Part shown: one piece after another, positions 1 through 64,000 of the stretch
Layout: the number at the start of each line of letters is the position of its first letter
How positions within the stretch are numbered: position 1 is the first letter of the stretch
From: Eubacteriales bacterium
GTDB lineage: Bacteria; Bacillota; Clostridia; Christensenellales; CAG-917
Assembly: GCA_035449045.1 (NCBI GenBank)
Contig: DAOTKC010000002.1
Location: 30,192-94,191, forward strand
Direction of reading: 5' to 3'
DNA length: 64,000 nt
Notes under the pieces: generated by a model
Told to the model about the DNA's origin: nothing
What the model saw: only the letters and a program-made list of their open reading frames with translations
Database searches by the model: none
Made by a program: the position numbers and the translations under genes

Positions 1-758
1 ACGAAATGCTGCTCTCGGGCGCGGGCGAACCCCACCTCGAGGTTCTCAATAAAAAGCTCAAGAACAAGTTTGGCTGCGAGGCCGAGCTCCGCGAGCCCAA
101 GATAGCCTACAAGGAAACCATCCGCTCGACGGTGGAAGCCGAAGGCAAGCATAAGAAGCAATCGGGCGGCGCCGGCCAGTTCGGCCAGTGCATGATCCGC
201 TTCGAGCCGGGCGCGGCCGACGGCGTGTTCGAGTTCGTCGACGCCGTAGTCGGCGGCGCGGTGCCCAAGCAGTTCATTCCCGCCGTCGAAAAGGGACTTC
301 GCGAAGCAATAAAGCGCGGCGTGCTCGCCGGCTATCCCATGGTCAACCTCAAGGCGACGCTGTTCGACGGCAAATATCATCCCGTCGACTCCAAGGAAAT
401 CGCCTTCATCAAGGCGGCCGAGCTTTCCTACGCCGAGGGCTGCGCCAAGGCCAACCCCTACTTCCTCGAGCCCATCATGGAAGTTTCCGTCACCGTTCCC
501 GACTCCTTCCAAGGCGCCATCATGGGCGATATGAACAAGCGCCGCGGCAGAATACTCGGCACCGACAACGTAAACGGCAAGAGCATAGTGACCGCCGAAG
601 TGCCCAAGGCCGAGCTCGCCAAATACGCCACCGATTTAAGAAGCATGACGCAGGGCAGGGGCAAGTTCACGCTCAAGTTCTTGCGCTATGAGGAAGTTCC
701 CTTCCAAATCGCCCAAAAGATTATCGAGGACGCCAAGAAGAACGCTAAGCAGGAATAA
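1..758 (+). CDS. fusA: Elongation factor G family GTPase, C-terminal ~250 aa (5' end outside window)
   Basis: The frame is open to the window edge. The translation matches EF-G domains III-V (KHKKQSGGAGQFG, LAGYPMVNLKATLFDGKYHPVDS, LEPIMEVSVTVP, GDMNKRRGRILG, YATDLRSMTQGRG). It may be a second EF-G paralogue rather than the housekeeping copy. Confidence 0.85.
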   Translation, partial: EMLLSGAGEPHLEVLNKKLKNKFGCEAELREPKIAYKETIRSTVEAEGKHKKQSGGAGQFGQCMIRFEPGAADGVFEFVDAVVGGAVPKQFIPAVEKGLREAIKRGVLAGYPMVNLKATLFDGKYHPVDSKEIAFIKAAELSYAEGCAKANPYFLEPIMEVSVTVPDSFQGAIMGDMNKRRGRILGTDNVNGKSIVTAEVPKAELAKYATDLRSMTQGRGKFTLKFLRYEEVPFQIAQKIIEDAKKNAKQE

Positions 759-781
759 CCTAAAGAAAGAGTTTGATTTTG

Positions 782-810
782 AAAAGCGGATTTAGTTAAT
801 CCGCTTTTTT
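782..810 (+). terminator. Intrinsic terminator after the EF-G gene
   Basis: Inverted repeat GCGGATT (786-792) / AATCCGC (798-804) followed by a T6 run. Confidence 0.8.
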
Positions 811-825
811 ATTTACTGATAAAAT

Positions 826-916
826 TGCAGCTAAAAATGATAGCTAAAAAATGATAGCTAAAAAATTTCAGATAAAAAATACAGCAAAAAAACAGCTAAT
901 AAATACAGCTAAAAAA
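826..916. repeat. Degenerate 13-14 bp A-rich tandem array (about 7 units, core CAGCTAAAAAAT)
   Basis: Read directly: tgcagctaaaaatga / tagctaaaaaatga / tagctaaaaaattt / cagataaaaaat / acagcaaaaaaa / cagctaataaat / acagctaaaaaatg. The array ends 6 nt upstream of a -35 box. Confidence 0.7.
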
Positions 917-921
917 TGCCC

Positions 922-950
922 TTGCCGACACGGCGTTTTTTTGGTATAAT
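922..950 (+). promoter_or_regulatory. Sigma-A-type promoter, extended -10
   Basis: TTGCCG (922-927), 17-nt spacer, TGgTATAAT (942-950). It lies about 60 nt upstream of the metallophosphoesterase start. Confidence 0.65.
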
Positions 951-1009
951 TTTTTTATGAAAATCTAATCGGCTCCCACAAAAGAGCCGATATAAAAAGG
1001 GTGGCTTTT

Positions 1010-2326
1010 ATGAGGAAACAAAAAAGAGCGGCAATCCGCGAGATGGGCTACGACGAATACGAACATTACCTTAAGACAAGACGCCGCCGCCGCTGGATTA
1101 AGTTCGCCGCCGTAGTCGGCGCCCTCGTTTTTATTTTCGGCACCTTCGCCGTCGTCAACGTCTTCGGCAACCGCGCCAACACCAAGATGGCGGAGTCTAT
1201 CGCCGCCGTGACGAAACAGGACGCGCTTGAACCCGTTTGGGACGCCGAAGCATCCCACTGGGTGTTCACGACCGACCGCGAATTCAAGGTTTTACAGCTG
1301 ACCGATATACATATCGGCGGCGGGTTCATGAGCTTTAAAAAGGACTATATGGCGCTCAACGCCGTCGCGCTCATGATTACCGCAGAGCGGCCCGACCTCG
1401 TCATTGTGACGGGCGACATCGCCTATCCCGTGCCCTTCCAGTCGGGCTCCTTCAACAATCTCGCCGCAACCAAGGTCTTTGCCTCGCTGATGCAAAGCCT
1501 CGGCGTCTATTGGACGGTGGCGCTCGGCAACCACGACGCCGAAGCTTACAGCTACTATACGCGCGACAAAATCGCCGAATATTACGCAAGCGGGCTGGAC
1601 TACTGCCTGTTTACGCGCGGACCTGCCGATATCGCGGGCGAGGGCAACCAAGTCATCGAGGTCAGGAACTCTCAAGGGCTCATCACTCGCTCCTTCTTCG
1701 TGTTTGACTCGCATTCCTACACCGACGGCGATATTCTCGGCGTTCAATGGAAATACGACAACATAAAGCAGAGCCAAGTCGATTGGTATAGCGCCGAAGT
1801 CGGCAAGATGAACGCCAAAAACGCCGCCGTCCTCGGCACACTCAACGACGCCGACTTAACCGCGAAATTCTCGACGGTAAAAAGTCTTGCCTTTTTCCAT
1901 ATTCCCCTTGTCGAAATGCTTGATGCGTGGCAGGAATATAAAAACAACGGCTCGCAAGATACCGCCGATGTCAAGTTCATTTACGGCGTGGCGGGCGAGT
2001 CCAAAAAGACGGTGTTCTGCGGCATCGGCGAAGACGAGCTGTTCGAAACCATTCTGGAGCTTGAGAGCACTCAAGGACTCTTCTTCGGCCACGACCACCT
2101 AAACAATTTCTCGCTTGAGTATAAGGGAATCCGCATGACTTACAGCCCCAGCATCGACTATCTTGCCTATTTCGGCATCCAAAAACTCGGCTCCCAGCGC
2201 GGTTGCACCGTCATCACATCATCCCCGAACGGTTCGTGGAGCTGCAAGGCCGAAAACTACTATCAGGACAAATACTGGTCGCCCGACTATGAGAAAGAAA
2301 AAGTCGAAATGCAATGGGCAAACTAA
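1010..2326 (+). CDS. Membrane-anchored calcineurin-like metallophosphoesterase
   Basis: Motifs LTDIHIGGG, VTGDIAYP, GNHDAE, FFHIPL and GHDHLNN, with an N-terminal TM helix. I chose ATG 1010 (RBS AAAGGG about 9 nt upstream) over the ORF-track GTG 1001. Confidence 0.85.
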   Translation: MRKQKRAAIREMGYDEYEHYLKTRRRRRWIKFAAVVGALVFIFGTFAVVNVFGNRANTKMAESIAAVTKQDALEPVWDAEASHWVFTTDREFKVLQLTDIHIGGGFMSFKKDYMALNAVALMITAERPDLVIVTGDIAYPVPFQSGSFNNLAATKVFASLMQSLGVYWTVALGNHDAEAYSYYTRDKIAEYYASGLDYCLFTRGPADIAGEGNQVIEVRNSQGLITRSFFVFDSHSYTDGDILGVQWKYDNIKQSQVDWYSAEVGKMNAKNAAVLGTLNDADLTAKFSTVKSLAFFHIPLVEMLDAWQEYKNNGSQDTADVKFIYGVAGESKKTVFCGIGEDELFETILELESTQGLFFGHDHLNNFSLEYKGIRMTYSPSIDYLAYFGIQKLGSQRGCTVITSSPNGSWSCKAENYYQDKYWSPDYEKEKVEMQWAN

Positions 2327-2351
2327 ACGATATACCTAAATCATAATAAAC

Positions 2352-2390
2352 AAAAAAACAGCCGCCGAAAACCTCGGCGGCTTTATTTTA
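2352..2390. terminator. Bidirectional intrinsic terminator between convergent genes
   Basis: GCCGCCGA (2361-2368) / TCGGCGGC (2374-2381), with an A-run upstream and a T-run downstream. Confidence 0.75.
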
Positions 2391-2429
2391 ATTTTTGCGC
2401 GGATTTTTGGAGTAATCGGCGGGTGTAAG

Positions 2430-2729
2430 CTAAACACCGAAGCTGGAGAGGTCGACGGTGCCGTCGTCGCGGACGGTGACGCCTTCGGCTTCCAAAAGCT
2501 TGCGCTGGATACCCGCTCCGCCGAAAGCGAACTTGGGAGCGAGGCCGCCGAAGCGGTTGACTATGCGGTGGCAGGGAATGACGCCCGGCTCGGGGTTTAA
2601 GTGGAGGGCGTAGCCGACGGCGCGCGACGCCTTGGGGCTTCCGCACATCGCCGCTATTTGGCCGTAGGTAGCCACTCTCCCTTTGGGAACTTTTTTTACC
2701 GCATTATATACCAAATCGTAAAATGACAT
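2430..2729 (-). CDS. MGMT-family protein, stand-alone methylated-DNA-protein-cysteine methyltransferase DNA-binding domain (99 aa)
   Basis: VPKGRVATYGQIA helix-turn-helix-like segment, and a PCHRIV motif that retains the acceptor cysteine. Confidence 0.8.
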   Translation of the reverse strand: MSFYDLVYNAVKKVPKGRVATYGQIAAMCGSPKASRAVGYALHLNPEPGVIPCHRIVNRFGGLAPKFAFGGAGIQRKLLEAEGVTVRDDGTVDLSSFGV

Positions 2730-2796
2730 TTTTTACCGCTTAAATTATTGTGTCGACAACCGCAGTTTTAATGCGAAGAACCAACAAACAGGGAGA

Positions 2797-3732
2797 CTAG
2801 TTATTGTTGGTTTTGCGCCAGTTGATGGTGCCGTCGGGATAGATATAGCCCCATCGGCCGTCCAGTTTAACGCGCGCCTTGCCGTCCTCAAACGCCGTCG
2901 CGGCCTCAAATTGGCAGGGAATGACGAGCTCGTTGTTTTTATTGATATAGCCGCACTTATTGTTCTCGACGATCATGGCAAGCCCTTCCGAAAAGCTCAT
3001 CGCGGTGTCGTAGGTGCAGGGGATGACCAAATGATTGTCTCGGTCGATGAATCCGCATTTTTCCTCGCGCTCGACGCACGCCAGCCCCTCTTTGAAAAGC
3101 CAGACCTCGTCGTATTCGGGCGGGACGACGACTTTGAGGCCGTCGAAAAAGCCCCATTTGCCGCCGCGGCAGTATTTTTGCCATTCCTCGAGGGGAAGCG
3201 GCTCCTTCAATGGCGCGGGCGCGGGGCGTTTTAAGTCCTTTGCGGGCGCGCTTTTGACGCCGCCCTTATTGGGCATATCGTCCTGCCGCCTTTGCGGCTC
3301 TGTGTCGGCCAAATCGAGACCGATGCGGTTGAGCGCCGCCTTTATCTCGAGAAGATTGCGCTTGCCGAGGTTTTGGACGCGATACATGTCCTTTTCGGTG
3401 CGGCGGAGAAGGTCTCCGATAATTTTAATATTATTGGATAGGAGTAACCTTTCGGTAGATTCCGAAAGTTTGAGTTCGGCAATCGGCGTGGTGTTTTCCG
3501 CTCTTCTTTCGGGCGCCCTTTGGCTTTGTGGCGCGGGACGCTGTGGCGGCTGTCCGCGATTGGGCTGATAAGGGGGCTTTGCGCTCTGCGGCCGCCCGCC
3601 TTGCGTGGCTTTGGCGCCGTTTTGCGAATCGTTGTTTTGGCGCTCCGCAGTTTGGCCTTTGGCGGGGGCGTTTCCGGGTCGATGCGGCCTCGGCCGCTTG
3701 TTTCTTCTGTCGTCGTTATTTCCCATATGCAC
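2797..3732 (-). CDS. RNA polymerase alpha C-terminal-domain-like HhH protein fused to WG (KWG) repeats, with a disordered basic/Pro-Gln-rich N-terminus
   Basis: The central segment ELKLSESTERLLLSNNIKIIGDLLRRTEKDMYRVQNLGKRNLLEIKAALNRIGLDL fits the alphaCTD pattern. The C-terminus carries repeated (K/R)(W/C)G(F/Y)I..(D/N)....(V/I)P..(Y/F) WG-repeat units. The start is GTG 3732 or ATG 3726, and no clear SD is present. Confidence 0.7.
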   Translation of the reverse strand: MHMGNNDDRRNKRPRPHRPGNAPAKGQTAERQNNDSQNGAKATQGGRPQSAKPPYQPNRGQPPQRPAPQSQRAPERRAENTTPIAELKLSESTERLLLSNNIKIIGDLLRRTEKDMYRVQNLGKRNLLEIKAALNRIGLDLADTEPQRRQDDMPNKGGVKSAPAKDLKRPAPAPLKEPLPLEEWQKYCRGGKWGFFDGLKVVVPPEYDEVWLFKEGLACVEREEKCGFIDRDNHLVIPCTYDTAMSFSEGLAMIVENNKCGYINKNNELVIPCQFEAATAFEDGKARVKLDGRWGYIYPDGTINWRKTNNN

Positions 3733-3954
3733 TATATTTTAACACATCAAGGTCGACTTTACAACCTTCGGCGGGATTTTTCAAGTTCCGAAAAAATGAT
3801 TTTTTACCTAAATCCGATTTACTCAAACTATTTGCTTTTATTTCTAGCCGGAAAGGCGCAGGGTAAAAAACGATAATCCCCTTCTTGCCTCAATGCAAAA
3901 AAATAACGATGAAATTAAAAAATTTGCCAATCCCAAAAAACGAGGGTATTTTTG

Positions 3955-3983
3955 TTGCATATTTTCTTTGTATTCGCTATAAT
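3955..3983 (+). promoter_or_regulatory. Sigma-A-type promoter of tRNA-Pro
   Basis: TTGCAT (3955-3960), 17-nt spacer, TATAAT (3978-3983). It ends 18 nt upstream of the tRNA 5' end. Confidence 0.75.
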
Positions 3984-4000
3984 ATGCCATTGTAAAACGG

Positions 4001-4077
4001 CTGGGTGTGGCGCAGCTTGGTAGCGCGCTTGAATGGGGTTCAAGAGGCCGGAAGTTCAAATCTTCTCACCCAGACCA
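4001..4077 (+). tRNA. tRNA-Pro (anticodon GGG), CCA encoded
   Basis: Hand-folded cloverleaf. Acceptor CTGGGTG/CACCCAG, D-stem GCGC/GCGC, anticodon stem CTTGA/TCAAG with loop AT-GGG-GT (G37 typical of tRNA-Pro), T-arm GGAAG-TTCAAAT-CTTCT, then discriminator A plus CCA. Confidence 0.9.
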
Positions 4078-4098
4078 ATAACCACTATTTTTAGGGAG

Positions 4099-4127
4099 AA
4101 ACGAGGGATTTTACGCCTCGTTTTTTC
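4099..4127 (+). terminator. Intrinsic terminator after tRNA-Pro
   Basis: ACGAGG (4101-4106) / CCTCGT (4116-4121) followed by T6. Confidence 0.75.
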
Positions 4128-4149
4128 CGTTTTCAGTGATAGTTTTTAG

Positions 4150-4263
4150 GGATTTATGCATTTTGGGCTATTTTTAGGCTGCACTTTTAGGTTGCACTTT
4201 TAGGCTGCACTTTAGGCTGCACTTTTAGGCTGCACTTTAGGCTGCACTTTAGGTTACAATTGT
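4150..4263. repeat. Tandem 12-13 bp array AGGCTGCACTTT(T), six well-conserved units plus degenerate flanking units
   Basis: Units start at 4176, 4189, 4202, 4214, 4227 and 4239, with degenerate units at 4150-4175 and 4251-4263. The units are contiguous, with no spacers. Confidence 0.9.
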
Positions 4264-4296
4264 AAAATGGTTTTCTTTTACGTGACTTAATTAAGA

Positions 4297-4325
4297 TTGA
4301 CTATCGGCGCGGCTTAATTTATAAT
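4297..4325 (+). promoter_or_regulatory. Sigma-A-type promoter of the first GPH transporter gene
   Basis: TTGACT (4297-4302), 17-nt spacer, TATAAT (4320-4325). The ATG at 4340 lies only about 15 nt downstream and has no SD, so the mRNA would be nearly leaderless. Confidence 0.7.
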
Positions 4326-4339
4326 TGATTTAATCAGAC

Positions 4340-5950
4340 ATGGAACGCGGCGCAATTAAAAATCGCATTAAAAAGCTCGCCTCGATGTGGTCTACGCCTC
4401 CTGCGGGGCGTTTTTTGACTATTAAGGAAACTTTGTTCTACAGCTTGAGCGGGTTGGGCGTCAGCTTCTTAATCACTTCCGTCAATTTTGTTTCCACCTA
4501 TATCTACATCCCTTACTTTTTCAAAATCGCGGCGATACACGGCTATGCCATAGTTGCGGCGGGTTCGCTCGCCAGCATGTTGCTTCAGCCGATATTCGGG
4601 CGGCTTATGGACCGAGCGGGCGGCAAGCTCGGCAAATATAAACCCTTTATTTTGTTCGTATCGCCTGCCGCCGCGCTGTTCGGCGTCATGGCGACATGGC
4701 TTCCCCAGTTCGCCGAGGAATCCGGACGCGTCGCCTTTGCATATATCTCGTGCGTTCCCGCGCTGGCGCTGATGCCGTTCATCAACAATATGTTCTACAC
4801 CATGCCCTCCGTCATCACGCCGGTAGCGCAGGAGCGTTCCGACATCATGCTTCCCGCCGGCCTGATTTATGGCTTTGCGCCCACCATATTAAATATAATC
4901 GTGCCTTTACTTAGAAGCAGTTTCATCGGCCGAGAATACCTGGTAATCCGCGTCACAGGAATAATCAGCATCGCCATTTCGCTCGTCATGATTATGTTCA
5001 TCATGAAGACGAAAGAGCGCGTCTACGTCACCGAAACCAAAGAAAAGCTCAAGGTGCGCGACGCCATGAAGCTGGTTTTGAAAAACAAGCCGCTCCTCAT
5101 TCTCTGCGTTGCTCTGATTGTGGGCTGCGCGCGCGACGTCGGCAACGCTTTCTTTTATTTCGTCATGCAGTTCCGCTTCGGCGCCACGACGGCGGAGGGG
5201 CTTAAGCTTTCCGGCCTCATCATCACCTTGGCGAGCTCGTCCTCGCTAGTCGGCATGGTGACGATGCCGCTTTTGACGAGAAAACTCAACAACAAAACGC
5301 TCATGATAATTTGGCTGATGTTCGGCGCGCTTTCCTACGGCGCCTCCGCTATCATCGGCTATCAGAATATCGAAATCGGGCTCACCAGCATTTTGGTGCT
5401 CACTCCGCTTCGCTTCGCCGCTTCGATATCGGCGATTCACCTCATGGTTCCCATCATGGTCGGCGAGGCCTGCGACTATCAGCAGTGGAAGACGGGTAAG
5501 CGGCTGGAGGGCTACGTTCACATCTTTGCCTATTCGATACCCGCCATAGTCGGACAGGGCGCATTTATCCTAATCGGGCTATTGCAGAGCAAAATGGGCT
5601 TCGAGCCCAAAAACTACGAGGGCGTTTTAGTGCTTTCCGAGGCTATGCAGCTGACGGCGGCGCGCTGGTTCAACGCCGTGGGGCTGATTACCGCGGCAAG
5701 CTCGCTGCTCATGGCCCTCGTTTTTCTGTTCTATCCCTTGACCGGGAAAAAGCACGCCGCCATCATGGAGGAAATAAAATCCCGCGCCGAGCTCTTTTCG
5801 GCGGAGAATGGCGATTTTGCCGTCCCGGATTCCGCCGCTTCGGAGAATCCCACTATTCAAGAGGAGTCGGCCGCCGAAAAGATTGCCGAGCTTGATACGT
5901 TTGCCCCCGAAGCCGCTTTGGAGGCCGACGCCATTATCAAGGCCGATTGA
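4340..5950 (+). CDS. Glycoside-pentoside-hexuronide (GPH)/MFS-type sugar:cation symporter
   Basis: 536 aa with about 12 predicted TM segments and a GPH-like N-terminus (KETLFYSLSGLGVSF...). It sits next to sugar-acid catabolic genes. Confidence 0.75.
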   Translation: MERGAIKNRIKKLASMWSTPPAGRFLTIKETLFYSLSGLGVSFLITSVNFVSTYIYIPYFFKIAAIHGYAIVAAGSLASMLLQPIFGRLMDRAGGKLGKYKPFILFVSPAAALFGVMATWLPQFAEESGRVAFAYISCVPALALMPFINNMFYTMPSVITPVAQERSDIMLPAGLIYGFAPTILNIIVPLLRSSFIGREYLVIRVTGIISIAISLVMIMFIMKTKERVYVTETKEKLKVRDAMKLVLKNKPLLILCVALIVGCARDVGNAFFYFVMQFRFGATTAEGLKLSGLIITLASSSSLVGMVTMPLLTRKLNNKTLMIIWLMFGALSYGASAIIGYQNIEIGLTSILVLTPLRFAASISAIHLMVPIMVGEACDYQQWKTGKRLEGYVHIFAYSIPAIVGQGAFILIGLLQSKMGFEPKNYEGVLVLSEAMQLTAARWFNAVGLITAASSLLMALVFLFYPLTGKKHAAIMEEIKSRAELFSAENGDFAVPDSAASENPTIQEESAAEKIAELDTFAPEAALEADAIIKAD

Positions 5951-6016
5951 GCGGTTTAATATTCATTGGGAAACATTATTTACCAACCGCAAAACTAATC
6001 TAAAAAATTATTCTGA

Positions 6017-6045
6017 TTGACACTTAGATTATAGTAAAATATAAT
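6017..6045 (+). promoter_or_regulatory. Consensus sigma-A promoter
   Basis: TTGACA (6017-6022), 17-nt spacer, TATAAT (6040-6045). It is followed by RBS AGGAGGGAG and the ATG at 6082. Confidence 0.8.
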
Positions 6046-6081
6046 ATTTGTAGCGTAAAGCTAAAAAGGAGGGAGAGATAA

Positions 6082-7041
6082 ATGAAGTTTCTGTTTAAAT
6101 TTTTAATCGGAATCGTCGTTTTTATCGTCATAATCGTTATTGCGGGGGTTATTTTAATTAATTTGACGCCTGCACAGGTGGGCATTGCCGACGTCGAGCT
6201 CTTCGAGGGCAAGACTATAAGGGACATAGGGCTCGCCGATGTGAAATTCATCGAAATGTATAAGTTTTTCCGTTCCCTCCTAAAGCCCGACGAATCCAAG
6301 ATTGTTAAAAACGGATACGATGCCGAGAGCGAGACACCCAAAGCGGAAGAAAACCTGGGAGGAAGCAGCATCGACGAGGGCGGCACGATTAACTATGCCG
6401 CCGTGCTTAGCGGCGAGGTTACTTACGACCAAAAATATCTTCTGACCTACGACGACACCACGCTCGCCTGCATTCTGCATCTCATGATTGGCGACGCCGA
6501 GGATGCAACCGACAACGAGGGCGTGAAATTTTTGAGGGACATAGATGCCGACTGCGAGGAGATTTCCATCACTAAAAGCGAGGGCAAAAATCTTCTCCGC
6601 ATCGTGGTATCCGTCAATTTATCGGAGATGAAGAGCGATGTTGAGGCTCAGCTCGGCAGCATGGCGAGTTTTGTTTCGCTGCCCGACAAGATCTATCTCG
6701 TCAGCTATCAGGAGATCACGGTCACGAACGAAGGGCTGATTGTCTGCACATCCAAAGACCTCAGGATTAACGACATGGACAACGCAGTGGCGAACGCCAT
6801 CTTCTCGGTGCTGGCGTCTAAGGCGGGCGAAAGCGGCGAGGGCGGCGACGTTGCCGTAATCAACCAAAAAGTAGGCGAGGCGTTCGCCGAAATCGTCAAA
6901 AACCTCGGCAAGGTTGGCACCGCCGACGCCGACGAAACCACCTTGGTAATCTCCGACCTCAGCAGCATCGCCTACGGCGCCGCCGGCGTTTTAGAGCATA
7001 AGCTGATGCTCGTTACCTACATCGAGTCGGATATCGCATAA
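6082..7041 (+). CDS. Hypothetical membrane-anchored acidic protein (319 aa)
   Basis: Strong RBS, one N-terminal TM helix (FLIGIVVFIVIIVIAGVILI) and an acidic extracytoplasmic part. I recognise no family. Confidence 0.75.
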   Translation: MKFLFKFLIGIVVFIVIIVIAGVILINLTPAQVGIADVELFEGKTIRDIGLADVKFIEMYKFFRSLLKPDESKIVKNGYDAESETPKAEENLGGSSIDEGGTINYAAVLSGEVTYDQKYLLTYDDTTLACILHLMIGDAEDATDNEGVKFLRDIDADCEEISITKSEGKNLLRIVVSVNLSEMKSDVEAQLGSMASFVSLPDKIYLVSYQEITVTNEGLIVCTSKDLRINDMDNAVANAIFSVLASKAGESGEGGDVAVINQKVGEAFAEIVKNLGKVGTADADETTLVISDLSSIAYGAAGVLEHKLMLVTYIESDIA

Positions 7042-7067
7042 TTTATTAATAAACCATAAAAGAGCGG

Positions 7068-7114
7068 AATCGCGGTTTTATCGCATAATATTGCGCGATA
7101 AAGCCGCGATTTTA
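7068..7114 (+). terminator. 17-bp-stem hairpin plus T4: intra-operon terminator/attenuator or processing site upstream of eda
   Basis: AATCGCGGTTTTATCGC (7068-7084) pairs with GCGATAAAGCCGCGATT (7095-7111), 16 Watson-Crick pairs plus one G-U, around a 10-nt loop, then TTTT. Only about 25 nt remain before the eda ATG and no promoter fits in between. Confidence 0.6.
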
Positions 7115-7138
7115 GCAATAAACCGCTTAGGAAAACCG

Positions 7139-7771
7139 ATGGAGAAAGCAATAAAAAAAATCGGCGAGGAGAAAATCGTCCCCGTTCTGGTGTTTGAAAA
7201 CGAGAGCGAAGCGCTCCCCACTCTTGAAGCCATTTTTTCGGGCGGTATCGGCGTCGCCGAAATAACGATGAGGACAAAGGCCGCCGCCGCCGCGATTGAA
7301 AAGGCCGCCCGGGCTTTTCCCGATATGTTAATCGGCGCGGGCACGGTGACGACAAAAGAGGCCGCAAAGAATGCGCTTGCGGCAGGCGCCAAGTTTTTGG
7401 TAAGCCCGGGATTTTCCTTGTCGGTATTTGAAGAAGCGAAAAGGAACGGCGTTCTCTATATTCCGGGCTGTCTCACACCGACCGAAATAGGCGCGGCCGT
7501 CGAGCTTGGGTTAAGCGTATTGAAATTTTTTCCCGCCGAGGCTTTTGGCGGCATAAAAACGCTCAAGGCATTTGCCTCGGTGTTCCCCTTCGTCCGCTTT
7601 ATGCCGACGGGCGGCATCGGCTTTTCTAATTTGACGGAATATCTTTCGCAAAAAAACGTTCTGGCGTGCGGCGGGAGCTTTATTTGCGAACGCGCCAAAA
7701 TTTCGGAAAACAAATTCTCGGAAATCACCGAACTTACGAAGAAAACCAAGGAGTTGGTTAAAAGCTTATGA
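7139..7771 (+). CDS. eda: 2-dehydro-3-deoxy-phosphogluconate (KDPG) / 4-hydroxy-2-oxoglutarate aldolase
   Basis: Motifs GIGVAEITMRT, GAGTV, FLVSPG, IPGCLTPTE, LKFFPA and MPTGGI. I chose ATG 7139 (RBS AGGAAAA) because the ORF-track TTG 7091 lies inside the upstream hairpin. Confidence 0.9.
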   Translation: MEKAIKKIGEEKIVPVLVFENESEALPTLEAIFSGGIGVAEITMRTKAAAAAIEKAARAFPDMLIGAGTVTTKEAAKNALAAGAKFLVSPGFSLSVFEEAKRNGVLYIPGCLTPTEIGAAVELGLSVLKFFPAEAFGGIKTLKAFASVFPFVRFMPTGGIGFSNLTEYLSQKNVLACGGSFICERAKISENKFSEITELTKKTKELVKSL

Positions 7772-8787
7772 AAATTGTCACGTTCGGCGAAATAATGCTG
7801 CGCCTTGCACCCGAAGGCTATTTGCGCTTTGCGCAAGCCGAAAAGTTTAACGCCACTTACGGCGGCGGCGAAGCCAACGTCGCGGTTTCGCTTTCCATTC
7901 TCGGCAAAGAGGCCGAATTCGTCACCAAGCTTCCCAAAAACGAACTGGGCGACGCCGCCATAGCTAGCCTGAACCGCTACGGCGTCGCGACCAAAAACAT
8001 CGCTCGCGGCGGCACCCGAGTGGGCATTTACTTTTTGGAAAAGGGCGCCGGTCCGCGGCCGTCCAAGGTTATTTACGACCGCGCCGCTTCGGCGATAGCC
8101 GAGGCATCACCTTCCGATTTCGACTGGGAAAAAATCTTCGAGGGCGCGTCGTGGTTTCATTTCACAGGCATTTCGCCCGCGCTTTCGGATGGGACGGCGG
8201 AGATTTTAAAAACAGCGCTCAAGGCGGCTAAGAATATGGGACTGACCGTTTCCTGCGACCTAAACTACCGCAAAAAACTTTGGTCAAAGGAGCGCGCCCG
8301 CGCCGTCATGACGCCGCTTATGGACTACGTCGACGTCCTTATCGCTAATGAAGAGGACGCCGCCGACGTCTTTTCGATTTCGGCCGCCGGCGCAAACGCC
8401 GAGGCGGGCAATATCGAGGCATCGGCTTACGCCGAGGTAGCGGGTAAACTGATTGAAGCCTTTGGCTTCAAATACGTGGGAGTTACGCTTAGAAAAAGCA
8501 TTTCGGCCAGCGACAATCTTTGGCAGGCTCTGCTTTCCGACGGCAAAGCGGAGTATATTTCAAAACAATATTCAATCCGCATAGTCGACCGAGTGGGAGG
8601 CGGCGACAGTTTCGCGGCGGGCTTGATTTTCGCGCTTTCGGAGAACTTTCCGCCTAAGCTGGCCGTCGAGTTCGCGGCGGCGGCGTCGTGTCTGAAGCAT
8701 ACCATCGAGGGCGACTTCAATCTTTCGACCAAGGAAGAAATTTTCGCGCTTATGGAGGGCGGCGGCACCGGCCGCGTTCAAAGGTAG
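7768..8787 (+). CDS. kdgK: 2-dehydro-3-deoxygluconokinase (PfkB family)
   Basis: PfkB motifs (GGGEANVAVSL; DRVGGGDSFAAG). ATGA start/stop overlap with eda. Confidence 0.85.
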   Translation: MKIVTFGEIMLRLAPEGYLRFAQAEKFNATYGGGEANVAVSLSILGKEAEFVTKLPKNELGDAAIASLNRYGVATKNIARGGTRVGIYFLEKGAGPRPSKVIYDRAASAIAEASPSDFDWEKIFEGASWFHFTGISPALSDGTAEILKTALKAAKNMGLTVSCDLNYRKKLWSKERARAVMTPLMDYVDVLIANEEDAADVFSISAAGANAEAGNIEASAYAEVAGKLIEAFGFKYVGVTLRKSISASDNLWQALLSDGKAEYISKQYSIRIVDRVGGGDSFAAGLIFALSENFPPKLAVEFAAAASCLKHTIEGDFNLSTKEEIFALMEGGGTGRVQR

Positions 8788-8919
8788 TCTTTTTATCTTC
8801 GCTTAATGAGTCCGCTTATAAATTAATTATTCGATAGCGGTAATTTATTTTTACAGACATAAGTGAGCTATAAAAATTAATCTGAATTTTCTAAATCGCG
8901 GCTTATTTTGGCTTGAGGC

Positions 8920-10266
8920 ATGAACGAAAACAATAATTTCAAATCTTACCCCGTAAAAATCCTGCAATACGGCGCCGGCGTCTTTATGCGCGCCTTTTTT
9001 GACTATTTCATTCAAACGCTCAACGAGGAAGGGAGATTTTCGGGAAGCGTCGCCGCCGTCAACAACACGCCTTCGGGCAGCATGGACGAGCTAATCCGCC
9101 AAAACCTCGAATACACCGTGCGGCTGGAGGGCTTAAAGCGCGGCGAAGTCTTTTTCAGCGAGAAAAAAATAGCCTCGATAAGCCGCGCCATAAATTATTA
9201 CACCGATTTTTCGGCCTATCTTTCGCTAGCCGAGCTTCCGAGCCTCAAGCTTATTACATCCAACACCACCGAGGCGGGCATCGTTTTCAACGAAAACGAC
9301 AAATTTTCCGAAATGGACGTCACCTATCCCGCCAAGCTTACGCGCTTTTTATTTGAGCGACACCGCCGGTTTTCGGGCGCGGCCGAAGCCGGCCTCTATA
9401 TTCTGCCCTGTGAGCTCATCGACCATAACGCCGATGTCCTTTCAACGCTTGTCAAGCGCTATGCCGAGCTATGGGAGCTTCCGCCCGAGTTTTTGAGCTG
9501 GGTGCAAAATTGCTGCCGCTTCTGCAATACGCTGGTGGACAGAATCGTGACGGGCTATCCCAAAGGGAAGATTGAGAAATATCCCGCCGCGGCCTTTGAC
9601 AAGCTCTTTGACATAGCCGAGCCCTTCGGCTTTTTTGCCATTGAGGACAAGGGCGGCATCAAGGAGTTTTTGGGCGGCGGCGTCCCCGAAATGCTGTTTG
9701 CCGCCGATATTTCGGGCTATAAAACAAGAAAGGTGCGGCTTTTGAACGCCGTCCACACCGCCATGATGCCCAAGGCGATAAGAAAGGGTTATGACACCGT
9801 GGGGCAGGCCGTTGCCGACCCCGAAATTCTCGGGTTTATTAAAGAAATAATGGCGGAAGAGATAATCCCCACCATAAACCTTCCTCAAAAAGAGCTGAAA
9901 GAATTCGCCGAACAGGTTATCGACCGCTTCAAAAACCCCTATCTCGAGCACCGCCTGCTCGCCATATCGCTGAACACGGTTTCCAAGTGGCGCGAGCGGA
10001 TTCTGCCCATTATTTTGGACTATATAAAAATTAACGGCTATCCGCCCAAAAGGCTGACAGCGACGCTACGGGATGTTTTCTCGCTTTACAGTAACGGCGA
10101 GCTTAAAGACAATAAGCTTTTCTGTAAAAACTTCGGGCGGGAGTATTCGCTTTCCGACGAGGACGCCGTCTTAGAATTTTTCGCGGCGCGGCCGAGCTAC
10201 GAAAAGTTCGTCGAGAACACCGCCTTTTGGCGCGCCGACATAAGCGGAATCGGAGGGATTTTGTGA
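8920..10266 (+). CDS. uxaB: Mannitol-dehydrogenase-family hexuronate reductase, UxaB-type (tagaturonate reductase/altronate oxidoreductase-like)
   Basis: Close motif match to UxaB: ILQYGAGVFMRAF, SNTTEAGI, YPAKLTRFLFER, LPCELIDHNAD, NTLVDRIVTGYP, RLLNAVHTA. Confidence 0.8.
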   Translation: MNENNNFKSYPVKILQYGAGVFMRAFFDYFIQTLNEEGRFSGSVAAVNNTPSGSMDELIRQNLEYTVRLEGLKRGEVFFSEKKIASISRAINYYTDFSAYLSLAELPSLKLITSNTTEAGIVFNENDKFSEMDVTYPAKLTRFLFERHRRFSGAAEAGLYILPCELIDHNADVLSTLVKRYAELWELPPEFLSWVQNCCRFCNTLVDRIVTGYPKGKIEKYPAAAFDKLFDIAEPFGFFAIEDKGGIKEFLGGGVPEMLFAADISGYKTRKVRLLNAVHTAMMPKAIRKGYDTVGQAVADPEILGFIKEIMAEEIIPTINLPQKELKEFAEQVIDRFKNPYLEHRLLAISLNTVSKWRERILPIILDYIKINGYPPKRLTATLRDVFSLYSNGELKDNKLFCKNFGREYSLSDEDAVLEFFAARPSYEKFVENTAFWRADISGIGGIL

Positions 10267-11642
10267 CTTGCAATTTGTTTTTGAAAAATCCGCTTGCCAA
10301 AGAAATTTACTTGAGCGTCCGCGATTTGCCGATTTACGACTATCACTGCCACCTTTCGGCGGAAGAAATCCTTACCGATTTGCCCTACTGTAACCTCGGC
10401 GAAATCTGGCTTAAGGGCGACCACTACAAGTGGCGGCTGATGAGGATATTCGGCGTTGACGAGTTTTATATTACGGGCGGCGCCGACATTAAAGAGAAGT
10501 TTTTTAAATTCATCGGCGCGCTAGAGCGCGCGGCGGGCAATCCCTTATACACTTGGTGCGCGCTCGAGCTAAAAAAATATTTCGACTGCGACCTTGAAAT
10601 CAGCGTTGAAAACGCCGAAAAAATTTGGCAGACTGCGGCGGCCGCCATTCAAAATAAGCGCATCTCGCCGAGAAAAATTCTTGAGCTTTCGGATGTCGAG
10701 GCCGTGTCGATAGTCGAGGATGTCTACTCTCGGCTGGAAACCTACGAAAAGCTGAAAGGCGTGAATTTAACAACGCGCGTGCTGCCGTCCTTTAGAGGTG
10801 ACAAGGCTCTCAACATCGAAAATGAAAACTTCGGAGAATGGGTTAAAGAACTATCTTTAGCTTCGGGCGTAAAAATCGGGAGCTTAAGTGATTTCAAAGC
10901 GGCGCTTTCGGCGCAGCTAAAGCGCTTCAAAAAGGCGGGCGCCGTCAACGCCGACTTCGCGGTAGAGTATATTTTGAAAGACAAGGGCTTGGATTATGCC
11001 GAAGAAGTTTTCGCCGCAGCCCTTATGGGCGAAAGCGTCAGCGAGGAGGCCGCCGCGGCGTTCAAGGCGAATTTGCTCAAATTTTTAATGAGTGAAGTCA
11101 AAAGCGAGGGGCTTGCCGTCCTTCTTCATATCGGCGCCCTCAGAAACTGCAATACTAAGGCTTACTTTTCGCTCGGCGCCGATTCCGGCTTTGACGCGAT
11201 ATCGGAAAGAGGCTTTCTTTCCGGTTTGAAATCACTTTTGGACGACTTGGGGGAAAAGAACGCTTTGGGAAGGACGGTCGTCTTCAACCTCGACCCCGCG
11301 GCCAACGAAAGGCTCTCGGCGCTTCTCGGTTGCTTCGCGGGCGAATCTTTGGGAAAGGTCCAGCTCGGCGCGGCGTGGTGGTTTAGTGACACAAGGGCGG
11401 GAATTTTGAATCATCTCCGTTGCTTTTCCGAGCTTTCCAATCTCGGCGCATTTTTGGGAATGTTGACCGACAGCCGCAGTTTTACTTCCTTTGTCCGCCA
11501 CGACTATTTCAGACGGCTGCTTTCGCTGTATTTGTCGGAGCTTAAGGACAGTGGCGAATTTTCGGGCAGCGCGGAGGCTCTGAAAAAGATTGCCGCCGAT
11601 ATTTCCTATCATAACGCCGTCAACTTCTTTGAAACCAAATAG
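10263..11642 (+). CDS. uxaC: Glucuronate (uronate) isomerase
   Basis: Motifs PIYDYHCHL, KGDHYKWRLMR, HIGALRN, GAAWWF and MLTDSRSF. I chose GTG 10263 (RBS GGAGGG 10250-10255, GTGA overlap with the uxaB stop) over the ORF-track ATG 10227. Confidence 0.9.
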   Translation: MTCNLFLKNPLAKEIYLSVRDLPIYDYHCHLSAEEILTDLPYCNLGEIWLKGDHYKWRLMRIFGVDEFYITGGADIKEKFFKFIGALERAAGNPLYTWCALELKKYFDCDLEISVENAEKIWQTAAAAIQNKRISPRKILELSDVEAVSIVEDVYSRLETYEKLKGVNLTTRVLPSFRGDKALNIENENFGEWVKELSLASGVKIGSLSDFKAALSAQLKRFKKAGAVNADFAVEYILKDKGLDYAEEVFAAALMGESVSEEAAAAFKANLLKFLMSEVKSEGLAVLLHIGALRNCNTKAYFSLGADSGFDAISERGFLSGLKSLLDDLGEKNALGRTVVFNLDPAANERLSALLGCFAGESLGKVQLGAAWWFSDTRAGILNHLRCFSELSNLGAFLGMLTDSRSFTSFVRHDYFRRLLSLYLSELKDSGEFSGSAEALKKIAADISYHNAVNFFETK

Positions 11643-11755
11643 CGTTTTTGGAGTTCAAGCGCTTTAATTTATAGAAACAGAGCGTCAAATTTGGTTTTTT
11701 AGCGCGATAAAATTATTGCCGGAGATATTGCAGAAAAATTATTGAGGAGTTCATT

Positions 11756-14254
11756 TTGGAAAAAAGTAATCAAGCTTCGATTTACGTCGCCTTCAGGTTC
11801 CACGTCAACTTCTATCATTCCTATCGGGGCGACACGCCCGACGAAAACGGGATAGGGAAAGATATCAGAATAATTCGCTATATTCTGGACACCTTGGACA
11901 GCCGGAACGCTTGCGGCGTGCCCGCCATGGGAACGTGGGATATCGAAAACTATTATTCGCTGGAAAAGCTGATGAGAAAGCACTGCCCCGAGCTTATCGA
12001 GCGGATACGGCAGCGCGCCGCTTCGGGAGTGGACGAAATCGAGATAATGAGCTATAACAACGGCCTCGTTTCGGCGCACACCGAGGAAGAATTTTTCAAG
12101 ATGATGGAGCTTACGCGCCACAACCCCGAGGGCTCGGGGCTATCCGACATCTTCGGCGAGTTCGCGCCCATCGTCCGTTCCCAGGAGTGCATGATGACTC
12201 CCGCCCTCGTTCCCCTCTATAAAAAGGCGGGTGTCGAGGCCATCACCATGTTTTACAGCGCCATACCCTTCAACGGCTTCAGCAACTTCGTGCCGCTCCT
12301 TCCCCTCGAAAAAAGGTATAACCCGCTTTGGTATCGCGCGCCCGGCCGCGAGGAAAAAATCATTCTCATGCCCTGCATAAACCCCGCCGACATGTATGAC
12401 AATCTCGGCCTTTCCATGATGATAAGAAGCCTTCGCCGCGGCCAGCTAAAGCTGAAAGAGCCGACGGATTTGCTCTTGACCATCGACATGGACGCCGACG
12501 ACCTGTTCTGGGAGGGCTATCTCAACACTGCGGTTTCCTACGATTTGTTGAAGAGGAAAACTCCGCTGATAAAGGGCGGGCTCAACTTGTTTATCAACAA
12601 GCTGAAGGACATTCCCTACGTTAAATTCACCACGCCCTACCGCTATTTGAAGGAGCATCCGCCGGCAGGCGAAGCGGTCTTCGGCCAAGATACCATGGAC
12701 GGCTGCTTCGACGGTTTCGCGCCTTGGTCGGATAAACTCGAAAACGCCAAGCTCTGGACGCCGATTGAGCGTTCCCGCCTCCTTGTCGAATACGCGCGCG
12801 CCGCCGCGCCCGGCGAGTCTACGGAAAAGGCAGTTGCCGAGGCTTTGAAAAACCGCGTTCTGACGCTCTCCACCACCCACTTCGGGCTATCGACGCCCGT
12901 AATGTGCAAGCCTAGGCTTATTCAGGCCTATCACAAGGCGCTGACGGCGCTTACCGACTCCGAACGCATTTTGAAAGAGGCTTTGCAAAATAAAAAGGAC
13001 GGCGTATATTTCCAAAAGAAATACCTGAGAAATACGCCGAAACAGGGGTTGATACGCATAAATCGTGACGATAAAACGCCGATTGCGGAAATAAACGAAA
13101 ATAATACCGCCGTTTTTTCAAGGAATGTTTTCGGCCGCGCCGAAAGCGATATTATCTACTCGGGGAGCGACGATTATATAAGCGTGGAGGATGCCGCGCA
13201 GGCTGTTAAAGCTCCATCCGCTCTCGCCGCGGGCAAGGATTTCATCAAAAACGGCAGAATCGAGCTTAAAGTAGAAAACGGCGAGCCCGTCCTCTATCTC
13301 GACGGCAAGCGGAAGAGCTCGGCGGGCTCCTTCAGAACATCGTTGAATTACGGCGGAGTGGTTTACTCCGGCCGGTCGGAATATGCCTGCAAGCTGATTG
13401 AGGGCAAAGCGGCGATTATGACGGAGAATGGAGCCATAAAGTTCGGCGAGGAACTTGAGCATACCGCCGAATACTCTAAGCAATATATGATTGCGGGCGA
13501 ACTTCCCTACATTTACGCCGATGTCGACGTTTCCTATCCCATGACGCCCGATTTCGGCGTCAAGCCCAAAAAGGCGGCGAGACTAAGGCGCGGCTACGAT
13601 TTAAGATGGCGGGAGGTCATGCCGCTTGAGTTGATTCCTTCATTCAGGGGAAGCGAAAAAGCGCCCGTTCGCGTCATCAAGCACAACTTCTTCGGTGACG
13701 TCAGCTATTTCGATTACGACTACGGCAAGTTCAGCAAAAACGCCGAGTTTGACTCAAGTAACAACGCGCTTACGGCGGGTTTCGTCGCCTTTTCGGCGGG
13801 AGGGGAAGGTATGCTTCTCGCCCAGTCGGCGGCGGCGGACAACAAGTTTTCCTTCTGTCCCGTCCGTATGAGAAAGGAAAAGGGCGCCGATAAGCTGTTT
13901 CTCAACCCCTTCGGCGCCTACTTCGGCAAGCAGCTCGACTATGCCGCAGCAAAAACCGGCCTTGCCATGAAGATGACCCTTGCCCAAGCCGAGCAGTTCC
14001 TTCCCTCGGCGTCCTCCTATCGCGGCGGGCGCCAGCAGTTTTCGCTGATGATAGCGCCGTTTTCGGGTGAGCTTTCCGACTCTCTCATTAACGACGCGCT
14101 GCTTCACGCCTATCCGCCGCTGGTGCTAGCGAACGGCCAAAACGCCACCGTCGGTTTTACCGATTGGTTCAACGCCGAGCCATTGGACGCTTCTCAGCTT
14201 TCCGAGGAAGACGCCAAGCTTCTTTCCGAGCTTAACGAGTTAAGCTCGAAATGA
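11756..14254 (+). CDS. Large protein of unknown function (832 aa) embedded in the hexuronate operon; possible glycoside-hydrolase/deacetylase-fold N-terminal domain
   Basis: Long clean ORF with TTG start 7 nt after GAGGAG. The N-terminus FRFHVNFYHSYRGD ... IEIMSYNNGL ... SQECMMTP is reminiscent of GH57/GH38-type (beta/alpha)7 barrels, but I cannot confirm this by eye. No signal peptide. Confidence 0.75.
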   Translation: MEKSNQASIYVAFRFHVNFYHSYRGDTPDENGIGKDIRIIRYILDTLDSRNACGVPAMGTWDIENYYSLEKLMRKHCPELIERIRQRAASGVDEIEIMSYNNGLVSAHTEEEFFKMMELTRHNPEGSGLSDIFGEFAPIVRSQECMMTPALVPLYKKAGVEAITMFYSAIPFNGFSNFVPLLPLEKRYNPLWYRAPGREEKIILMPCINPADMYDNLGLSMMIRSLRRGQLKLKEPTDLLLTIDMDADDLFWEGYLNTAVSYDLLKRKTPLIKGGLNLFINKLKDIPYVKFTTPYRYLKEHPPAGEAVFGQDTMDGCFDGFAPWSDKLENAKLWTPIERSRLLVEYARAAAPGESTEKAVAEALKNRVLTLSTTHFGLSTPVMCKPRLIQAYHKALTALTDSERILKEALQNKKDGVYFQKKYLRNTPKQGLIRINRDDKTPIAEINENNTAVFSRNVFGRAESDIIYSGSDDYISVEDAAQAVKAPSALAAGKDFIKNGRIELKVENGEPVLYLDGKRKSSAGSFRTSLNYGGVVYSGRSEYACKLIEGKAAIMTENGAIKFGEELEHTAEYSKQYMIAGELPYIYADVDVSYPMTPDFGVKPKKAARLRRGYDLRWREVMPLELIPSFRGSEKAPVRVIKHNFFGDVSYFDYDYGKFSKNAEFDSSNNALTAGFVAFSAGGEGMLLAQSAAADNKFSFCPVRMRKEKGADKLFLNPFGAYFGKQLDYAAAKTGLAMKMTLAQAEQFLPSASSYRGGRQQFSLMIAPFSGELSDSLINDALLHAYPPLVLANGQNATVGFTDWFNAEPLDASQLSEEDAKLLSELNELSSK

Positions 14255-14374
14255 ATAATGAATAATGAATAATGGTGGATGGCGGACGATAAACGCTCAA
14301 CGAAAAACGAAAAACGGCGGAGCGGCGCTAAGGCGCCGAAAGAAAACGATAAACGAATAGCGGTGGAAAAAAAT
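14250..14374 (+). repeat. Dispersed heptad-built intergenic element, copy 1
   Basis: GAATAAT x3, GGTGGAT, GGCGGAC, GATAAAC, GCTCAAC, GAAAAAC x2, then hairpin CGGCGC-TAAG-GCGCCG (14323-14338), then a second A-rich CG-punctuated tract. It shares 25 identical nt with copy 3. It begins inside the stop codon of the upstream gene. Confidence 0.85.
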
Positions 14375-15421
14375 ATGAAGCTGACGTTCAGATGGTTCGG
14401 CGAGAACGACGCCGTTCCCATAAAGTATATAGCGCAAATTCCCGGCATCTACGGCGTGGTAACGGCGCTCTACGGCATTCCCGCGGGCGAAATTTGGCCG
14501 CTCGACGCCATATCAAAGCTTAAAGGCGCGGCGGAGTCACACGGCCTTGCCGCCGAGGTAATCGAGAGCGTGCCTGTCCACGAGGATATTAAACTTGGAC
14601 TACCGTCGCGCGACAGATACATCAAAAATTACATCGAAACGTTGAAAAATTTAGGCGCCGCCGGCTTTAAATGCGTTTGCTATAACTTTATGCCCGTGTT
14701 CGACTGGGTCAGGACAGACTTAAAATTGAAAAACGCCGACGGCAGCACATCCCTCGCTTACCGCGAGGAGGAGATAAGAAAGCTCGACAAAAACTCGCTT
14801 TCGCTCCCCGGCTGGGATGAAAGCTACACAAAAGAGGAGCTTTCCGGCCTTCTTGAAAGCTACAATGCGGTGACGCCTCGAAAGCTCTTTGAAAACCTCG
14901 TCTATTTTTTGGAAGCGCTTATGCCCGCCTTAGAAGAAACGGGCATAAACATGGCAATCCATCCCGACGACCCGCCTTGGGAAATATTCGGCCTTCCCCG
15001 AATTATCTCGGCCGAGGATGGCTTAGATAAGCTTTTCGCCGCCGTCCCGAGCAAGCATAACGGCCTCGCTTTCTGCACCGGCTCTCTGGGCGCGAAGAGA
15101 GCAAACGACCTTCCGCGCTTGGCAAAAAAATATGCAGAAGCAGGCCGAATTCATTTCGCGCACTTAAGAAACATTGCATATGACGGTGACTTAAGTTTTC
15201 GCGAGACGGCGCACAATTCTGCCTCGGGCTCGCTCGATATGTTCGTCATCGTGTCGGCGCTCGTTCGGGGCGGCTTTTCGGGCTACGTGCGTCCCGACCA
15301 CGGCCGCAACATCTTCGGAGAGGAGGGCAAGCCGGGCTACGGCCTATATGATCGCGCTCTCGGTGCCGCCTACCTCAACGGCCTTTTCGAGGCCGCCGAA
15401 AAAATGGTTGCGAATAGCTAG
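14375..15421 (+). CDS. uxuA: Mannonate dehydratase
   Basis: MKLTFRWFGENDAV start typical of UxuA, plus CYNFMPVFDWVRTDL, HPDDPPWEIFGLPRI, CTGSLG, FAHLRN and RPDHG. I chose ATG 14375 (RBS GGTGGA) because the ORF-track start 14279 lies inside the repeat element. Confidence 0.9.
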   Translation: MKLTFRWFGENDAVPIKYIAQIPGIYGVVTALYGIPAGEIWPLDAISKLKGAAESHGLAAEVIESVPVHEDIKLGLPSRDRYIKNYIETLKNLGAAGFKCVCYNFMPVFDWVRTDLKLKNADGSTSLAYREEEIRKLDKNSLSLPGWDESYTKEELSGLLESYNAVTPRKLFENLVYFLEALMPALEETGINMAIHPDDPPWEIFGLPRIISAEDGLDKLFAAVPSKHNGLAFCTGSLGAKRANDLPRLAKKYAEAGRIHFAHLRNIAYDGDLSFRETAHNSASGSLDMFVIVSALVRGGFSGYVRPDHGRNIFGEEGKPGYGLYDRALGAAYLNGLFEAAEKMVANS

Positions 15422-15565
15422 CTTTGTATATTATTAACAGCGACGGTAAAATGCAGGATAATCAATATAGCGGCTAACTTAAATCCCGATTGCGATAATC
15501 CGCCCTTTCTTGGGGATAAAATATCCCCGGGCGCAACCGACTTGATTTTTTAGGACAATCATATT

Positions 15566-15964
15566 ATGGACGATTTCAGAATAAAAGAAGAAGGGTTGAA
15601 ATATTGCGTCTATTGCGGTTCCAGAATTTTTTCGGACGCCGTTTACTGCATTCATTGCGGCCAGGTTCTGACCTCTCCGCCTCCTTCGCCTCCCCCAAAT
15701 AATACCCCTTATGACGACGGTAATATCGGCTGGGGAGTTTTGTCATTCTTTTTCCCGCTAGTCGGGCTCATTCTCTATCTCGTTTGGCGCGATGAAAAGC
15801 CTCGCACCGCCCGCATCGCCGGCAAGGGCGCGCTTGCATGGCTTATTCTATGCGTCTCCTTGGTGGTTTTGACGATTATCATCGTCGTTATCGTTATTGC
15901 GACCGATTACGATTATTCAGAGGGCGCAGCTCTTCTTTCACATATCTCGGGCTTGTTTGTTTAA
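15566..15964 (+). CDS. Zinc-ribbon membrane protein (132 aa)
   Basis: N-terminal CxxC-x13-CxxC (CVYCGS...CIHCGQ), a Pro-rich linker, and two TM helices carrying the GWGVLSFFFPLVGLILYLVWRDEKPR motif. Confidence 0.75.
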   Translation: MDDFRIKEEGLKYCVYCGSRIFSDAVYCIHCGQVLTSPPPSPPPNNTPYDDGNIGWGVLSFFFPLVGLILYLVWRDEKPRTARIAGKGALAWLILCVSLVVLTIIIVVIVIATDYDYSEGAALLSHISGLFV

Positions 15965-16036
15965 CTGCTCAAATACATCGACAGTCGTTCATTTGATAAT
16001 ATTTCCGTAAATGAAAACTATATAGAGGAGAAAGTT

Positions 16037-16336
16037 ATGAAATATTGCGAACATTGCGGGCAATCTCTTCAAGATGACGCCGCTTACTGCACCGGCTGCG
16101 GACGCGCCGCGCGCTATTACGCTCCAAATACAACCCAACAACCCGAGCGGCCGCCCGTTACCGATACCGGCAGCATCGGCTGGGGCTTTTTGGGCTTCCT
16201 TTTCCCCATAGTCGGGTTAGTTTTATATCTCGTCTGGAAAAACGACCGCCCGCGCAACGCCAAGCGTGCCGGCGTCGGCGCCTTGGTTGGCTTCATTCTC
16301 GGCATAATTAGCGGCTTACTCTTCCCGTTTATCTAA
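16037..16336 (+). CDS. Zinc-ribbon membrane protein, tandem paralogue (99 aa)
   Basis: Same architecture as the preceding gene: CEHCGQ...CTGCGR, GWGFLGFLFPIVGLVLYLVWKNDRPR. Confidence 0.75.
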   Translation: MKYCEHCGQSLQDDAAYCTGCGRAARYYAPNTTQQPERPPVTDTGSIGWGFLGFLFPIVGLVLYLVWKNDRPRNAKRAGVGALVGFILGIISGLLFPFI

Positions 16337-16381
16337 ATTATCAAGACCCGAGTTTTTGATTATTGCTAAAAAAATCCGCGC

Positions 16382-16410
16382 TTGACAGCGGGGGCTTTTC
16401 AATTTAGAAT
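16382..16410 (+). promoter_or_regulatory. Sigma-A-type promoter of the glucuronidase operon
   Basis: TTGACA (16382-16387), 17-nt spacer, TAGAAT (16405-16410). Confidence 0.7.
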
Positions 16411-16428
16411 TAATAGATAAGCTATTAA
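16410..16428. promoter_or_regulatory. Perfect 7-5-7 palindrome, candidate operator
   Basis: TTAATAG-ATAAG-CTATTAA, starting at the last base of the -10 box. Confidence 0.4.
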
Positions 16429-16499
16429 TTATTAATAAGATAAGTTACCCGCTTTTCTTTTTCTCAAAAATTAAGGCGGCTAAAAAAGGCGGACGCGAA

Positions 16500-18644
16500 A
16501 TGAGGATAGAAACGCCGCTCAAAGACGGCTGGATTTTTAAAAAAAACGGCGAATCAACCGCCGTTTCGCTTCCTCACACATGGAACGCCGGAGACGGCCA
16601 ATGCCCCGCCTATTTCCGCGGCGAATGCAGCTATATCCGATTTTTAGAAAAAGCCGAAACCACTACATATCTTAAGTTTTTGGGCGCCAATTTAAAGACG
16701 ATGGTATTTATAAACAGCCGCTTCGTCGGCGGGCATTTGGGCGGCTATTCCGAGTTTTCATTCGACATCACAAACTTTCTCACACTTGAGAATAACAAGC
16801 TCGAGGTTTTGGTTTCCAACGCCGACTGCACCAAGGCCTATCCTTCAATCGCCGACTTCACTTTCTACGGCGGGCTCTACCGCGACGTTTATTTGGTTTT
16901 ATGCGAAAAGACGCATTTCGCGCTTGAGGGCGGGCTTAAAGCCGCCGCCGTCAAAGAAGACGGGAAATGGTTGATTAAGGCCGCGGCCGTAGTTTCGGGC
17001 GAAGACAAGAATTTTCAAATTTCTTATGAACTGAAAAATCAGGACGGAGAGCCGATTAAGAGGATAGTCGGCGAAATCGGCAGCTTATCGGCTCGTTTTG
17101 AGGTTGAAAAACCGGTTTTATGGCAAGGTCTTGAAAATCCATATCTCTACACGCTGACGGCTTCGCTATACGATAGCGGTAAGCAGTTAGATGAAATCAC
17201 CGTTGAAATCGGCTTTCGCGAAATTTATATCGACGCCGAAAAAGGATTTTTCTTAAACGGCAAACCGCTTAAAATCCGCGGCGTCTGCCGCCATCAGGAC
17301 AGGGCGGGAGCGGGAAACGCGCTTTTGCCCGAGCACCACGAAGAAGATATAAAAATCATTTTGGAGTCGGGCGCCAACGCCGTTCGGCTTGCGCATTACC
17401 AGCAGTCGCAATATTTTTATTCGCTGTGCGACCGCGCCGGCCTTTTGGTTTGGGCGGAAGTTCCCGTCATTTCCAAGTTCTCACCTAAAAAGCAAAAGAA
17501 CGCCCTTTCCCAGCTTGGGGAGCTCATCGAACAAAGCTTCAACCACCCCTCTGTTTTTTGTTGGGGAATTCAAAACGAAATTACGCTGGGCGGCGCGCCT
17601 AAAAAGCTCAAAAAATATTTGAGCGAACTTAACGTCCAAGCGCATCGGCTTGACGAAACGCGCTATACCGCCTCGGCACAGCTTTCGCTTTGCCCCAAAA
17701 CCTCGCCGCTCAATTCAATTACCGACATTTTGGGCTATAACCATTATTTCGGCTGGTATCTGGGCATCGCCGAGGATTTGGACAGCTGGCTCGATGCCTT
17801 CTTTAAAGCTATGCCGAAGTTTAAGCTTTGCCTTTCGGAATACGGCGCCGAGGGCGTGTTGAAATATCAAAGCGAGGTAGCGGCGCAGGGAGACTATTCC
17901 GAGAGCTATCAGGCCGAATTTCACCAAAAATATCTTAAAATCATTGATAAATACCCCAACCTTTGGGGCTCCTTTGTTTGGAATATGTTCGATTTCGCTT
18001 CGGCGTCACGTAACGAGGGCGGCACCGTCGGCATGAACAATAAAGGCCTCGTTACAATGGACAGAGCGATAAAAAAGGACGCGTTTTACCTCTACAAGGC
18101 GCATTGGTCTAAGGAAAAATTTGTCCACATCGCGGGCAGGCGACATCTAAACCGCCCGATAGGGAAAACCGCAATAAAGATTTATACCAACCTTGACTTC
18201 GTCGAGCTTACCGTCAACGGCGAGTCTATCGGCACAAAATCGGGGGAAGTCACTCTGTTTGAAAACGTCGAAATCAAGGCGGGCGAAAACATTGTCAAAG
18301 CGAGCTCGGGGGATTATTTCGACGAAATCGTTTTAATCGGCGTGGCCGAAGAGGATAAAAGCTACGTTCTCACCGATAAAGGCAACACCGTCGTCAGAAA
18401 CTGGTTCGCGCCCGGCGAGAAAAGAACGGACATGCTGTCGGCCGACGACCGCATATCGGATATATTGAAAAACAAAGAGGCGATGGAACTTTTGTCGGGA
18501 CTTTACGGAAACCTGATAAAGAGCCCGCTTCTTAAACTTTTGGGAAGGTTTACGGTGCGGAGGATAGCGAGCCTCAAAGTTTTAGGCTTTGACAAGGAAG
18601 CCGTCGAGCTTGCCGACCGCTTTTTACAAACGATAAAGAAATAA
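16500..18644 (+). CDS. uidA: GH2 beta-glucuronidase (714 aa)
   Basis: GH2 acid/base WGIQNEI and nucleophile LSEYGAEG. Glucuronidase-specific features are GYNHYFGWY, WNMFDFAS and an N-x-K motif in GMNNKGLVTMDR (compare E. coli GGNKKGIFTRDR). It has about 110 extra C-terminal residues relative to the ~600-aa E. coli enzyme. Confidence 0.8.
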   Translation: MRIETPLKDGWIFKKNGESTAVSLPHTWNAGDGQCPAYFRGECSYIRFLEKAETTTYLKFLGANLKTMVFINSRFVGGHLGGYSEFSFDITNFLTLENNKLEVLVSNADCTKAYPSIADFTFYGGLYRDVYLVLCEKTHFALEGGLKAAAVKEDGKWLIKAAAVVSGEDKNFQISYELKNQDGEPIKRIVGEIGSLSARFEVEKPVLWQGLENPYLYTLTASLYDSGKQLDEITVEIGFREIYIDAEKGFFLNGKPLKIRGVCRHQDRAGAGNALLPEHHEEDIKIILESGANAVRLAHYQQSQYFYSLCDRAGLLVWAEVPVISKFSPKKQKNALSQLGELIEQSFNHPSVFCWGIQNEITLGGAPKKLKKYLSELNVQAHRLDETRYTASAQLSLCPKTSPLNSITDILGYNHYFGWYLGIAEDLDSWLDAFFKAMPKFKLCLSEYGAEGVLKYQSEVAAQGDYSESYQAEFHQKYLKIIDKYPNLWGSFVWNMFDFASASRNEGGTVGMNNKGLVTMDRAIKKDAFYLYKAHWSKEKFVHIAGRRHLNRPIGKTAIKIYTNLDFVELTVNGESIGTKSGEVTLFENVEIKAGENIVKASSGDYFDEIVLIGVAEEDKSYVLTDKGNTVVRNWFAPGEKRTDMLSADDRISDILKNKEAMELLSGLYGNLIKSPLLKLLGRFTVRRIASLKVLGFDKEAVELADRFLQTIKK

Positions 18645-18662
18645 AGTAACATAAAGGGACTA

Positions 18663-20111
18663 ATGGAAGAGCGGACGACAAGAATCAGCGAAGCGGCGGC
18701 GGAAAGGAGCCTGCCTCCCTTCGGAATAAAAGACAAGATAGGCTTCGCGCTGGGCGATTTCGGCTGCAACATGAGCTTCTCGCTGGTGACGGCCTTTATG
18801 TATATCTTCTATACCCAATACATAGGGCTGTCGTCGACGATTTGGTCGGCCATCATCATCGTCGTCAAGGTTTGGGACGCCGTCAACGACCCGATTATGG
18901 GCGGGCTGATGGACGCCAAAAAGCCCAAAAAGGGCGGCAAGTTCAAGCCTTGGATAAAGCTCGGCTCCTACGGCCTCATCATCGGTGGCGCGCTCGTGTT
19001 TCTGCCCATTCCCAACGCTCCCACCGCCGTCAAGGTCATCGTCTGCATAGTGTCGTATCTGCTTTGGGACGTAAGCTACACCGTCGTCAACGTTCCCTAC
19101 GGCGCCTTTAACGCCGCAATTTCCGCCGATACCGGCCACCGCGCCTCGCTCTCGGTGTTCAGGAGCATAGGCGGCGGGCTGGGCGGACTTGTCAGCATGG
19201 TGCTACCCGCGCTGCTTTTTGACGAAAACAACGTGCTTTTGGGCGGCCGCCTGATTTGGGCGGGCGTCATAATGGGCGTTATAGCCTTTATTTCGTTCTG
19301 GCTGTTTTTGATTATGACGACGGAGCGCGTAGAAATTCCCGTCGAGACCTATAAATTCAACTTTTTCAAGACGGTGGGCAATTTCTTTAAAAACCGCGCC
19401 GCGCTCGCCGTCAGCATAGCGTCCTTTCTGCTTTTGGTCTTCTTTATGTCGACGACAACGACGAACACGCTCGTCTATCAAATTTATTTCGCGCGCGCCA
19501 AGATGACGACAATCGTTTCCATCGTCTCCTACGCGCCGCTCGTCATACTGGTGCCGTTCGCATCCAAGATAGTCAAAAAATTCGGCAAAAAGCTGGCGGC
19601 GGGCGTGCCGCTCATCTTGAGCGCGGCGGCGGCAGGCGTCTTGCTTTTGATTCCGATGGACAGATACGCGGCGTGGTCGGCGTGGGTCTACATAGCGGGG
19701 CTCGCCATAATTCAGTTCGGCGGCGGCATGTTCCAGCTGGTGTGCTGGGCGATGATTGCCGACTGCATCGATTATCAGCATATAAAGACGGGCAGGCGCG
19801 ACGAAGGCTCGATTTACGCCATTTATTCGCTCTTCCGCAAGCTTGCGCAGGGCGTGGGCGCCGCGCTCATTCCGATGTGCATGGCGTGGGTGGGCTACGT
19901 CGAGACTCAGGGGCCCAACCAGACCGCCCAAGCCGCCGAGAACATGAAGGATATGTCGCTCTATCTTGTGCTTTTAGGCTCGCTCGCCATTGCCGCCGTT
20001 GTGCTGTTATTTTACAACCTCGGCAAGAAAGAGGTGGAAGATATGAATAAAAAACTCGGCAAGCTTGCCGAGCTCAACCTCTCCGAAGCCGTCACCGCGA
20101 TGAAAGAATAG
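18663..20111 (+). CDS. GPH-family glycoside/glucuronide:cation symporter
   Basis: 482 aa, 12 TM. N-terminal KDKIGFALGDFGCNMSF...YIFYTQYIGLS is typical of MelB/UidB-type carriers. It lies immediately downstream of the glucuronidase. Confidence 0.8.
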   Translation: MEERTTRISEAAAERSLPPFGIKDKIGFALGDFGCNMSFSLVTAFMYIFYTQYIGLSSTIWSAIIIVVKVWDAVNDPIMGGLMDAKKPKKGGKFKPWIKLGSYGLIIGGALVFLPIPNAPTAVKVIVCIVSYLLWDVSYTVVNVPYGAFNAAISADTGHRASLSVFRSIGGGLGGLVSMVLPALLFDENNVLLGGRLIWAGVIMGVIAFISFWLFLIMTTERVEIPVETYKFNFFKTVGNFFKNRAALAVSIASFLLLVFFMSTTTTNTLVYQIYFARAKMTTIVSIVSYAPLVILVPFASKIVKKFGKKLAAGVPLILSAAAAGVLLLIPMDRYAAWSAWVYIAGLAIIQFGGGMFQLVCWAMIADCIDYQHIKTGRRDEGSIYAIYSLFRKLAQGVGAALIPMCMAWVGYVETQGPNQTAQAAENMKDMSLYLVLLGSLAIAAVVLLFYNLGKKEVEDMNKKLGKLAELNLSEAVTAMKE

Positions 20112-20126
20112 TTTTAGGAGGATATT

Positions 20127-21044
20127 ATGCCGATTACCGAACGCGTCATTGCCTATCTTTGGAAGCAGCAAAAGCCCCGAGACGACGCCAGACTGGCGCT
20201 TCAGAGCCCGCCGAAAGGCGTCAAGGAGTTTTGTGATATCGCCTACATCGAAGACGGCGACAAATTTCATCTGCTCGACGTCTATCTTCCCGAAAACGCC
20301 GAAAGGCCGCTTCCCGTCATTTTTGAAATTCACGGCGGCGGCTGGACCTACGGCGACAAGGATTTAAATAAAATTTACGCCATGAACCTCGCCGCTCGCG
20401 GCTTCGGCGTCGTCAACATAAGTTACCGTCTCATGCCCGAGGTCCGGCTTAAAGAGCAACTGCTTGACATATTCGCGGCGGCGGAGTGGCTTATGAATAA
20501 CGGCAAGGACTACGGACTGGATACCCAAAACGTCTTTGTCAACGGCGATTCGGCGGGCGGTCATCTCGCCGTGACTACGGCGGCGATTGCGGGGTCCGAG
20601 AAGTTTCAAAAGCTGCTCGGAATTAATCCCGGCATCAATTTTAGAGCCGCGGGCTCATCCTGCGGCGCGCTGGCGCTGGACCTCTATGAACGCTGGCCGC
20701 TACTATCGGGGTTGAGGCGGATGTTTTTCGGAAAACACGCCAAAAAGCACCCGCTCTACGCCTTGAGCGCGCCCATGAAATTTCTAAAGGCTGGTGACAT
20801 TCCGCCCGTCTTTCTGTCCTCCTGCGACAAGGATTTCATAAGAGCGCACACGCTGGCGTTTTCCAAGTTCTGCGAAAGAGAGGGCATCGAGCATCAAACG
20901 ATTTTCTATTATATCAAAGATTCAGCTAACAAACTTCAGCACGTCTACGACGTCGTCTATCCCGAGTGGAAGGAATCTAAAGAGACTATCGATGCGCTCT
21001 GCGCCTTCTTCGGAAAATATATCAAAAAGAGGGTGGCCGTATGA
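20127..21044 (+). CDS. Alpha/beta-hydrolase esterase, hormone-sensitive-lipase (family IV)-like
   Basis: HGGGW oxyanion motif, GDSAGG nucleophile elbow, C-terminal His region. RBS AGGAGG. Confidence 0.8.
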   Translation: MPITERVIAYLWKQQKPRDDARLALQSPPKGVKEFCDIAYIEDGDKFHLLDVYLPENAERPLPVIFEIHGGGWTYGDKDLNKIYAMNLAARGFGVVNISYRLMPEVRLKEQLLDIFAAAEWLMNNGKDYGLDTQNVFVNGDSAGGHLAVTTAAIAGSEKFQKLLGINPGINFRAAGSSCGALALDLYERWPLLSGLRRMFFGKHAKKHPLYALSAPMKFLKAGDIPPVFLSSCDKDFIRAHTLAFSKFCEREGIEHQTIFYYIKDSANKLQHVYDVVYPEWKESKETIDALCAFFGKYIKKRVAV

Positions 21045-21385
21045 AAAAAATAACGGACAAAGAGGGCGAGCTCAAGTTGAGCCCACGAAAAATCCTCAAT
21101 ATGTCGGTCATAGTCGCTTTCTTTTCGATGGTGGCGCACAGTTGGGAAAGAAAGAGGAGAAGGGAGTTTAAAAAGGCCGTCAAATATAGAGAATACGACA
21201 CCGCGCGGCTTAAGGCGGTGCTTGCCGACTTTAAGGAGCTCGTCACCTGTGTCGACCCTTATATAGAGCATTTCTATCTTAAGCAACCCGACTTCTCCTC
21301 TCTTCATAAGCTTTGGGTGCTCAATTCGCACGCCTATTGGACCAAAAAATTCGAGGAAGAGCTTAAGAGGAGGGAGGCGGTATGA
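21041..21385 (+). CDS. Hypothetical protein (114 aa)
   Basis: ATGA overlaps at both ends (translational coupling), one hydrophobic segment, and no recognisable family. Confidence 0.6.
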   Translation: MKKITDKEGELKLSPRKILNMSVIVAFFSMVAHSWERKRRREFKKAVKYREYDTARLKAVLADFKELVTCVDPYIEHFYLKQPDFSSLHKLWVLNSHAYWTKKFEEELKRREAV

Positions 21386-22251
21386 TTAAGAAAAACAGCT
21401 TGCTCGAGAAAATCGACGATAAGCTCGTCAACTATTTCGGGAACTACTGCGAGGTGCGCTCGCTCGACTTTTTCTTGAAGTGGGCGGAGGCGACCAAGCA
21501 TCCCCGCTACGGCAAGCTTTTGAGAAGGCTCTACCAATGGTTCACCAAATATTACGCCGGTTTTGTGGTGCCCGTCAACGGCTCGCTGGGACGCGGCAAC
21601 GCCGTAATGCCCTACGAGAGTATTTTAGAGCTCGTAAAGCGCGCTAAGGTCGGACAAATCTGGCCTTGTTCCTGCAAGTCCTTCCGCCCGACCAAGGACG
21701 ACACCATTCCTAGGGCTACCTGCATGCTGATTGCCGAGGTGGCTTCCCTCGACAACACCGTGACGAAATATCCCGACACGGGCTATCTGCCAGCCGAGAA
21801 GGTCATCGAAACGATAAAGGAGTGCGAGGACATCGGGCTTATCCATCAAATAATGTGCGTGTCGAGCCCGCAGGGGCGGAAAATGTATGTGCTCTGCAAC
21901 TGCGACAATAAGGCCTGCGTGCCGATGACGATTAAATGTGAGTATGACCTCCCCATGGTGAGAAGCTCGGGCTTCGTCGTGGAAGAGGGCGATTTAACCA
22001 ATTGCGCCTCCTGCGGCACCTGCGCCAAGCGCTGTTTGTTCTCGGCGATAGAGATGAAAGACGGTAAACCCGTGCTTGCCGCCGAAAAATGCATGGGCTG
22101 CGGCCTCTGCGTCACCACATGCCCCCAAAAACTCCGCACGCTCAAACGCCTTTCAAGGGAGCCTTTCCATGACTATACGGTAGAACAAATTAAAAATCAC
22201 CCCGAAAGAACGGTTGCGGTGGAAAACGGAACCGAAAAGAGCGGCGATTAA
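21382..22251 (+). CDS. Fe-S protein: Cys-rich N-terminal domain plus C-terminal 2x[4Fe-4S] ferredoxin motif
   Basis: CASCGTCAKRC and CMGCGLCVTTCP motifs, preceded by PCSCKSF...C...CNCDNKAC cysteine clusters. Confidence 0.75.
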   Translation: MIKKNSLLEKIDDKLVNYFGNYCEVRSLDFFLKWAEATKHPRYGKLLRRLYQWFTKYYAGFVVPVNGSLGRGNAVMPYESILELVKRAKVGQIWPCSCKSFRPTKDDTIPRATCMLIAEVASLDNTVTKYPDTGYLPAEKVIETIKECEDIGLIHQIMCVSSPQGRKMYVLCNCDNKACVPMTIKCEYDLPMVRSSGFVVEEGDLTNCASCGTCAKRCLFSAIEMKDGKPVLAAEKCMGCGLCVTTCPQKLRTLKRLSREPFHDYTVEQIKNHPERTVAVENGTEKSGD

Positions 22252-22388
22252 TATTAATAATTGACCGTAAGACGACTTAATCGATGCGAAACAAAGTGAT
22301 AAACGCCGCGTTTTGCAAGTAAAATCGAAAAATACCTATAAAAACCATCAATTATTTGGGGCTAAAACGACAAGAAAGCGAGGCAATT

Positions 22389-25076
22389 ATGGGCAAAAAC
22401 TTCGGTTCGGGATATTTCGGCGAATGGATAGAAGGATTAAATGGCCTTCCCGCCTACCTTTACACCGTCGACCAGACAAAGGACGAAAAGGCGGTGACGC
22501 AGACTAATCCCGCATGGCGGTGCAAGCGCGACCACGCCTTTATGTTCGGCAACGACCGAATCACCGCGGTCGCATCCAACTTCGGCTATATCCAAATAAG
22601 GCAGGACGAGGGGACGCCCAAGTTTTTGACCGACTACGACGAAAAGAACAATCAATACGGCGGCGGATTCGGCTATCTCGTCACTGAAGATGGCGTTTTG
22701 CCGACATACTACGGCGGCGGTGAGATGAGGCGTGAATACGGCGCAGGCTATTTTTTAAAAAAGACCGAAAACGGTAAGAGCAAAGTCGAGGAACTTTTGT
22801 TCGCGCCTTTCGGCGACGATCCGGTTATTTTTAAGAAGGTCACCGTTACCAACAATTCCGACGAAGAAACAGCTTATCGCTGGTATGACTACTGGGCGGG
22901 CGAGATGTATCAGTTTTCCTTTGTCCATTTTGTGCTGGCTCAGGCGACTTTCAACACTGCCAACGTGTCAAAGCTCCGCCGCGCCTTTGCCCGTTCCTTT
23001 GAAAAAGAGCTGAGCGCCGAGGCGTTCGGCGTGTCGCAAAAATGGGTTTTTGATAAATCCAAAAAGCCTATGGTCAACGCCTTGACCAAGCTCGGCCGCT
23101 CCGTTCTCGCCAAGACCGCCGCCCGCTTTTACGACATGGGGGGCGCCAATCCCGTCGATTACACGCCGCCCGAGGTGCTGGTCACGGGAATAAGCAAAAC
23201 GGCGGGATATTTGAGCGACGCCGACGCCTTCTTCGGCAAGGGCGGCGCCCTAAAGCCCGATTTCTTATTCAAAAAACCGGACGCTGTTCAAACAAAAGAC
23301 AGAAAAAACGGAATGCTGATGCCCTATTCCGATTTCACGCTTAAAGCGGGCGAGAGCATCGAGCTCGCATATGCATATTTTTATTTTCCGAACGACAAAA
23401 ACAAAGGTGAACTCATTAAAAAATACATGGGGACCGATATTAACGCCGTATTTTTAAAAAGCGCCGAGGCGAGACTTTCCGACGGCGTCAACGCCGATAT
23501 CGAGGGGTTGCCGTGGCTTTCCCGCGAGCTCGTCTGGCATAATGCCTACCTCAGAGAGGGGATGAGCTACTTTGATTTTTACGGCGCCCACGTCCTTTCG
23601 CAGGGCGGGCACTATCAATATTTAATGGGGCTTCAAGGCGCGCCGCGAGATCAGCTTCAGCATTCGCTTCCCTTCATTTACACCGATGAAAAGGTGGCGC
23701 GCGAGCACATTCTTTTCACGCTGAAGCAGATGTCGCCCGCAGGCGAGCTTCCCTACGCCACAACGGGCAACGGCATGCTGATTGCGCTCGTCATGGTGCC
23801 CTCCGATTTACAGCTAATGCTTCTCTCCTATGCCGGCGAATATATTTTGGCCACTAGGGATTTTGATTTCCTTAAATCGAAGTATACCGTCAAACAGTGC
23901 GGAAAAACGGTAGAAAAAACGGTGCTCGAGGGGCTTCTTCTTGCATACAGCTATGCGACTAAAGAGGTCGGAAAAGGCCCGCACGGCTTACTTAGAATGA
24001 AGTCCGGCGACTGGAACGACCAGGCCGTTTACGGCAGAGTGCCGCTAAGTCAAACAAAAAAGGTCAGAAAAGTGGGCGAATCCATGCTCAACTCGGCGAT
24101 GGGCATTTACTCATTTAAAACTTTCTCCGAGATGCTGAGGGCGGCGGGCGAGTCAGCCGCGGCCGAGGAATCCGAAAAATGGTCGAAAGAGCTTAAGGAA
24201 GCCGTCAAAGCGCAGTGGAACGGAAAGTGGTTCAAGCGCGCCTGGATGGGCGACAAGGTGGGCTGGCTGGGCGACGATCTTTTATGGCTGGAGCCGCAAC
24301 CTTGGGCAATTATCGGCGGCGCGGCCGACGAAAATTTGCGCGGCGAGCTTGTCAAAAACATCAACGACATTTTAATGAAAGACAGCCCCAACGGCGCCGC
24401 GCTTATCCAAAAATCGAGTGAAAGGGAAGAAAACAGCGCCGGTTTGGACGCAGGAGTTCTCGAAAACGGCGGGATTTGGTATGCCATAAACGGCTATCTC
24501 GTTTGGGCGCTCGCTAAGGAGGACGGCGGGCTCGCCTTCGACGAATTTTTGAAGAACACGCGCGCCTATCAGGCGGAGGCCTACCCCGAAATATGGTATG
24601 GCATCTGGAGCGGGCCCGACTCCGTCAATTCGGTGGCGGCGAAATATCCCGGCCGCACCCAAAACAGCAAAAACCCGATAACGGGCAAGCGCGAGAAATT
24701 TTTCAAGCTGACGGTGGGCGTCGACTGGGAGGACTTTCCCGTTTTGAATCTCCACGCCCACACCTGGCAGCAATACGCGCTCTTTAAGCTGATCGGCCTT
24801 GAATTCAACGCAACCGGCTTCAAAATCAAACCCGTCATCCCCAAAGAGAAATATCAAATCCGCTCGCGTCTGTTTTCGTTTTCGCGCGACGGCAAAAGCT
24901 TTCGCGGCGTCTACCGCCCGCTTGAAGGCGGCAAGACAGAAATCGAGGCCGACCTCGGAGCGGCGGTAAAAAGCCTCAAGGTAAACGGCGAAAGCCGTAA
25001 AGCGGACGGACTTTCCTCAGTGATAAAATTCGAGGCTCAAGGCGGCGAAATCGAATTTGAGATAGTTACCGAGTAG
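22389..25076 (+). CDS. Cellobiose-phosphorylase-like (GH94-type, alpha/alpha-6 barrel) glycoside phosphorylase/hydrolase family protein
   Basis: 895 aa with motifs SGDWNDQ, EPQPWAIIGG and ENGGIWYAINGYLVWAL, which resemble GH94-family signatures. I chose ATG 22389 (RBS GAGG) over the ORF-track TTG 22356. Substrate is unknown. Confidence 0.65.
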   Translation: MGKNFGSGYFGEWIEGLNGLPAYLYTVDQTKDEKAVTQTNPAWRCKRDHAFMFGNDRITAVASNFGYIQIRQDEGTPKFLTDYDEKNNQYGGGFGYLVTEDGVLPTYYGGGEMRREYGAGYFLKKTENGKSKVEELLFAPFGDDPVIFKKVTVTNNSDEETAYRWYDYWAGEMYQFSFVHFVLAQATFNTANVSKLRRAFARSFEKELSAEAFGVSQKWVFDKSKKPMVNALTKLGRSVLAKTAARFYDMGGANPVDYTPPEVLVTGISKTAGYLSDADAFFGKGGALKPDFLFKKPDAVQTKDRKNGMLMPYSDFTLKAGESIELAYAYFYFPNDKNKGELIKKYMGTDINAVFLKSAEARLSDGVNADIEGLPWLSRELVWHNAYLREGMSYFDFYGAHVLSQGGHYQYLMGLQGAPRDQLQHSLPFIYTDEKVAREHILFTLKQMSPAGELPYATTGNGMLIALVMVPSDLQLMLLSYAGEYILATRDFDFLKSKYTVKQCGKTVEKTVLEGLLLAYSYATKEVGKGPHGLLRMKSGDWNDQAVYGRVPLSQTKKVRKVGESMLNSAMGIYSFKTFSEMLRAAGESAAAEESEKWSKELKEAVKAQWNGKWFKRAWMGDKVGWLGDDLLWLEPQPWAIIGGAADENLRGELVKNINDILMKDSPNGAALIQKSSEREENSAGLDAGVLENGGIWYAINGYLVWALAKEDGGLAFDEFLKNTRAYQAEAYPEIWYGIWSGPDSVNSVAAKYPGRTQNSKNPITGKREKFFKLTVGVDWEDFPVLNLHAHTWQQYALFKLIGLEFNATGFKIKPVIPKEKYQIRSRLFSFSRDGKSFRGVYRPLEGGKTEIEADLGAAVKSLKVNGESRKADGLSSVIKFEAQGGEIEFEIVTE

Positions 25077-25197
25077 CGGAAAATTATTAGCACCCTGTAA
25101 ATAAATTAACGCATATAAGCAGTTGTTGGTTTATAATTGTTTTGGTGAAGTTAATATTTTTTAATCGCGGTTATAAAAACCTGAAAAGGCGGCAGTT

Positions 25198-26118
25198 ATG
25201 GAAAAAGTGATATTTGAAAGAGGGGGCGTGGGCATTCATTGCTACCTTTGGGACGATGTCAAAAGCCCAAAGGGCGTAATTCAGCTTATTCACGGCATGA
25301 CCTCCTACGCTCTGCGCTACGACGAGTTCGCAAAAGAGCTCAACGATAAGGGATATATCGTCTTCGGCGATGACCACCGCGGCCACGGCCACACCGAGCG
25401 CGACGGCAAGGTTTTGGGCGGGCTTACCGAGTTTGACGACACGGTGGAGGACGAGCTTGCCATCACTAAAATGCTGAAAGAAAAATATAAGCTTCCCGTC
25501 CAAATTTTCGGACACAGCTACGGCTCATTTATAACGCAGCGCTATATTCAGCACGAGGACGCCGAGGCCTCGGGCGTGCTGCTTTCGGGCTCGGCCTATA
25601 TGGGCGGCAAAAAGCTGGTTTTCGGCAAGCTTTTGACGGCAATAACCACGCGTTTCTTGGGCGAAAACAAACCCGACAAACTTCTTTATGCCATCACTTT
25701 CGCTTCCAACAACAAGGCCTTTGCCGAAGAAGGGACGGATAACGCCTGGCTCTCCCGCAACGTTGACAGCGTCAAGGCCTACAACGCCGACCCGATGGCG
25801 AATTTTATGCCGCCCTCAAGCTTTTACTATTCCATGATGCGCGGGATTTACCGCGCTTACTTAAAGGAAAATCTCATAAAAATCAAAAAGGATTTGCCGA
25901 TTTTTATAATGAGCGGCGACCGCGATCCGGTGGGCGGCAACGGCCAAAAGGTGGCCAAGCTCTTTTCGCTCTATAAATCGCTCGGCCTCAACGTCGTGGG
26001 GATGAAGCTTTACCCCGGCGCCCGCCACGAGCTTACCAACGACCCCGAAAAAGAGACGGTTATCGCCGACATTGTTTCCTTTTTCGACAAAAACATCGAA
26101 AGGCTTAGCGAAAAATAA
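25198..26118 (+). CDS. Alpha/beta hydrolase (lysophospholipase / monoacylglycerol-lipase-like)
   Basis: HG..S oxyanion region (LIHGMTSY), GHSYGS nucleophile elbow, and a late D...H (GDRDPV ... ARHEL). Confidence 0.8.
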   Translation: MEKVIFERGGVGIHCYLWDDVKSPKGVIQLIHGMTSYALRYDEFAKELNDKGYIVFGDDHRGHGHTERDGKVLGGLTEFDDTVEDELAITKMLKEKYKLPVQIFGHSYGSFITQRYIQHEDAEASGVLLSGSAYMGGKKLVFGKLLTAITTRFLGENKPDKLLYAITFASNNKAFAEEGTDNAWLSRNVDSVKAYNADPMANFMPPSSFYYSMMRGIYRAYLKENLIKIKKDLPIFIMSGDRDPVGGNGQKVAKLFSLYKSLGLNVVGMKLYPGARHELTNDPEKETVIADIVSFFDKNIERLSEK

Positions 26119-26244
26119 GGCGAGGCTTGACAAGCTCCATGCTGTTTATGCGGCCGCGTAATGCAAAAATTATAGCTTGTATTATTATGGATTAATGCGC
26201 CCGATTTGCGCCGATGTAAAACCCGATAAAACGAGGTGAAAAAA

Positions 26245-27498
26245 ATGGAGATAAAGCTCGATTACGGAAAGAGCGGGCTTAAGTTAGAGCTTGAGAACGC
26301 CGCCGTCTTTTATCCCGAAAAGCAGGCGGCGGTAGCGGACGCAGCCGCCGAAATTATAAGGAAACTTCTTTCACCCGACGCGGGGGAAGGGCTCAATAGG
26401 CTTATCTCGGCGGGAATGAAAGTGGCGATTGCGCACACCGACATCACGCGCGCCACGCCCAATCATATAATCATTCCCGCAATAACCGAAACGCTGCTTT
26501 CGCTCGGCGTCCGCGAAGATGATATTACGCTCGTCAACATGACGGGAAGTCACCGTCCGCAGACCAAGGACGAGCTTGAAAAAATGCTGGGGAAAGAGGT
26601 TGCGTCAAGGTTTAAATGCGTCCAGCACAACTCCTTCGACAAGTCGGGAATGCGGCTTTTAGGCAATCTCGACGGCCACCCGTTCTACGTCAATCGGGAA
26701 TATGTGGACGCCGATTTCAAAATCGCGACGGGCTTTATCGAGCCCCACTTTTTTGCGGGATTCAGCGGCGGACCCAAGGCGGTGCTGCCCGGCCTTGCCG
26801 ACGTCGACAGCATCATGAGAAACCACGGCGCCGAAAGAATCAAATGCCCCTTCGCGACGTGGGGCAGGACGGAGGGCAATCCCGTTTGGGAGAACATCAG
26901 GGAGGGTTGCCGTCTGGCGGGAATGAATTTTTTGGTCAACGTTGCCATGAACGCGGAAGGAAAGATTTCGGCGGTCTTTTCCGGCGAATGGGAGGCGGCT
27001 CACAGAAAGGGGACGGATTTTGTCAAGCGCCACGCCATGAAAAAGGCGGATAAGCTCTACGATATCGTAATAGCGTCCAACAGCGGCTACCCTCTTGACA
27101 TCAACCTTTATCAATGCGTAAAAGCGATGAGCTGCGCCGCCGAGATAGTCAAGGAAGGGGGAACAATCATCATCGCGGGCGAATGCCTCGACGGCATTCC
27201 CTCGGGCAGCCACTATCAAAAGGTCCTCGCCTCGGCGTCCTCGCCCGCCGAGCTTTTCGAGCTTATTTCAAGCGGGAAACTGCACGCGCCCGAGCAGTGG
27301 CAGGCGCAGATTCAAGCGCGCGTGCAAAAGCGCGCCAAGGTCTATGTCTATTCGGACGGCCTTTCCGACGATGAGATAAGAAGCGCTATGCTTACGCCCT
27401 GCCGCGATATAGCGGCATTAGTCAAAAAGTTGGGCGGCAGCGTCGCCGTGCTTCCCAAAGGCCCGCAGACGATAGCATATTTCGAGAAAGAAAATTAG
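26245..27498 (+). CDS. LarA-family nickel-pincer-dependent 2-hydroxyacid racemase/epimerase homologue (DUF2088)
   Basis: Segments TGSHRPQT, IEPHFFAGFSGGPKAVLPG and MRNHG are consistent with the LarA catalytic His / cofactor-binding Lys / His set. I chose ATG 26245 (RBS GAGGTG) over GTG 26236. Confidence 0.75.
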   Translation: MEIKLDYGKSGLKLELENAAVFYPEKQAAVADAAAEIIRKLLSPDAGEGLNRLISAGMKVAIAHTDITRATPNHIIIPAITETLLSLGVREDDITLVNMTGSHRPQTKDELEKMLGKEVASRFKCVQHNSFDKSGMRLLGNLDGHPFYVNREYVDADFKIATGFIEPHFFAGFSGGPKAVLPGLADVDSIMRNHGAERIKCPFATWGRTEGNPVWENIREGCRLAGMNFLVNVAMNAEGKISAVFSGEWEAAHRKGTDFVKRHAMKKADKLYDIVIASNSGYPLDINLYQCVKAMSCAAEIVKEGGTIIIAGECLDGIPSGSHYQKVLASASSPAELFELISSGKLHAPEQWQAQIQARVQKRAKVYVYSDGLSDDEIRSAMLTPCRDIAALVKKLGGSVAVLPKGPQTIAYFEKEN

Positions 27499-27596
27499 CG
27501 ATAACTTAAACAAATCAAAATAGACAGATTAAACCGTTATTTGGAAAAAGAAAGCGAATTTTAAACTTAAAGTAATTATTTCGGGGAGTTAAAAAA

Positions 27597-28916
27597 ATGG
27601 AAAGAAAAATTGTGGTAGCGGGAGCGGGACACGGCGGACTTACGGCGGCTGCGTATTTGGCGGAGCAGGGCTTTGCGGTCGAGGTCTACGAGATGAAGCG
27701 GCGCGAGGAGTTGGGCTACGACTGGCACGACACCATCGACAACCGCACTTTCGAATATGCCGGCGTTGATTTTGACATGAGCGAGGCGAGCTTAAGAAAG
27801 CATTCCAGCTTTTTCGCGCCTTCGCTTAATACCGAAGTCGCCTTTGACACGCCGCCCGAAAGCAGGGAAATAGAGGTCGAGCGAAAGACGATTTACCGCT
27901 ATCTACTTAAAAACGCCGAAGACAAGGGCGCAAAACTTTATTTTTCAAAAAAAGTAACCGCCCCACTTATTAAAAACGGCGCTGTCAAGGGAATAATCGC
28001 GGGCGGAAAAGAGGTTGAGGCCGATTTGGTGATAGATGCCGCAGGAATGTTTTCCGCGGTTATCCAAGGCCTGCCCAAAAGCTATAATTTGAGGCCGGGC
28101 TTCGGCAAAAACGACGTCTTTCACGCCTACCGCGCCTACTATAACTTAGTAGATGGCGCGGAAATCCCCAACGCCGACCGTTTCAACATCTATTTCAAGT
28201 TCAACGGCCTTTCGGGCATCGCTTGGTTTAAGGAAAACCACGGCATGGCCGACGTCATTGTTGGGAGCGTCGGCGGACTTAATAAGGAGATAATAGCGGA
28301 CACTCTCGAAAAACTGAGAAAAATCCGGCCCGCCATCGGGTTTGAGCTGCTTCGCGGCGGCCAAACGGGCATAATTCCCATTAAATCGGCGCATTCTCTC
28401 TTCGTCGGCGACAATTACGCCGCGACGGGCGACGCCGCCTCCATGCCCATTCCGCTTCGCGGCTCGGGCATAACCAACGCCATAATTTCGGGCAAGATGC
28501 TGGCGGAAACCGTTATAGATATCGTAAAGCGCGGCAAAAATTTCGATATTGCCGAGCTTTGGGACTATCAAGTCAAATTCTACCATGAAATAGGCCGTTC
28601 GCTGGCGCCAGTCGCCATCTTGAAAAACCGCCTGCTCGGCTATTCGGGCAAAACGCTCGACTTTTTGTTCGACAAAAAAATCCTTTCGGCGGCCGAGTTT
28701 TCGGCGGGCTCGGAAGGACGGGAAGTGGTGATGGACAAAGCCGCCGTTCTCGACAAATTGAAAAAGGGCTACACCAATCTTGCCGCGCTGATTACGCTTA
28801 AGGCCGCGGTCAGAAAATCCAAGACGGCGCGCCTTCACGCCGGGAGCATTCCTCTAACTTATCAGAAAGAAGAGGTTGAGCGGTGGAGGAAAAAACTTGA
28901 AAGTTTTTTCAATTAA
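27597..28916 (+). CDS. FAD-dependent oxidoreductase, geranylgeranyl-reductase-like
   Basis: N-terminal dinucleotide fold VVAGAGHGGLTAAAYLAEQGFAVEVYE, and an internal GDAA motif (ATGDAASM). Confidence 0.75.
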   Translation: MERKIVVAGAGHGGLTAAAYLAEQGFAVEVYEMKRREELGYDWHDTIDNRTFEYAGVDFDMSEASLRKHSSFFAPSLNTEVAFDTPPESREIEVERKTIYRYLLKNAEDKGAKLYFSKKVTAPLIKNGAVKGIIAGGKEVEADLVIDAAGMFSAVIQGLPKSYNLRPGFGKNDVFHAYRAYYNLVDGAEIPNADRFNIYFKFNGLSGIAWFKENHGMADVIVGSVGGLNKEIIADTLEKLRKIRPAIGFELLRGGQTGIIPIKSAHSLFVGDNYAATGDAASMPIPLRGSGITNAIISGKMLAETVIDIVKRGKNFDIAELWDYQVKFYHEIGRSLAPVAILKNRLLGYSGKTLDFLFDKKILSAAEFSAGSEGREVVMDKAAVLDKLKKGYTNLAALITLKAAVRKSKTARLHAGSIPLTYQKEEVERWRKKLESFFN

Positions 28917-29105
28917 TAATTAATAATTAATAATGAATAATGGTGGATGGCGGCTTCGCCGAACGAAAAACGAAAAACGCTCGACACAAAACGAGCGGCG
29001 CTAGTGCGCCGAATGAAAAACGAAAACGAAAAAGGAAAAATTTTGGTGAGTTACACGATAAAGGTTTGTCACTCCGAGCGCAAGCGTGAGAGTCCCGCGG
29101 GGCGA
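28911..29105 (+). repeat. Dispersed heptad-built intergenic element, copy 2 (longest), plus an appended GC-rich module
   Basis: AATTAAT x3, AATGAAT, AATGGTGGATGGCGGCTTCGCCGAACGAAAAACGAAAAACGCTCGAC, hairpin CGGCGC-TAGT-GCGCCG (28996-29011), second A-rich tract (29011-29040), then GTCACTCCGAGCGCAAGCGTGAGAGTCCCGCGGGG (29068-29102). It starts at the TAA stop of the upstream gene. Confidence 0.85.
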
Positions 29106-29130
29106 AAACGCCAACAAACAATGGAGAAGA

Positions 29131-29841
29131 ATGAAAATTAAAAGATATAAAAGCGGTGACGAGATTTCCTATGCGCTGGGTATGGCGCCTTTGATTGAGC
29201 TTATAAATAACCGCCCCGAACAGTTGCGGGCGGTGTTTTTAAGCCCGCAGGCGATAGAAAACGAAAACACCGAAAAGGTCTTAGAGCTTGCAAAAGAGCT
29301 CGGTATTTCCGCCGAGAAGAACGACAAAGTTTTCAATATATTGTCCGACAAAGGGAATTGCTTTGCGATAGGCGCATTTGAAATCCCCAAAGATAAAATC
29401 CGTGAAGGCGACCATATCGTGCTTGTCAATCCTTCCGACGCCGGCAATTTGGGCACAATCATGAGGACGGCGGCGGGCTTTGGTTTTTTGGATCTCGCCG
29501 TCATCTCTCCCGCGGCGGATGCCTTCGACCCCAAGACGGTGCGCGCCTCGATGGGCGCAGTTTTTTCGCTGAATATCGAATATTTTAGTTCTTTCGGGGA
29601 TTACCGCGAACGGTTTAAAAATAACAAGCTCTATTCTTTCATGCTTGACGCCAAAAGGACGCTCAGTAAAACCGAATTCACCCCGCCCTTTTCGCTGATT
29701 TTCGGCAACGAGGCGCACGGCCTTCCCGCCGAATTTTCGGGATTTTCCGAGACGGTGGTCATTCCCCATTCCGCCAAAATCGACAGTTTGAATCTGCCGA
29801 TAGCGGCGGGAATCGCGATGTATTTCGTCAAAAACAATTGA
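29131..29841 (+). CDS. TrmH/SpoU-family RNA 2'-O-methyltransferase
   Basis: SpoU motifs: LVNPSDAGNLGTIMRTAAGFG, FGNEAHGL, IPHSAKIDSLNLPIAAGIAMY. I chose ATG 29131 (RBS GGAGAAG). Confidence 0.85.
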   Translation: MKIKRYKSGDEISYALGMAPLIELINNRPEQLRAVFLSPQAIENENTEKVLELAKELGISAEKNDKVFNILSDKGNCFAIGAFEIPKDKIREGDHIVLVNPSDAGNLGTIMRTAAGFGFLDLAVISPAADAFDPKTVRASMGAVFSLNIEYFSSFGDYRERFKNNKLYSFMLDAKRTLSKTEFTPPFSLIFGNEAHGLPAEFSGFSETVVIPHSAKIDSLNLPIAAGIAMYFVKNN

Positions 29842-29965
29842 ATGCCAAAATTTGACAAACTGGTCGGATGCCTTTTAAGGATAGTATCTTGACAAAAATT
29901 ATAGTTTGTCTTAACACTGATGTATGGCATATAATAATGCCGCAATGTTTTTAGGGGGGTTACCT

Positions 29966-32900
29966 ATGTTTAAGAAAATTAAAATTGTCTTTATATTTTT
30001 ACTTATCACGGCGGCGGCGCTTACGCTTTTTGCCTGCAATAAGGATGAGAAATTCACCGTCACGGTGAATTTTATGGTTGATGGCGTGGTTTATGAGACC
30101 GTCACGGTAAATCAGGACAATTTAGTTAATGTCGAATTTCCCGCCGCTCCCGAAAAAACAGGCTACAGCTTCGGCGGGTGGTATTTCGACCAAGAGACGC
30201 TTGAAAACGAGTTCAAGTCGCTTATCGGCTACAACAAAACCGCAACGGTGGAGGTTTACGCCAAATGGGCGCCTCGCAGTTATATCATTACATACGACGT
30301 AAACGGCGGCGAGCCGCTTGAGTCCAACACCCGGATGGCGACTTTCGGCGAGAACACCGTGCTCGAGGTGCCCGAATACGAGGGGTATTTCTTCGCAGGC
30401 TGGTATAACGGAACCGGTCTTGTTTCCGACGGGCCGTGGAGTATACCCTCCGACGTCACCTTGACGGCGGCCTGGACGCCTCAGCCCTTTAAGGCCACCT
30501 TCAATTCGATGGGCGGCGCCGCGGTTGCCGAAATCGAGGGCGGATATATGAGCCCGATTGCCGCGCCCGTCTCTCCCGCTTGGACCGGCCTGACTTTCGT
30601 TAACTGGTTCACCAGCGACGACGGCGGCGTCACTCTTTCGGCGGCGCCCTACGTCTTCAACACCATGCCATTGGGCGGCGTCACACTCTATGCCAAATGG
30701 CAGCTGAACGCGCCCACGGTAACCTCCGATCTTGCCAACTTGACCGAGGTTTACAACGGCGCCAACAGCCTGTCGGTTGCGGCTGCGCACGCCCAGCCCC
30801 AGGCGACGCTCTCCTATCAATGGTTCTATTCCTCGGGCGAAGACTTTGCGCCCGCCTCCAACAACGCTACCGGCAATACAATAGCCGTTTCCGCCGTTTC
30901 GCTATCCGGCGCTTATTACTGCAAAATAACGGCTACCTTCGGGACTTACACGTCCTCGGTGTCAAGCGCCTCTGCGATTGTGACAATTACGCCCAAGCAG
31001 CTTGCACTTACCGGCGTAACGGCGGCAAACAGGCAGTATGACGGCACGACTTCCGTTACTCTTTCGGGCGGCGCGCTTAGCGGCGTGATAGTGGGCGACG
31101 AAGTCGGCTTTACACTGGGCGACGGCACCGTAGCATCGGCAAACGCATTCGAGACGCCCTACGATGTTTCGTTCACGGTCACTCTTACGGGCACCGACAA
31201 AGACAACTATACCTGCCCGCCTCCCGCAGGCGTGACGGCGACCATATCCAAAGCCGACTTCGATATGACGGGAGTAAAAAAAGCTTACAAAGCGTATGAT
31301 GTTATTTATGAATACACCGAACCGATTGTTTATAACGACTACGCCAACATAATTTTGTTGATTGGGTTGCCCCAAGGACTTACTGCGGTTTTTGACGGAA
31401 AACGCTATGGGGCTGTTGGTAAGTTCCAGATTTCATTTACTTTCGAATATGACATCCAAAACTACAACGAGCCTGATTACGAGACGACGTTTGAATTTGA
31501 AATCTTAGGGATTGACCTCCCGATAACCGTCTGGTATTCGGGCGGGCCGCTTATTGTCGGAGATTCTTTGCCGACGCTTTCGTTTTCGGGCGGCATTAGT
31601 ATGTTTGATACGGTGACGCTTGACGCCGGTCAAACGCTTGAAGCGGGCGCGCATGAATACGACTGGACATTTACGCCTTATCTGGACGGGTATGCCCAGA
31701 AGAAAGGCAAGATAACGCTGGTCGTTTTTGCCGAGCCGCCTTTTGGCCTTTCGATAGCGTCACAGCCGAACAAGATGGAATATTATGCGAATGAGGAGCT
31801 GGAAACCGCCGGCCTCGTCGCCAAGTTGGTTTTCGAGACGGCGGAAGAAGTTGAGATTTCGGATTATGAAATCGTCTATCAAACCGATGCGGGCTGTTTC
31901 CAATACGGTGACACTAAGGTCACGATTATGTATGGCGGCCTTTCGGCGGATATAGAGATTACCGTTTTGCAACTTGACTATGAGTTTTCGTATGAGCTGC
32001 CCGAATACTGGTATTCTCACATTGATCTTCCCGAAATATTCGACCATATAGAGGATGGCTATTTTGAGTGGGAAGAGAGGACGGAATGGACGCCGGGCGC
32101 CTATAATACCCCGTTCACCTTCTATCCCGACGATACCAACTATAAGCCTTACCAAGGCGCAACCGAAATCTATTGGTTGTTTCGGGCGGTTAATTCATTC
32201 GAGATATTTGAATCTATATTATTACATATACCCGAAAAGGCTCACGAGATTTACGACCAAATTTGGAGCTACGGCTTTTTCGAGTCCTTTGCGCCCAATG
32301 AATTAAACAATGATTTGTTGGATCTTCTCGGCGTCGAGGACGACACTCTCAGAGTGGAGGTCGATTACCGCGATCTTGAGGTCGTTGGCGACGAGGGCTA
32401 TTTAGTCCTTGAAACTCACCACCAGTATTATGTTACCCTCAGGATTTATGGCTCGATTTATGTCGGCGAGGGCGAGGATGCCGAGCTTGTCGAGTTTTTA
32501 CTGGACACCTTCGGAGCGTGGATGTTCCCATGCCATATGCTAACTGACTATTTGCTCTTGGACAACAGTAACTACCACTATGGCTATTACGAAGTGAACT
32601 CGGAACATCCCGTAATCAGCCTCAATCCCGACTACTGTTTTCCCGAACCGTATTTCACTATTTATATAACCGACCTTGACGGCTCGCAAGACTTCACCCT
32701 TCAAATCGGCGGAAACGATTTGTATATTGTCATCGAATTTGATGATGTATTTGACGAAGCGAGAGGCATTACGATTCACCGGAGTTACCGCACCGCGATC
32801 AATGTTGAATACGATCCTCCCTACTTTAGCGAGTTTAAGGTCAACGGCGTCGAATATAAGGATATCGGCGAGGACGAAGGCTGGAGCTTTGAAATTTATA

Positions 32901-34675
32901 CCGACAGCCCGGAATTTACGCTGAAAGTCGAATATGACACCGAATATTACGTTCTTTTTGATTATTTCGGCGATCCGATTTTGCCCGGTCTGCATACCTT
33001 TATCTACGTTCCTTACATGAATTATTACTACCTGACTGTCGCCGCCAAAAGCGACGAATGTATCGGTGATGAAATATACCTCTATTTCTATCCTTATACC
33101 CACGTAAAAGCGGGCTATGCCCTCTTTGTCGGTGAGGACGAAGACGAAGCGCTTGACATGTATTTCGAGTTCGAATACGGACGGCCGGTATTTTACTTTG
33201 AAAATTATGACCGCCACGGCTTTAAGTGGTTCGATTTCGAGCTCGATGACGGTTATACCTGGAAGATTTACCGTAACGGCGAATTATTCGATGAAAACTC
33301 ACTTGACTACGGCGAAAACTTCTTCGAGCTTCGCGTCTACGACGCTTTGGATAATGTTGTCGAGGTCGTGGAAATTCGGTTATATTTCTCTTTGCCCGAT
33401 TATATCGATGCCGATTGGATGTGGACCGGCGATTTGAAGACGCTTCAATATCTGGCCACGACCGAGGAAGAGGAATATACCGTCCTCCTTGAGCCCTTCA
33501 ATGATTATTATCCCATTTATTCGGTAAACGGCGCCGTCGGGCCTTATCCCGAGGGAGTTGAACTTTCGGGACTTACGCCCGGCTATAACAGCGTCTATGC
33601 CGTTCTTTATTATACCGCCGGCGAGGTAAGCTATTATATCGGCATTGATATGAACATCTATATCGCCGTTCCCGACGTCCGCCAAAAGATTGATGAAATT
33701 GACGGCCGGGGCTTCTATTTGAATCTTAATACATCCGAATGGTCATCCCGGGCTTTCTATTTTTATGATTACGCATTACATGTTGAATTAGACGCCACGC
33801 GGACGCTTGAGGAATGGGCGGAGCAGATGGAGCCGGTCTTCCTCAACAACAATAATCCTACTTATGCCGCCGAAATCAAGTTTAATGACGGACAGTTTGT
33901 TATCGAGTTTTACAAAAACCTCGCGCCGTATTTTGAACTGCCCATTTCGTTCTCGGTCAATGGCGAACATAACGACGACGTTGGGGCGGCAATCTGCTTC
34001 AATGACGATGTAATGCTGTCCGGTTACAGCGAAGTAGAGTTCGACGACGAAAACAATGCCTCGGTCAGCATAACTTCGGGACAATATCTTATCGTCGGAC
34101 TGAGCAACCCCTACGCAAGACTGAAGGTGACCGGATCCGTGATTATCGAAGGCGTTGGCGAGGATACTTGGGAGCTTGAATATTTTGCCGAATACTACGA
34201 AGGCGATTACTGCGGTTTGGGCTATTCCGCTTATTTTTGGTTCGAGTTGGAAGAACATTACGACTACACCGTTGAGATTACCTCAACCTCGGGCGAAGTT
34301 ACCATCACCTACACCTTGACCGTCGATGAAATTTCCCCGGTCGCTTTGTTTGAGGTCGAGTTTGGCGGCATAGTTTATCAAGCGATCTTCGGTAGTTACG
34401 ACAGCGATGTTTACTGGGATGATTACGATGACGTTTGGCTGCTTATTTTCGACCCCTCGCCCGATGTCGAGGAGGGCGACGTCATCACTATAACGGTCAC
34501 CACCGACATTACCGTCTACGACGGAACATTCCATAAACTTCCGAGCGCGGCGTCATATACCTTCGACCTTAAGGTTTATAATTATTACGGAGGATTATTC
34601 GCCTCTTTCTTCCTCGACTATATGGATATGCTTATCTCCGTTACCTTCGACTTTGATAACTCTTATTACGACTAA
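29966..34675 (+). CDS. Giant surface lipoprotein (1569 aa): lipobox, 4 Listeria-Bacteroides (Flg_new) repeats, MBG-like and bacterial Ig-like segments, then a ~900-aa acidic/aromatic-rich region of unknown fold
   Basis: Signal peptide with LFAC lipobox. Repeated GY(S/F)F.GW(Y/F)...(V/L)YAKW units. ITPKQLALTGVTAANRQYDGT...NYTC (MBG-like). SQPNKMEYYANEELETAGLVAKL (Big_3-like). The remainder has no family I recognise and no LPXTG. I chose ATG 29966 (RBS AGGGGGG). Confidence 0.8.
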   Translation: MFKKIKIVFIFLLITAAALTLFACNKDEKFTVTVNFMVDGVVYETVTVNQDNLVNVEFPAAPEKTGYSFGGWYFDQETLENEFKSLIGYNKTATVEVYAKWAPRSYIITYDVNGGEPLESNTRMATFGENTVLEVPEYEGYFFAGWYNGTGLVSDGPWSIPSDVTLTAAWTPQPFKATFNSMGGAAVAEIEGGYMSPIAAPVSPAWTGLTFVNWFTSDDGGVTLSAAPYVFNTMPLGGVTLYAKWQLNAPTVTSDLANLTEVYNGANSLSVAAAHAQPQATLSYQWFYSSGEDFAPASNNATGNTIAVSAVSLSGAYYCKITATFGTYTSSVSSASAIVTITPKQLALTGVTAANRQYDGTTSVTLSGGALSGVIVGDEVGFTLGDGTVASANAFETPYDVSFTVTLTGTDKDNYTCPPPAGVTATISKADFDMTGVKKAYKAYDVIYEYTEPIVYNDYANIILLIGLPQGLTAVFDGKRYGAVGKFQISFTFEYDIQNYNEPDYETTFEFEILGIDLPITVWYSGGPLIVGDSLPTLSFSGGISMFDTVTLDAGQTLEAGAHEYDWTFTPYLDGYAQKKGKITLVVFAEPPFGLSIASQPNKMEYYANEELETAGLVAKLVFETAEEVEISDYEIVYQTDAGCFQYGDTKVTIMYGGLSADIEITVLQLDYEFSYELPEYWYSHIDLPEIFDHIEDGYFEWEERTEWTPGAYNTPFTFYPDDTNYKPYQGATEIYWLFRAVNSFEIFESILLHIPEKAHEIYDQIWSYGFFESFAPNELNNDLLDLLGVEDDTLRVEVDYRDLEVVGDEGYLVLETHHQYYVTLRIYGSIYVGEGEDAELVEFLLDTFGAWMFPCHMLTDYLLLDNSNYHYGYYEVNSEHPVISLNPDYCFPEPYFTIYITDLDGSQDFTLQIGGNDLYIVIEFDDVFDEARGITIHRSYRTAINVEYDPPYFSEFKVNGVEYKDIGEDEGWSFEIYTDSPEFTLKVEYDTEYYVLFDYFGDPILPGLHTFIYVPYMNYYYLTVAAKSDECIGDEIYLYFYPYTHVKAGYALFVGEDEDEALDMYFEFEYGRPVFYFENYDRHGFKWFDFELDDGYTWKIYRNGELFDENSLDYGENFFELRVYDALDNVVEVVEIRLYFSLPDYIDADWMWTGDLKTLQYLATTEEEEYTVLLEPFNDYYPIYSVNGAVGPYPEGVELSGLTPGYNSVYAVLYYTAGEVSYYIGIDMNIYIAVPDVRQKIDEIDGRGFYLNLNTSEWSSRAFYFYDYALHVELDATRTLEEWAEQMEPVFLNNNNPTYAAEIKFNDGQFVIEFYKNLAPYFELPISFSVNGEHNDDVGAAICFNDDVMLSGYSEVEFDDENNASVSITSGQYLIVGLSNPYARLKVTGSVIIEGVGEDTWELEYFAEYYEGDYCGLGYSAYFWFELEEHYDYTVEITSTSGEVTITYTLTVDEISPVALFEVEFGGIVYQAIFGSYDSDVYWDDYDDVWLLIFDPSPDVEEGDVITITVTTDITVYDGTFHKLPSAASYTFDLKVYNYYGGLFASFFLDYMDMLISVTFDFDNSYYD

Positions 34676-34734
34676 ACCAAGTCGGGCTGTCGCGCTTAAC
34701 AAAGGTCAAAGCGCTTAAAAAATTTGCACTAAGC

Positions 34735-34765
34735 AAAAAGGGAAAGGCTCGCCTTTCCCTTTTTG
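34735..34765. terminator. Bidirectional intrinsic terminator between convergent genes
   Basis: AAAAAGGGAAAGG-CTCG-CCTTTCCCTTTTT. Confidence 0.85.
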
Positions 34766-34793
34766 ATTTAACCTATTTTGTGGTTAGGTCTTC

Positions 34794-35285
34794 TTAAAAT
34801 TTAATGAATTTGGAGCCGGGCACGCCGCAAATAAAGCATTTGTCGGGCACCGAAGTTTCGATGTTGCCGCAAACGGGGCAAAGATAATAAAAAATTTCCT
34901 CGATGCCGTCGATGTTTTCAATCGCTTCCTTGTAGAGCTTGGCGTGGACCTGCTCGGCCTTTAAGGCGAGCGAAAAAGTGGCGGCGGCGGCACGGTTGCC
35001 TTCCTCTTCGGCGTCCTTTATGAAGGCGGGATACATGCTTTGAAATTCGTAGTTTTCGCCCGCCAAGGCGTCGGCTAGATTGTCCGCCGTCGAGCGGAGT
35101 TTGCCGGCCGCGGCAAGATGCTTTTCGGCATGGAGCGCCTCGGCCGCCGAAGCCGCCTTAAAGAGCTTTGCGGCATTGAGCTTGCCCTCGGATTCCGCCT
35201 TTTTGGCGTATGCGGCATATTTTCTGTTCGCCTGCGACTCGCCGGCAAACGCTTCTTTTAAATTTACTTGGGATTTAGTTTCCAT
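34794..35285 (-). CDS. rbr: Rubrerythrin
   Basis: Diiron ferritin-like motifs (ESQANRKY, AEALHAEKH, EFQSMYP, EQVHAKLY) plus C-terminal rubredoxin-like CPVCG...CFICG. RBS AGGAGG. Confidence 0.9.
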   Translation of the reverse strand: METKSQVNLKEAFAGESQANRKYAAYAKKAESEGKLNAAKLFKAASAAEALHAEKHLAAAGKLRSTADNLADALAGENYEFQSMYPAFIKDAEEEGNRAAAATFSLALKAEQVHAKLYKEAIENIDGIEEIFYYLCPVCGNIETSVPDKCFICGVPGSKFIKF

Positions 35286-35435
35286 TTTTCTGCCTCCTTA
35301 ATCTTTTTAACTTTGTTTTATTGTCTTTATATTTTATATTGCCTAAATTTTAGGTTTGCTGTTTTGCACTATCGGAGCTTTCGAGACAATCCAAATCCGT
35401 TGCGGCTCCGTCGGCTTTTGCGGTAAACCGAATTT

Positions 35436-35846
35436 TTATTTTCTTCGGCATCTTGGGCAGACGCCTCTCGCGTAGACGGAAAGGTCTTCGATGGTGTAGC
35501 CCGCAAGCGCCCGCTCAAAGTCCTTTTCCTCGACCTCAAAATCAAAAATTTCGCCGCAGGAGGAGCACTTGAAATGCCCGTGCACCGAGGTGTCGATGTC
35601 GAAATGCGCTTCGCCGTCCAAAAAGTTGACGGCCTTTAAAATCCCGGCGCGCTCAAAGGCCTTAATTGTATTATAAACCGTAGATTTGGCTATCGAGGGG
35701 TTTTCGGCCGTTATGGCCTCGTAAACCCTGATGGCGTCGGGATGCACGCGGTTTTTCAGCAGATAATCCAAAATTGCAAGCCGCTGGTGCGTCAGTTTGA
35801 TTTTGTTCCGCTTAAGTAGCTCGATAATATTTTCATATTTCGTCAT
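35436..35846 (-). CDS. perR: Fur-family transcriptional regulator, PerR-like
   Basis: Winged-helix N-terminus, HFDIDTSVHGHFKC metal-site region and CSSCG...CPRCR structural zinc site. The PerR assignment rests on its position next to rubrerythrin. Confidence 0.7.
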   Translation of the reverse strand: MTKYENIIELLKRNKIKLTHQRLAILDYLLKNRVHPDAIRVYEAITAENPSIAKSTVYNTIKAFERAGILKAVNFLDGEAHFDIDTSVHGHFKCSSCGEIFDFEVEEKDFERALAGYTIEDLSVYARGVCPRCRRK

Positions 35847-35957
35847 AGATTCCGCCTCCTCTTTCGTTTTAAATTTCTCAATATATATTTGATTTTGTTG
35901 CTGAAATCGCTCTCTTCTCCCCGAATAATTTTATTTAAAATCGAATTTAGTTTTATT

Positions 35958-35972
35958 TAATAATCATTCTTA
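35958..35972. promoter_or_regulatory. Fur/PerR-box-like 7-1-7 inverted repeat upstream of perR
   Basis: TAATAAT-C-ATTCTTA (one mismatch), about 110 nt upstream of the perR ATG in the divergent perR / P-type ATPase region. Confidence 0.35.
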
Positions 35973-36188
35973 ATTACTATTATATCGTAGTATTTCTGTT
36001 TGTCAAATCTTTTTTGGTTTTAATGGGTTTTTGTTTCAAATCAGGCTTATTGAGATTTGATTAATTTGTTATCGTTGCTTTTGCGCCAAAAAATACGGCT
36101 CGCTTTTGAGCCGCCGCTTTTTGTTGCTTTTAGGTTTGAACCCATAGATATATACCGCGGTTTTCCCAATCGGCCTTTTAATTAATGC

Positions 36189-36217
36189 TTGATATACTTA
36201 CTTTGCTATGTTATAAT
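36189..36217 (+). promoter_or_regulatory. Sigma-A-type promoter of the P-type ATPase gene
   Basis: TTGATA (36189-36194), 17-nt spacer, TATAAT (36212-36217). Confidence 0.75.
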
Positions 36218-36248
36218 TCTATGGTATTTTGTAAATAAGAGGGATGAC

Positions 36249-38759
36249 ATGAGTATTGCCGAAGAAAAAGGCCTCAATTTAGCCGCGGAGAGCGCGCTTG
36301 AAACCGAGACAGAAATCCGGGGGACAGACGAAAATAATTTAAGTTTTTTGGCAATAGGTCTGACTGCGGAAGAGGTGCGGGATAAAACGGAGCGCGGCGA
36401 GGTCAACGGTGACCTCAACATCCGCACAAAGTCGTTCGGCAAAATTATCGTATCAAACGTTTTCACACTATTTAATATCATAAACTTCATTTTAGCGGCG
36501 CTTATTTTTTCCGTTCAGCCCTTTACCGACGCCGTCGTTCAATGCGGCTTCTTAATTTTGATTTTCCTCAATATGTTCTCCGGTCTCATTCAGGAAATCC
36601 GTGCCAAAATCACCATCGATAAGCTGTCGTTGCTGTCGGCGCCCAAGTGCAGGGTTATTCGGGACGGCGAGGAAAAAGAGATAGCCATAAAAGATATCGC
36701 GCTCGGCGAGCTGATGGTTTTTACCGCGGGCTGTCAAATCTGCGCCGACTCCGAAGTTCTCTTTGGCACCGCCGAGGTCAACGAGGCGCTGGTGACGGGC
36801 GAGCCCGATGCCGTTTTGAAGACGACGGGCAGCAAGCTGCTTTCGGGCAGTTTTGTGGTATCGGGCGAAATAAAGGCGCGCGCCACCGCCGTCGGAGCCG
36901 ACAACTACGCTCAAAAAATTTCGGCGGGCGCAAAATACATCAAAAAGCCCAACTCCGATATAGTGGTGTCGCTAAAAGCCATCATTCGTCTGATGTCGTT
37001 CGTAGTCGTCCCGCTGGGCGTCGCCTTGTTTTTAAAGTCCTATCTATGGGATAAGCTGGCGCTTTCGGGCTCCGTCCTCGCCATGACGGCGTCGATGATA
37101 AGCATGATTCCGCAGGGATTGGTAGCCTTGACTTCAGTAGTTTTTGCGATATCCATCATCAAGCTTTCCAAACACAACACGCTGGTGCAGGATTTATACT
37201 GCATCGAAACGCTGGCGCGGGTTGACGTGCTCTGCTTGGATAAAACGGGCACGATAACCGAGGGGAGTATGGTGTTTGAAAAGCTCCATCCCGCCGAAGG
37301 CGTCAGCGAGCAGGAGATGGAGGAGGCGATAACGGCGCTCGTAGGCGCGCTCTCCGACAATAACCCCACTTTTATGGCGCTCCGCGAGCGGTTTTTTAAA
37401 GAGGGCTCGGAGCAAGCGGTCAACGTCGTGCCTTTTTCCTCTAAGCGGAAATGGAGCGGTGCCGCTTTTGCGAACGGTAGCTTTATGATGGGCGCCTCCG
37501 AGTTTTTGCTGAAAAGCGAGGACATTCAAAAATACTCCGAGATTATCGCGGAATATTCGGGGGGCGGCTCGCGCGTCATGGCGCTTGTCAAGACCAATGA
37601 CGTCCTTTCCGACTACGAAGGCAAAAAAGACGTCGAGCTGATGGGATTTATTTTAATCACCGACAAAATCCGCGACGAGGCGGAAAGCACACTCAAATTT
37701 TTCGCCGAGCAGGGCGTGCAACTAAAGATTATCTCGGGCGACAACCACCTCACCGTGGCGGCTGTGGCAAAGCGGGCGGGGCTTATAGGCGCCGACAACG
37801 CCGTCGACGCCACCACGCTCAAGACCGAGGAGGAAATTTTGGAGGCGGCGGAAAAATACACCGTTTTCGGAAGAGTGGTTCCCGAACAGAAACTGATGCT
37901 GATTAAGGCGCTCAAGGCGCAAGGGCACACCGTGGCAATGACGGGCGACGGCGTCAACGACGTGCTGGCGCTTAAAGAGGCCGATTGCAGCGTCGCCATG
38001 GCGTCGGGAAGCGATGCGGCGAGGACGGTCTCCCAGCTCGTGCTTTTGGACAGCAATTTCAAGAGCATGCCCAAGATAGTTGCCGAGGGCAGGCGCAACA
38101 TAAACAACCTTCAGCGGACAGCCGGCCTCTATCTCACCAAGACCGTCTATTCGCTTCTGCTCGGCATTCTCTTTGTCATCCCTTGGGTGGGCGCCTATCC
38201 CTACGAGCCCATTCACCTGACGTTCGTGGGCGGTTTCGCCATCGGCATCCCCTCGGCGCTTCTTGCGCTCGCGCCCAACGAAGAGCGTGTCAAAGGTCGA
38301 TTTATCAACACCACTATGGCGCGCGCGCTGCCCGGCGCGCTGACGCTGTTTTTGTGCATAGTTTCCGTCCAAATAGGGAATATTTTAGCGGGCGTCAGCG
38401 CCGACGAGCTTTCCACCGTATGCGTCGTCGCCATCGGCTTGGTTTCCTTCGCCGTGCTTTTCAGAATTTCCCTCCCCGTAAATCCCTTCCGGCTGTCGCT
38501 GTTTATTTTGATGTTCGGGCTCTTCTTCCTCTGCTGGTGGATTTTGACGGCCGACCCAATTCCCTTCATTTCGCCGCTCATCCGCTCCATCAACATCAGC
38601 CTCATTCCTTTCCAAAACTTCACCATGCCCATGCTCTATCTGCTGATTCCCGCCGCCGTGATAGCGGTGGTGTCCATGGTGGCGCTGACGCTCCTTTTCG
38701 AAACCTACGCCAAAAAGCGCTCCTTTAACCTCATCGCAAAGATTTTGCGCGTGAAATAA
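36249..38759 (+). CDS. Cation-translocating P-type ATPase (HAD-IC family)
   Basis: Motifs TGEP, CLDKTGTITEG, MTGDGVNDVLALKEADCSVAM and about 10 TM segments. I chose ATG 36249 (RBS AGAGGGA) because the ORF-track start 36189 coincides with the -35 box. Ion specificity cannot be told from sequence alone. Confidence 0.85.
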   Translation: MSIAEEKGLNLAAESALETETEIRGTDENNLSFLAIGLTAEEVRDKTERGEVNGDLNIRTKSFGKIIVSNVFTLFNIINFILAALIFSVQPFTDAVVQCGFLILIFLNMFSGLIQEIRAKITIDKLSLLSAPKCRVIRDGEEKEIAIKDIALGELMVFTAGCQICADSEVLFGTAEVNEALVTGEPDAVLKTTGSKLLSGSFVVSGEIKARATAVGADNYAQKISAGAKYIKKPNSDIVVSLKAIIRLMSFVVVPLGVALFLKSYLWDKLALSGSVLAMTASMISMIPQGLVALTSVVFAISIIKLSKHNTLVQDLYCIETLARVDVLCLDKTGTITEGSMVFEKLHPAEGVSEQEMEEAITALVGALSDNNPTFMALRERFFKEGSEQAVNVVPFSSKRKWSGAAFANGSFMMGASEFLLKSEDIQKYSEIIAEYSGGGSRVMALVKTNDVLSDYEGKKDVELMGFILITDKIRDEAESTLKFFAEQGVQLKIISGDNHLTVAAVAKRAGLIGADNAVDATTLKTEEEILEAAEKYTVFGRVVPEQKLMLIKALKAQGHTVAMTGDGVNDVLALKEADCSVAMASGSDAARTVSQLVLLDSNFKSMPKIVAEGRRNINNLQRTAGLYLTKTVYSLLLGILFVIPWVGAYPYEPIHLTFVGGFAIGIPSALLALAPNEERVKGRFINTTMARALPGALTLFLCIVSVQIGNILAGVSADELSTVCVVAIGLVSFAVLFRISLPVNPFRLSLFILMFGLFFLCWWILTADPIPFISPLIRSINISLIPFQNFTMPMLYLLIPAAVIAVVSMVALTLLFETYAKKRSFNLIAKILRVK

Positions 38760-38771
38760 TTTAAACAATAC

Positions 38772-38812
38772 TAAAAAAGGCTAAGAGAGCGGCTTTACGC
38801 CGCTCTCTTAAT
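38772..38812. terminator. Bidirectional intrinsic terminator between convergent genes
   Basis: AAGAGAGCGGC-TTTAC-GCCGCTCTCTT, with an A-run upstream and a weak T-run downstream. Confidence 0.7.
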
Positions 38813-38894
38813 TTACCTTGATTAAATTTGGTAATTTAATTAATTTGATTGATTATTAGTTATTTTTTAATATTGAGCCGAATTTTTGCTTTAT

Positions 38895-40124
38895 TTAGCG
38901 GCCTACCGAGGTATTGTCCTCGACGCGGCTTCTGAGGTCGGCGATGGGGTGTGGAGCTATCTCATAGCGGTAGTCCTTGCCGAATTCCTTAATATAGCGG
39001 TCGATGGTCTTGTGGCTGGCGACGTCGGCAAGCGAGCTGTTGATTTGCTTTTGGACGGTGAAGAACTCGAAATCCTTGGGAAGGGTGTCGACGTCGGAAT
39101 AGTCCTCTCTCACCGAGGTCAGACGAACGCTTGAAAGAACGCCGCGGACATATTCCTTATTGGGGTGGAATTTAATGAGCTCGGGGAACTCGCCGACGGG
39201 TATCACCTCGCTCCAATGCCGCCCCTCGTATTTTTCAAGAAGCTCGGCGGCGCGGTGCAGGTGGGCGACTTCCTGCTCAAAATGGCGTTCCCAAATCTTT
39301 TTGATGTCCTTGTCGGTCTCGTCCATGAAGCAGGAATAATAGAGATAGCACTCGGTGTATTCATGTTCCAAAAGGCCGGCCAGCCAACTGCAGGTGGTGT
39401 CCATAAGGCTTCCGTAGTGGGTGACGTGCTGCTCCTCAATCATGGCGATTTCCTGGAAGAGCTTGCGGCCGATGTCGCTTGAATAGAAGCCGTTCTGGTT
39501 CATATAGTAGTTCATCGTCTGCTGTTCGGCGGCAGTGATTATGCCGATGTTGAGCTTGGTTATGGGGTCGCTGACCTTATAGTTGACGTAGCGCCTGACA
39601 TCGTCGTAGGGGTGGCGGTGCTCGGAAATCGTGGGGCGGCCGGGCATTATCTCGGTGTAGCTTCCCACAAGCCGCTCGGCGCGGATGCCGTGCTCCATCT
39701 CGAGAAGGTCGGCAAAGCGGTAAAGGTGGTCGAAGTCCTCGAGAAGGGCAAAATCAAGCGCTTTTTTGACGTATTCGTCCTTTTCGCGCTGCGCCAAAAT
39801 GGCGGTTAAATCGACGGCTAGCTGTTCGTAGCCGATGGTGTTTTCCAAAATGCTCTCATTAATGGGCTTTAAGCAGGATATGCGCTTTTGCTGTTGTTGC
39901 TCTATCCGCCTGCTCAACGCAAGCTCGCGGCGAATGTCGTTGTTAGGCTCATGCCGGTGAAATTGATGCGAAAACCAGACCGCCTCATATTCCGTGCCGT
40001 CCATAAGGATGCAGCGCACCTTAGTATAGGGGTCGGCTTCGTCTTTATCGTAGGACTTGGGGTATAAGTCTTTCCAGCTTTCGAACTCGTTCAGTTTTTT
40101 GGGTTTTTCGGTAAACGGATTCAT
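38895..40124 (-). CDS. Ferritin-like diiron-carboxylate superfamily protein of unknown function (409 aa)
   Basis: Repeated E...ExxH-type helices (LLEDFDHLYRF, IEEQHVTHYGS, EHEYTECYLYY, HFEQEVAHLHRA). RBS AGGAGAG. I recognise no specific family. Confidence 0.65.
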   Translation of the reverse strand: MNPFTEKPKKLNEFESWKDLYPKSYDKDEADPYTKVRCILMDGTEYEAVWFSHQFHRHEPNNDIRRELALSRRIEQQQQKRISCLKPINESILENTIGYEQLAVDLTAILAQREKDEYVKKALDFALLEDFDHLYRFADLLEMEHGIRAERLVGSYTEIMPGRPTISEHRHPYDDVRRYVNYKVSDPITKLNIGIITAAEQQTMNYYMNQNGFYSSDIGRKLFQEIAMIEEQHVTHYGSLMDTTCSWLAGLLEHEYTECYLYYSCFMDETDKDIKKIWERHFEQEVAHLHRAAELLEKYEGRHWSEVIPVGEFPELIKFHPNKEYVRGVLSSVRLTSVREDYSDVDTLPKDFEFFTVQKQINSSLADVASHKTIDRYIKEFGKDYRYEIAPHPIADLRSRVEDNTSVGR

Positions 40125-40348
40125 AAAACTCTCCTTTATAAGGTTTTTCTTTAGTATCTTTCGTCACCGTAAATTAATACCGCTTGAGCTTAAAAGCCAA
40201 AGAAATACATAGAAAAAACTTGGAAAAATTAAAAATCCAAAAGAAAATTAATGCTGCAAATTAGAAATAAATCGGAGTTTATTGCCAAAATAAAAGGTTT
40301 ATATATAAAAGTTGAATATTTAAAATGCCTTTTTGAAAATTTGGAAAA

Positions 40349-40927
40349 TTATTCGGGACTAATTTTCGAAAAAACGCAGCCGCAAAAGTTTTGGCGGTAT
40401 AAATTATATTTTTTTGACAGCTCGATTGATTTTTTGTAGCCGTCGTTTTTCTTGAAATCGGATGGCAGATATTTCGGCGAAAGCGACAAGCCTATTGCGT
40501 TGATTTTGTCAGCGTCCTTTAGAGGGCTCAGCGTCAGAGTAGTCGCGAAATAATCAAAATCCCCCGCGGCCTCGGCGGCCGCGCTCAAGCGCAAAGTGTA
40601 ACAAGCCTCGCACCTTTTGCCGCGCTCGGGCTCCTGCTCCAGCCCCGTTGCGGCCTCGTTAAAAAGCTCGGGCATATAGCAGCCGTCGATTGCGTTCAAA
40701 CCGAATATGCTTGAAAACCGCTTCAGCTCCGAAAAGCGCTTTCGATATTCCTCCTCGTTCGTTATGTTGGGGTTGAAAAAATAGGGCGTGGTTTCAAATG
40801 AACCAAGCAAACAATCAAACGCGGCTGAGGCGCACGGCGCGCAGCAACAATGAAGAAGCAGCCTCGGTTTTTTCGCCGTGGCCTTCAGCTCTTCGATTAG
40901 TTTTAATAACTGCCTTTGCGCATTCAT
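40349..40927 (-). CDS. queH: Epoxyqueuosine reductase QueH (DUF208)
   Basis: LLLHCCCAPCAS, RCEACYTLRL and YRQNFCGC cysteine motifs; about 190 aa. Confidence 0.85.
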   Translation of the reverse strand: MNAQRQLLKLIEELKATAKKPRLLLHCCCAPCASAAFDCLLGSFETTPYFFNPNITNEEEYRKRFSELKRFSSIFGLNAIDGCYMPELFNEAATGLEQEPERGKRCEACYTLRLSAAAEAAGDFDYFATTLTLSPLKDADKINAIGLSLSPKYLPSDFKKNDGYKKSIELSKKYNLYRQNFCGCVFSKISPE

Positions 40928-40948
40928 CCGTGTTAATAAATTAAATTT

Positions 40949-41053
40949 AGGCTATTAGCCTTAACCACAGTTTTTCGTTTTTCGTTGAGCGTTTTTCGTT
41001 CGGCGAAGCCGCCATCCGCCATTATTCATTATTCATTATTCATTATTCATTTA
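40949..41053 (-). repeat. Dispersed heptad-built intergenic element, copy 3 (minus-strand orientation)
   Basis: The reverse complement reads TAA-(ATGAATA)x4-ATGGCGGATGGCGGCTTCGCCGAACGAAAAACGCTCAACGAAAAACGAAAAACTGTGG, then hairpin AGGCT-AAT-AGCCT. It shares 28 identical nt with copy 2 and 25 with copy 1. It starts at the trkH stop codon. Confidence 0.85.
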
Positions 41054-42499
41054 TCTTCTTGTCCATGTGCGCGGCGAGAACAGCATGAGAAGAGGGAAAA
41101 TTTCCAGCCTGCCCAAAAGCATGATACCGGACAGCACCAGCTTGGAAAAGTAGGAAAACACCGAAAAGTTGCCCGAAGGCCCTATGATGCCAAGTCCCGG
41201 CCCTACGTTGCTTATCGAGGTCAGCACCGCCGAAAAAGAGACGGCAAAACCGAGGTTGTCAACGGTAACCAAAATGACCGCCGCGATAAATACCAGCACG
41301 TAGACGACAAAATAGGTGTTGGCGCCTCTGACGTCGGCTTCAGACAGCGGTTTTCCGTCCAGCTTTACGGTGTGGACGCTCCTCGGGCTTATGACGCGCT
41401 TGATTTCGGCAAACACCGATTTCAACAAAATAATGAGCCTCGACACCTTGAACCCGCCGCCTGTCGAGGATGCGCATGCGCCTATGAACATGGTTAGCAT
41501 TAGTATAGCCTGCGAAATAGCCGGCCACTTGGTGTAATCGGCCGTCGAAAAACCCGTCGTCGAGCTGACTGTTATCGTTTGGAAGGAGGCGTATCTTAAG
41601 GCTGTTCCGAAGTTTCCGTAAAGGTGCATGATATTTAAAGAGATAAAGAGTATGGCGGCGACGAGATATATCGTATAAAATTTGAACTCAGTGCTCTTTA
41701 CGGCGTCTTTAAATTTTTTCAAAAGAAAGAGATAATATATTGTGAAATTCAGGCTGAAGAGATACATAAAGACGGTCACGACGATATCAACGTAGACGCT
41801 ACCGAAGGCGGCGATGCTTGCGTTCGTGGCGGCAAACCCGCCCGTGCCCGCCGTGCTAAGCGCGACGATTGCCGAATTGAAAGGATCCATGCCGCCTATC
41901 AGCAGAAGAATCATCAATAAAACCGTCATGACGAAATAGATGAGATAAAGAACCTGCGCGCCGAAGCGGACTTTGGAAACCATCTTGCCCAGTTTGGGGC
42001 CGGGGCTCTCCCACTTCATAAGCTGAAATACGGTGGCGTCCGAGGTGGGAAGCACGGCGAGCGCAAGGACTAAAACGCCCATGCCGCCCAGCCAGTGGGT
42101 GAAGCTCCGCCAAAAGAGCACCGATTTATCGAGCGCCTCGATATCGGTCAATATTGTGGCGCCCGTCGTGGTGAAGCCCGACACCGTTTCAAAGATGCAG
42201 TCGACGAAGTTCGTTATCGAGCGGCTGAATAAAAAAGGCAGCGCGCCCAAGACGGAGACCAAAACCCAAGAGAATCCGACGACCATAAAGCCTTCCCGCA
42301 CGGTAATCGTCTTGGTTTTGGGCTTGACGAAGGTAACGAGCGCGGCGGCGGGGACTGCCATCGCCAAAACAGTCCAGAGAAAGGCTAGCGCCGAATTGTA
42401 TTCTTTAAGCCCCAGCGCGATAGCGAGCGGAATAAGGAGCGTCGCCGACACTATGAGAAGAATCTTGCCTATTAAATTAAAGACCATTCTGAAATTCAT
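41051..42499 (-). CDS. trkH: TrkH/KtrB-family potassium uptake membrane subunit
   Basis: 482 aa polytopic protein with repeated pore-loop-like segments (SGFTTTGAT, STAGTGGF, SSTTGFST, ISNVGPGLG). Confidence 0.85.
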   Translation of the reverse strand: MNFRMVFNLIGKILLIVSATLLIPLAIALGLKEYNSALAFLWTVLAMAVPAAALVTFVKPKTKTITVREGFMVVGFSWVLVSVLGALPFLFSRSITNFVDCIFETVSGFTTTGATILTDIEALDKSVLFWRSFTHWLGGMGVLVLALAVLPTSDATVFQLMKWESPGPKLGKMVSKVRFGAQVLYLIYFVMTVLLMILLLIGGMDPFNSAIVALSTAGTGGFAATNASIAAFGSVYVDIVVTVFMYLFSLNFTIYYLFLLKKFKDAVKSTEFKFYTIYLVAAILFISLNIMHLYGNFGTALRYASFQTITVSSTTGFSTADYTKWPAISQAILMLTMFIGACASSTGGGFKVSRLIILLKSVFAEIKRVISPRSVHTVKLDGKPLSEADVRGANTYFVVYVLVFIAAVILVTVDNLGFAVSFSAVLTSISNVGPGLGIIGPSGNFSVFSYFSKLVLSGIMLLGRLEIFPLLMLFSPRTWTRR

Positions 42500-42501
42500 A
42501 A

Positions 42502-43857
42502 TTAGTCCAAAATGTCGTCGAGCGAATTGTAACGAACGTTAGTGGTGACCGCTATGATGCGGTCGCCCGCGCATACTTCCGTCGTGCCGTCAGGAATGAT
42601 GGCATTGTCGCTGCGGATTATGCCCGCAATCAGCAGATTTTTCTTGAATTTTATGTCCTTTAGCGCGCGTCCGGCAATGGGCGAATCCTCCGATACCGAA
42701 AACTCCAGCGCCTCGGCTTGGCCGCCCGCCAGCTTGTAAAGCGTCAGAATATTGGCCTGCTTGGGCTCCTCGATGGCGCGGATATATCGGATTATGTTTT
42801 CCGCCGTCACGCGTTTGGGCGCGATGACGCTGTCAAGTTGTATATCCTCGAGGACGCCGGTGAAGGCGTCGTTGTTGACCTTTGTTACCAACTTTTTCAA
42901 ATTCAAATTCTTTAAAAACAGCGAAACCACGATATTTCTTTCGTCGTTGCCGGTCAAAACGGCGGCGCCGTCGGTGGATGCTATGCCTTCCTCAAGCAGC
43001 ACCGCCTTGTCGGTGCCGTCGGCCGCCACCACCTCGGCGCGCTCAAGTGCGTTTTTGAGCTTGACGCATTTTTGGCGATCCTGCTCCACTATTTTGACGC
43101 GGATGCCCGACTCGATGAGCTCTTTGGCGAGATAGTAAGTTATGATTCCGCCGCCGATTATCATGGCGGACTGGGCGCGGTGCTTGTAGATGCCGATTTT
43201 TTTGAAAAATAAATCGAGGTCTTTGGGCTTTGCCGCGACGTGGACGGTGTCGCCCGCTAAAATAACGAAATCGCCGTTGGGAATGACGGTCTCGTCGTCC
43301 CTTTCAACGGCGCAGATTAAAATTTTCACCTTTAATTCGGAAATAATTTCCCTCAGGCTTTTTGCCGCGATGACGGAGTCCTCGGGGATTTTGACCTCGG
43401 CAAGGTCGATTTTGCCGCCCGCGAAATAGTCGATTTTCATGGCCGAAGGCACGCGGAGCAGCCGCGAAATGGCGGCGGCGGCCTCCATTTCGGGATTAAT
43501 CATGAGGTCGATACCCAGCTGCTCGCGCATGAAGGAAAACTGCTCGAAATATTCCGGCGCGCGAACGCGCGCTATGGTGTGTTTGACGCCGGCGAGCTTG
43601 GCAGCCAGACAGCACAGTATGTTGAGCTCGTCGCCCGGCGTCAGCGCGATAAAGACGTCGGCGGATGACGCACCCGCTTCCTCAAGCACGGTGACGGATG
43701 CGGCGTTGCCGCCAATGCCTTTGATGTCGAAACGATTTACGATTTCAAAGATAATCTCGCTGTCGGTATCGATGGCGGTAATGTCGTGGCCTTCCTCCGT
43801 CAGATACCCGAGCAGCGCTTCTCCCACTTTGCCGATGCCGGCAACAATAACTTTCAT
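42502..43857 (-). CDS. trkA: Trk system potassium uptake protein TrkA (two RCK/NAD-binding plus C-terminal domains)
   Basis: MKVIVAGIGKVGEAL and a second MIIGGGIITYYLAKEL Rossmann motif; 451 aa. Its stop lies 2 nt upstream of the trkH start. Confidence 0.85.
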   Translation of the reverse strand: MKVIVAGIGKVGEALLGYLTEEGHDITAIDTDSEIIFEIVNRFDIKGIGGNAASVTVLEEAGASSADVFIALTPGDELNILCCLAAKLAGVKHTIARVRAPEYFEQFSFMREQLGIDLMINPEMEAAAAISRLLRVPSAMKIDYFAGGKIDLAEVKIPEDSVIAAKSLREIISELKVKILICAVERDDETVIPNGDFVILAGDTVHVAAKPKDLDLFFKKIGIYKHRAQSAMIIGGGIITYYLAKELIESGIRVKIVEQDRQKCVKLKNALERAEVVAADGTDKAVLLEEGIASTDGAAVLTGNDERNIVVSLFLKNLNLKKLVTKVNNDAFTGVLEDIQLDSVIAPKRVTAENIIRYIRAIEEPKQANILTLYKLAGGQAEALEFSVSEDSPIAGRALKDIKFKKNLLIAGIIRSDNAIIPDGTTEVCAGDRIIAVTTNVRYNSLDDILD

Positions 43858-43912
43858 ATAATTTCCCTAATCGATATTTTAATGTGGCGTTTTATGCCGA
43901 TAAACACTTGTT

Positions 43913-44722
43913 TCAGCGGGTTAGCAGTCCGGCGTCTAGCACAAACTGGCTGCCCGTCACGTATCGGGCGTCGTCGCTTGAGAGAAACAGCACGCTCTTT
44001 GCGACGTCCTCGGGCTCTATCCACGGCACCGGTATCAGGTTGCCCGCCGACGCCTCGGCGATTTCCTCGGGCGTCTTTCCTTCCATCATGGCGAGCCCGT
44101 CGTTCATCGGCGTGTTGACGCCGGTGGGATGGATGGTTAAAACGCGGATATTATGGGGCGCAAGTTCGATTGCCTGAGATTTGGCGAGCCCGATCATGCC
44201 CCACTTTGATGCGGCGTAATGGGAGAGGCGGCGCATGCCGCGGAGCCCGCCCACCGAGCTGTTGTAGATGATGACGCCGCCGCCGCTGTTTTTCATTAAA
44301 GGTATGACATATTTTGAAACAAGCCAGGCACCCTTAAGGTTTATGTCGAGCATGTTGTCCCACTCGGCCTCCGAAAGCTCCTCGGAAAAGCCATAGGCGC
44401 AGATGCCGGCGTTGGCAAAGAGAATATCGATTTTTGAAAAAGCCGCGGCGCCGCCATCCACTGCGGCTTTTACGTCGCCGGCGCTTCTGACATCGCCGAA
44501 AAATATCTCGCACTTTGCGCCTTTCGCCTCGATTTCGGACTTGAGCGCGCTGAGATCGCTCGTCTTGGCGTCGTTGTAGGCGGGATAGCGGATGGGGCTT
44601 GCCAAATCGAAGGCCACTACATTGGCGCCCGCTTCGGCAAAAGCCAAAGCTACGGCGCGCCCCTGTCCTTTGGCCGCGCCCGTAATGAAAACCGTCTTTC
44701 CCAAAAACTCTTTCTCCGTCAT
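43913..44722 (-). CDS. SDR-family NAD(P)-dependent oxidoreductase
   Basis: TGAAKGQG cofactor motif, NAG, and catalytic S...YAASK. Confidence 0.85.
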   Translation of the reverse strand: MTEKEFLGKTVFITGAAKGQGRAVALAFAEAGANVVAFDLASPIRYPAYNDAKTSDLSALKSEIEAKGAKCEIFFGDVRSAGDVKAAVDGGAAAFSKIDILFANAGICAYGFSEELSEAEWDNMLDINLKGAWLVSKYVIPLMKNSGGGVIIYNSSVGGLRGMRRLSHYAASKWGMIGLAKSQAIELAPHNIRVLTIHPTGVNTPMNDGLAMMEGKTPEEIAEASAGNLIPVPWIEPEDVAKSVLFLSSDDARYVTGSQFVLDAGLLTR

Positions 44723-44894
44723 ATTTTTTATCCTTTTGCTTTTGTTCTTCTACCGTGCTTTCGGTATAACACTTTGGTATAATATTTCGGTATAACGCTT
44801 CGGGTTTAAATTTAGGTTTACGCTTCGATTCGATAACCGTTAACATTAGTGAAGCAATAATAACCGTTATTATAAACTTAAACCTAGCTAAAAA

Positions 44895-45416
44895 CTATCT
44901 TTTAGTGTAGGGCACCAGATACTCGTCAAGCGGCACTTTCAGCATATTGTTGACTAAGTTGGTCGCTATCATCTGCCCCGCAAACGCCGTAAGCAGCACT
45001 ATGCCCGAATCGTCGAAATAGCGCTTTAGGCGGCCGAAAAGCTCCTCGGTTACCTCGGCGTGAGTGGCGGCGGCGCGCGCGAACTCATAGAGCGCGGCGT
45101 CCGTTTCGGAAAGCTTTAGATTGTCGGGGTCATATCCCGAATCAATCAAAATCTTTCTGAAAAAAGTGGAGCAGATGAGGCAGTCGTTGGCGTCCGAAAC
45201 GGCATAGGCGAAGAGGTTGGTCGAAAACTCGCCGATGAGCTTAACGGTCAAATCCCGAAGCTCATACCACTTCATTAACACGTAAAACGAGGGCATATGA
45301 TTTAGGAGCGTCTTTTTCATGTTGGTCATGCGCCCGTGCTTTTCCACCTGCTCGCGGAACGCCGCCTTCTGCTCGGCGTTGGCGCTGTCGTAATCAATCA
45401 TCTTTACGCGTTCCAT
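44895..45416 (-). CDS. Carboxymuconolactone decarboxylase / AhpD-like family protein
   Basis: 173 aa helical protein with a CLIC (CxxC) motif. The family assignment is tentative. Confidence 0.55.
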   Translation of the reverse strand: MERVKMIDYDSANAEQKAAFREQVEKHGRMTNMKKTLLNHMPSFYVLMKWYELRDLTVKLIGEFSTNLFAYAVSDANDCLICSTFFRKILIDSGYDPDNLKLSETDAALYEFARAAATHAEVTEELFGRLKRYFDDSGIVLLTAFAGQMIATNLVNNMLKVPLDEYLVPYTKR

Positions 45417-45425
45417 TCTTTACTC

Positions 45426-46775
45426 CTAATTTTTGTTGCTGTGAATCGGCGCGGGAATTCTGCCGCCGCGCGCAATGAATGCGTCGGCGTTCTCGGCGCT
45501 CACCTTCATGATGGGGGCGCGTCCCAAAAGCCCGCCGAACTCCACGAAACCTTCATTTTTTCCGAATACGGGAATGATTCTGACAGCTGTGGTCTTGTTG
45601 TTAATTATTCCGATTGCCGCCTCGTCGGCGATGATTGCCGAAACGGTGGCGGCCGAGGTATCGCCCGGCACAGCTATCATGTCCAGCCCCACGCTGCAGA
45701 CCGCCGTCATCGCTTCCAGCTTTTCAAGCGACAGCGCGCCCTTGGCGACGGCTTCCGTCATGCCTATGTCCTCGCTGACGGGAATGAAGGCGCCCGAAAG
45801 CCCGCCGACGTGGCTGCTCGCCATGACTCCACCCTTTTTGACGGCATCGTTGAGAAGGGCAAGACAGGCGGTAGTGCCCGGCGCTCCCACCGAAGAGAGC
45901 CCGATTTCCTCTAAGATATGCGCCACGCTGTCGCCTTTTTCGGGGGTGGGAGCAAGGGACAAATCCACTATTCCGAAGGACGCGCCGAGGTTTTGGGCGG
46001 CTTCCCTCGCGACGAGCTCGCCTGCGCGGGTGATTTTGAAGGCGGTGCGCTTAATAGCCTCGGCAATCTCGGTGCAATCGGCGCCTTTCATGCCGTCGAG
46101 CGCCGCCTTAACGACGCCCGGCCCGCTTATGCCCACGTTGACGACGGCGTCGCCCTCGCCTATGCCGTTAAAAGAGCCCGCCATAAAGGGGTTATCTTCG
46201 ACGGCGTTGGCGAAAATCACCAGCTTGGCGCATCCGATGCTGTTACTTTCGGCGGTCAGCTCGGCAGTCTTTTTAATGAGCTCGCCCGCGATTTTGACGG
46301 CGTCCATATTGATGCCGGCGCGGGTGGAGCCGATGTTGACGCTGGCGCAGACGCGCTCCGTTTCCGCGAGCGCCTCGGGTATAGTATACAAAAACTCGCG
46401 TTCAAAATCCGTAATGCCCTTTTGAACGAGGGCGGAATATCCGCCGACGAAGTCGATGCCGCTTTCCTTGGCCGCTCTGTCGACGGCGGCCGCGAGCTCG
46501 AGGTAAGCTCCGCTCGAAGCTCCGATTAGTGACAGCGGCGACAGCGAAACCCGCTTGTTTATAATGGGAATGCCGTATTTCGCGGCAATCTGCTCGCCCA
46601 CCTCTTTGAGCTTGCCGGCACGGCGCATTATTTTATCGTAGACCCGCCTTACGACCTCGGATTTGACGCTTGAAATGCAATCGAAAAGCGAAAGATGCAG
46701 CGTTATCGTCCTGATGTCGAGATGCTGATCTTTAATCATCTGAATGGTTTGGTAAATTTCACTCGTATTAATCAT
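45426..46775 (-). CDS. UPF0210 (DUF711, PFL-like) family protein
   Basis: 449 aa. The N-terminus [18 protein letters not shown] and overall Gly/Ala-rich pattern are typical of UPF0210. It sits directly downstream of its usual ACT-domain partner. Confidence 0.75.
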
Positions 46776-46876
46776 TTTTTCCCCATCGGCTAAGCCCTAT
46801 CGGCCGGAGTGAATAAGCCCGCTCATATTTTTGAAAATATAGTGACTCGGGCCATATTTATCTTTGTCTTGTCCGC

Positions 46877-47149
46877 TTAGCCGAGCTTGTGCATGGCGTT
46901 AAAGATGTTTTCATGCTGAATGCGGATTTCAACGCCGAGCCTTCCGGCCGCTTCCTGTAGCGGCGCGTTGATTTTATCGATCGTCAAGTCCTCGGGCATT
47001 TCGACGGCCATCAGCATGGTGAAATACTCGTTTTGGAAGATAGTCTGCGAAATGTCCAAAATGTTTATGTCGTTTTGAAAGAGCACCGTCGACACCGTGG
47101 CGATTATGCCCTTTTTATCCTTTCCGATAACCGAAACTATTGCTTTCAT
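46877..47149 (-). CDS. ACT-domain protein, UPF0237 family
   Basis: MKAIVSVIGKDKKGIIATVSTVL ACT motif, about 90 aa. I chose ATG 47149 (RBS GAGGG) because the ORF-track start 47206 overlaps the -35 box. Confidence 0.8.
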   Translation of the reverse strand: MKAIVSVIGKDKKGIIATVSTVLFQNDINILDISQTIFQNEYFTMLMAVEMPEDLTIDKINAPLQEAAGRLGVEIRIQHENIFNAMHKLG

Positions 47150-47177
47150 GTGTAAACCCTCAAAAAAATTTATATAA

Positions 47178-47206
47178 ATAATACCACTATTTGTAGCGTA
47201 TGGCAA
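47178..47206 (-). promoter_or_regulatory. Sigma-A-type promoter (extended -10) of the ACT/UPF0210 pair
   Basis: On the minus strand: TTGCCA (47206-47201), 17-nt spacer, TGgTATTAT (-10 at 47183-47178). Confidence 0.65.
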
Positions 47207-47237
47207 TTATTATCTATTATGGTGAAAATGCCTAATA

Positions 47238-47271
47238 CAAAAAGGCGGCATTAGCCGCCCCGCTTTTTTTT
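47238..47271 (-). terminator. Intrinsic terminator after the DUF4434-like gene
   Basis: GGCGGC-ATTA-GCCGCC (47244-47259), with a T-run on the minus strand. Confidence 0.75.
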
Positions 47272-47280
47272 AAGGATTAA

Positions 47281-48438
47281 TCAAAAGCCGCTTATCATTT
47301 CTATGTATTGGCTGTGAAATTCTTCTTTGTTATCCCGCGTGTTGTTGGGCGCGTCCGGCAAGCAAAAATGCGAATATGAAAAAGTGATAATCTTTTCGGC
47401 GAAGCGCGAGGCGGCCATGAGTTGCATTTTGATTCGTTCAAGGTCGGCGGTGTAAAAGCCGCCTTCGGGCGTGAAGATATTTTTGCTGGAAAACAGCTCG
47501 CAGTTCACCCACATTTTGACGTTGGGGTTGGCCTTTTTTCCCTCGTTGCAGCTGGTTAAAAAGCGGAGAGTGGCGGCGAGCGCGTCCTTTTCAACGCCGG
47601 TGAAGGAAATTTTGCCTATGCTGTCCTGAGGCGCGAAGATGTCGCCCGGGCGGAAGTTGACCGCCCTGAAAAACCTCGTCCACATCCGCTCGGTCGCGCC
47701 GCCCGGAAGCCGCACAAATTTGCTGACAAAAGGCGAGAAAAGCAGCGGCATATCAGGCGAAAGCTCGCTAATGTGAGCGATGGTCTTGTTCAGCATCCGC
47801 GCCCAATCCTTTTCCAGGCCGATTGGGTTTGTCCAAAGCTCCCATGACCAATACCAGCCGTAGAAGGCATTCGGGAAGCGCGACTTGTAGAGGGAGTAAA
47901 GCTCGTCGGCGATTTTGTTGTCGCGCTCGGCTTTGGCGAGGTGGTATTCGGTGCTATACATGCTTTTAAGCTTCCACCAGTCGTCGTCGTTAGCAAGCCC
48001 CAAAAACACCGCAAAGCCCTTGTTTTCGGCGGCTTCAAGCAGCCGCTCCGTCAAAAAGTCGTTGTCTGTATAGACGGTTTTATAGCCGGAAGCGATGTCG
48101 GCGGACGCGGGATAGTAAATATTCGCGGAGCACGCCGCCGACACCACTGTATACTGCCATAAAACGGTGTCGTAGCCCGCCTCGGCCAGCTTGTCCAAAT
48201 GATTTTCAAAATCACTTAATTCCCAGCCCTCGCACATCCAAGGCTGAATGAAATCGCCCGAAGGCGCCTTGATTTCACCCTCACAGCCCAAAAACTCCTT
48301 CTTAAATACGGCGGCCGCCGTGCCGTATCTGACGCCGACAAAAACGGCCGAAAACGCCGCAAGCGTAGTTACAATCACGATAAGGGCGATGAGAGCGGAT
48401 TTCCTCTTTGATAATTTCAAAGCCGATTTTACTTTCAT
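47281..48438 (-). CDS. Membrane-anchored hypothetical protein, possible DUF4434 glycoside-hydrolase-like TIM barrel
   Basis: N-terminal TM anchor. FIQPWMCEGW...LDKLAEAGYDTVLWQYTV resembles DUF4434, but the family call is tentative. Confidence 0.6.
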   Translation of the reverse strand: MKVKSALKLSKRKSALIALIVIVTTLAAFSAVFVGVRYGTAAAVFKKEFLGCEGEIKAPSGDFIQPWMCEGWELSDFENHLDKLAEAGYDTVLWQYTVVSAACSANIYYPASADIASGYKTVYTDNDFLTERLLEAAENKGFAVFLGLANDDDWWKLKSMYSTEYHLAKAERDNKIADELYSLYKSRFPNAFYGWYWSWELWTNPIGLEKDWARMLNKTIAHISELSPDMPLLFSPFVSKFVRLPGGATERMWTRFFRAVNFRPGDIFAPQDSIGKISFTGVEKDALAATLRFLTSCNEGKKANPNVKMWVNCELFSSKNIFTPEGGFYTADLERIKMQLMAASRFAEKIITFSYSHFCLPDAPNNTRDNKEEFHSQYIEMISGF

Positions 48439-48480
48439 AAGCCTATATTAGCATAAGCTTTGCTTATCTTCAATGAGATT

Positions 48481-48553
48481 TTGCTATGATGGTTTTTGCG
48501 GCGAACGAAAAACGAAAAACGAAATCGCTCAACTTTGGTTGCTATGATTGTTT
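48481..48553 (+). repeat. Dispersed heptad-built intergenic element, copy 4 (core only), bracketed by 15-bp direct repeats
   Basis: TTGCTATGATGGTTT (48481-48495), then a 43-nt core containing GCGGCGAACGAAAAACGAAAAACGAAATCGCTCAAC, then TTGCTATGATTGTTT (48539-48553). Hairpin GTAGGCG-CCG-CCGCCTAC follows (48554-48571). Confidence 0.8.
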
Positions 48554-48644
48554 GGTAGGCGCCGCCGCCTACTCGGTTAATTTTTGCTTTAAGTTTTTTG
48601 TTGGGCGTGTTATCATAATTTTAGAATATTTAGGGCGGTTGATT

Positions 48645-51164
48645 ATGAATATCATCGATTTAAGAGGCGAGTGGGAGCTTATCGATTTGACGAGCGGGGA
48701 AAGCGTTCCCGCAATTGTTCCCGGCTCGAACTATCTTGACTTAATGCGGGCGGGAAAGCTCGCCGATCCATTTTTCCGCGATAACGAAAAAGCGGCGCTC
48801 CGGGTTGCCGAGAGAGATTGGAAATACAAAAGAAAGTTTTGGCTTAAAGAAAGCGATATTGAGAGCGGAAGCACGGAGCTTTTTTTAAACGGCGTCGATA
48901 CGCTCGCCGAGCTTTACCTAAACGGCAAGTTTGTGAGTAATTTCGACAACGCTTTCAGAAATTGGCGCATAGACGCCGCGCCTTTCGTTAAAGCGGGAGA
49001 AAACGAAATCGAGTTTATTTTCCGCTCGCCGATAAAATACTGCCTTGAAAGGCAAGCCGAACGGCCGATAATCAAAAACCACATGAGCGTCGCCGGTGCC
49101 AACTATTTGCGAAAGCCCGCCTATCACTTCGGCTGGGATTGGGGCCCCAGGCTTCCCCTTTCGGGGTTGACGGGCGACATTGGGATTGAAAATTTTGAGG
49201 CAAGACTGTCCAAAACCGACATTAAAACTGAAATATCGGCGGGCGCGGCGCGCTTGACCTTTTCTGCCGAGGTCGAGGGAACTTGCCCGAAAGGCGCGCG
49301 TCTTGAAATAAAGCTTACCGGCCCTGATGGTAAAATTCACAATTATTTCGGCGAAATAAAAGACGGCAGGGCGGAAGCGGCCGCCGAAATTAGAAACCCC
49401 GAGCTTTGGTATCCGAACGGCTGCGGCGGACAACCGCTTTATAAGGCGGAGTTTTACTTACTTTGTGACGGCGCGATTTTGGACTATAAGGCAAAAACAA
49501 TTGGTATCAGAGATATAAAACTCGATACCTCGCCCGATGAAAGTGGCAATACTTTCAGATTTATCGTAAACGGCGAGCCCATCTTTATGAAAGGCGCCAA
49601 CTATATCCCATCCGACAGCTTCGTGACGAGAACGACCGAAAAGGAGCTGGAATACATAATAAAAAGTGCGGCGGACGCCAACATGAACATGCTGCGGGTG
49701 TGGGGCGGCGGCTACTATGAAAGCGACGCTTTTTACGAGCTCTGCGACCGCTACGGCATATTGGTGTGGCAGGATTTCTGCTTCGCCTGCTACCCCTATC
49801 CCTTTTTCGACGAGAAGTTCACCGAGAGCGCACTTTCGGAGGCGCGAGACAATGTCGAGCGGATAAAGCACCACGCTTCGCTGGCGCTTTGGTGCGGCAA
49901 CAACGAAATTGAGTCCTTGGCTCCCCTTTGGATGTCCGACACCGAACTCAAGCGCGTGCAGAAGGATTTTTTCTACAATAGACTTCCCGAGGTTGTCGCC
50001 GAGGCGGATCCTTCGACGTCATACTGGGCAAGCTCGCCGAGCTCGGGCATCTCGTTTTCTAAGACGGGCTCCGACGACATCGGCGACACCCATCTCTGGC
50101 ACGTCTGGCACGGGCTGAGAGCGGCCGCCTACTATGAAAAACGGCCTTCGCGCTTTGTCAGTGAGTTCGGAATGCAGTCGCTGCCGACATATTTTACAGT
50201 CGAGAGCTTTACCGAAGAAACCGACCGCAGCTTGAACTCGGTGGTTATGAAAGAGCGTCAAAAATGCGGCGGCGGCAACTCTAAACTGATGTATTATATC
50301 TTGTCCTCATACCGCGCACCCGGGAGCTTTTATGAGCTCACCTATCTTTCCAACCTCATGCAGGCCGAAACCATCTCCCGCGCCGTCCTTGGCTGGCGCA
50401 ACCAAATCGGGCGCTGCTGGGGCACGCTCTATTGGCAACTGAACGACTGCTGGCCGGCGATATCATGGGCGGGCATGGACTACGGCGGCGGCTACAAAAC
50501 GCTTCAATATTTCGCCAAACGCTTTTTTAATCCGGTCGCGATTTTCGCGGCGCCGAAAGGCGGCGCGGTCTCGGTAAACGTCATCAACGACCGAAGCGAG
50601 CCTCTCAAGGGAAAATTGCGCTATACGGTTTATGATTTTTCGGGCAAAGTCCTATCCTTCGGCGAAAATGCGGGAGAAATTCCCGAAAAATCCTCGGCGC
50701 ATTTTTTGGACATCTCGCCGAAAAAACTCGGTATCAACCCTAAAAATTCGGTTTTGAAGGTGGAGTTTATAGATAATAAAGGCGCCGTCCTAGCTTGTGA
50801 AAGCTCGCTCTTTTTGAAGGATAGAAGCGTAAAGCTTCCCGATGCGCCGATAGAAATCACCAAAAAAATCGAAGGCGGGCGCCTCATTGTTACTCTTAAA
50901 TCGGAAGTATTTTCGCGCCGCGTCTTCGTTGACGCCAAGGGAATGACTTCCAAGTTTTCCCAAAATTATTTCGACCTTTTCCCCGGCGAAACCAAAACGG
51001 TGTTTTTGGAGCTTGAAGAAAACGCCGAAGACTTGAGCGTGTCGGCGCTTTCGCTTAATATGCTGAAGCCGCAAAAAAGCCGGGCGGCCGAGTTTTTGAT
51101 TAAGGCAAAGGCCGTGCTCGAGCCGATGAACTTTATAAACATGATAGGCCAGCTTTTTAACTGA
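48645..51164 (+). CDS. GH2 beta-mannosidase
   Basis: MNIIDLRGEWEL start, acid/base WCGNNEIE, nucleophile FVSEFGMQS, about 840 aa. I chose ATG 48645 (RBS AGGGCGG) because the ORF-track start 48486 lies in the repeat element. Confidence 0.8.
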   Translation: MNIIDLRGEWELIDLTSGESVPAIVPGSNYLDLMRAGKLADPFFRDNEKAALRVAERDWKYKRKFWLKESDIESGSTELFLNGVDTLAELYLNGKFVSNFDNAFRNWRIDAAPFVKAGENEIEFIFRSPIKYCLERQAERPIIKNHMSVAGANYLRKPAYHFGWDWGPRLPLSGLTGDIGIENFEARLSKTDIKTEISAGAARLTFSAEVEGTCPKGARLEIKLTGPDGKIHNYFGEIKDGRAEAAAEIRNPELWYPNGCGGQPLYKAEFYLLCDGAILDYKAKTIGIRDIKLDTSPDESGNTFRFIVNGEPIFMKGANYIPSDSFVTRTTEKELEYIIKSAADANMNMLRVWGGGYYESDAFYELCDRYGILVWQDFCFACYPYPFFDEKFTESALSEARDNVERIKHHASLALWCGNNEIESLAPLWMSDTELKRVQKDFFYNRLPEVVAEADPSTSYWASSPSSGISFSKTGSDDIGDTHLWHVWHGLRAAAYYEKRPSRFVSEFGMQSLPTYFTVESFTEETDRSLNSVVMKERQKCGGGNSKLMYYILSSYRAPGSFYELTYLSNLMQAETISRAVLGWRNQIGRCWGTLYWQLNDCWPAISWAGMDYGGGYKTLQYFAKRFFNPVAIFAAPKGGAVSVNVINDRSEPLKGKLRYTVYDFSGKVLSFGENAGEIPEKSSAHFLDISPKKLGINPKNSVLKVEFIDNKGAVLACESSLFLKDRSVKLPDAPIEITKKIEGGRLIVTLKSEVFSRRVFVDAKGMTSKFSQNYFDLFPGETKTVFLELEENAEDLSVSALSLNMLKPQKSRAAEFLIKAKAVLEPMNFINMIGQLFN

Positions 51165-51270
51165 AACCATAGAGCAGCCTCAACCGATTTTTGTGGGTTT
51201 TGAGCTGATAGGGCTTGTCTTTCGGTGAATTGGCAAACGGCGCTTAAATAAATTAATAAAGCCCTCTCTC

Positions 51271-51296
51271 AAAGCGGCGCTAGGCCGCTTTCGCTA
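51271..51296 (+). terminator. Probable intrinsic terminator after the beta-mannosidase gene
   Basis: AAAGCGGC-GCTAG-GCCGCTTT. The T-tract is short and interrupted. Confidence 0.5.
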
Positions 51297-51408
51297 TTTG
51301 GCGTATACATAAAAAAAGGCTCAAACTGCATTTTTTGTTAACAATTTGAATATTTATGCTCATAAAAAATATTTTATACATATTTAAAATAATTTTATAC
51401 AAAATCGG

Positions 51409-51437
51409 TTGACTGATATTTAATTAGTGCGTATAAT
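51409..51437 (+). promoter_or_regulatory. Sigma-A-type promoter of the arg operon
   Basis: TTGACT (51409-51414), 17-nt spacer, TATAAT (51432-51437). It lies in a very AT-rich upstream region. Confidence 0.75.
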
Positions 51438-51459
51438 TATTCTATATTTTGGAGAAGCG

Positions 51460-52392
51460 ATGATTAAGGTTTTTATCGACGGAAGCGAAGGAACGACGGG
51501 CTTGAAAATACGCGAGCGGCTGATAAGCCGCGCCGACGTTTCGCTTATTTCGCTACCCGACGAAAAAAAGAAAGAAAGCGAAGCGAAAAAGGCGGCGATG
51601 AGCGGGGCCGATGTCGTCGTTTTGTGCCTGCCCGACGCCGCCGCAATCGAGAGCGCAACGCTTGCCGAAAGCTTGGGCGTCAAAATCATCGACGCATCCA
51701 CCGCCCACCGCACCGCGTCGGGTTGGGTCTACGGCTTTCCCGAGCTCAGGGGTTTTCGCGAGAAAATTAAGGGCGCGTCCAAGGTTGCAGTGCCCGGCTG
51801 CCACGCCACAGGTTTTTTGGCGATAGTTTATCCCTTGGTAGAAATGGAGATTTTGAGTGACGACTATCCCGTAGTCTGCCACTCGGTGACGGGCTACAGC
51901 GGCGGCGGCAAGAGCATGATAGCGGAATATAAAAGCGAAAAAAGAAACATTGAGCTTGACAGCCCGCGCCAATACGCCCTAACGCAAAATCACAAGCACT
52001 TGAGAGAGATGACTAAGGTGGCGGGGCTTAAGTCCGCGCCCGCCTTCTCGCCCATCGTCGCCGACTATTTTTCGGGCATGGCGGTGACCGTCCCGCTGTT
52101 TGCGCGGCTGCTTAATAAAAACATTGAAAAGCGTGAGCTTTTTGAAATGCTTTCTGATTATTACTCCGCCGAAAAGGCGGTTAAAGTGTCAAATTGCGAC
52201 GGTGAAGTGTCGTTTTTGGCGGCAAACACCTTTTCGGGCACCGACGGCTTGGAGATTACGGTGGCGGGAAACGAGGATAGAATCACCTTGATTTCGCGCT
52301 TCGACAACCTCGGCAAAGGCGCCTCGGGCGCCGCCGTGCAGTGCTTGAACATCATGGCGGGAGCGGAGGAATTTCTTTCTCTGAAACTATAA
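51460..52392 (+). CDS. argC: N-acetyl-gamma-glutamyl-phosphate reductase (short type)
   Basis: MIKVFIDGSEGTTGLKI start, active-site PGCHATG, about 310 aa. I chose ATG 51460 (RBS GGAGAAG). Confidence 0.9.
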   Translation: MIKVFIDGSEGTTGLKIRERLISRADVSLISLPDEKKKESEAKKAAMSGADVVVLCLPDAAAIESATLAESLGVKIIDASTAHRTASGWVYGFPELRGFREKIKGASKVAVPGCHATGFLAIVYPLVEMEILSDDYPVVCHSVTGYSGGGKSMIAEYKSEKRNIELDSPRQYALTQNHKHLREMTKVAGLKSAPAFSPIVADYFSGMAVTVPLFARLLNKNIEKRELFEMLSDYYSAEKAVKVSNCDGEVSFLAANTFSGTDGLEITVAGNEDRITLISRFDNLGKGASGAAVQCLNIMAGAEEFLSLKL

Positions 52393-52510
52393 AAGTCACA
52401 ACGCTCGGACTTGTTTGGGTTCGCGACTAAAAGTTTGAAATAAAAAAATTAAGAGAATAAGCAGAAAATGCAGTTCTTCAAGTAAGAAAAATTATTTAAG
52501 GGACAAAAAA

Positions 52511-53725
52511 ATGGATTTTATAAGCGGAGGCGTGTGCGCTCCCAAAGGATTTAAAGCTTCGGGAGTGCATTGCGGAATAAGGAAGAACAAATCGAAGCGC
52601 GACCTCGCCCTCATTTATTCGGAGGCCGAGGCGGCGGCCGCCGCGGTCTACACAAAAAACCTCGTCAAAGGCGCGCCGATTTTGGTTACCAAGAAAAACC
52701 TTTCGGACGGCCGCGCGCGTGCTGTCATATGCAACAGCGGCAACGCCAACACCTGCAACGCCGACGGCGTTGAAATTGCCGAGGCGATGTGCCGTCTTTT
52801 GGCGGACGAACTGAAAATCTCGCCCGCGGACGTCATAGTGGCGTCGACGGGCGTCATCGGCCAGCCCCTGCCCATCGAGCCTATTAAAAATGGCATAAAG
52901 CCGCTTGTCGCCGCGCTGGGAAACGGCAACAGCGCGCTTGCGGCCGAGGCGATTATGACGACCGACACCGCGCTTAAGGAAGTTGCGGCGACGTTTGAAA
53001 TCGACGGCAAGACCTGCACCGTGGGCGGCATCGCCAAGGGCTCGGGCATGATTAACCCAAACATGGCGACAATGCTGGTCTTTATTACGACCGACGCCGC
53101 GATAACTCCCGAGATGCTCACCCTTGCGCTCAAAGAGGACGTCAAGGACTCTTTCAACATGATTTCGGTGGACGGCGACACCTCCACCAATGATATGGTT
53201 TCGGTGATGGCGAACGGAACGGCGCAAAACAAACTAATCGACAAAAAGAATGCCGCCTATCGCAAATTTAAAGAGGCGCTCTTTGAAGTCACAAAATATC
53301 TTTGCCGCGCCATAGCCAAGGATGGCGAGGGCGCGACAAAGCTCATCGAATGCCGCGTTTTTGGCGCCGCATCCAAAAAGACGGCGCGCACGGTTGCCAA
53401 AGCGGTCATATCGTCAAGTTTAGTTAAATCGGCGATATTCGGCGCCGATGCAAATTGGGGCAGGATACTCTGCGCTGCCGGTTATTCGGGCGCCGATATC
53501 GACGTCGAAAAGGTGGACGTTTCCTTTGAATCAAGCGCGGGCGCGGTGGCGGTCTGCAAAAGCGGCGCCTCCATTGATTTCGACGAGCCGCTGGCAAAAG
53601 CCGTTTTATCCGAAAGCGAGATAATTATTAATGTCAAGCTGAACGCGGGGAAGGCCTCGGCCACGGCGTGGGGGTGCGACCTCACCGAAGCCTACGTCAA
53701 AATAAACAGCGGCTATCGGACTTAA
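52511..53725 (+). CDS. argJ: Bifunctional ornithine acetyltransferase / N-acetylglutamate synthase
   Basis: Motifs KGFKASGVHCGI, NSGNANTC and autoprocessing-site region MATMLVFITTDA. Confidence 0.9.
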   Translation: MDFISGGVCAPKGFKASGVHCGIRKNKSKRDLALIYSEAEAAAAAVYTKNLVKGAPILVTKKNLSDGRARAVICNSGNANTCNADGVEIAEAMCRLLADELKISPADVIVASTGVIGQPLPIEPIKNGIKPLVAALGNGNSALAAEAIMTTDTALKEVAATFEIDGKTCTVGGIAKGSGMINPNMATMLVFITTDAAITPEMLTLALKEDVKDSFNMISVDGDTSTNDMVSVMANGTAQNKLIDKKNAAYRKFKEALFEVTKYLCRAIAKDGEGATKLIECRVFGAASKKTARTVAKAVISSSLVKSAIFGADANWGRILCAAGYSGADIDVEKVDVSFESSAGAVAVCKSGASIDFDEPLAKAVLSESEIIINVKLNAGKASATAWGCDLTEAYVKINSGYRT

Positions 53726-53827
53726 TTAGAAAATAAAGCCGGTGTTCGGTGAAGAAATCGAACGCAAATAATCAAGAGTAAGATAACGAGAAAAGCAAGA
53801 TAAAAAATAAAAAGCTAAGGTAGAAAA

Positions 53828-54676
53828 ATGATTACAAACGCCGAAAAAGCGGGAATTTTAATTGAGGCGCTGCCGTATATTCAGAAATATTACGGCAAAA
53901 TAATCGTCGTCAAATACGGCGGCAACGCCATGAAGAGCGAGGATTTGAAAAAGGCCGTAATGGGCGATATCGTGCTGCTTTCGCTCATCGGAATAAAGGT
54001 CGTCTTAGTTCACGGCGGCGGCCCCGAAATAACCGATACAATGGAGAAAATGGGCATAAAGCCCAAGTTTATCGACGGCCTCCGCTATACCGACAAAGAG
54101 ACCGCCGACATCGTGCAGATGGTGCTGGCAGGCAAGGTCAACAAAGATTTGGTCAAGCTGATTGAGAGCATCGGCGGCAACGCAATAGGCCTTTCGGGCA
54201 TCGACGCGCGCCTGATTGAGGCCGCGCCCGTGTCCGACGCGCTGGGTTACGTCGGCGCCATAACCGCCATCAATCCCAAGCCCATTAGCGACCTTCTCGA
54301 GCGCGGCTATATACCCGTCATCTCCACGGTGGGATGCGACAAGGATGGCAACTCCTACAACATCAACGCCGATACCGCCGCGGCAGGCATAGCCGGCGTT
54401 TTGAAGGCGGAAAGCCTCATCAACATGACCGACATAAAGGGCGTGCTCAAAGATAAGGACGACGACAAGACGCTGATTCCGGTCATTCAGGTCAGCGAGG
54501 TTCCCTCGCTCGTCAAGCAGGGCGTCATTTCGGGCGGCATGATTCCCAAAATCGAGTGCTGTGTCGAGGCAATCCGCCGCGGCGTCAAAAAGGTGTTTGT
54601 CATAGACGGCAGAGTGCCCCACTCCATTCTTATCGAGATTCTCTCCGATACCGGCATAGGCACGATGTTTATTTAA
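53828..54676 (+). CDS. argB: Acetylglutamate kinase
   Basis: Motifs VVKYGGNAM, VLVHGGGPEI and NINADTAA. Confidence 0.9.
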   Translation: MITNAEKAGILIEALPYIQKYYGKIIVVKYGGNAMKSEDLKKAVMGDIVLLSLIGIKVVLVHGGGPEITDTMEKMGIKPKFIDGLRYTDKETADIVQMVLAGKVNKDLVKLIESIGGNAIGLSGIDARLIEAAPVSDALGYVGAITAINPKPISDLLERGYIPVISTVGCDKDGNSYNINADTAAAGIAGVLKAESLINMTDIKGVLKDKDDDKTLIPVIQVSEVPSLVKQGVISGGMIPKIECCVEAIRRGVKKVFVIDGRVPHSILIEILSDTGIGTMFI

Positions 54677-54803
54677 ATTGATAACGATTTGTAATAAATT
54701 TAGGCGTAACCGAGAACAAGCAAACAAAAAAACAATCAAGTAAAAATATTAAATTAACTTCGATTTTTATTGATATATAGCAAGCTAAAAAAAGGCGAAA
54801 AAA

Positions 54804-55982
54804 ATGGATTTTGAAACAGTGAAAGAAAACGCCGAAAACTTCGAGGCGGCGGTCTATAACCGCTTCGAGCTCGGCATAAAGTGCGGCAAAGGCGCAACGC
54901 TTCTTGACTTTTCGGGCAAGGAATACATCGACTTTTCGAGCGGTATAGGCGTCAACATCTTTGGCATAGCCGACGAGGGCTGGATTGCGGCGGTCACCGC
55001 ACAGCTCAAGCTCATTCAGCACACCTGCAACCTCTACTATAACGAGCCCGCCTCCGCTCTCGTCAAACTGCTCTGCGAAAAAAGCGGATTTAAGCGCGCC
55101 TTTTTGTGCAATTCGGGCGCCGAAGCCAACGAATGCGCCATCAAGGTGGCGAGGAAATACTGGCACGACCGCCACGGCGAGGGCAAAGCCGAAATAATAA
55201 CGCTAAAGGATTCTTTCCACGGCAGGACGGTGACGACGCTGTCGGCGACAGGCCAAGGCGGTATGCACAAGCATTTTATGCCGTTTACCGAGGGCTTTTT
55301 ATACGCGGCGCCAAACGATATAGACGATTTGAAATCCAAAATTTCCGCCGCCACCGCCGCCGTTATGATTGAGGCCGTTCAGGGCGAGGGCGGCGTTAAC
55401 GCGCTCGATAAAAATTACGTTCAAAAGATTGCCGAGCTCTGCGGCGAGCGCGACATACTTCTGATTTGCGACGAGATTCAATGCGGCAACGGGCGGACGG
55501 GCAGGCTTTTCGGCTATATGAACTTCGAAGTCAAACCCGACATCGTGACGACCGCCAAGGGCTTGGGCGGCGGCCTTCCCATCGGCGCGGCGCTGTTCAA
55601 CGAAAAGACCGAGAAAGTGCTCGGCAAGGGCGACCACGGCTCCACCTTCGGCGGCAACCCAATAGCGGCGGCAGGCGCAGTTGAAATTTTGTCGAGGCTT
55701 AACGACGAACTGCTTTCGGAAGTAATAAAAAAATCAGACTATATGGTTTCAAAGTTAAAAAAACTGGACGAGATAGCCTCCGTCCACGGCATGGGGCTTA
55801 TGCTGGGCGCCTCGCTGAAGACGAAAAAAGCGCGCGACGTCGCCGCCGAATGCATTACGGAAGGGCTGGTCGTTCTGACCGCCAAGGAGAAGCTGAGGTT
55901 CCTTCCGCCGCTGAATATCAGTTATGAGGAAATAGACCTCGGGCTGGAAATATTAAGCAAGGTTTTATCCAAACAGCAGTAA
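54804..55982 (+). CDS. argD: Acetylornithine aminotransferase (class III PLP)
   Basis: Motifs NSGAEANE, DEIQCGNGRTG, TTAKGLGGG (PLP lysine) and TFGGNP. Confidence 0.9.
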   Translation: MDFETVKENAENFEAAVYNRFELGIKCGKGATLLDFSGKEYIDFSSGIGVNIFGIADEGWIAAVTAQLKLIQHTCNLYYNEPASALVKLLCEKSGFKRAFLCNSGAEANECAIKVARKYWHDRHGEGKAEIITLKDSFHGRTVTTLSATGQGGMHKHFMPFTEGFLYAAPNDIDDLKSKISAATAAVMIEAVQGEGGVNALDKNYVQKIAELCGERDILLICDEIQCGNGRTGRLFGYMNFEVKPDIVTTAKGLGGGLPIGAALFNEKTEKVLGKGDHGSTFGGNPIAAAGAVEILSRLNDELLSEVIKKSDYMVSKLKKLDEIASVHGMGLMLGASLKTKKARDVAAECITEGLVVLTAKEKLRFLPPLNISYEEIDLGLEILSKVLSKQQ

Positions 55983-56102
55983 TTTTATTAAACAAAGAAC
56001 AATTAAATAACAGTTAAATAATAGGGCTTAATTGCTGAACAGGCAATTAAACTATAAAAAATAACAACATAAAGGCCGTTTTCGGCTATAAAGGTGGATT
56101 AT

Positions 56103-57008
56103 ATGAAGCATTTACTCAGCATGGCGGAGCTTTCGGAAGGGGATATTTTCGGCATATTGAATCTTGCCGACCAGTTGAAATACGAGAAAAAGCACGGCAT
56201 AGTCAAAAAGCCGCTCTCGGGCAAGACGCTGGGCATGATATTTGAAAAGGCGTCGACGAGGACGCGCGTTTCCTTTGAAGTCGCCATGCACGAGCTGGGC
56301 GGCTACGCGCTCTACTTAAATGCCAACGACCTTCAAATCGGGCGCGGCGAGCCCATTGAGGACACCGCGCGCGTGCTGTCACGATACCTTGACTGCATTA
56401 TGATTCGCACCTACAAGCAAAAGACGGTGGAGGACCTTGCGCGGTTCGGAAGCATTCCCGTTATCAACGGGCTTTCCGACCTCGAGCACCCTTGCCAGAT
56501 TCTTGCCGACCTCATGACAATCCGCGAATATAAGGGAAGCTTTAAAGGGCTCAAGCTCGCCTACATAGGCGACGGCAACAACGTCGCCAACTCCCTTATT
56601 ATCGGCGGCCTAAAGATGGGAATGTCGGTGGCGATAGCCTGCCCCGACGCCTACCGCCCCGCGCCCGCCGTTTTGGATTTCGCGGCAGCGCATGAGGGCT
56701 TTTTAATGACCCCGGACATAGCCGCTGCGGCGGCGGACGCCGACGTCCTTTACACCGACGTTTGGGCGTCGATGGGCATGGAGAGCGAAAAGAGCAAGCG
56801 CGAAAAGGATTTTTCGGGCTATCAAATCAACGACGAGGTTTTAAAGCTCGCCAAGCACGACGCCATAGTGCTGCACTGTCTGCCGGCGCACCGCGGCGAG
56901 GAGATAACGGCCGAGGCCTTTGAGGCTCACGCCGCCGAAATTTTCGACGAGGCCGAAAACCGCCTGCACGCCCAGAAGGCCGTCCTCGTCAAGCTGTTAA
57001 AACATTAA
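56103..57008 (+). CDS. argF: Ornithine carbamoyltransferase
   Basis: Motifs FEKASTRTRVSFE, HPCQILAD, DVWASMG and HCLPAHRGEE. I chose ATG 56103 (RBS AAGGTGGA). Confidence 0.9.
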   Translation: MKHLLSMAELSEGDIFGILNLADQLKYEKKHGIVKKPLSGKTLGMIFEKASTRTRVSFEVAMHELGGYALYLNANDLQIGRGEPIEDTARVLSRYLDCIMIRTYKQKTVEDLARFGSIPVINGLSDLEHPCQILADLMTIREYKGSFKGLKLAYIGDGNNVANSLIIGGLKMGMSVAIACPDAYRPAPAVLDFAAAHEGFLMTPDIAAAAADADVLYTDVWASMGMESEKSKREKDFSGYQINDEVLKLAKHDAIVLHCLPAHRGEEITAEAFEAHAAEIFDEAENRLHAQKAVLVKLLKH

Positions 57009-57093
57009 GCCGCGAGCAAACCTCAAAATAATGCGGTTCAGCTAAATTCAAGTTTTTCAGCTCAAAACAGCCAAAAAAGCCGCGGCGATTATC

Positions 57094-57122
57094 TTGACAT
57101 CAAGCAACCGCCGTGTTATAGT
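57094..57122 (+). promoter_or_regulatory. Sigma-A-type promoter (extended -10) upstream of the TPP riboswitch
   Basis: TTGACA (57094-57099), 17-nt spacer, TGtTATAGT (57114-57122). Confidence 0.75.
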
Positions 57123-57137
57123 CAAATAAACTAAATA

Positions 57138-57216
57138 GAGCAAAAGGGGTGCAGGCCATCCGGCCGGCTGAGATTATACCCGTTGAACTTGTAAGTTAGC
57201 ACTTGCGCAAGGATTT
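57138..57216 (+). promoter_or_regulatory. TPP (THI-box) riboswitch aptamer
   Basis: GGGGTGC...GGCTGAGATTATACCCGTTGAACTTG...GCACTTGCGCAAGGA matches the conserved THI element core (GGGGUGC, CUGAGA, ACCC, GAAC.UG, GCG.AGGGA-like 3' end). Confidence 0.85.
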
Positions 57217-57220
57217 GTTT

Positions 57221-57254
57221 CCACCTTCTTTTGCTTATAAAGGAAGGTTTTTTT
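57221..57254 (+). terminator. Riboswitch expression platform: terminator hairpin that also sequesters the SD
   Basis: ACCTTCTTT (57223-57231) pairs with AAAGGAAGGT (57239-57248, one bulged G) and is followed by T7 running up to the ATG. The 3' arm contains the RBS AAGGAAGG. Confidence 0.7.
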
Positions 57255-58358
57255 ATGTATGTCAACCTTATTTCCGCCGCGCTTCAAAGCTATTTCGACC
57301 CACACGAGCTTTCGGGACAGCTTTTGATTTCGGCAATCGCGATAGCCGCCGCGTTCATAATAACGCTCACGCTCATTTATTTGTTGAAGCGCAAGTGGTT
57401 TGTCAAAGTCCTTGCGGCCGCGCTCGCCTGTTTTTTGGTTTTTTCCGTCGTAGTCATTGCGCTTTCGCTCTCACAGGACTTAAAGGAAAACGCCGAGGAC
57501 TTTCAAAAATATCAGACGGTGTTTGCCATCGGCACTTTCTCGGCGCTTGCCGCGGGATTTGCCTTAGTGGTTATTTTAAAGCGTGCGGCAGGGAAATATT
57601 ATAAGCCCGTCGCCATTTCGGCGGCCGTCGTAATGGCAGCGCTGACGATAGCGTTTTTCGTGATAAGCTTTATCAACAACGCGAGCCCGCTTGCCGAGAG
57701 CTACGCCCTAACCCAAAAATCCCAGCTCTACCTTGCGATAACGCTGTTTACCGCCGTGCTGTTCGGCATACTTATTGTGTCGCTGACAAACACTAAAACG
57801 ACGACCTTTGAAATCGTCTTTGCCGCGGTGTCCATTGCCATGTCCTTCGCGCTTTCTTACATCAGGATTTTCAAGCTTCCGCAGGGCGGCTCGGTTACCT
57901 TCGCGAGCTTGGTGCCCATCGTCATATACAGTTATAAGTTCGGCATAAGAAAGGGCGTGCTTTGCTGCTTTATCTACGGACTTCTGCAATCCTTTCAGGA
58001 CCCGTGGATTGTCCATCCCCTCCAATATTTCCTCGACTATCCGCTCGCCTTCGGCGCCATCGGGCTTTCCGGCTTTCTGCGCGGCAAAATGAAGGATAGC
58101 GCGGCGGCGGGCTTGGGCTTCTTCTCGGCGCTTATCGTCCGCTATCTCTGCCACGCGGCGTCGGGCGCGTTGTTTTTTGGGACTTACGGCGCGGAATTCG
58201 GCGTCGGCGCGGTTGCTTGGGGATTTTTATATAACGCATTCGTTTTTGCCGACGGCGCCATAGCGCTCGTTGCCATCATTCTCCTCATGAACAATCGCGA
58301 GGTGCTCCGGTTCATCTCCCGCGGCGAGGAAAAGCCTCAGGAAACCGCAATCGAATGA
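57255..58358 (+). CDS. thiT: Thiamine ECF-transporter S component (ThiT) domain with a ~170-aa N-terminal multi-TM extension
   Basis: The C-terminal ~190 aa (FEIVFAAVSIAMSFALSYI...GGSVTFASLVPIVIYSYKFGIRKG...LQYFLDYPLAFGAIGLSG...) is ThiT-like. It is preceded in the same ORF by 4-5 additional predicted TM helices. The TPP riboswitch lies directly upstream. Confidence 0.7.
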   Translation: MYVNLISAALQSYFDPHELSGQLLISAIAIAAAFIITLTLIYLLKRKWFVKVLAAALACFLVFSVVVIALSLSQDLKENAEDFQKYQTVFAIGTFSALAAGFALVVILKRAAGKYYKPVAISAAVVMAALTIAFFVISFINNASPLAESYALTQKSQLYLAITLFTAVLFGILIVSLTNTKTTTFEIVFAAVSIAMSFALSYIRIFKLPQGGSVTFASLVPIVIYSYKFGIRKGVLCCFIYGLLQSFQDPWIVHPLQYFLDYPLAFGAIGLSGFLRGKMKDSAAAGLGFFSALIVRYLCHAASGALFFGTYGAEFGVGAVAWGFLYNAFVFADGAIALVAIILLMNNREVLRFISRGEEKPQETAIE

Positions 58359-58379
58359 GGCTCTTAATACAAAAACAAT

Positions 58380-58414
58380 AAAAAATAACGCGTCTTTGGG
58401 CGCGTTATTTTTTA
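58380..58414. terminator. Bidirectional intrinsic terminator
   Basis: AAAAATAACGCG...CGCGTTATTTTTT between convergent thiT and araC-family genes. Confidence 0.75.
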
Positions 58415-58514
58415 GCTTTTTTGCTTTTTTAAATTTTGCTATTTGCGTAAACTCTTTTCTTTTTGTTTACCTTGCTTTATGTTTAGTTTTATGTTTGGTT
58501 TTGCTTTGGGATTT

Positions 58515-59426
58515 TTACGCTTCGTTCAGCGGTTTAACCGGCCTGCCTTCGATATAACCGCGGTAGCCGAGCGGCGAAAGCTGAAAGCGCGGCGCGGCTT
58601 CGTCGTCCCACTTATAGCCGTAGAGCTCGGGATTGTAGTTGTTTATGATGTCCCAAAGGTCGAAAATGGCTTCTTCAAATTTTTCGTCCTCGAAAGGCGG
58701 GCCTTGGAAAACCATCATTTTGCAGGGCGGCAGCGTGACGATTTCGAAGCCTTCGGGGATTTTGCCTAAGAAGTCTTCGGCGACCTCGACGCCCTGAACG
58801 TAAGTGGATGTGCCCTCCTTAACCAAGCTTTTGGGTAGCCACAGCCCCATAGGCTCGCCGAGCGCACCCGAAATTTTGGAAAGCTCGCTGTCTATTTCGC
58901 AGCCTGCCTCTTCGCAGTATTCGAAGTAGTGCGTCGCCTTTTTGCCGCGCTTTAAAATAAGTTTGCGCGCGGGGCGATCTAATATCTGCACGAATACGGC
59001 GTTTAAATTGGTTTTTCGTTTTGACATGGATTTCTCTCCTTTTAATGCCGATAGGTAAAGATTGAAGACGCTTTTCGGTATAAACCGCTTGATGTTCCCG
59101 GGATTTTTTCGGTGGGCGGCCGGTGTTTTTTGAAATTCCTTAAAAAACGCGCGCGTAAACCCCTCGTGCGAGTCGAACACAAAGTCGAATGCCACGTCCA
59201 CTATCTTGGCGCCGCCGACGATATCCTCCGCAGCCTTAGCCAGCCTGAGCGCTCTTATGTATTGAAAAGGCGGCTTGCCGGTGTATTCGGCGAATAATTT
59301 GGCGGCATAGTAGGGCGAATAACCCGAGGCTTTGGCGAGGCCCGAAAGAGTGATCGGTTCCTTCAGATGCTCCTCGATGAAAAGTTGCATTTTCCTCACC
59401 GCCAGCCGTTTATCGATGCTGTCCAT
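58515..59426 (-). CDS. AraC-family transcriptional regulator with C-terminal GyrI-like effector-binding domain
   Basis: N-terminal double HTH (LSGLAKASGYSPYYAAKLFAEYTGKPPFQYIRALRLAKA). RBS GGAGGT. Confidence 0.8.
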   Translation of the reverse strand: MDSIDKRLAVRKMQLFIEEHLKEPITLSGLAKASGYSPYYAAKLFAEYTGKPPFQYIRALRLAKAAEDIVGGAKIVDVAFDFVFDSHEGFTRAFFKEFQKTPAAHRKNPGNIKRFIPKSVFNLYLSALKGEKSMSKRKTNLNAVFVQILDRPARKLILKRGKKATHYFEYCEEAGCEIDSELSKISGALGEPMGLWLPKSLVKEGTSTYVQGVEVAEDFLGKIPEGFEIVTLPPCKMMVFQGPPFEDEKFEEAIFDLWDIINNYNPELYGYKWDDEAAPRFQLSPLGYRGYIEGRPVKPLNEA

Positions 59427-59560
59427 CTTACCTCCGAGCGTATTATATTAAAAAACTCACCAAACTTCTTGACTTTCCTTGCCAACTTTAGGCGCTACGG
59501 ATATCTTTGAAGCCTCCTACTATTTGATTTTACCATACCGCGGGTTTTATCTCAAACATA

Positions 59561-59594
59561 AAAAAATCCCCGTCAAAGTAGCGGGGACTTTTTT
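59561..59594 (-). terminator. Intrinsic terminator after the M28 peptidase gene
   Basis: TCCCCG...CGGGGA hairpin, with T7 on the minus strand. Confidence 0.75.
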
Positions 59595-59632
59595 ATCTAA
59601 TCTGAATTTGTTGGATTTATTACCGCAAGCGC

Positions 59633-60865
59633 TTATCTCACGCCGTTTTCCAAGTCCTCCAGCACCTGCACGCTGACAGCGAAGCAGTCGGCGAGGCCCT
59701 TTTCGTCGAGGTTGTCGTAGGTGTCGCGGCGGGTGTGGTAGTAGTCCTGCAGGTTGTGGTCCATTCCCGTGATGCCGGCCGCTTTGAAGCCGCCCTGATT
59801 GAAGGCGGCGGAGTCGGTGGCGCCGAGGGGAACGGAGATGAGGTCGCATTTGATGCCGAGCTTGTCGGCGGCGTCCTTGAAGAGCTTGGACGCCTGCGGG
59901 TCGGCGGGAACGATGTTGTTCAAATCCTTAACGTTGACGCCCAAAAACTTGCCGTCGTGGATGGTGTCGTAGGCATAGATGACGGTATCGACATCCTGAT
60001 ATTCGCCCTTATGCGCCTCGCACCACGCCTTGGCGCCGCGAAGTCCGGCTTCCTCCGAGCCCGTAATCAAAACGCCCACTTCGGTATTTTCAAGCTCGAC
60101 GCCCTGTTCTTTTAAGGCCTTCATTATCGCGATGCCCATATAGCAGCCCGACAGATTGTCGTTGGCGCCGTCGACGATGCGCTTCTCGTTCCAGAGAAAA
60201 TACATACCCACCCAGAAGGGCACGAAAGCGAGAATGCCGTAGCCGAGTTTGGCGACGATTCCGCTCGGGTCGACTTGAGCGTTAAAGCCCACGCCTCCGT
60301 TTATAATGAGGGCGGCTATGACAACGCCCACAAAGTAGACAACGCCGACAATGGCGAGAAGGAAGTGGGCGATAAAGCCCGCTCCGCCTAAGTGGTAGTT
60401 AAAAGTCCATTCGCAGGCGGCGTCGGGATGGCCGTTGTAGAAAATCCTGCTTTTGACTTCGCCCTTGCACTTCTTGATAGCGGTGATATTGTAGGAAGTC
60501 TTTTTCTTAAAGAGCTTGTCAATCATACGCCTGTAAAGCACGAACTCGCAGATCATGAAGGTGGCGCCCGCGAAAATCAAGACGAGGGAGACTATCGGCA
60601 TAAAAAAGTATAACGCCGCCGCCAAAAGCATCAGCGAGATGGTGATGTAAATCCAGCCCATGAAGGCGGCGGGATGGACGTCGAAAGGCTCGACTTTCAC
60701 TTCGTCGCAATACTGTTTAAGCTGGCCTTCCATGTAGTCGACGGCCTGCTTTTCGCCCTTGCTGCCCGGCGCGCGCTTCTCAAAAGTCTTGATGACGTGG
60801 GTGATTTCGTCAACCATAAACTTGGCGCTTTCGGCTTTTGCGTTTTTGATGCTGTCAAGATTCAT
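59633..60865 (-). CDS. M28-family metallopeptidase with internal TM segments
   Basis: Motifs DNLSGCYMGIAIMKAL, TGSEEAGLRGAK and HTRRD, plus several hydrophobic helices in the middle. Confidence 0.75.
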   Translation of the reverse strand: MNLDSIKNAKAESAKFMVDEITHVIKTFEKRAPGSKGEKQAVDYMEGQLKQYCDEVKVEPFDVHPAAFMGWIYITISLMLLAAALYFFMPIVSLVLIFAGATFMICEFVLYRRMIDKLFKKKTSYNITAIKKCKGEVKSRIFYNGHPDAACEWTFNYHLGGAGFIAHFLLAIVGVVYFVGVVIAALIINGGVGFNAQVDPSGIVAKLGYGILAFVPFWVGMYFLWNEKRIVDGANDNLSGCYMGIAIMKALKEQGVELENTEVGVLITGSEEAGLRGAKAWCEAHKGEYQDVDTVIYAYDTIHDGKFLGVNVKDLNNIVPADPQASKLFKDAADKLGIKCDLISVPLGATDSAAFNQGGFKAAGITGMDHNLQDYYHTRRDTYDNLDEKGLADCFAVSVQVLEDLENGVR

Positions 60866-61164
60866 AATTTTCTCCTTAAAATAAATTTTTATCCAAAAAA
60901 AAGTATATCACAGGCACTCCGCTTTTTCAACCTGAAGCGTAAAATATTTAACGCTAATTTGTGACACAAAATTTAAAATTTGTAAAGCCTCGATACCCTT
61001 CTATGCTCTGGCAAGTCGAACGCAAGCAGTTTAACTCTTTCAAAGTCGGTGAAATCTTTAAATTATCATTTGTCATAAAAAAATTAACTTATCTTCCCAC
61101 ATAAATTAATATGGTATTGGTTGCTAATCGGTTTTATACGAGTAAAAAACTTAGGGAGTGGATT

Positions 61165-62703
61165 ATGCGACGAAAACTTTTTGTCATCTGCATTTTAGTG
61201 TTCATTGTCGCTATGCTTGCGGCCTGCAATAAAGGCGACATCATCGAAGGCGAAACCTTCAAACTCACGCTTGACGCCAACGGCGGCGCCTTTTCCGAGG
61301 GACAGGAAAGCTATGTCATCAATTCCGACGGTAAATCGGCGGTAACGCTTCCCGGGAATCCCGCCAAAACGGGCTACACCTTCAACGGCTGGTATCTCGA
61401 GGCAGAATGCACTACCGCGGCCGCCGACATAATAGGAAAGCCAATCTCAAACGATATTACCCTTTATGCGGGTTGGACGGCCAATAAATACACCTTCACT
61501 TTCGTGAGCAACGGCGGAAATAATATTGCGCCGGTTACCGCCGATTACGGCACGGAAATTGCACCGCCCGAGCCTCACAAAGAAGGTTACAGCTTCGCGG
61601 GCTGGTATACCGACAACGGAACCTTTGACGAGGCTTATAACTCGTGGACTGTGCCCGCGGCTAATTTAACGCTCTATGCCGATTGGACGATAAACAGTTA
61701 TACCATAGATTTCGAGAGCAACGGCGGCGGCAATGTCGCTTCGATCACTCAGGATTATAACACCGCGGTGGCCGCGCCCGCCGCTCCGACACGGCAAGGC
61801 CATAAGTTTTTAGGCTGGTATACTGACGATTCTTTTTCTGAAGAGTATGCTTTTTCGACTATGCCGGCCGAAAATATCACACTTTACGCCAAGTGGCTTG
61901 ACCTTGACGACGTTTATAAACGGGTAAACGCAGCGGGCGAGCCGGACGCAAACGGCGACTTTATTCTTTTCGGCGAATATCCGCAGACTGTTAAGGCCGC
62001 CGGCGTCACGGTGGGAACGGAAGCCGACGAACGCGGGTATTTCCTCGGCAGCGACGGTTACTACTACGCCCAAGTGACGGCGACGCCCGATCCTTCCGGC
62101 GGCTACACTTTCTCGACGGGCGCGGCGGTGGAAGAAGGCACGGCATACTATTTTAAGGTTGAGCCGATAAAATGGCGTATCCTTTCCCAAAGCAACGGCT
62201 CGGCTTTGATTCTTTGCGAAAGTATAATCGCAAATATGCGTTTTGACGAAAACTCCAACAACTATGAAGAAAGCGAAGTTCGGGCGTGGCTTATCGGCGA
62301 GTTCTATAACACCGCTTTCAACCAGTTAGAGCGGCAGTTTATTCTTTTGACCGAGGTCGATAACAGCGTCGAAAGCACAGGCTATGACGAAAATCCCTAC
62401 GCCTGCGAAAATACCCTTGATAAAGTCTTCTTACTAAGCTATCTTGACACCATAAATTCCGAATACGGTTTTTGCAACTTCGAGTCGAGGGAAAGGATAA
62501 CCAGCGACTACAGCAGGGCAACGGGCGCCCAAATGGTTACCGAAAGCTCCTATTTCGGAAACGGTTGGTGGTGGCTGCGTTCGCCTAATAACGGTGCCGA
62601 CGACCGAGCGTGGCATATAAACCTCGACGGTGACATCTGCGAGGGCAACGTTTCACTAAACGGCCTTGGCACCGTCCCCGCGTTGTGGATACAGCTTAAT
62701 TAA
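61165..62703 (+). CDS. Lipoprotein with Listeria-Bacteroides (Flg_new) repeats and a C-terminal DUF6273-like domain
   Basis: LAAC lipobox. Four G(Y/H)(T/S/K)F.GWY...LYA.W repeats. C-terminal ILFGEYPQ...EPIKWRIL...WWLRSP pattern. I chose ATG 61165 (RBS AGGGAG). Confidence 0.75.
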   Translation: MRRKLFVICILVFIVAMLAACNKGDIIEGETFKLTLDANGGAFSEGQESYVINSDGKSAVTLPGNPAKTGYTFNGWYLEAECTTAAADIIGKPISNDITLYAGWTANKYTFTFVSNGGNNIAPVTADYGTEIAPPEPHKEGYSFAGWYTDNGTFDEAYNSWTVPAANLTLYADWTINSYTIDFESNGGGNVASITQDYNTAVAAPAAPTRQGHKFLGWYTDDSFSEEYAFSTMPAENITLYAKWLDLDDVYKRVNAAGEPDANGDFILFGEYPQTVKAAGVTVGTEADERGYFLGSDGYYYAQVTATPDPSGGYTFSTGAAVEEGTAYYFKVEPIKWRILSQSNGSALILCESIIANMRFDENSNNYEESEVRAWLIGEFYNTAFNQLERQFILLTEVDNSVESTGYDENPYACENTLDKVFLLSYLDTINSEYGFCNFESRERITSDYSRATGAQMVTESSYFGNGWWWLRSPNNGADDRAWHINLDGDICEGNVSLNGLGTVPALWIQLN

Positions 62704-62728
62704 TTTTGCCCGCAAAATTAATTAAATT

Positions 62729-62760
62729 AAAAAATCCGAGAAGCGATTCTCGGATTTTTA
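62729..62760. terminator. Bidirectional intrinsic terminator
   Basis: AAAAAATCCGAGAA-GCGA-TTCTCGGATTTTT. Confidence 0.85.
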
Positions 62761-62764
62761 AATT

Positions 62765-62875
62765 CTCGCGATGCTCGCAGTGAAATTTAGGTTTAGCCCA
62801 AGTGAAATCGCTCGTTCCACTCGCGGTGAAATCTTGCCTTCGCAAGTGAAGTCGCGGCCTCAGGCCGCAATTGTG
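62765..62875. repeat. Four ~20-24 bp tandem units with core CGC(R)(R)GTGAA(A/G)T, plus two short GC hairpins
   Basis: (A/G)GTGAA(A/G)T occurs at 62779, 62801, 62825 and 62845. Hairpins are CTTGC-CTTC-GCAAG (62833-62846) and GCGGCC-TCA-GGCCGC (62854-62868). Confidence 0.7.
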
Positions 62876-62884
62876 GATTTAAAA

Positions 62885-64000
62885 TTATTTAGCAGGGGTT
62901 GTATCGTCTAAAAACCTTCTAAGCGCGGCGAGCTGGAGCTTTACCGAGGCCGGCGAGGTGCCGCCCTCCGAGGAGCGGCTGTTGACGCAGGAGGCGAGGG
63001 TTATCGACGCGTAAACGTCGGACTCGAACAGCTCGGAAAACTGCTTTAGTGTTTCAAGGGTCAAGGCTTCGGGCTCGGCGCGGTTTTCGATGCAGTAGGC
63101 GACTAGGCGACCTGTGATTTTATAGGCCTCGCGGAAGGGAAGGCCTTTTTTGGCGAGGTAGTCGGAGATGTCGGTGGCGTTCAGAAAGCCCGTTTTGGCG
63201 GCTTTCGCCATCTTCTCACCTTGAAATTTTGAGGTGGCGAGCATTCCCGCAAACACGTCAAGGCAAGCCTTGACGGTGTCGACGCTGTCGAACAAAAGCT
63301 CCTTGTCCTCCTGCATATCCTTGTTGTAGGCTAGGGGAAGCCCTTTCATGACGGTGAACAGCGCGACGAGGTTGCCCACTGCGCGGCCGCTCTTGCCGCG
63401 GACGAGCTCGGCTATGTCGGGGTTCTTCTTTTGCGGCATGATGCTGGAGCCTGTCGAATAGGCGTCGGAAAGCTCCAAAAAGCCGAATTCGGCGCTGCTC
63501 CAAAGCACTATTTCCTCCGAAAAGCGGGAAAGGTGCGACATGATGAGCGCTATCGCCGAAGCAAGCTCGATGACGTAGTCGCGGTCGGAAACGGCGTCGA
63601 TGCTGTTGCTCGCGACGCTTAAAAAGCCGAGAGCCTCGGCGCACATCTTGCGGTCGACGGGATAGGTGGTGCCGGCGAGCGCGGCGGCGCCGAGCGGCGA
63701 GACGCTCGCCCTTGCCGCGGCGTCGGAAAGCCTGGAAAAGTCGCGCTTGAACATCTCGGCGTAGGCGAGAAGGTGGTGAGCCAAAAGTATGGGTTGGGCG
63801 CGCTGAAGGTGAGTATAGCCCGGCATTATGACGTCCTGCCCTTCTTCCGCCTTTTGATAAATGACGCCGAGGAGCTTAAATATAAGCGACTTAATTTCAT
63901 TTATCTCTTTCAAGGCGTAGAGTTTTGTATCTGTCGCGGCCTGGTCGTTTCGGCTCCGCGCGGTGTGGAGCTTGCCGCCGGCAGGCCCGATTTTTTTGGT
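62885..64000 (-). CDS. argH: Argininosuccinate lyase (N-terminus outside window)
   Basis: The frame stays open upstream of the ORF-track start to the window edge. My hand translation of 63914-64000 gives ...GGKLHTARSRNDQAATD..., the fumarate-lyase signature. GSSIMPQKKNPD is also present. Confidence 0.9.
   Translation of the reverse strand, partial: TKKIGPAGGKLHTARSRNDQAATDTKLYALKEINEIKSLIFKLLGVIYQKAEEGQDVIMPGYTHLQRAQPILLAHHLLAYAEMFKRDFSRLSDAAARASVSPLGAAALAGTTYPVDRKMCAEALGFLSVASNSIDAVSDRDYVIELASAIALIMSHLSRFSEEIVLWSSAEFGFLELSDAYSTGSSIMPQKKNPDIAELVRGKSGRAVGNLVALFTVMKGLPLAYNKDMQEDKELLFDSVDTVKACLDVFAGMLATSKFQGEKMAKAAKTGFLNATDISDYLAKKGLPFREAYKITGRLVAYCIENRAEPEALTLETLKQFSELFESDVYASITLASCVNSRSSEGGTSPASVKLQLAALRRFLDDTTPAK

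Follow-up and report, generated by a model that had tools for sequence, protein, structure and literature searches.

Heptamer arrays shared by four intergenic loci

Four intergenic loci of the analyzed window (the whole 64,000-nt stretch, from a digester Clostridia MAG without a close relative) carry copies of one composite element built from 7-nt units. We lean toward the interpretation that they form a lineage-specific heptamer-array repeat, similar to the STRR and TAACTGA repeats, which has grown by slippage and fills gaps between genes in the one orientation that gives stop codons and A-rich RNA free of terminators. Three copies are full (14250-14374, +; 28911-29050, +; 40949-41056, -) and one is partial (48481-48553, +); they are referred to as copies 1-4 (c1-c4), in window order. 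When the sequence was re-read, all four were found where a sequence-only reading of the window had placed them. That reading located copy 2 correctly but drew it too long, since the recognizable core ends at ~29050 and only a candidate degenerate inverted arm lies beyond, up to 29120; likewise, copy 4 is indeed a related copy, but it consists of block C alone, with blocks A and B missing. The parts of the copies are as follows.

14250..14374, + strand: copy 1, the whole gap from an 832-aa gene (stop TGA 14252-14254) to uxuA (ATG 14375)
14253..14273, + strand: copy 1 block A, GAATAAT x3, with stops in three frames and an overlap of its first unit with the stop codon
14274..14287, + strand: copy 1 block B, GGTGGAT GGCGGAC, with an SD-like motif
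14288..14322, + strand: copy 1 block C, GATAAAC GCTCAAC GAAAAAC GAAAAAC GGCGGAG
14323..14338, + strand: copy 1 GC hairpin, CGGCGC-TAAG-GCGCCG
14339..14367, + strand: copy 1 third unit, AAAGAAAACGATAAACGAATAGCGGTGGA
28911..29050, + strand: copy 2 core, beginning in the stop TAA (28914-28916) of a FAD-dependent oxidoreductase gene
28914-28941, + strand: copy 2 block A, TAATAAT x3 and GAATAAT
28942-28955, + strand: copy 2 block B, with a small hairpin, GGCG-GCTT-CGCC, at 28949-28960
28962-28979, + strand: copy 2 block C
28978..29011, + strand: copy 2 paired hairpins, CGCTCG-N8-CGAGCG then CGGCGC-TAGT-GCGCCG
29012..29050, + strand: copy 2 second A-rich unit, AATGAAAAACGAAAACGAAAAAGGAAAAATTTTGGTGAG
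29101..29120, + strand: copy 2 candidate degenerate inverted arm, 15/20 complementary to block B (p~0.004)
40949..41056, - strand: copy 3, between trkH (stop TAA 41053-41051) and queH (ATG 40927-40925)
41048-41021, - strand: copy 3 block A, GAATAAT x4
41020-41007, - strand: copy 3 block B, with a hairpin at 41013-41002
41000-40970, - strand: copy 3 block C
40961-40949, - strand: copy 3 hairpin, AGGCT-AAT-AGCCT
48481..48553, + strand: copy 4, partial, in the divergent gap between a DUF4434 gene and the mannosidase gene
48502-48521, + strand: copy 4 block C, CGAACGAAAAACGAAAAACG, with GCTCAAC at 48527-48533
48481-48495 and 48539-48553, + strand: 15-nt direct repeat flanking copy 4, TTGCTATGAT(G/T)GTTT, 14/15 matching
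48554-48573, + strand: hairpin beside copy 4, GGTAGGCG-CCGC-CGCCTACT
48582-48607, + strand: copy 4 candidate degenerate inverted arm, 17/24 complementary (p~0.016)

The copies are joined by long identical blocks, which had been read correctly from the letters: 28 nt between c2 and c3 (GGATGGCGGCTTCGCCGAACGAAAAACG), 25 nt between c1 and c3 (AAACGCTCAACGAAAAACGAAAAAC) and 20 nt between c2 and c4 (the block C sequence listed for copy 4). Pairwise identity reaches 94.8% over 58 nt for c2 and c3, and 85% over 75 nt for c1 and c3. With at most one mismatch, AACGAAAAACG occurs at 14 sites against 4.6 expected, a count reached by 0/100 shuffles, and GAATAATGAATAATG with at most two mismatches occurs at 8 sites against 0.22 expected. 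RAYG recurs with a period of 7 in runs of 10, 6 and 4 units, runs of at least 5 units being absent in 100 block shuffles. A sequence-only model trained on c1-c3 scores these copies themselves at E = 1e-23 to 1e-28, and over the window and ~12 kb of flanking sequence it otherwise found only c4 and the internal second and third units of c1 and c2. The added flanks hold no further copy, so that the total is three full copies and one partial copy in ~76 kb, every one intergenic; several short-read contigs end inside the element, which implies additional copies. Identical blocks of 20-28 bases are far beyond chance, and comparison of the loci shows that the copies are homologous.

The full copies share one order, in which (G/T)AATAAT units are followed by GGYGGAT-GGCGG, by GAAAAAC/GCTCAAC units and finally by short GC hairpins, with a second A-rich tract 3' of the hairpins in c1 and c2; the heptads of the family are GAATAAT, GGYGGAT, GAAAAAC, GCTCAAC and GATAAAC. 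The earlier parse of copy 1 into heptamers is correct, as are the hairpins read in c1 (TAAG loop) and c2 (TAGT loop) and the differing stems in c3 and c4. TRF detects period 7 at 14250-14274 and 14299-14316 (c1), 28911-28941 and 28962-28979 (c2), 40970-41000 and 41020-41051 (c3), and 48504-48524 (c4). It is the non-palindromic blocks A, B and C that are conserved, while the hairpins vary between copies. Alignment shows that the copies differ mainly by whole heptads, the inter-copy gaps of 8-14 nt being largely one- and two-heptad indels, and copy 1 consists of three tandem ~44-nt units with 23-nt cores that are 74-83% identical.

Position and orientation relative to genes

Three regularities had been pointed out before, namely that in three of the four copies the arrays start at the stop codon of the upstream gene and place stops in all frames, that each copy is oriented like the gene downstream, and that a short GC hairpin follows the first A-rich tract, and all three are real. 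In c1, c2 and c3 the first heptad contains the upstream stop codon, translations confirm the three-frame stops at the 5' end of the element, and the co-oriented downstream genes encode UxuA, a SpoU methylase, QueH and a GH2 mannosidase, the orientation rule having n = 3-4 in this window. Two other contigs, L135 and L185, derive from probably related Clostridia (tetranucleotide r to the window 0.90 and 0.85, respectively), and the rules of orientation and position are based on the 3-4 window copies together with six arrays from these contigs. Within this sample, 9/9 arrays have an upstream gene of their own orientation whose stop is 0-19 nt away (3/3 in the window, 6/6 in L135 and L185), and in all nine stop-proximal arrays the purine-rich strand is the sense strand.

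With start positions corrected (uxuA 14375, methylase 29131, mannosidase 48645), block A stands at the upstream stop codon, 45-190 nt before the next start, and the distance from element to start codon varies from 0 to ~90 nt. As laid out in the sequence, the element spans the gap from the upstream stop codon towards the ribosome-binding site (RBS) of the next gene: in c1, GGTGGA at 14362-14367, in the last unit, is the Shine-Dalgarno (SD) sequence of uxuA, and in c2 the candidate inverted arm is found just upstream of the methylase RBS. The spacers that hold the element (120, 123 and 215 nt) are gaps of normal size, the median for the window being 122 nt. Decayed copies were considered as the source of the remaining A-rich spacers of ~120 nt and rejected, as these lack lag-7 autocorrelation (z=0.6; 0.3 with the other arrays masked). 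Since other long spacers of the window have no residual 7-nt periodicity, the element does not explain the long spacers of this genome.

RNA structure, regulatory signals and coding potential

Rfam gave no match overlapping any copy, either at the gathering score or at E up to 1, and the A-rich sense RNA has fold z-scores of -0.4 to -2.1, which amount to no significant overall fold; a structured RNA or riboswitch is not supported by these results. Intrinsic terminators on the sense strand are absent in c1 and c2, and c3 has one weak site. An antisense terminator, as proposed from the letters, is present in c2, where both of the paired hairpins are followed on the opposite strand by a T-rich tract in a terminator-like arrangement, but not in c1, c3 or c4. 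Pairing of GGYGGA with a generic anti-SD gives -6.2 to -6.8 kcal/mol, compared to -6.4 for the median real RBS of the window, and windows of like anti-SD strength make up 7% of the coding background.

A promoter is not supported, the best candidates being 9/12 sigma-70-like matches found only in c1 and c2. Nor is a coding element: reading frames are not conserved among copies because heptad indels shift them, and a 64-aa ORF called by JGI exists only in c2. A conserved imperfect palindrome of 20-40 nt as the repeated unit, the hallmark of REP/REPIN elements, was not found in the family.

Strains, relatives and database searches

Repeat number is fixed within the species. Across the ~10 strain contigs available for each locus, heptad number does not change; c1 and c2 each show a single SNP, and the sole change within heptads is a T/G substitution in c2. 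A phase-variable contingency locus was rejected, as these contigs include no repeat-number variant. Each of them carries each copy, so that no empty-site allele was seen at the four loci, and the loop of the hairpin at 48554-48573 is inverted in two strains. The best UxuA homologues are 68% identical and have other neighbours, with spacers of 1-30 nt and no heptads before uxuA. No transposase is present among the called genes of the window and flanks.

L135 and L185 carry the same blocks, namely GAACGAAAAACGAAAAACG, AACGAAA x4.6, GAATAGCGGTGGA and the junction between array and GGTGGATG; the identical blocks shared with other species measure 13-19 bases. Their arrays often form inverted pairs, two L135 copies are 83% identical, and elements of this type with inverted arms recur within 14 kb. 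These related elements, with the same blocks and inverted arms, are present or absent between relatives, and in uvrC of the probably related genomes an array is inserted in frame, the site being empty in more distant UvrC homologues. In L135, a G-rich array (GGGGTTA/GGGGTCA) adjoins the C block, and in L185 the GAAAAAC array occurs inverted too, beside an RBS.

The pattern GGATGGCGGN{5,20}AACGAAAAACG had 56 matches in 185,579 species-representative genomes, and these were rejected: they are unrelated sequences, coding matches or a conserved site of Nocardia. Each representative either lacks the composite or has it unassembled. A metagenome scan with AATAATGGYGGATGGCGG returned 87 loci, mostly coding matches to (I/M)(V/A)DGG motifs, which did not include the source organism; L135 and other heptad arrays were recovered. 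Viral contigs (two scans), plasmids and phages gave no match, and a protein search with the concatenated translated frames of the element returned an over-long UxuA call alone.

Origin and possible function

We propose that the arrays arise and are reshuffled in a 7-nt register by slipped-strand mispairing or unequal exchange, and that the composite was copied between gene gaps, whether by recombination or by MITE-like mobilization. Within strings of genes, only the sense orientation would survive: it would end ribosomes that read in from upstream, whereas the opposite orientation would give the transcript a hairpin followed by a U tract. Such an orientation filter is only partly supported, because c2 alone gives a canonical terminator when reversed. 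The effect on the host would be mostly that of a spacer, with copy 1 incidentally supplying the SD motif of uxuA, and tolerated filler DNA is more likely than a regulatory switch. Among the roles suggested by the sequence-only reading, a decaying MITE or minisatellite fits best, in that whole-heptad indels, the tandem triplication of c1, the candidate degenerate arms of c2 and c4 and the inverted-arm elements that vary in presence among the probable relatives agree with it, but c1 and c3 have no inverted arm (p=0.8 and 0.6). Around c1-c3 there is also no direct repeat comparable to that flanking c4, and with arm and target duplication both lacking in c1 and c3, nothing shows transposition. The insulator or translation enhancer of the same reading would be compatible with the three-frame stops, the A-rich sense RNA without significant fold and the SD-like motifs.

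The fixed block order, the strain invariance and the 13-19-base blocks in other species are equally expected of a functional element. One possibility, which we regard as doubtful but worth weighing, is a cis-acting post-transcriptional module, in which the heptad array, with its sites spaced every 7 nt, would offer multivalent binding either to a protein that recognizes single-stranded RNA (S1-, Csp-, CsrA- or HutP-like) or to 30S subunits (an A-rich standby site with the SD-like GGYGGA), uncoupling translation from the upstream cistron and setting downstream translation or stability. RAYG every 7 nt in up to 10 units, an A-rich sense RNA without significant overall fold, anti-SD pairing about equal to that of the median real RBS, the last c1 unit as the actual RBS of uxuA, three-frame stops at the 5' end and the invariance of every copy among strains are all consistent with such a module, and the same has been proposed for TAACTGA repeats (PMC4679880). 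However, the downstream genes (uxuA, an RNA methylase, queH and a mannosidase) are functionally unrelated, the element-to-start distance ranges from 0 to ~90 nt, c4 lacks blocks A and B, and no candidate binding protein was identified; moreover, no start codons follow the SD-like motifs, their strength is equalled in 7% of coding background windows, and L185 has the GAAAAAC array in inverted orientation as well, beside an RBS. Unlikely in our view is a broader reading, that the arrays are either, instead of passive products of slippage, the footprint of an unrecognized copy-and-paste process active in an uncultured Clostridia clade or a platform in 7-nt register for an RNA-binding protein. The copy-and-paste process would have as its signature a 7-nt unit array ending in conserved GGYGGATG, and would be aimed at the short stretch that separates a stop codon from the gene after it, with in-frame landing in proteins such as UvrC; an RNA-binding protein on transcribed arrays would set the translation of many operon-internal genes.

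We see only a small chance that the element is an antisense terminator or insulator, or one half of a bidirectional terminator, the opposite strand reading as a GC hairpin then GTTTTTCGTTTTTCG. This would agree with the two terminator-like antisense sites in c2 and with the convergent genes of L135, where A-rich arrays on each sense strand surround a central hairpin as in a bidirectional terminator, but the 7-nt gap between stem and T tract in c1 fails the scan, as do antisense c3 and c4, the T tracts are broken by C and G every 7 nt, and c1-c3 lie between co-directional genes, so that no antisense gene needs a terminator. A slightly smaller chance is left for a DNA-level signal, either a promoter or UP element for the downstream gene, in which each AATAAT would serve as a -10-like hexamer, or a set of heptad operators bound by a repressor, on the model of plasmid pSM19035, whose ribbon-helix-helix omega protein binds to successive heptads. 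Orientation towards the downstream gene and weak sigma-70-like matches (9/12, with AATAAT as -10) in c1 and c2 fit a DNA-level signal, whereas c3 and c4 contain no promoter-like site, extended -10 elements in register and good -35 elements are missing, heptad sequences change along the array, unlike operator iterons, and the mannosidase promoter region lies downstream of c4. Hardly credible is the reading that there is no family and that slippage-prone simple sequences have become alike by convergence. All blocks are of low complexity and bacteria commonly show slippage of heptamers (PMC4692102), yet different heptad types stand in the same order and c2 matches c3 at 94.8% over 58 nt, and convergence is already contradicted because non-repetitive junctions (GAATAATGGYGGATGGCGG, GGCGGCTTCGCCGAACG and AAACGCTCAACG) are common to the copies.

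Implications

Heptamer arrays between genes have drawn attention in cyanobacteria for decades and were subsequently seen in Xanthomonas, Geobacter and Beggiatoaceae, and we know of no established origin or function for them. By the literature examined, the present family appears to be a Firmicute example of intergenic heptamer arrays, and an unusually informative one: heptads of several types keep a constant order and are joined by junctions that the copies share, probably related genomes contain these blocks too, and a conserved protein carries insertions whose site is empty in more distant homologues. Fixed order, shared blocks and the uvrC empty sites together offer a way into the question of how such arrays form and move. 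In practical terms, the element breaks short-read assemblies and misleads gene callers, which produced a 380-aa 'UxuA', an 892-aa 'mannosidase' and a 64-aa phantom ORF. Should the element be no more than tolerated filler, it would still show how operon-internal gaps can inflate without loss of co-transcription.

Comparison with known repeats

Intergenic heptamer arrays in forward orientation, with all-frame stops and in some cases overlapping the ends of upstream ORFs, are already known (PMC4679880, PMC4692102, PMC2700814). The TAACTGA repeats, which occupy many intergenic sites in marine Beggiatoaceae and are also known from some cyanobacteria and from Bacteroidetes (MacGregor 2015, PMC4679880), resemble the present family in that they are intergenic tandem 7-nt units, mostly pointing forward to the start codon downstream; their forward strand has stops in all three frames and their reverse strand is translatable; some sets overlap the upstream ORF end, related heptamers can split sets, no RNA structure is predicted and function is not established (PMC4679880). 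They differ in unit sequence, and their arrays end a few nt before the start codon and replace the RBS (PMC4679880), whereas here block A is placed at the stop codon, with 45-190 nt left before the next start, and the host, a Firmicute, has SD sequences of the ordinary kind. Moreover, several heptads occur here in a fixed order together with GC hairpins, and whole composites of 60-90 nt are therefore homologous between loci.

MITEs, BOX, Correia, REP/REPIN and Rickettsia palindromic elements are, like the present element, non-coding, 60-200 nt long, multi-copy, intergenic and assembly-breaking, and inverted arms occur in the related elements of L135 and L185, which share with the Rickettsia elements the trait of in-frame insertion in a gene. 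In contrast to this class, c1 and c3 have neither inverted arms nor target duplication, a stable overall fold is lacking, such arms as occur are themselves heptad arrays, and no partner transposase is known.

The STRR arrays of heterocystous cyanobacteria, with embedded small dispersed repeats (SDR), are reportedly dispersed intergenic tandem heptamers of several types per genome, said to be interrupted by short hairpin-forming inserts and confined to one lineage. The window family is likewise composed of dispersed intergenic heptamers of several types with hairpin inserts in one lineage, but it has no sequence similarity to STRR, belongs to another phylum, has short arrays (2-4 units per type) and gives no evidence of nested insertion or of an RNA intermediate. 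Heptanucleotides of Calothrix are mentioned in a part of the literature on heptamer arrays (PMC4692102). In that work, intergenic arrays of GGGAATC (Xanthomonas) and GGGGA(T/C)T (Nostoc) are over-represented in particular lineages, some inverted pairs are able to form stem-loops, and length and sequence vary between related species (Rehm 2015, PMC4692102). Those units are G-rich and were studied as G-quadruplex formers, whereas the window units are A-rich and can form no G4; the G-rich array beside the C block of L135 is similar to them. The unit sequence here matches no described family (TAACTGA; CCCCAGT/TTGGTCA/CAACAGT; GGGAATC), and the present family is therefore the same kind of object rather than a member of those named families: it is a further example of the heptamer repeats known from cyanobacteria and sulfur bacteria.

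Structure and copies of the repeat

Four stretches of an intergenic repeat built from heptamers were located where the sequence-only reading had put them, three of them full copies (c1-c3) and one partial (c4):

14250-14374 (+), full copy c1, upstream of uxuA (start 14375, +)
28911-29050 (+), full copy c2, upstream of a SpoU-type methylase gene (start 29131, +)
40949-41056 (-), full copy c3, upstream of queH (start 40927, -)
48481-48553 (+), partial copy c4, upstream of a GH2 mannosidase gene (start 48645, +)

The identical bases that the same reading had counted as common to c2 and c3 (28), c1 and c3 (25) and c2 and c4 (20) were read again from the sequence, and BLAST aligned c2 with c3 at 94.8% identity over 58 nt and c1 with c3 at 85% over 75 nt. 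The motif AACGAAAAACG, allowing at most 1 mismatch, occurs at 14 sites compared with 4.6 expected from shuffles, and GAATAATGAATAATG, allowing at most 2, at 8 sites compared with 0.22. Further, RAYG at exact 7-nt spacing forms runs of 10, 6, and 4 units, and runs of at least 5 appeared in 0 of 100 shuffles. A sequence-only model built from c1-c3 recovered these copies at E = 1e-23 to 1e-28; beyond them, its only hits in the window and about 12 kb of flanks were c4 and repeat units lying inside c1 and c2. Searches of phage, plasmid, and viral collections returned no match to the repeat.

On the sense strand (that of the flanking genes), every full copy starts within the upstream gene's stop codon, and its parts follow in fixed order:

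Block A, first: (G/T)AATAAT, three to four times
Block B, second: GGYGGAT-GGCGG
Block C, third: GAAAAAC, GCTCAAC, and GATAAAC units in variable order
GC hairpins, 3' of block C: one or two, short
Second A-rich tract, last: CG-punctuated, in c1 and c2

In c2 and c3, block B folds into a small hairpin (GGCG-GCTT-CGCC). The copies differ from one another largely by indels of one or two heptads, and internal duplication is evident within them: c1 is a tandem triplication, whose 23-nt cores (AATGAATAATGAATAATGGTGGA, AACGAAAAACGAAAAACGGCGGA, and AACGATAAACGAATAGCGGTGGA) are 74-83% identical and spaced 42-46 nt apart, and in c2 a unit consisting of a GC hairpin plus GAAYGAAAAACGAAAA recurs at a distance of 50 nt. 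The GGTGGA of the last c1 core, 7 nt upstream of the ATG, is the Shine-Dalgarno sequence of uxuA. The partial copy c4 consists of block C alone, lying between 15-nt direct repeats (14/15 matching). Block B or C has a weak inverted partner further downstream in c2 (15/20, p about 0.004) and c4 (17/24, p about 0.016), and none was found downstream in c1 and c3.

None of the copies has a match in Rfam, even with the E threshold relaxed to 1, and the sense RNA, its small hairpins aside, is no more stably folded than shuffled sequence (z -0.4 to -2.1), so that neither a described nor a structured RNA is indicated. A coding function was rejected because the reading frames differ between copies; the longer ORFs that read through the repeat are gene-calling artefacts.

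Gene context and strain variation

Co-directional genes are separated by unusually long spacers throughout the window: of 38 such gaps, 30 reach 40 nt or more, and the median length of these 30 is 122 nt. The sense strand of the spacers is rich in A (A 0.38 vs. T 0.28). Long A-rich spacers occur even within the arg and hexuronate clusters. The repeat-bearing spacers, at 120, 123, and 215 nt, are of ordinary length and have an extreme A-over-T skew. No 7-nt periodicity was found in the remaining spacers of the window, which are therefore not recognizably decayed copies of the repeat. All four genes downstream of copies open with ATGAA, compared with 14 of the 48 genes in the window (post hoc p about 0.007), and this start resembles an ATGAATA heptad.

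Exact protein matches assign the window to an uncultured Clostridia species, listed at NCBI as Eubacteriales, Christensenellales or Clostridia bacterium MAG; its MAGs include GCA_050946015.1 and GCA_964521895.1, it is also represented by the JGI contig Ga0116238_10000014, and digester samples such as JGI 3300025689 and 3300010347 contain it. The source species was recovered from many metagenomes, and every strain contig carries all copies with a constant number of heptads, the substitutions amounting to one in c1 and one in c2. Several short-read contigs end within the repeat, as expected for a multi-copy repeat. Beside c4, the hairpin GGTAGGCG-CCGC-CGCCTACT (48554-48573) has the loop GCGG and an unchanged stem in two strain contigs (L162 and L166), a loop-inversion polymorphism. 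Beyond the species, a search of 5.8 billion clustered proteins for UxuA homologues gave 68% identity at best; distant relatives have only 1-30 nt between uxuA and the upstream gene, their neighbouring genes differ, and no heptads were found in that gap.

Other features of the window include three intergenic 13-nt tandem arrays that look like operator or iteron arrays, two candidate RNAs, and a large protein gene:

821-917, CAGCTAAAAAATA x6.9
4172-4250, TTTTAGGCTGCAC x6.2, with tRNA-Pro (4001-4077) on one side and the promoter region of the hexuronate cluster on the other
44760-44827, TTCGGTATAACAC x3.4
57135-57230 (+), TPP riboswitch slightly below the Rfam gathering score (52 vs. 54.3 bits, E = 2.7e-7), immediately 5' of a Thia_YuaJ thiamine transporter gene (57231-58358)
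62778-62857 (+), weak match to Gut-1 RNA of Rfam (35 bits vs. a gathering score of 50, E = 0.0035), between convergent genes
29924-34675, Flg_new/YDG-domain protein, whose differing strain lengths (1583, 1569, and 1533 aa) suggest internal repeat variation

Related arrays in other contigs

A metagenome scan yielded a contig (L135, from Ga0123353) whose tetranucleotide correlation with the window is 0.90, compared with 0.95 between two 14-kb segments of the window itself and 0.69-0.77 for Christensenellales relatives. A UvrC search starting from L135 then reached L185 (a Firmicutes MAG, GCA_009781235.1) and L186. Heptad arrays abound in all three contigs, which have some blocks in common with the window; L135 and L185 are probably related to the source, judging from tetranucleotide similarity and common blocks rather than from a phylogeny. 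The common blocks include GAACGAAAAACGAAAAACG (19 nt), found directly 3' of the uvrC stop in L135, AACGAAA x4.6 and GAATAGCGGTGGA (an exact 13-nt match to c1), both in L185, and AATGAAAAAYGAAAA, and the passage from array into GGTGGATG is a junction that recurs in the window and the related contigs.

The statistics of orientation and position cover about ten arrays. In 9/9 cases (three in the window, six in L135 and L185), a distance of 0-19 nt separates the array from the stop codon of an upstream gene with the same orientation, the purine-rich strand being the sense strand in all nine and the stop or last codons being overlapped in five.

Arrays in L135 and L185 are frequently inverted pairs flanking a central segment. 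Two such elements of about 140 nt in L135 are 83% identical, and one of them lies in frame in the uvrC linker, immediately before PDLIVIDGGKGQ. Different array-derived inserts occupy the same site in the UvrC of L185 and L186, so that such elements occur in three probably related Clostridia:

L135 1640-1815, heptad-array element in the UvrC linker, in frame
L185 4150-5010, likewise a heptad-array element in the linker, in frame
L186 2650-2780, likewise a heptad-array element in the linker, in frame

The UvrC of L185 reaches 845 aa, with one insert present twice in addition to 36-nt repeats. UvrC homologues at 55-73% identity lack the insert, which, together with the differences between inserts, indicates that over short evolutionary distances the building blocks were acquired, expanded, and exchanged for others.

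RATGGCG-type heptad arrays also lie beside gene ends in further metagenome contigs (L074/L106 8280-8400, L088 14200-14240, L089 8440-8540, and L143 2550-2650), some as inverted pairs, with more than 10 arrays in 12 kb of L074. With GC at 0.45-0.62 and tetranucleotide r at 0.43-0.63, these contigs show no apparent relationship to the window.

Origin of the repeat and alternative explanations

The simplest account, to which we give somewhat better than even chances, is that the repeat belongs to the intergenic heptanucleotide arrays and is specific to its lineage. Register-7 mosaicism and the tandem units inside copies indicate that it grew by slippage or unequal exchange, and the non-repetitive junctions in common suggest that composites were copied as a whole from one locus to another. 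On this account the genome would hold tens to hundreds of copies, over 90% of those in co-directional gaps in sense orientation, with left ends no more than about 20 nt from a stop and with mixed or paired-inverted arrangements where genes converge. Copies would start at stop codons because the repeat fills the entire gap between adjacent genes, and the stop-rich 5' block would render a slight overlap with the upstream gene harmless. The sense orientation may be the one that survived: reversed, the repeat offers no stops and would lengthen the upstream protein, and at least c2 would put hairpin-plus-U terminators within the gene string.

The main rival, that the array, once transcribed, came to serve as a leader bound by a protein or the ribosome, strikes us as possible though doubtful. 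It would account for the strict RAYG register, the Shine-Dalgarno-like GGYGGA motifs, and the lack of variation among strains, but the downstream genes are unrelated, the distance to the start codon varies, and L185 uses the same array inverted. Two other roles find little support. Termination of antisense transcription, as proposed from the sequence, holds for c2, where hairpin-plus-T sites occur on the antisense strand, but not for the other copies, which have no such sites, and is very unlikely as a general function. A promoter or operator role at the DNA level appears about as improbable; promoter matches are marginal, none lies in c3 or c4, and no convincing promoter emerged.

Comparison with known heptanucleotide arrays

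Arrays of intergenic heptamers have been recorded in several lineages. Calothrix and Nostoc carry STRRs with embedded small hairpin repeats. Elhai (2008) is cited in PMC5861425, and Calothrix heptanucleotides are mentioned in PMC4692102. TAACTGA repeats have a forward orientation, place stops in all frames, and in some cases overlap upstream ORF ends, and MacGregor proposed that the transcribed array acts as a protein- or ribosome-binding leader (PMC4679880). Inverted pairs are found among GGGAATC and GGGGAYT arrays, and heptamers are generally over-represented among bacterial SSRs (PMC4692102); heptanucleotide families are also described in Geobacter (PMC2700814). The repeat of the window is of the same kind as the TAACTGA, GGGAATC/GGGGAYT, Geobacter, and STRR arrays but has no unit sequence in common with them; further additions are the fixed order of its several blocks and its Firmicute host.
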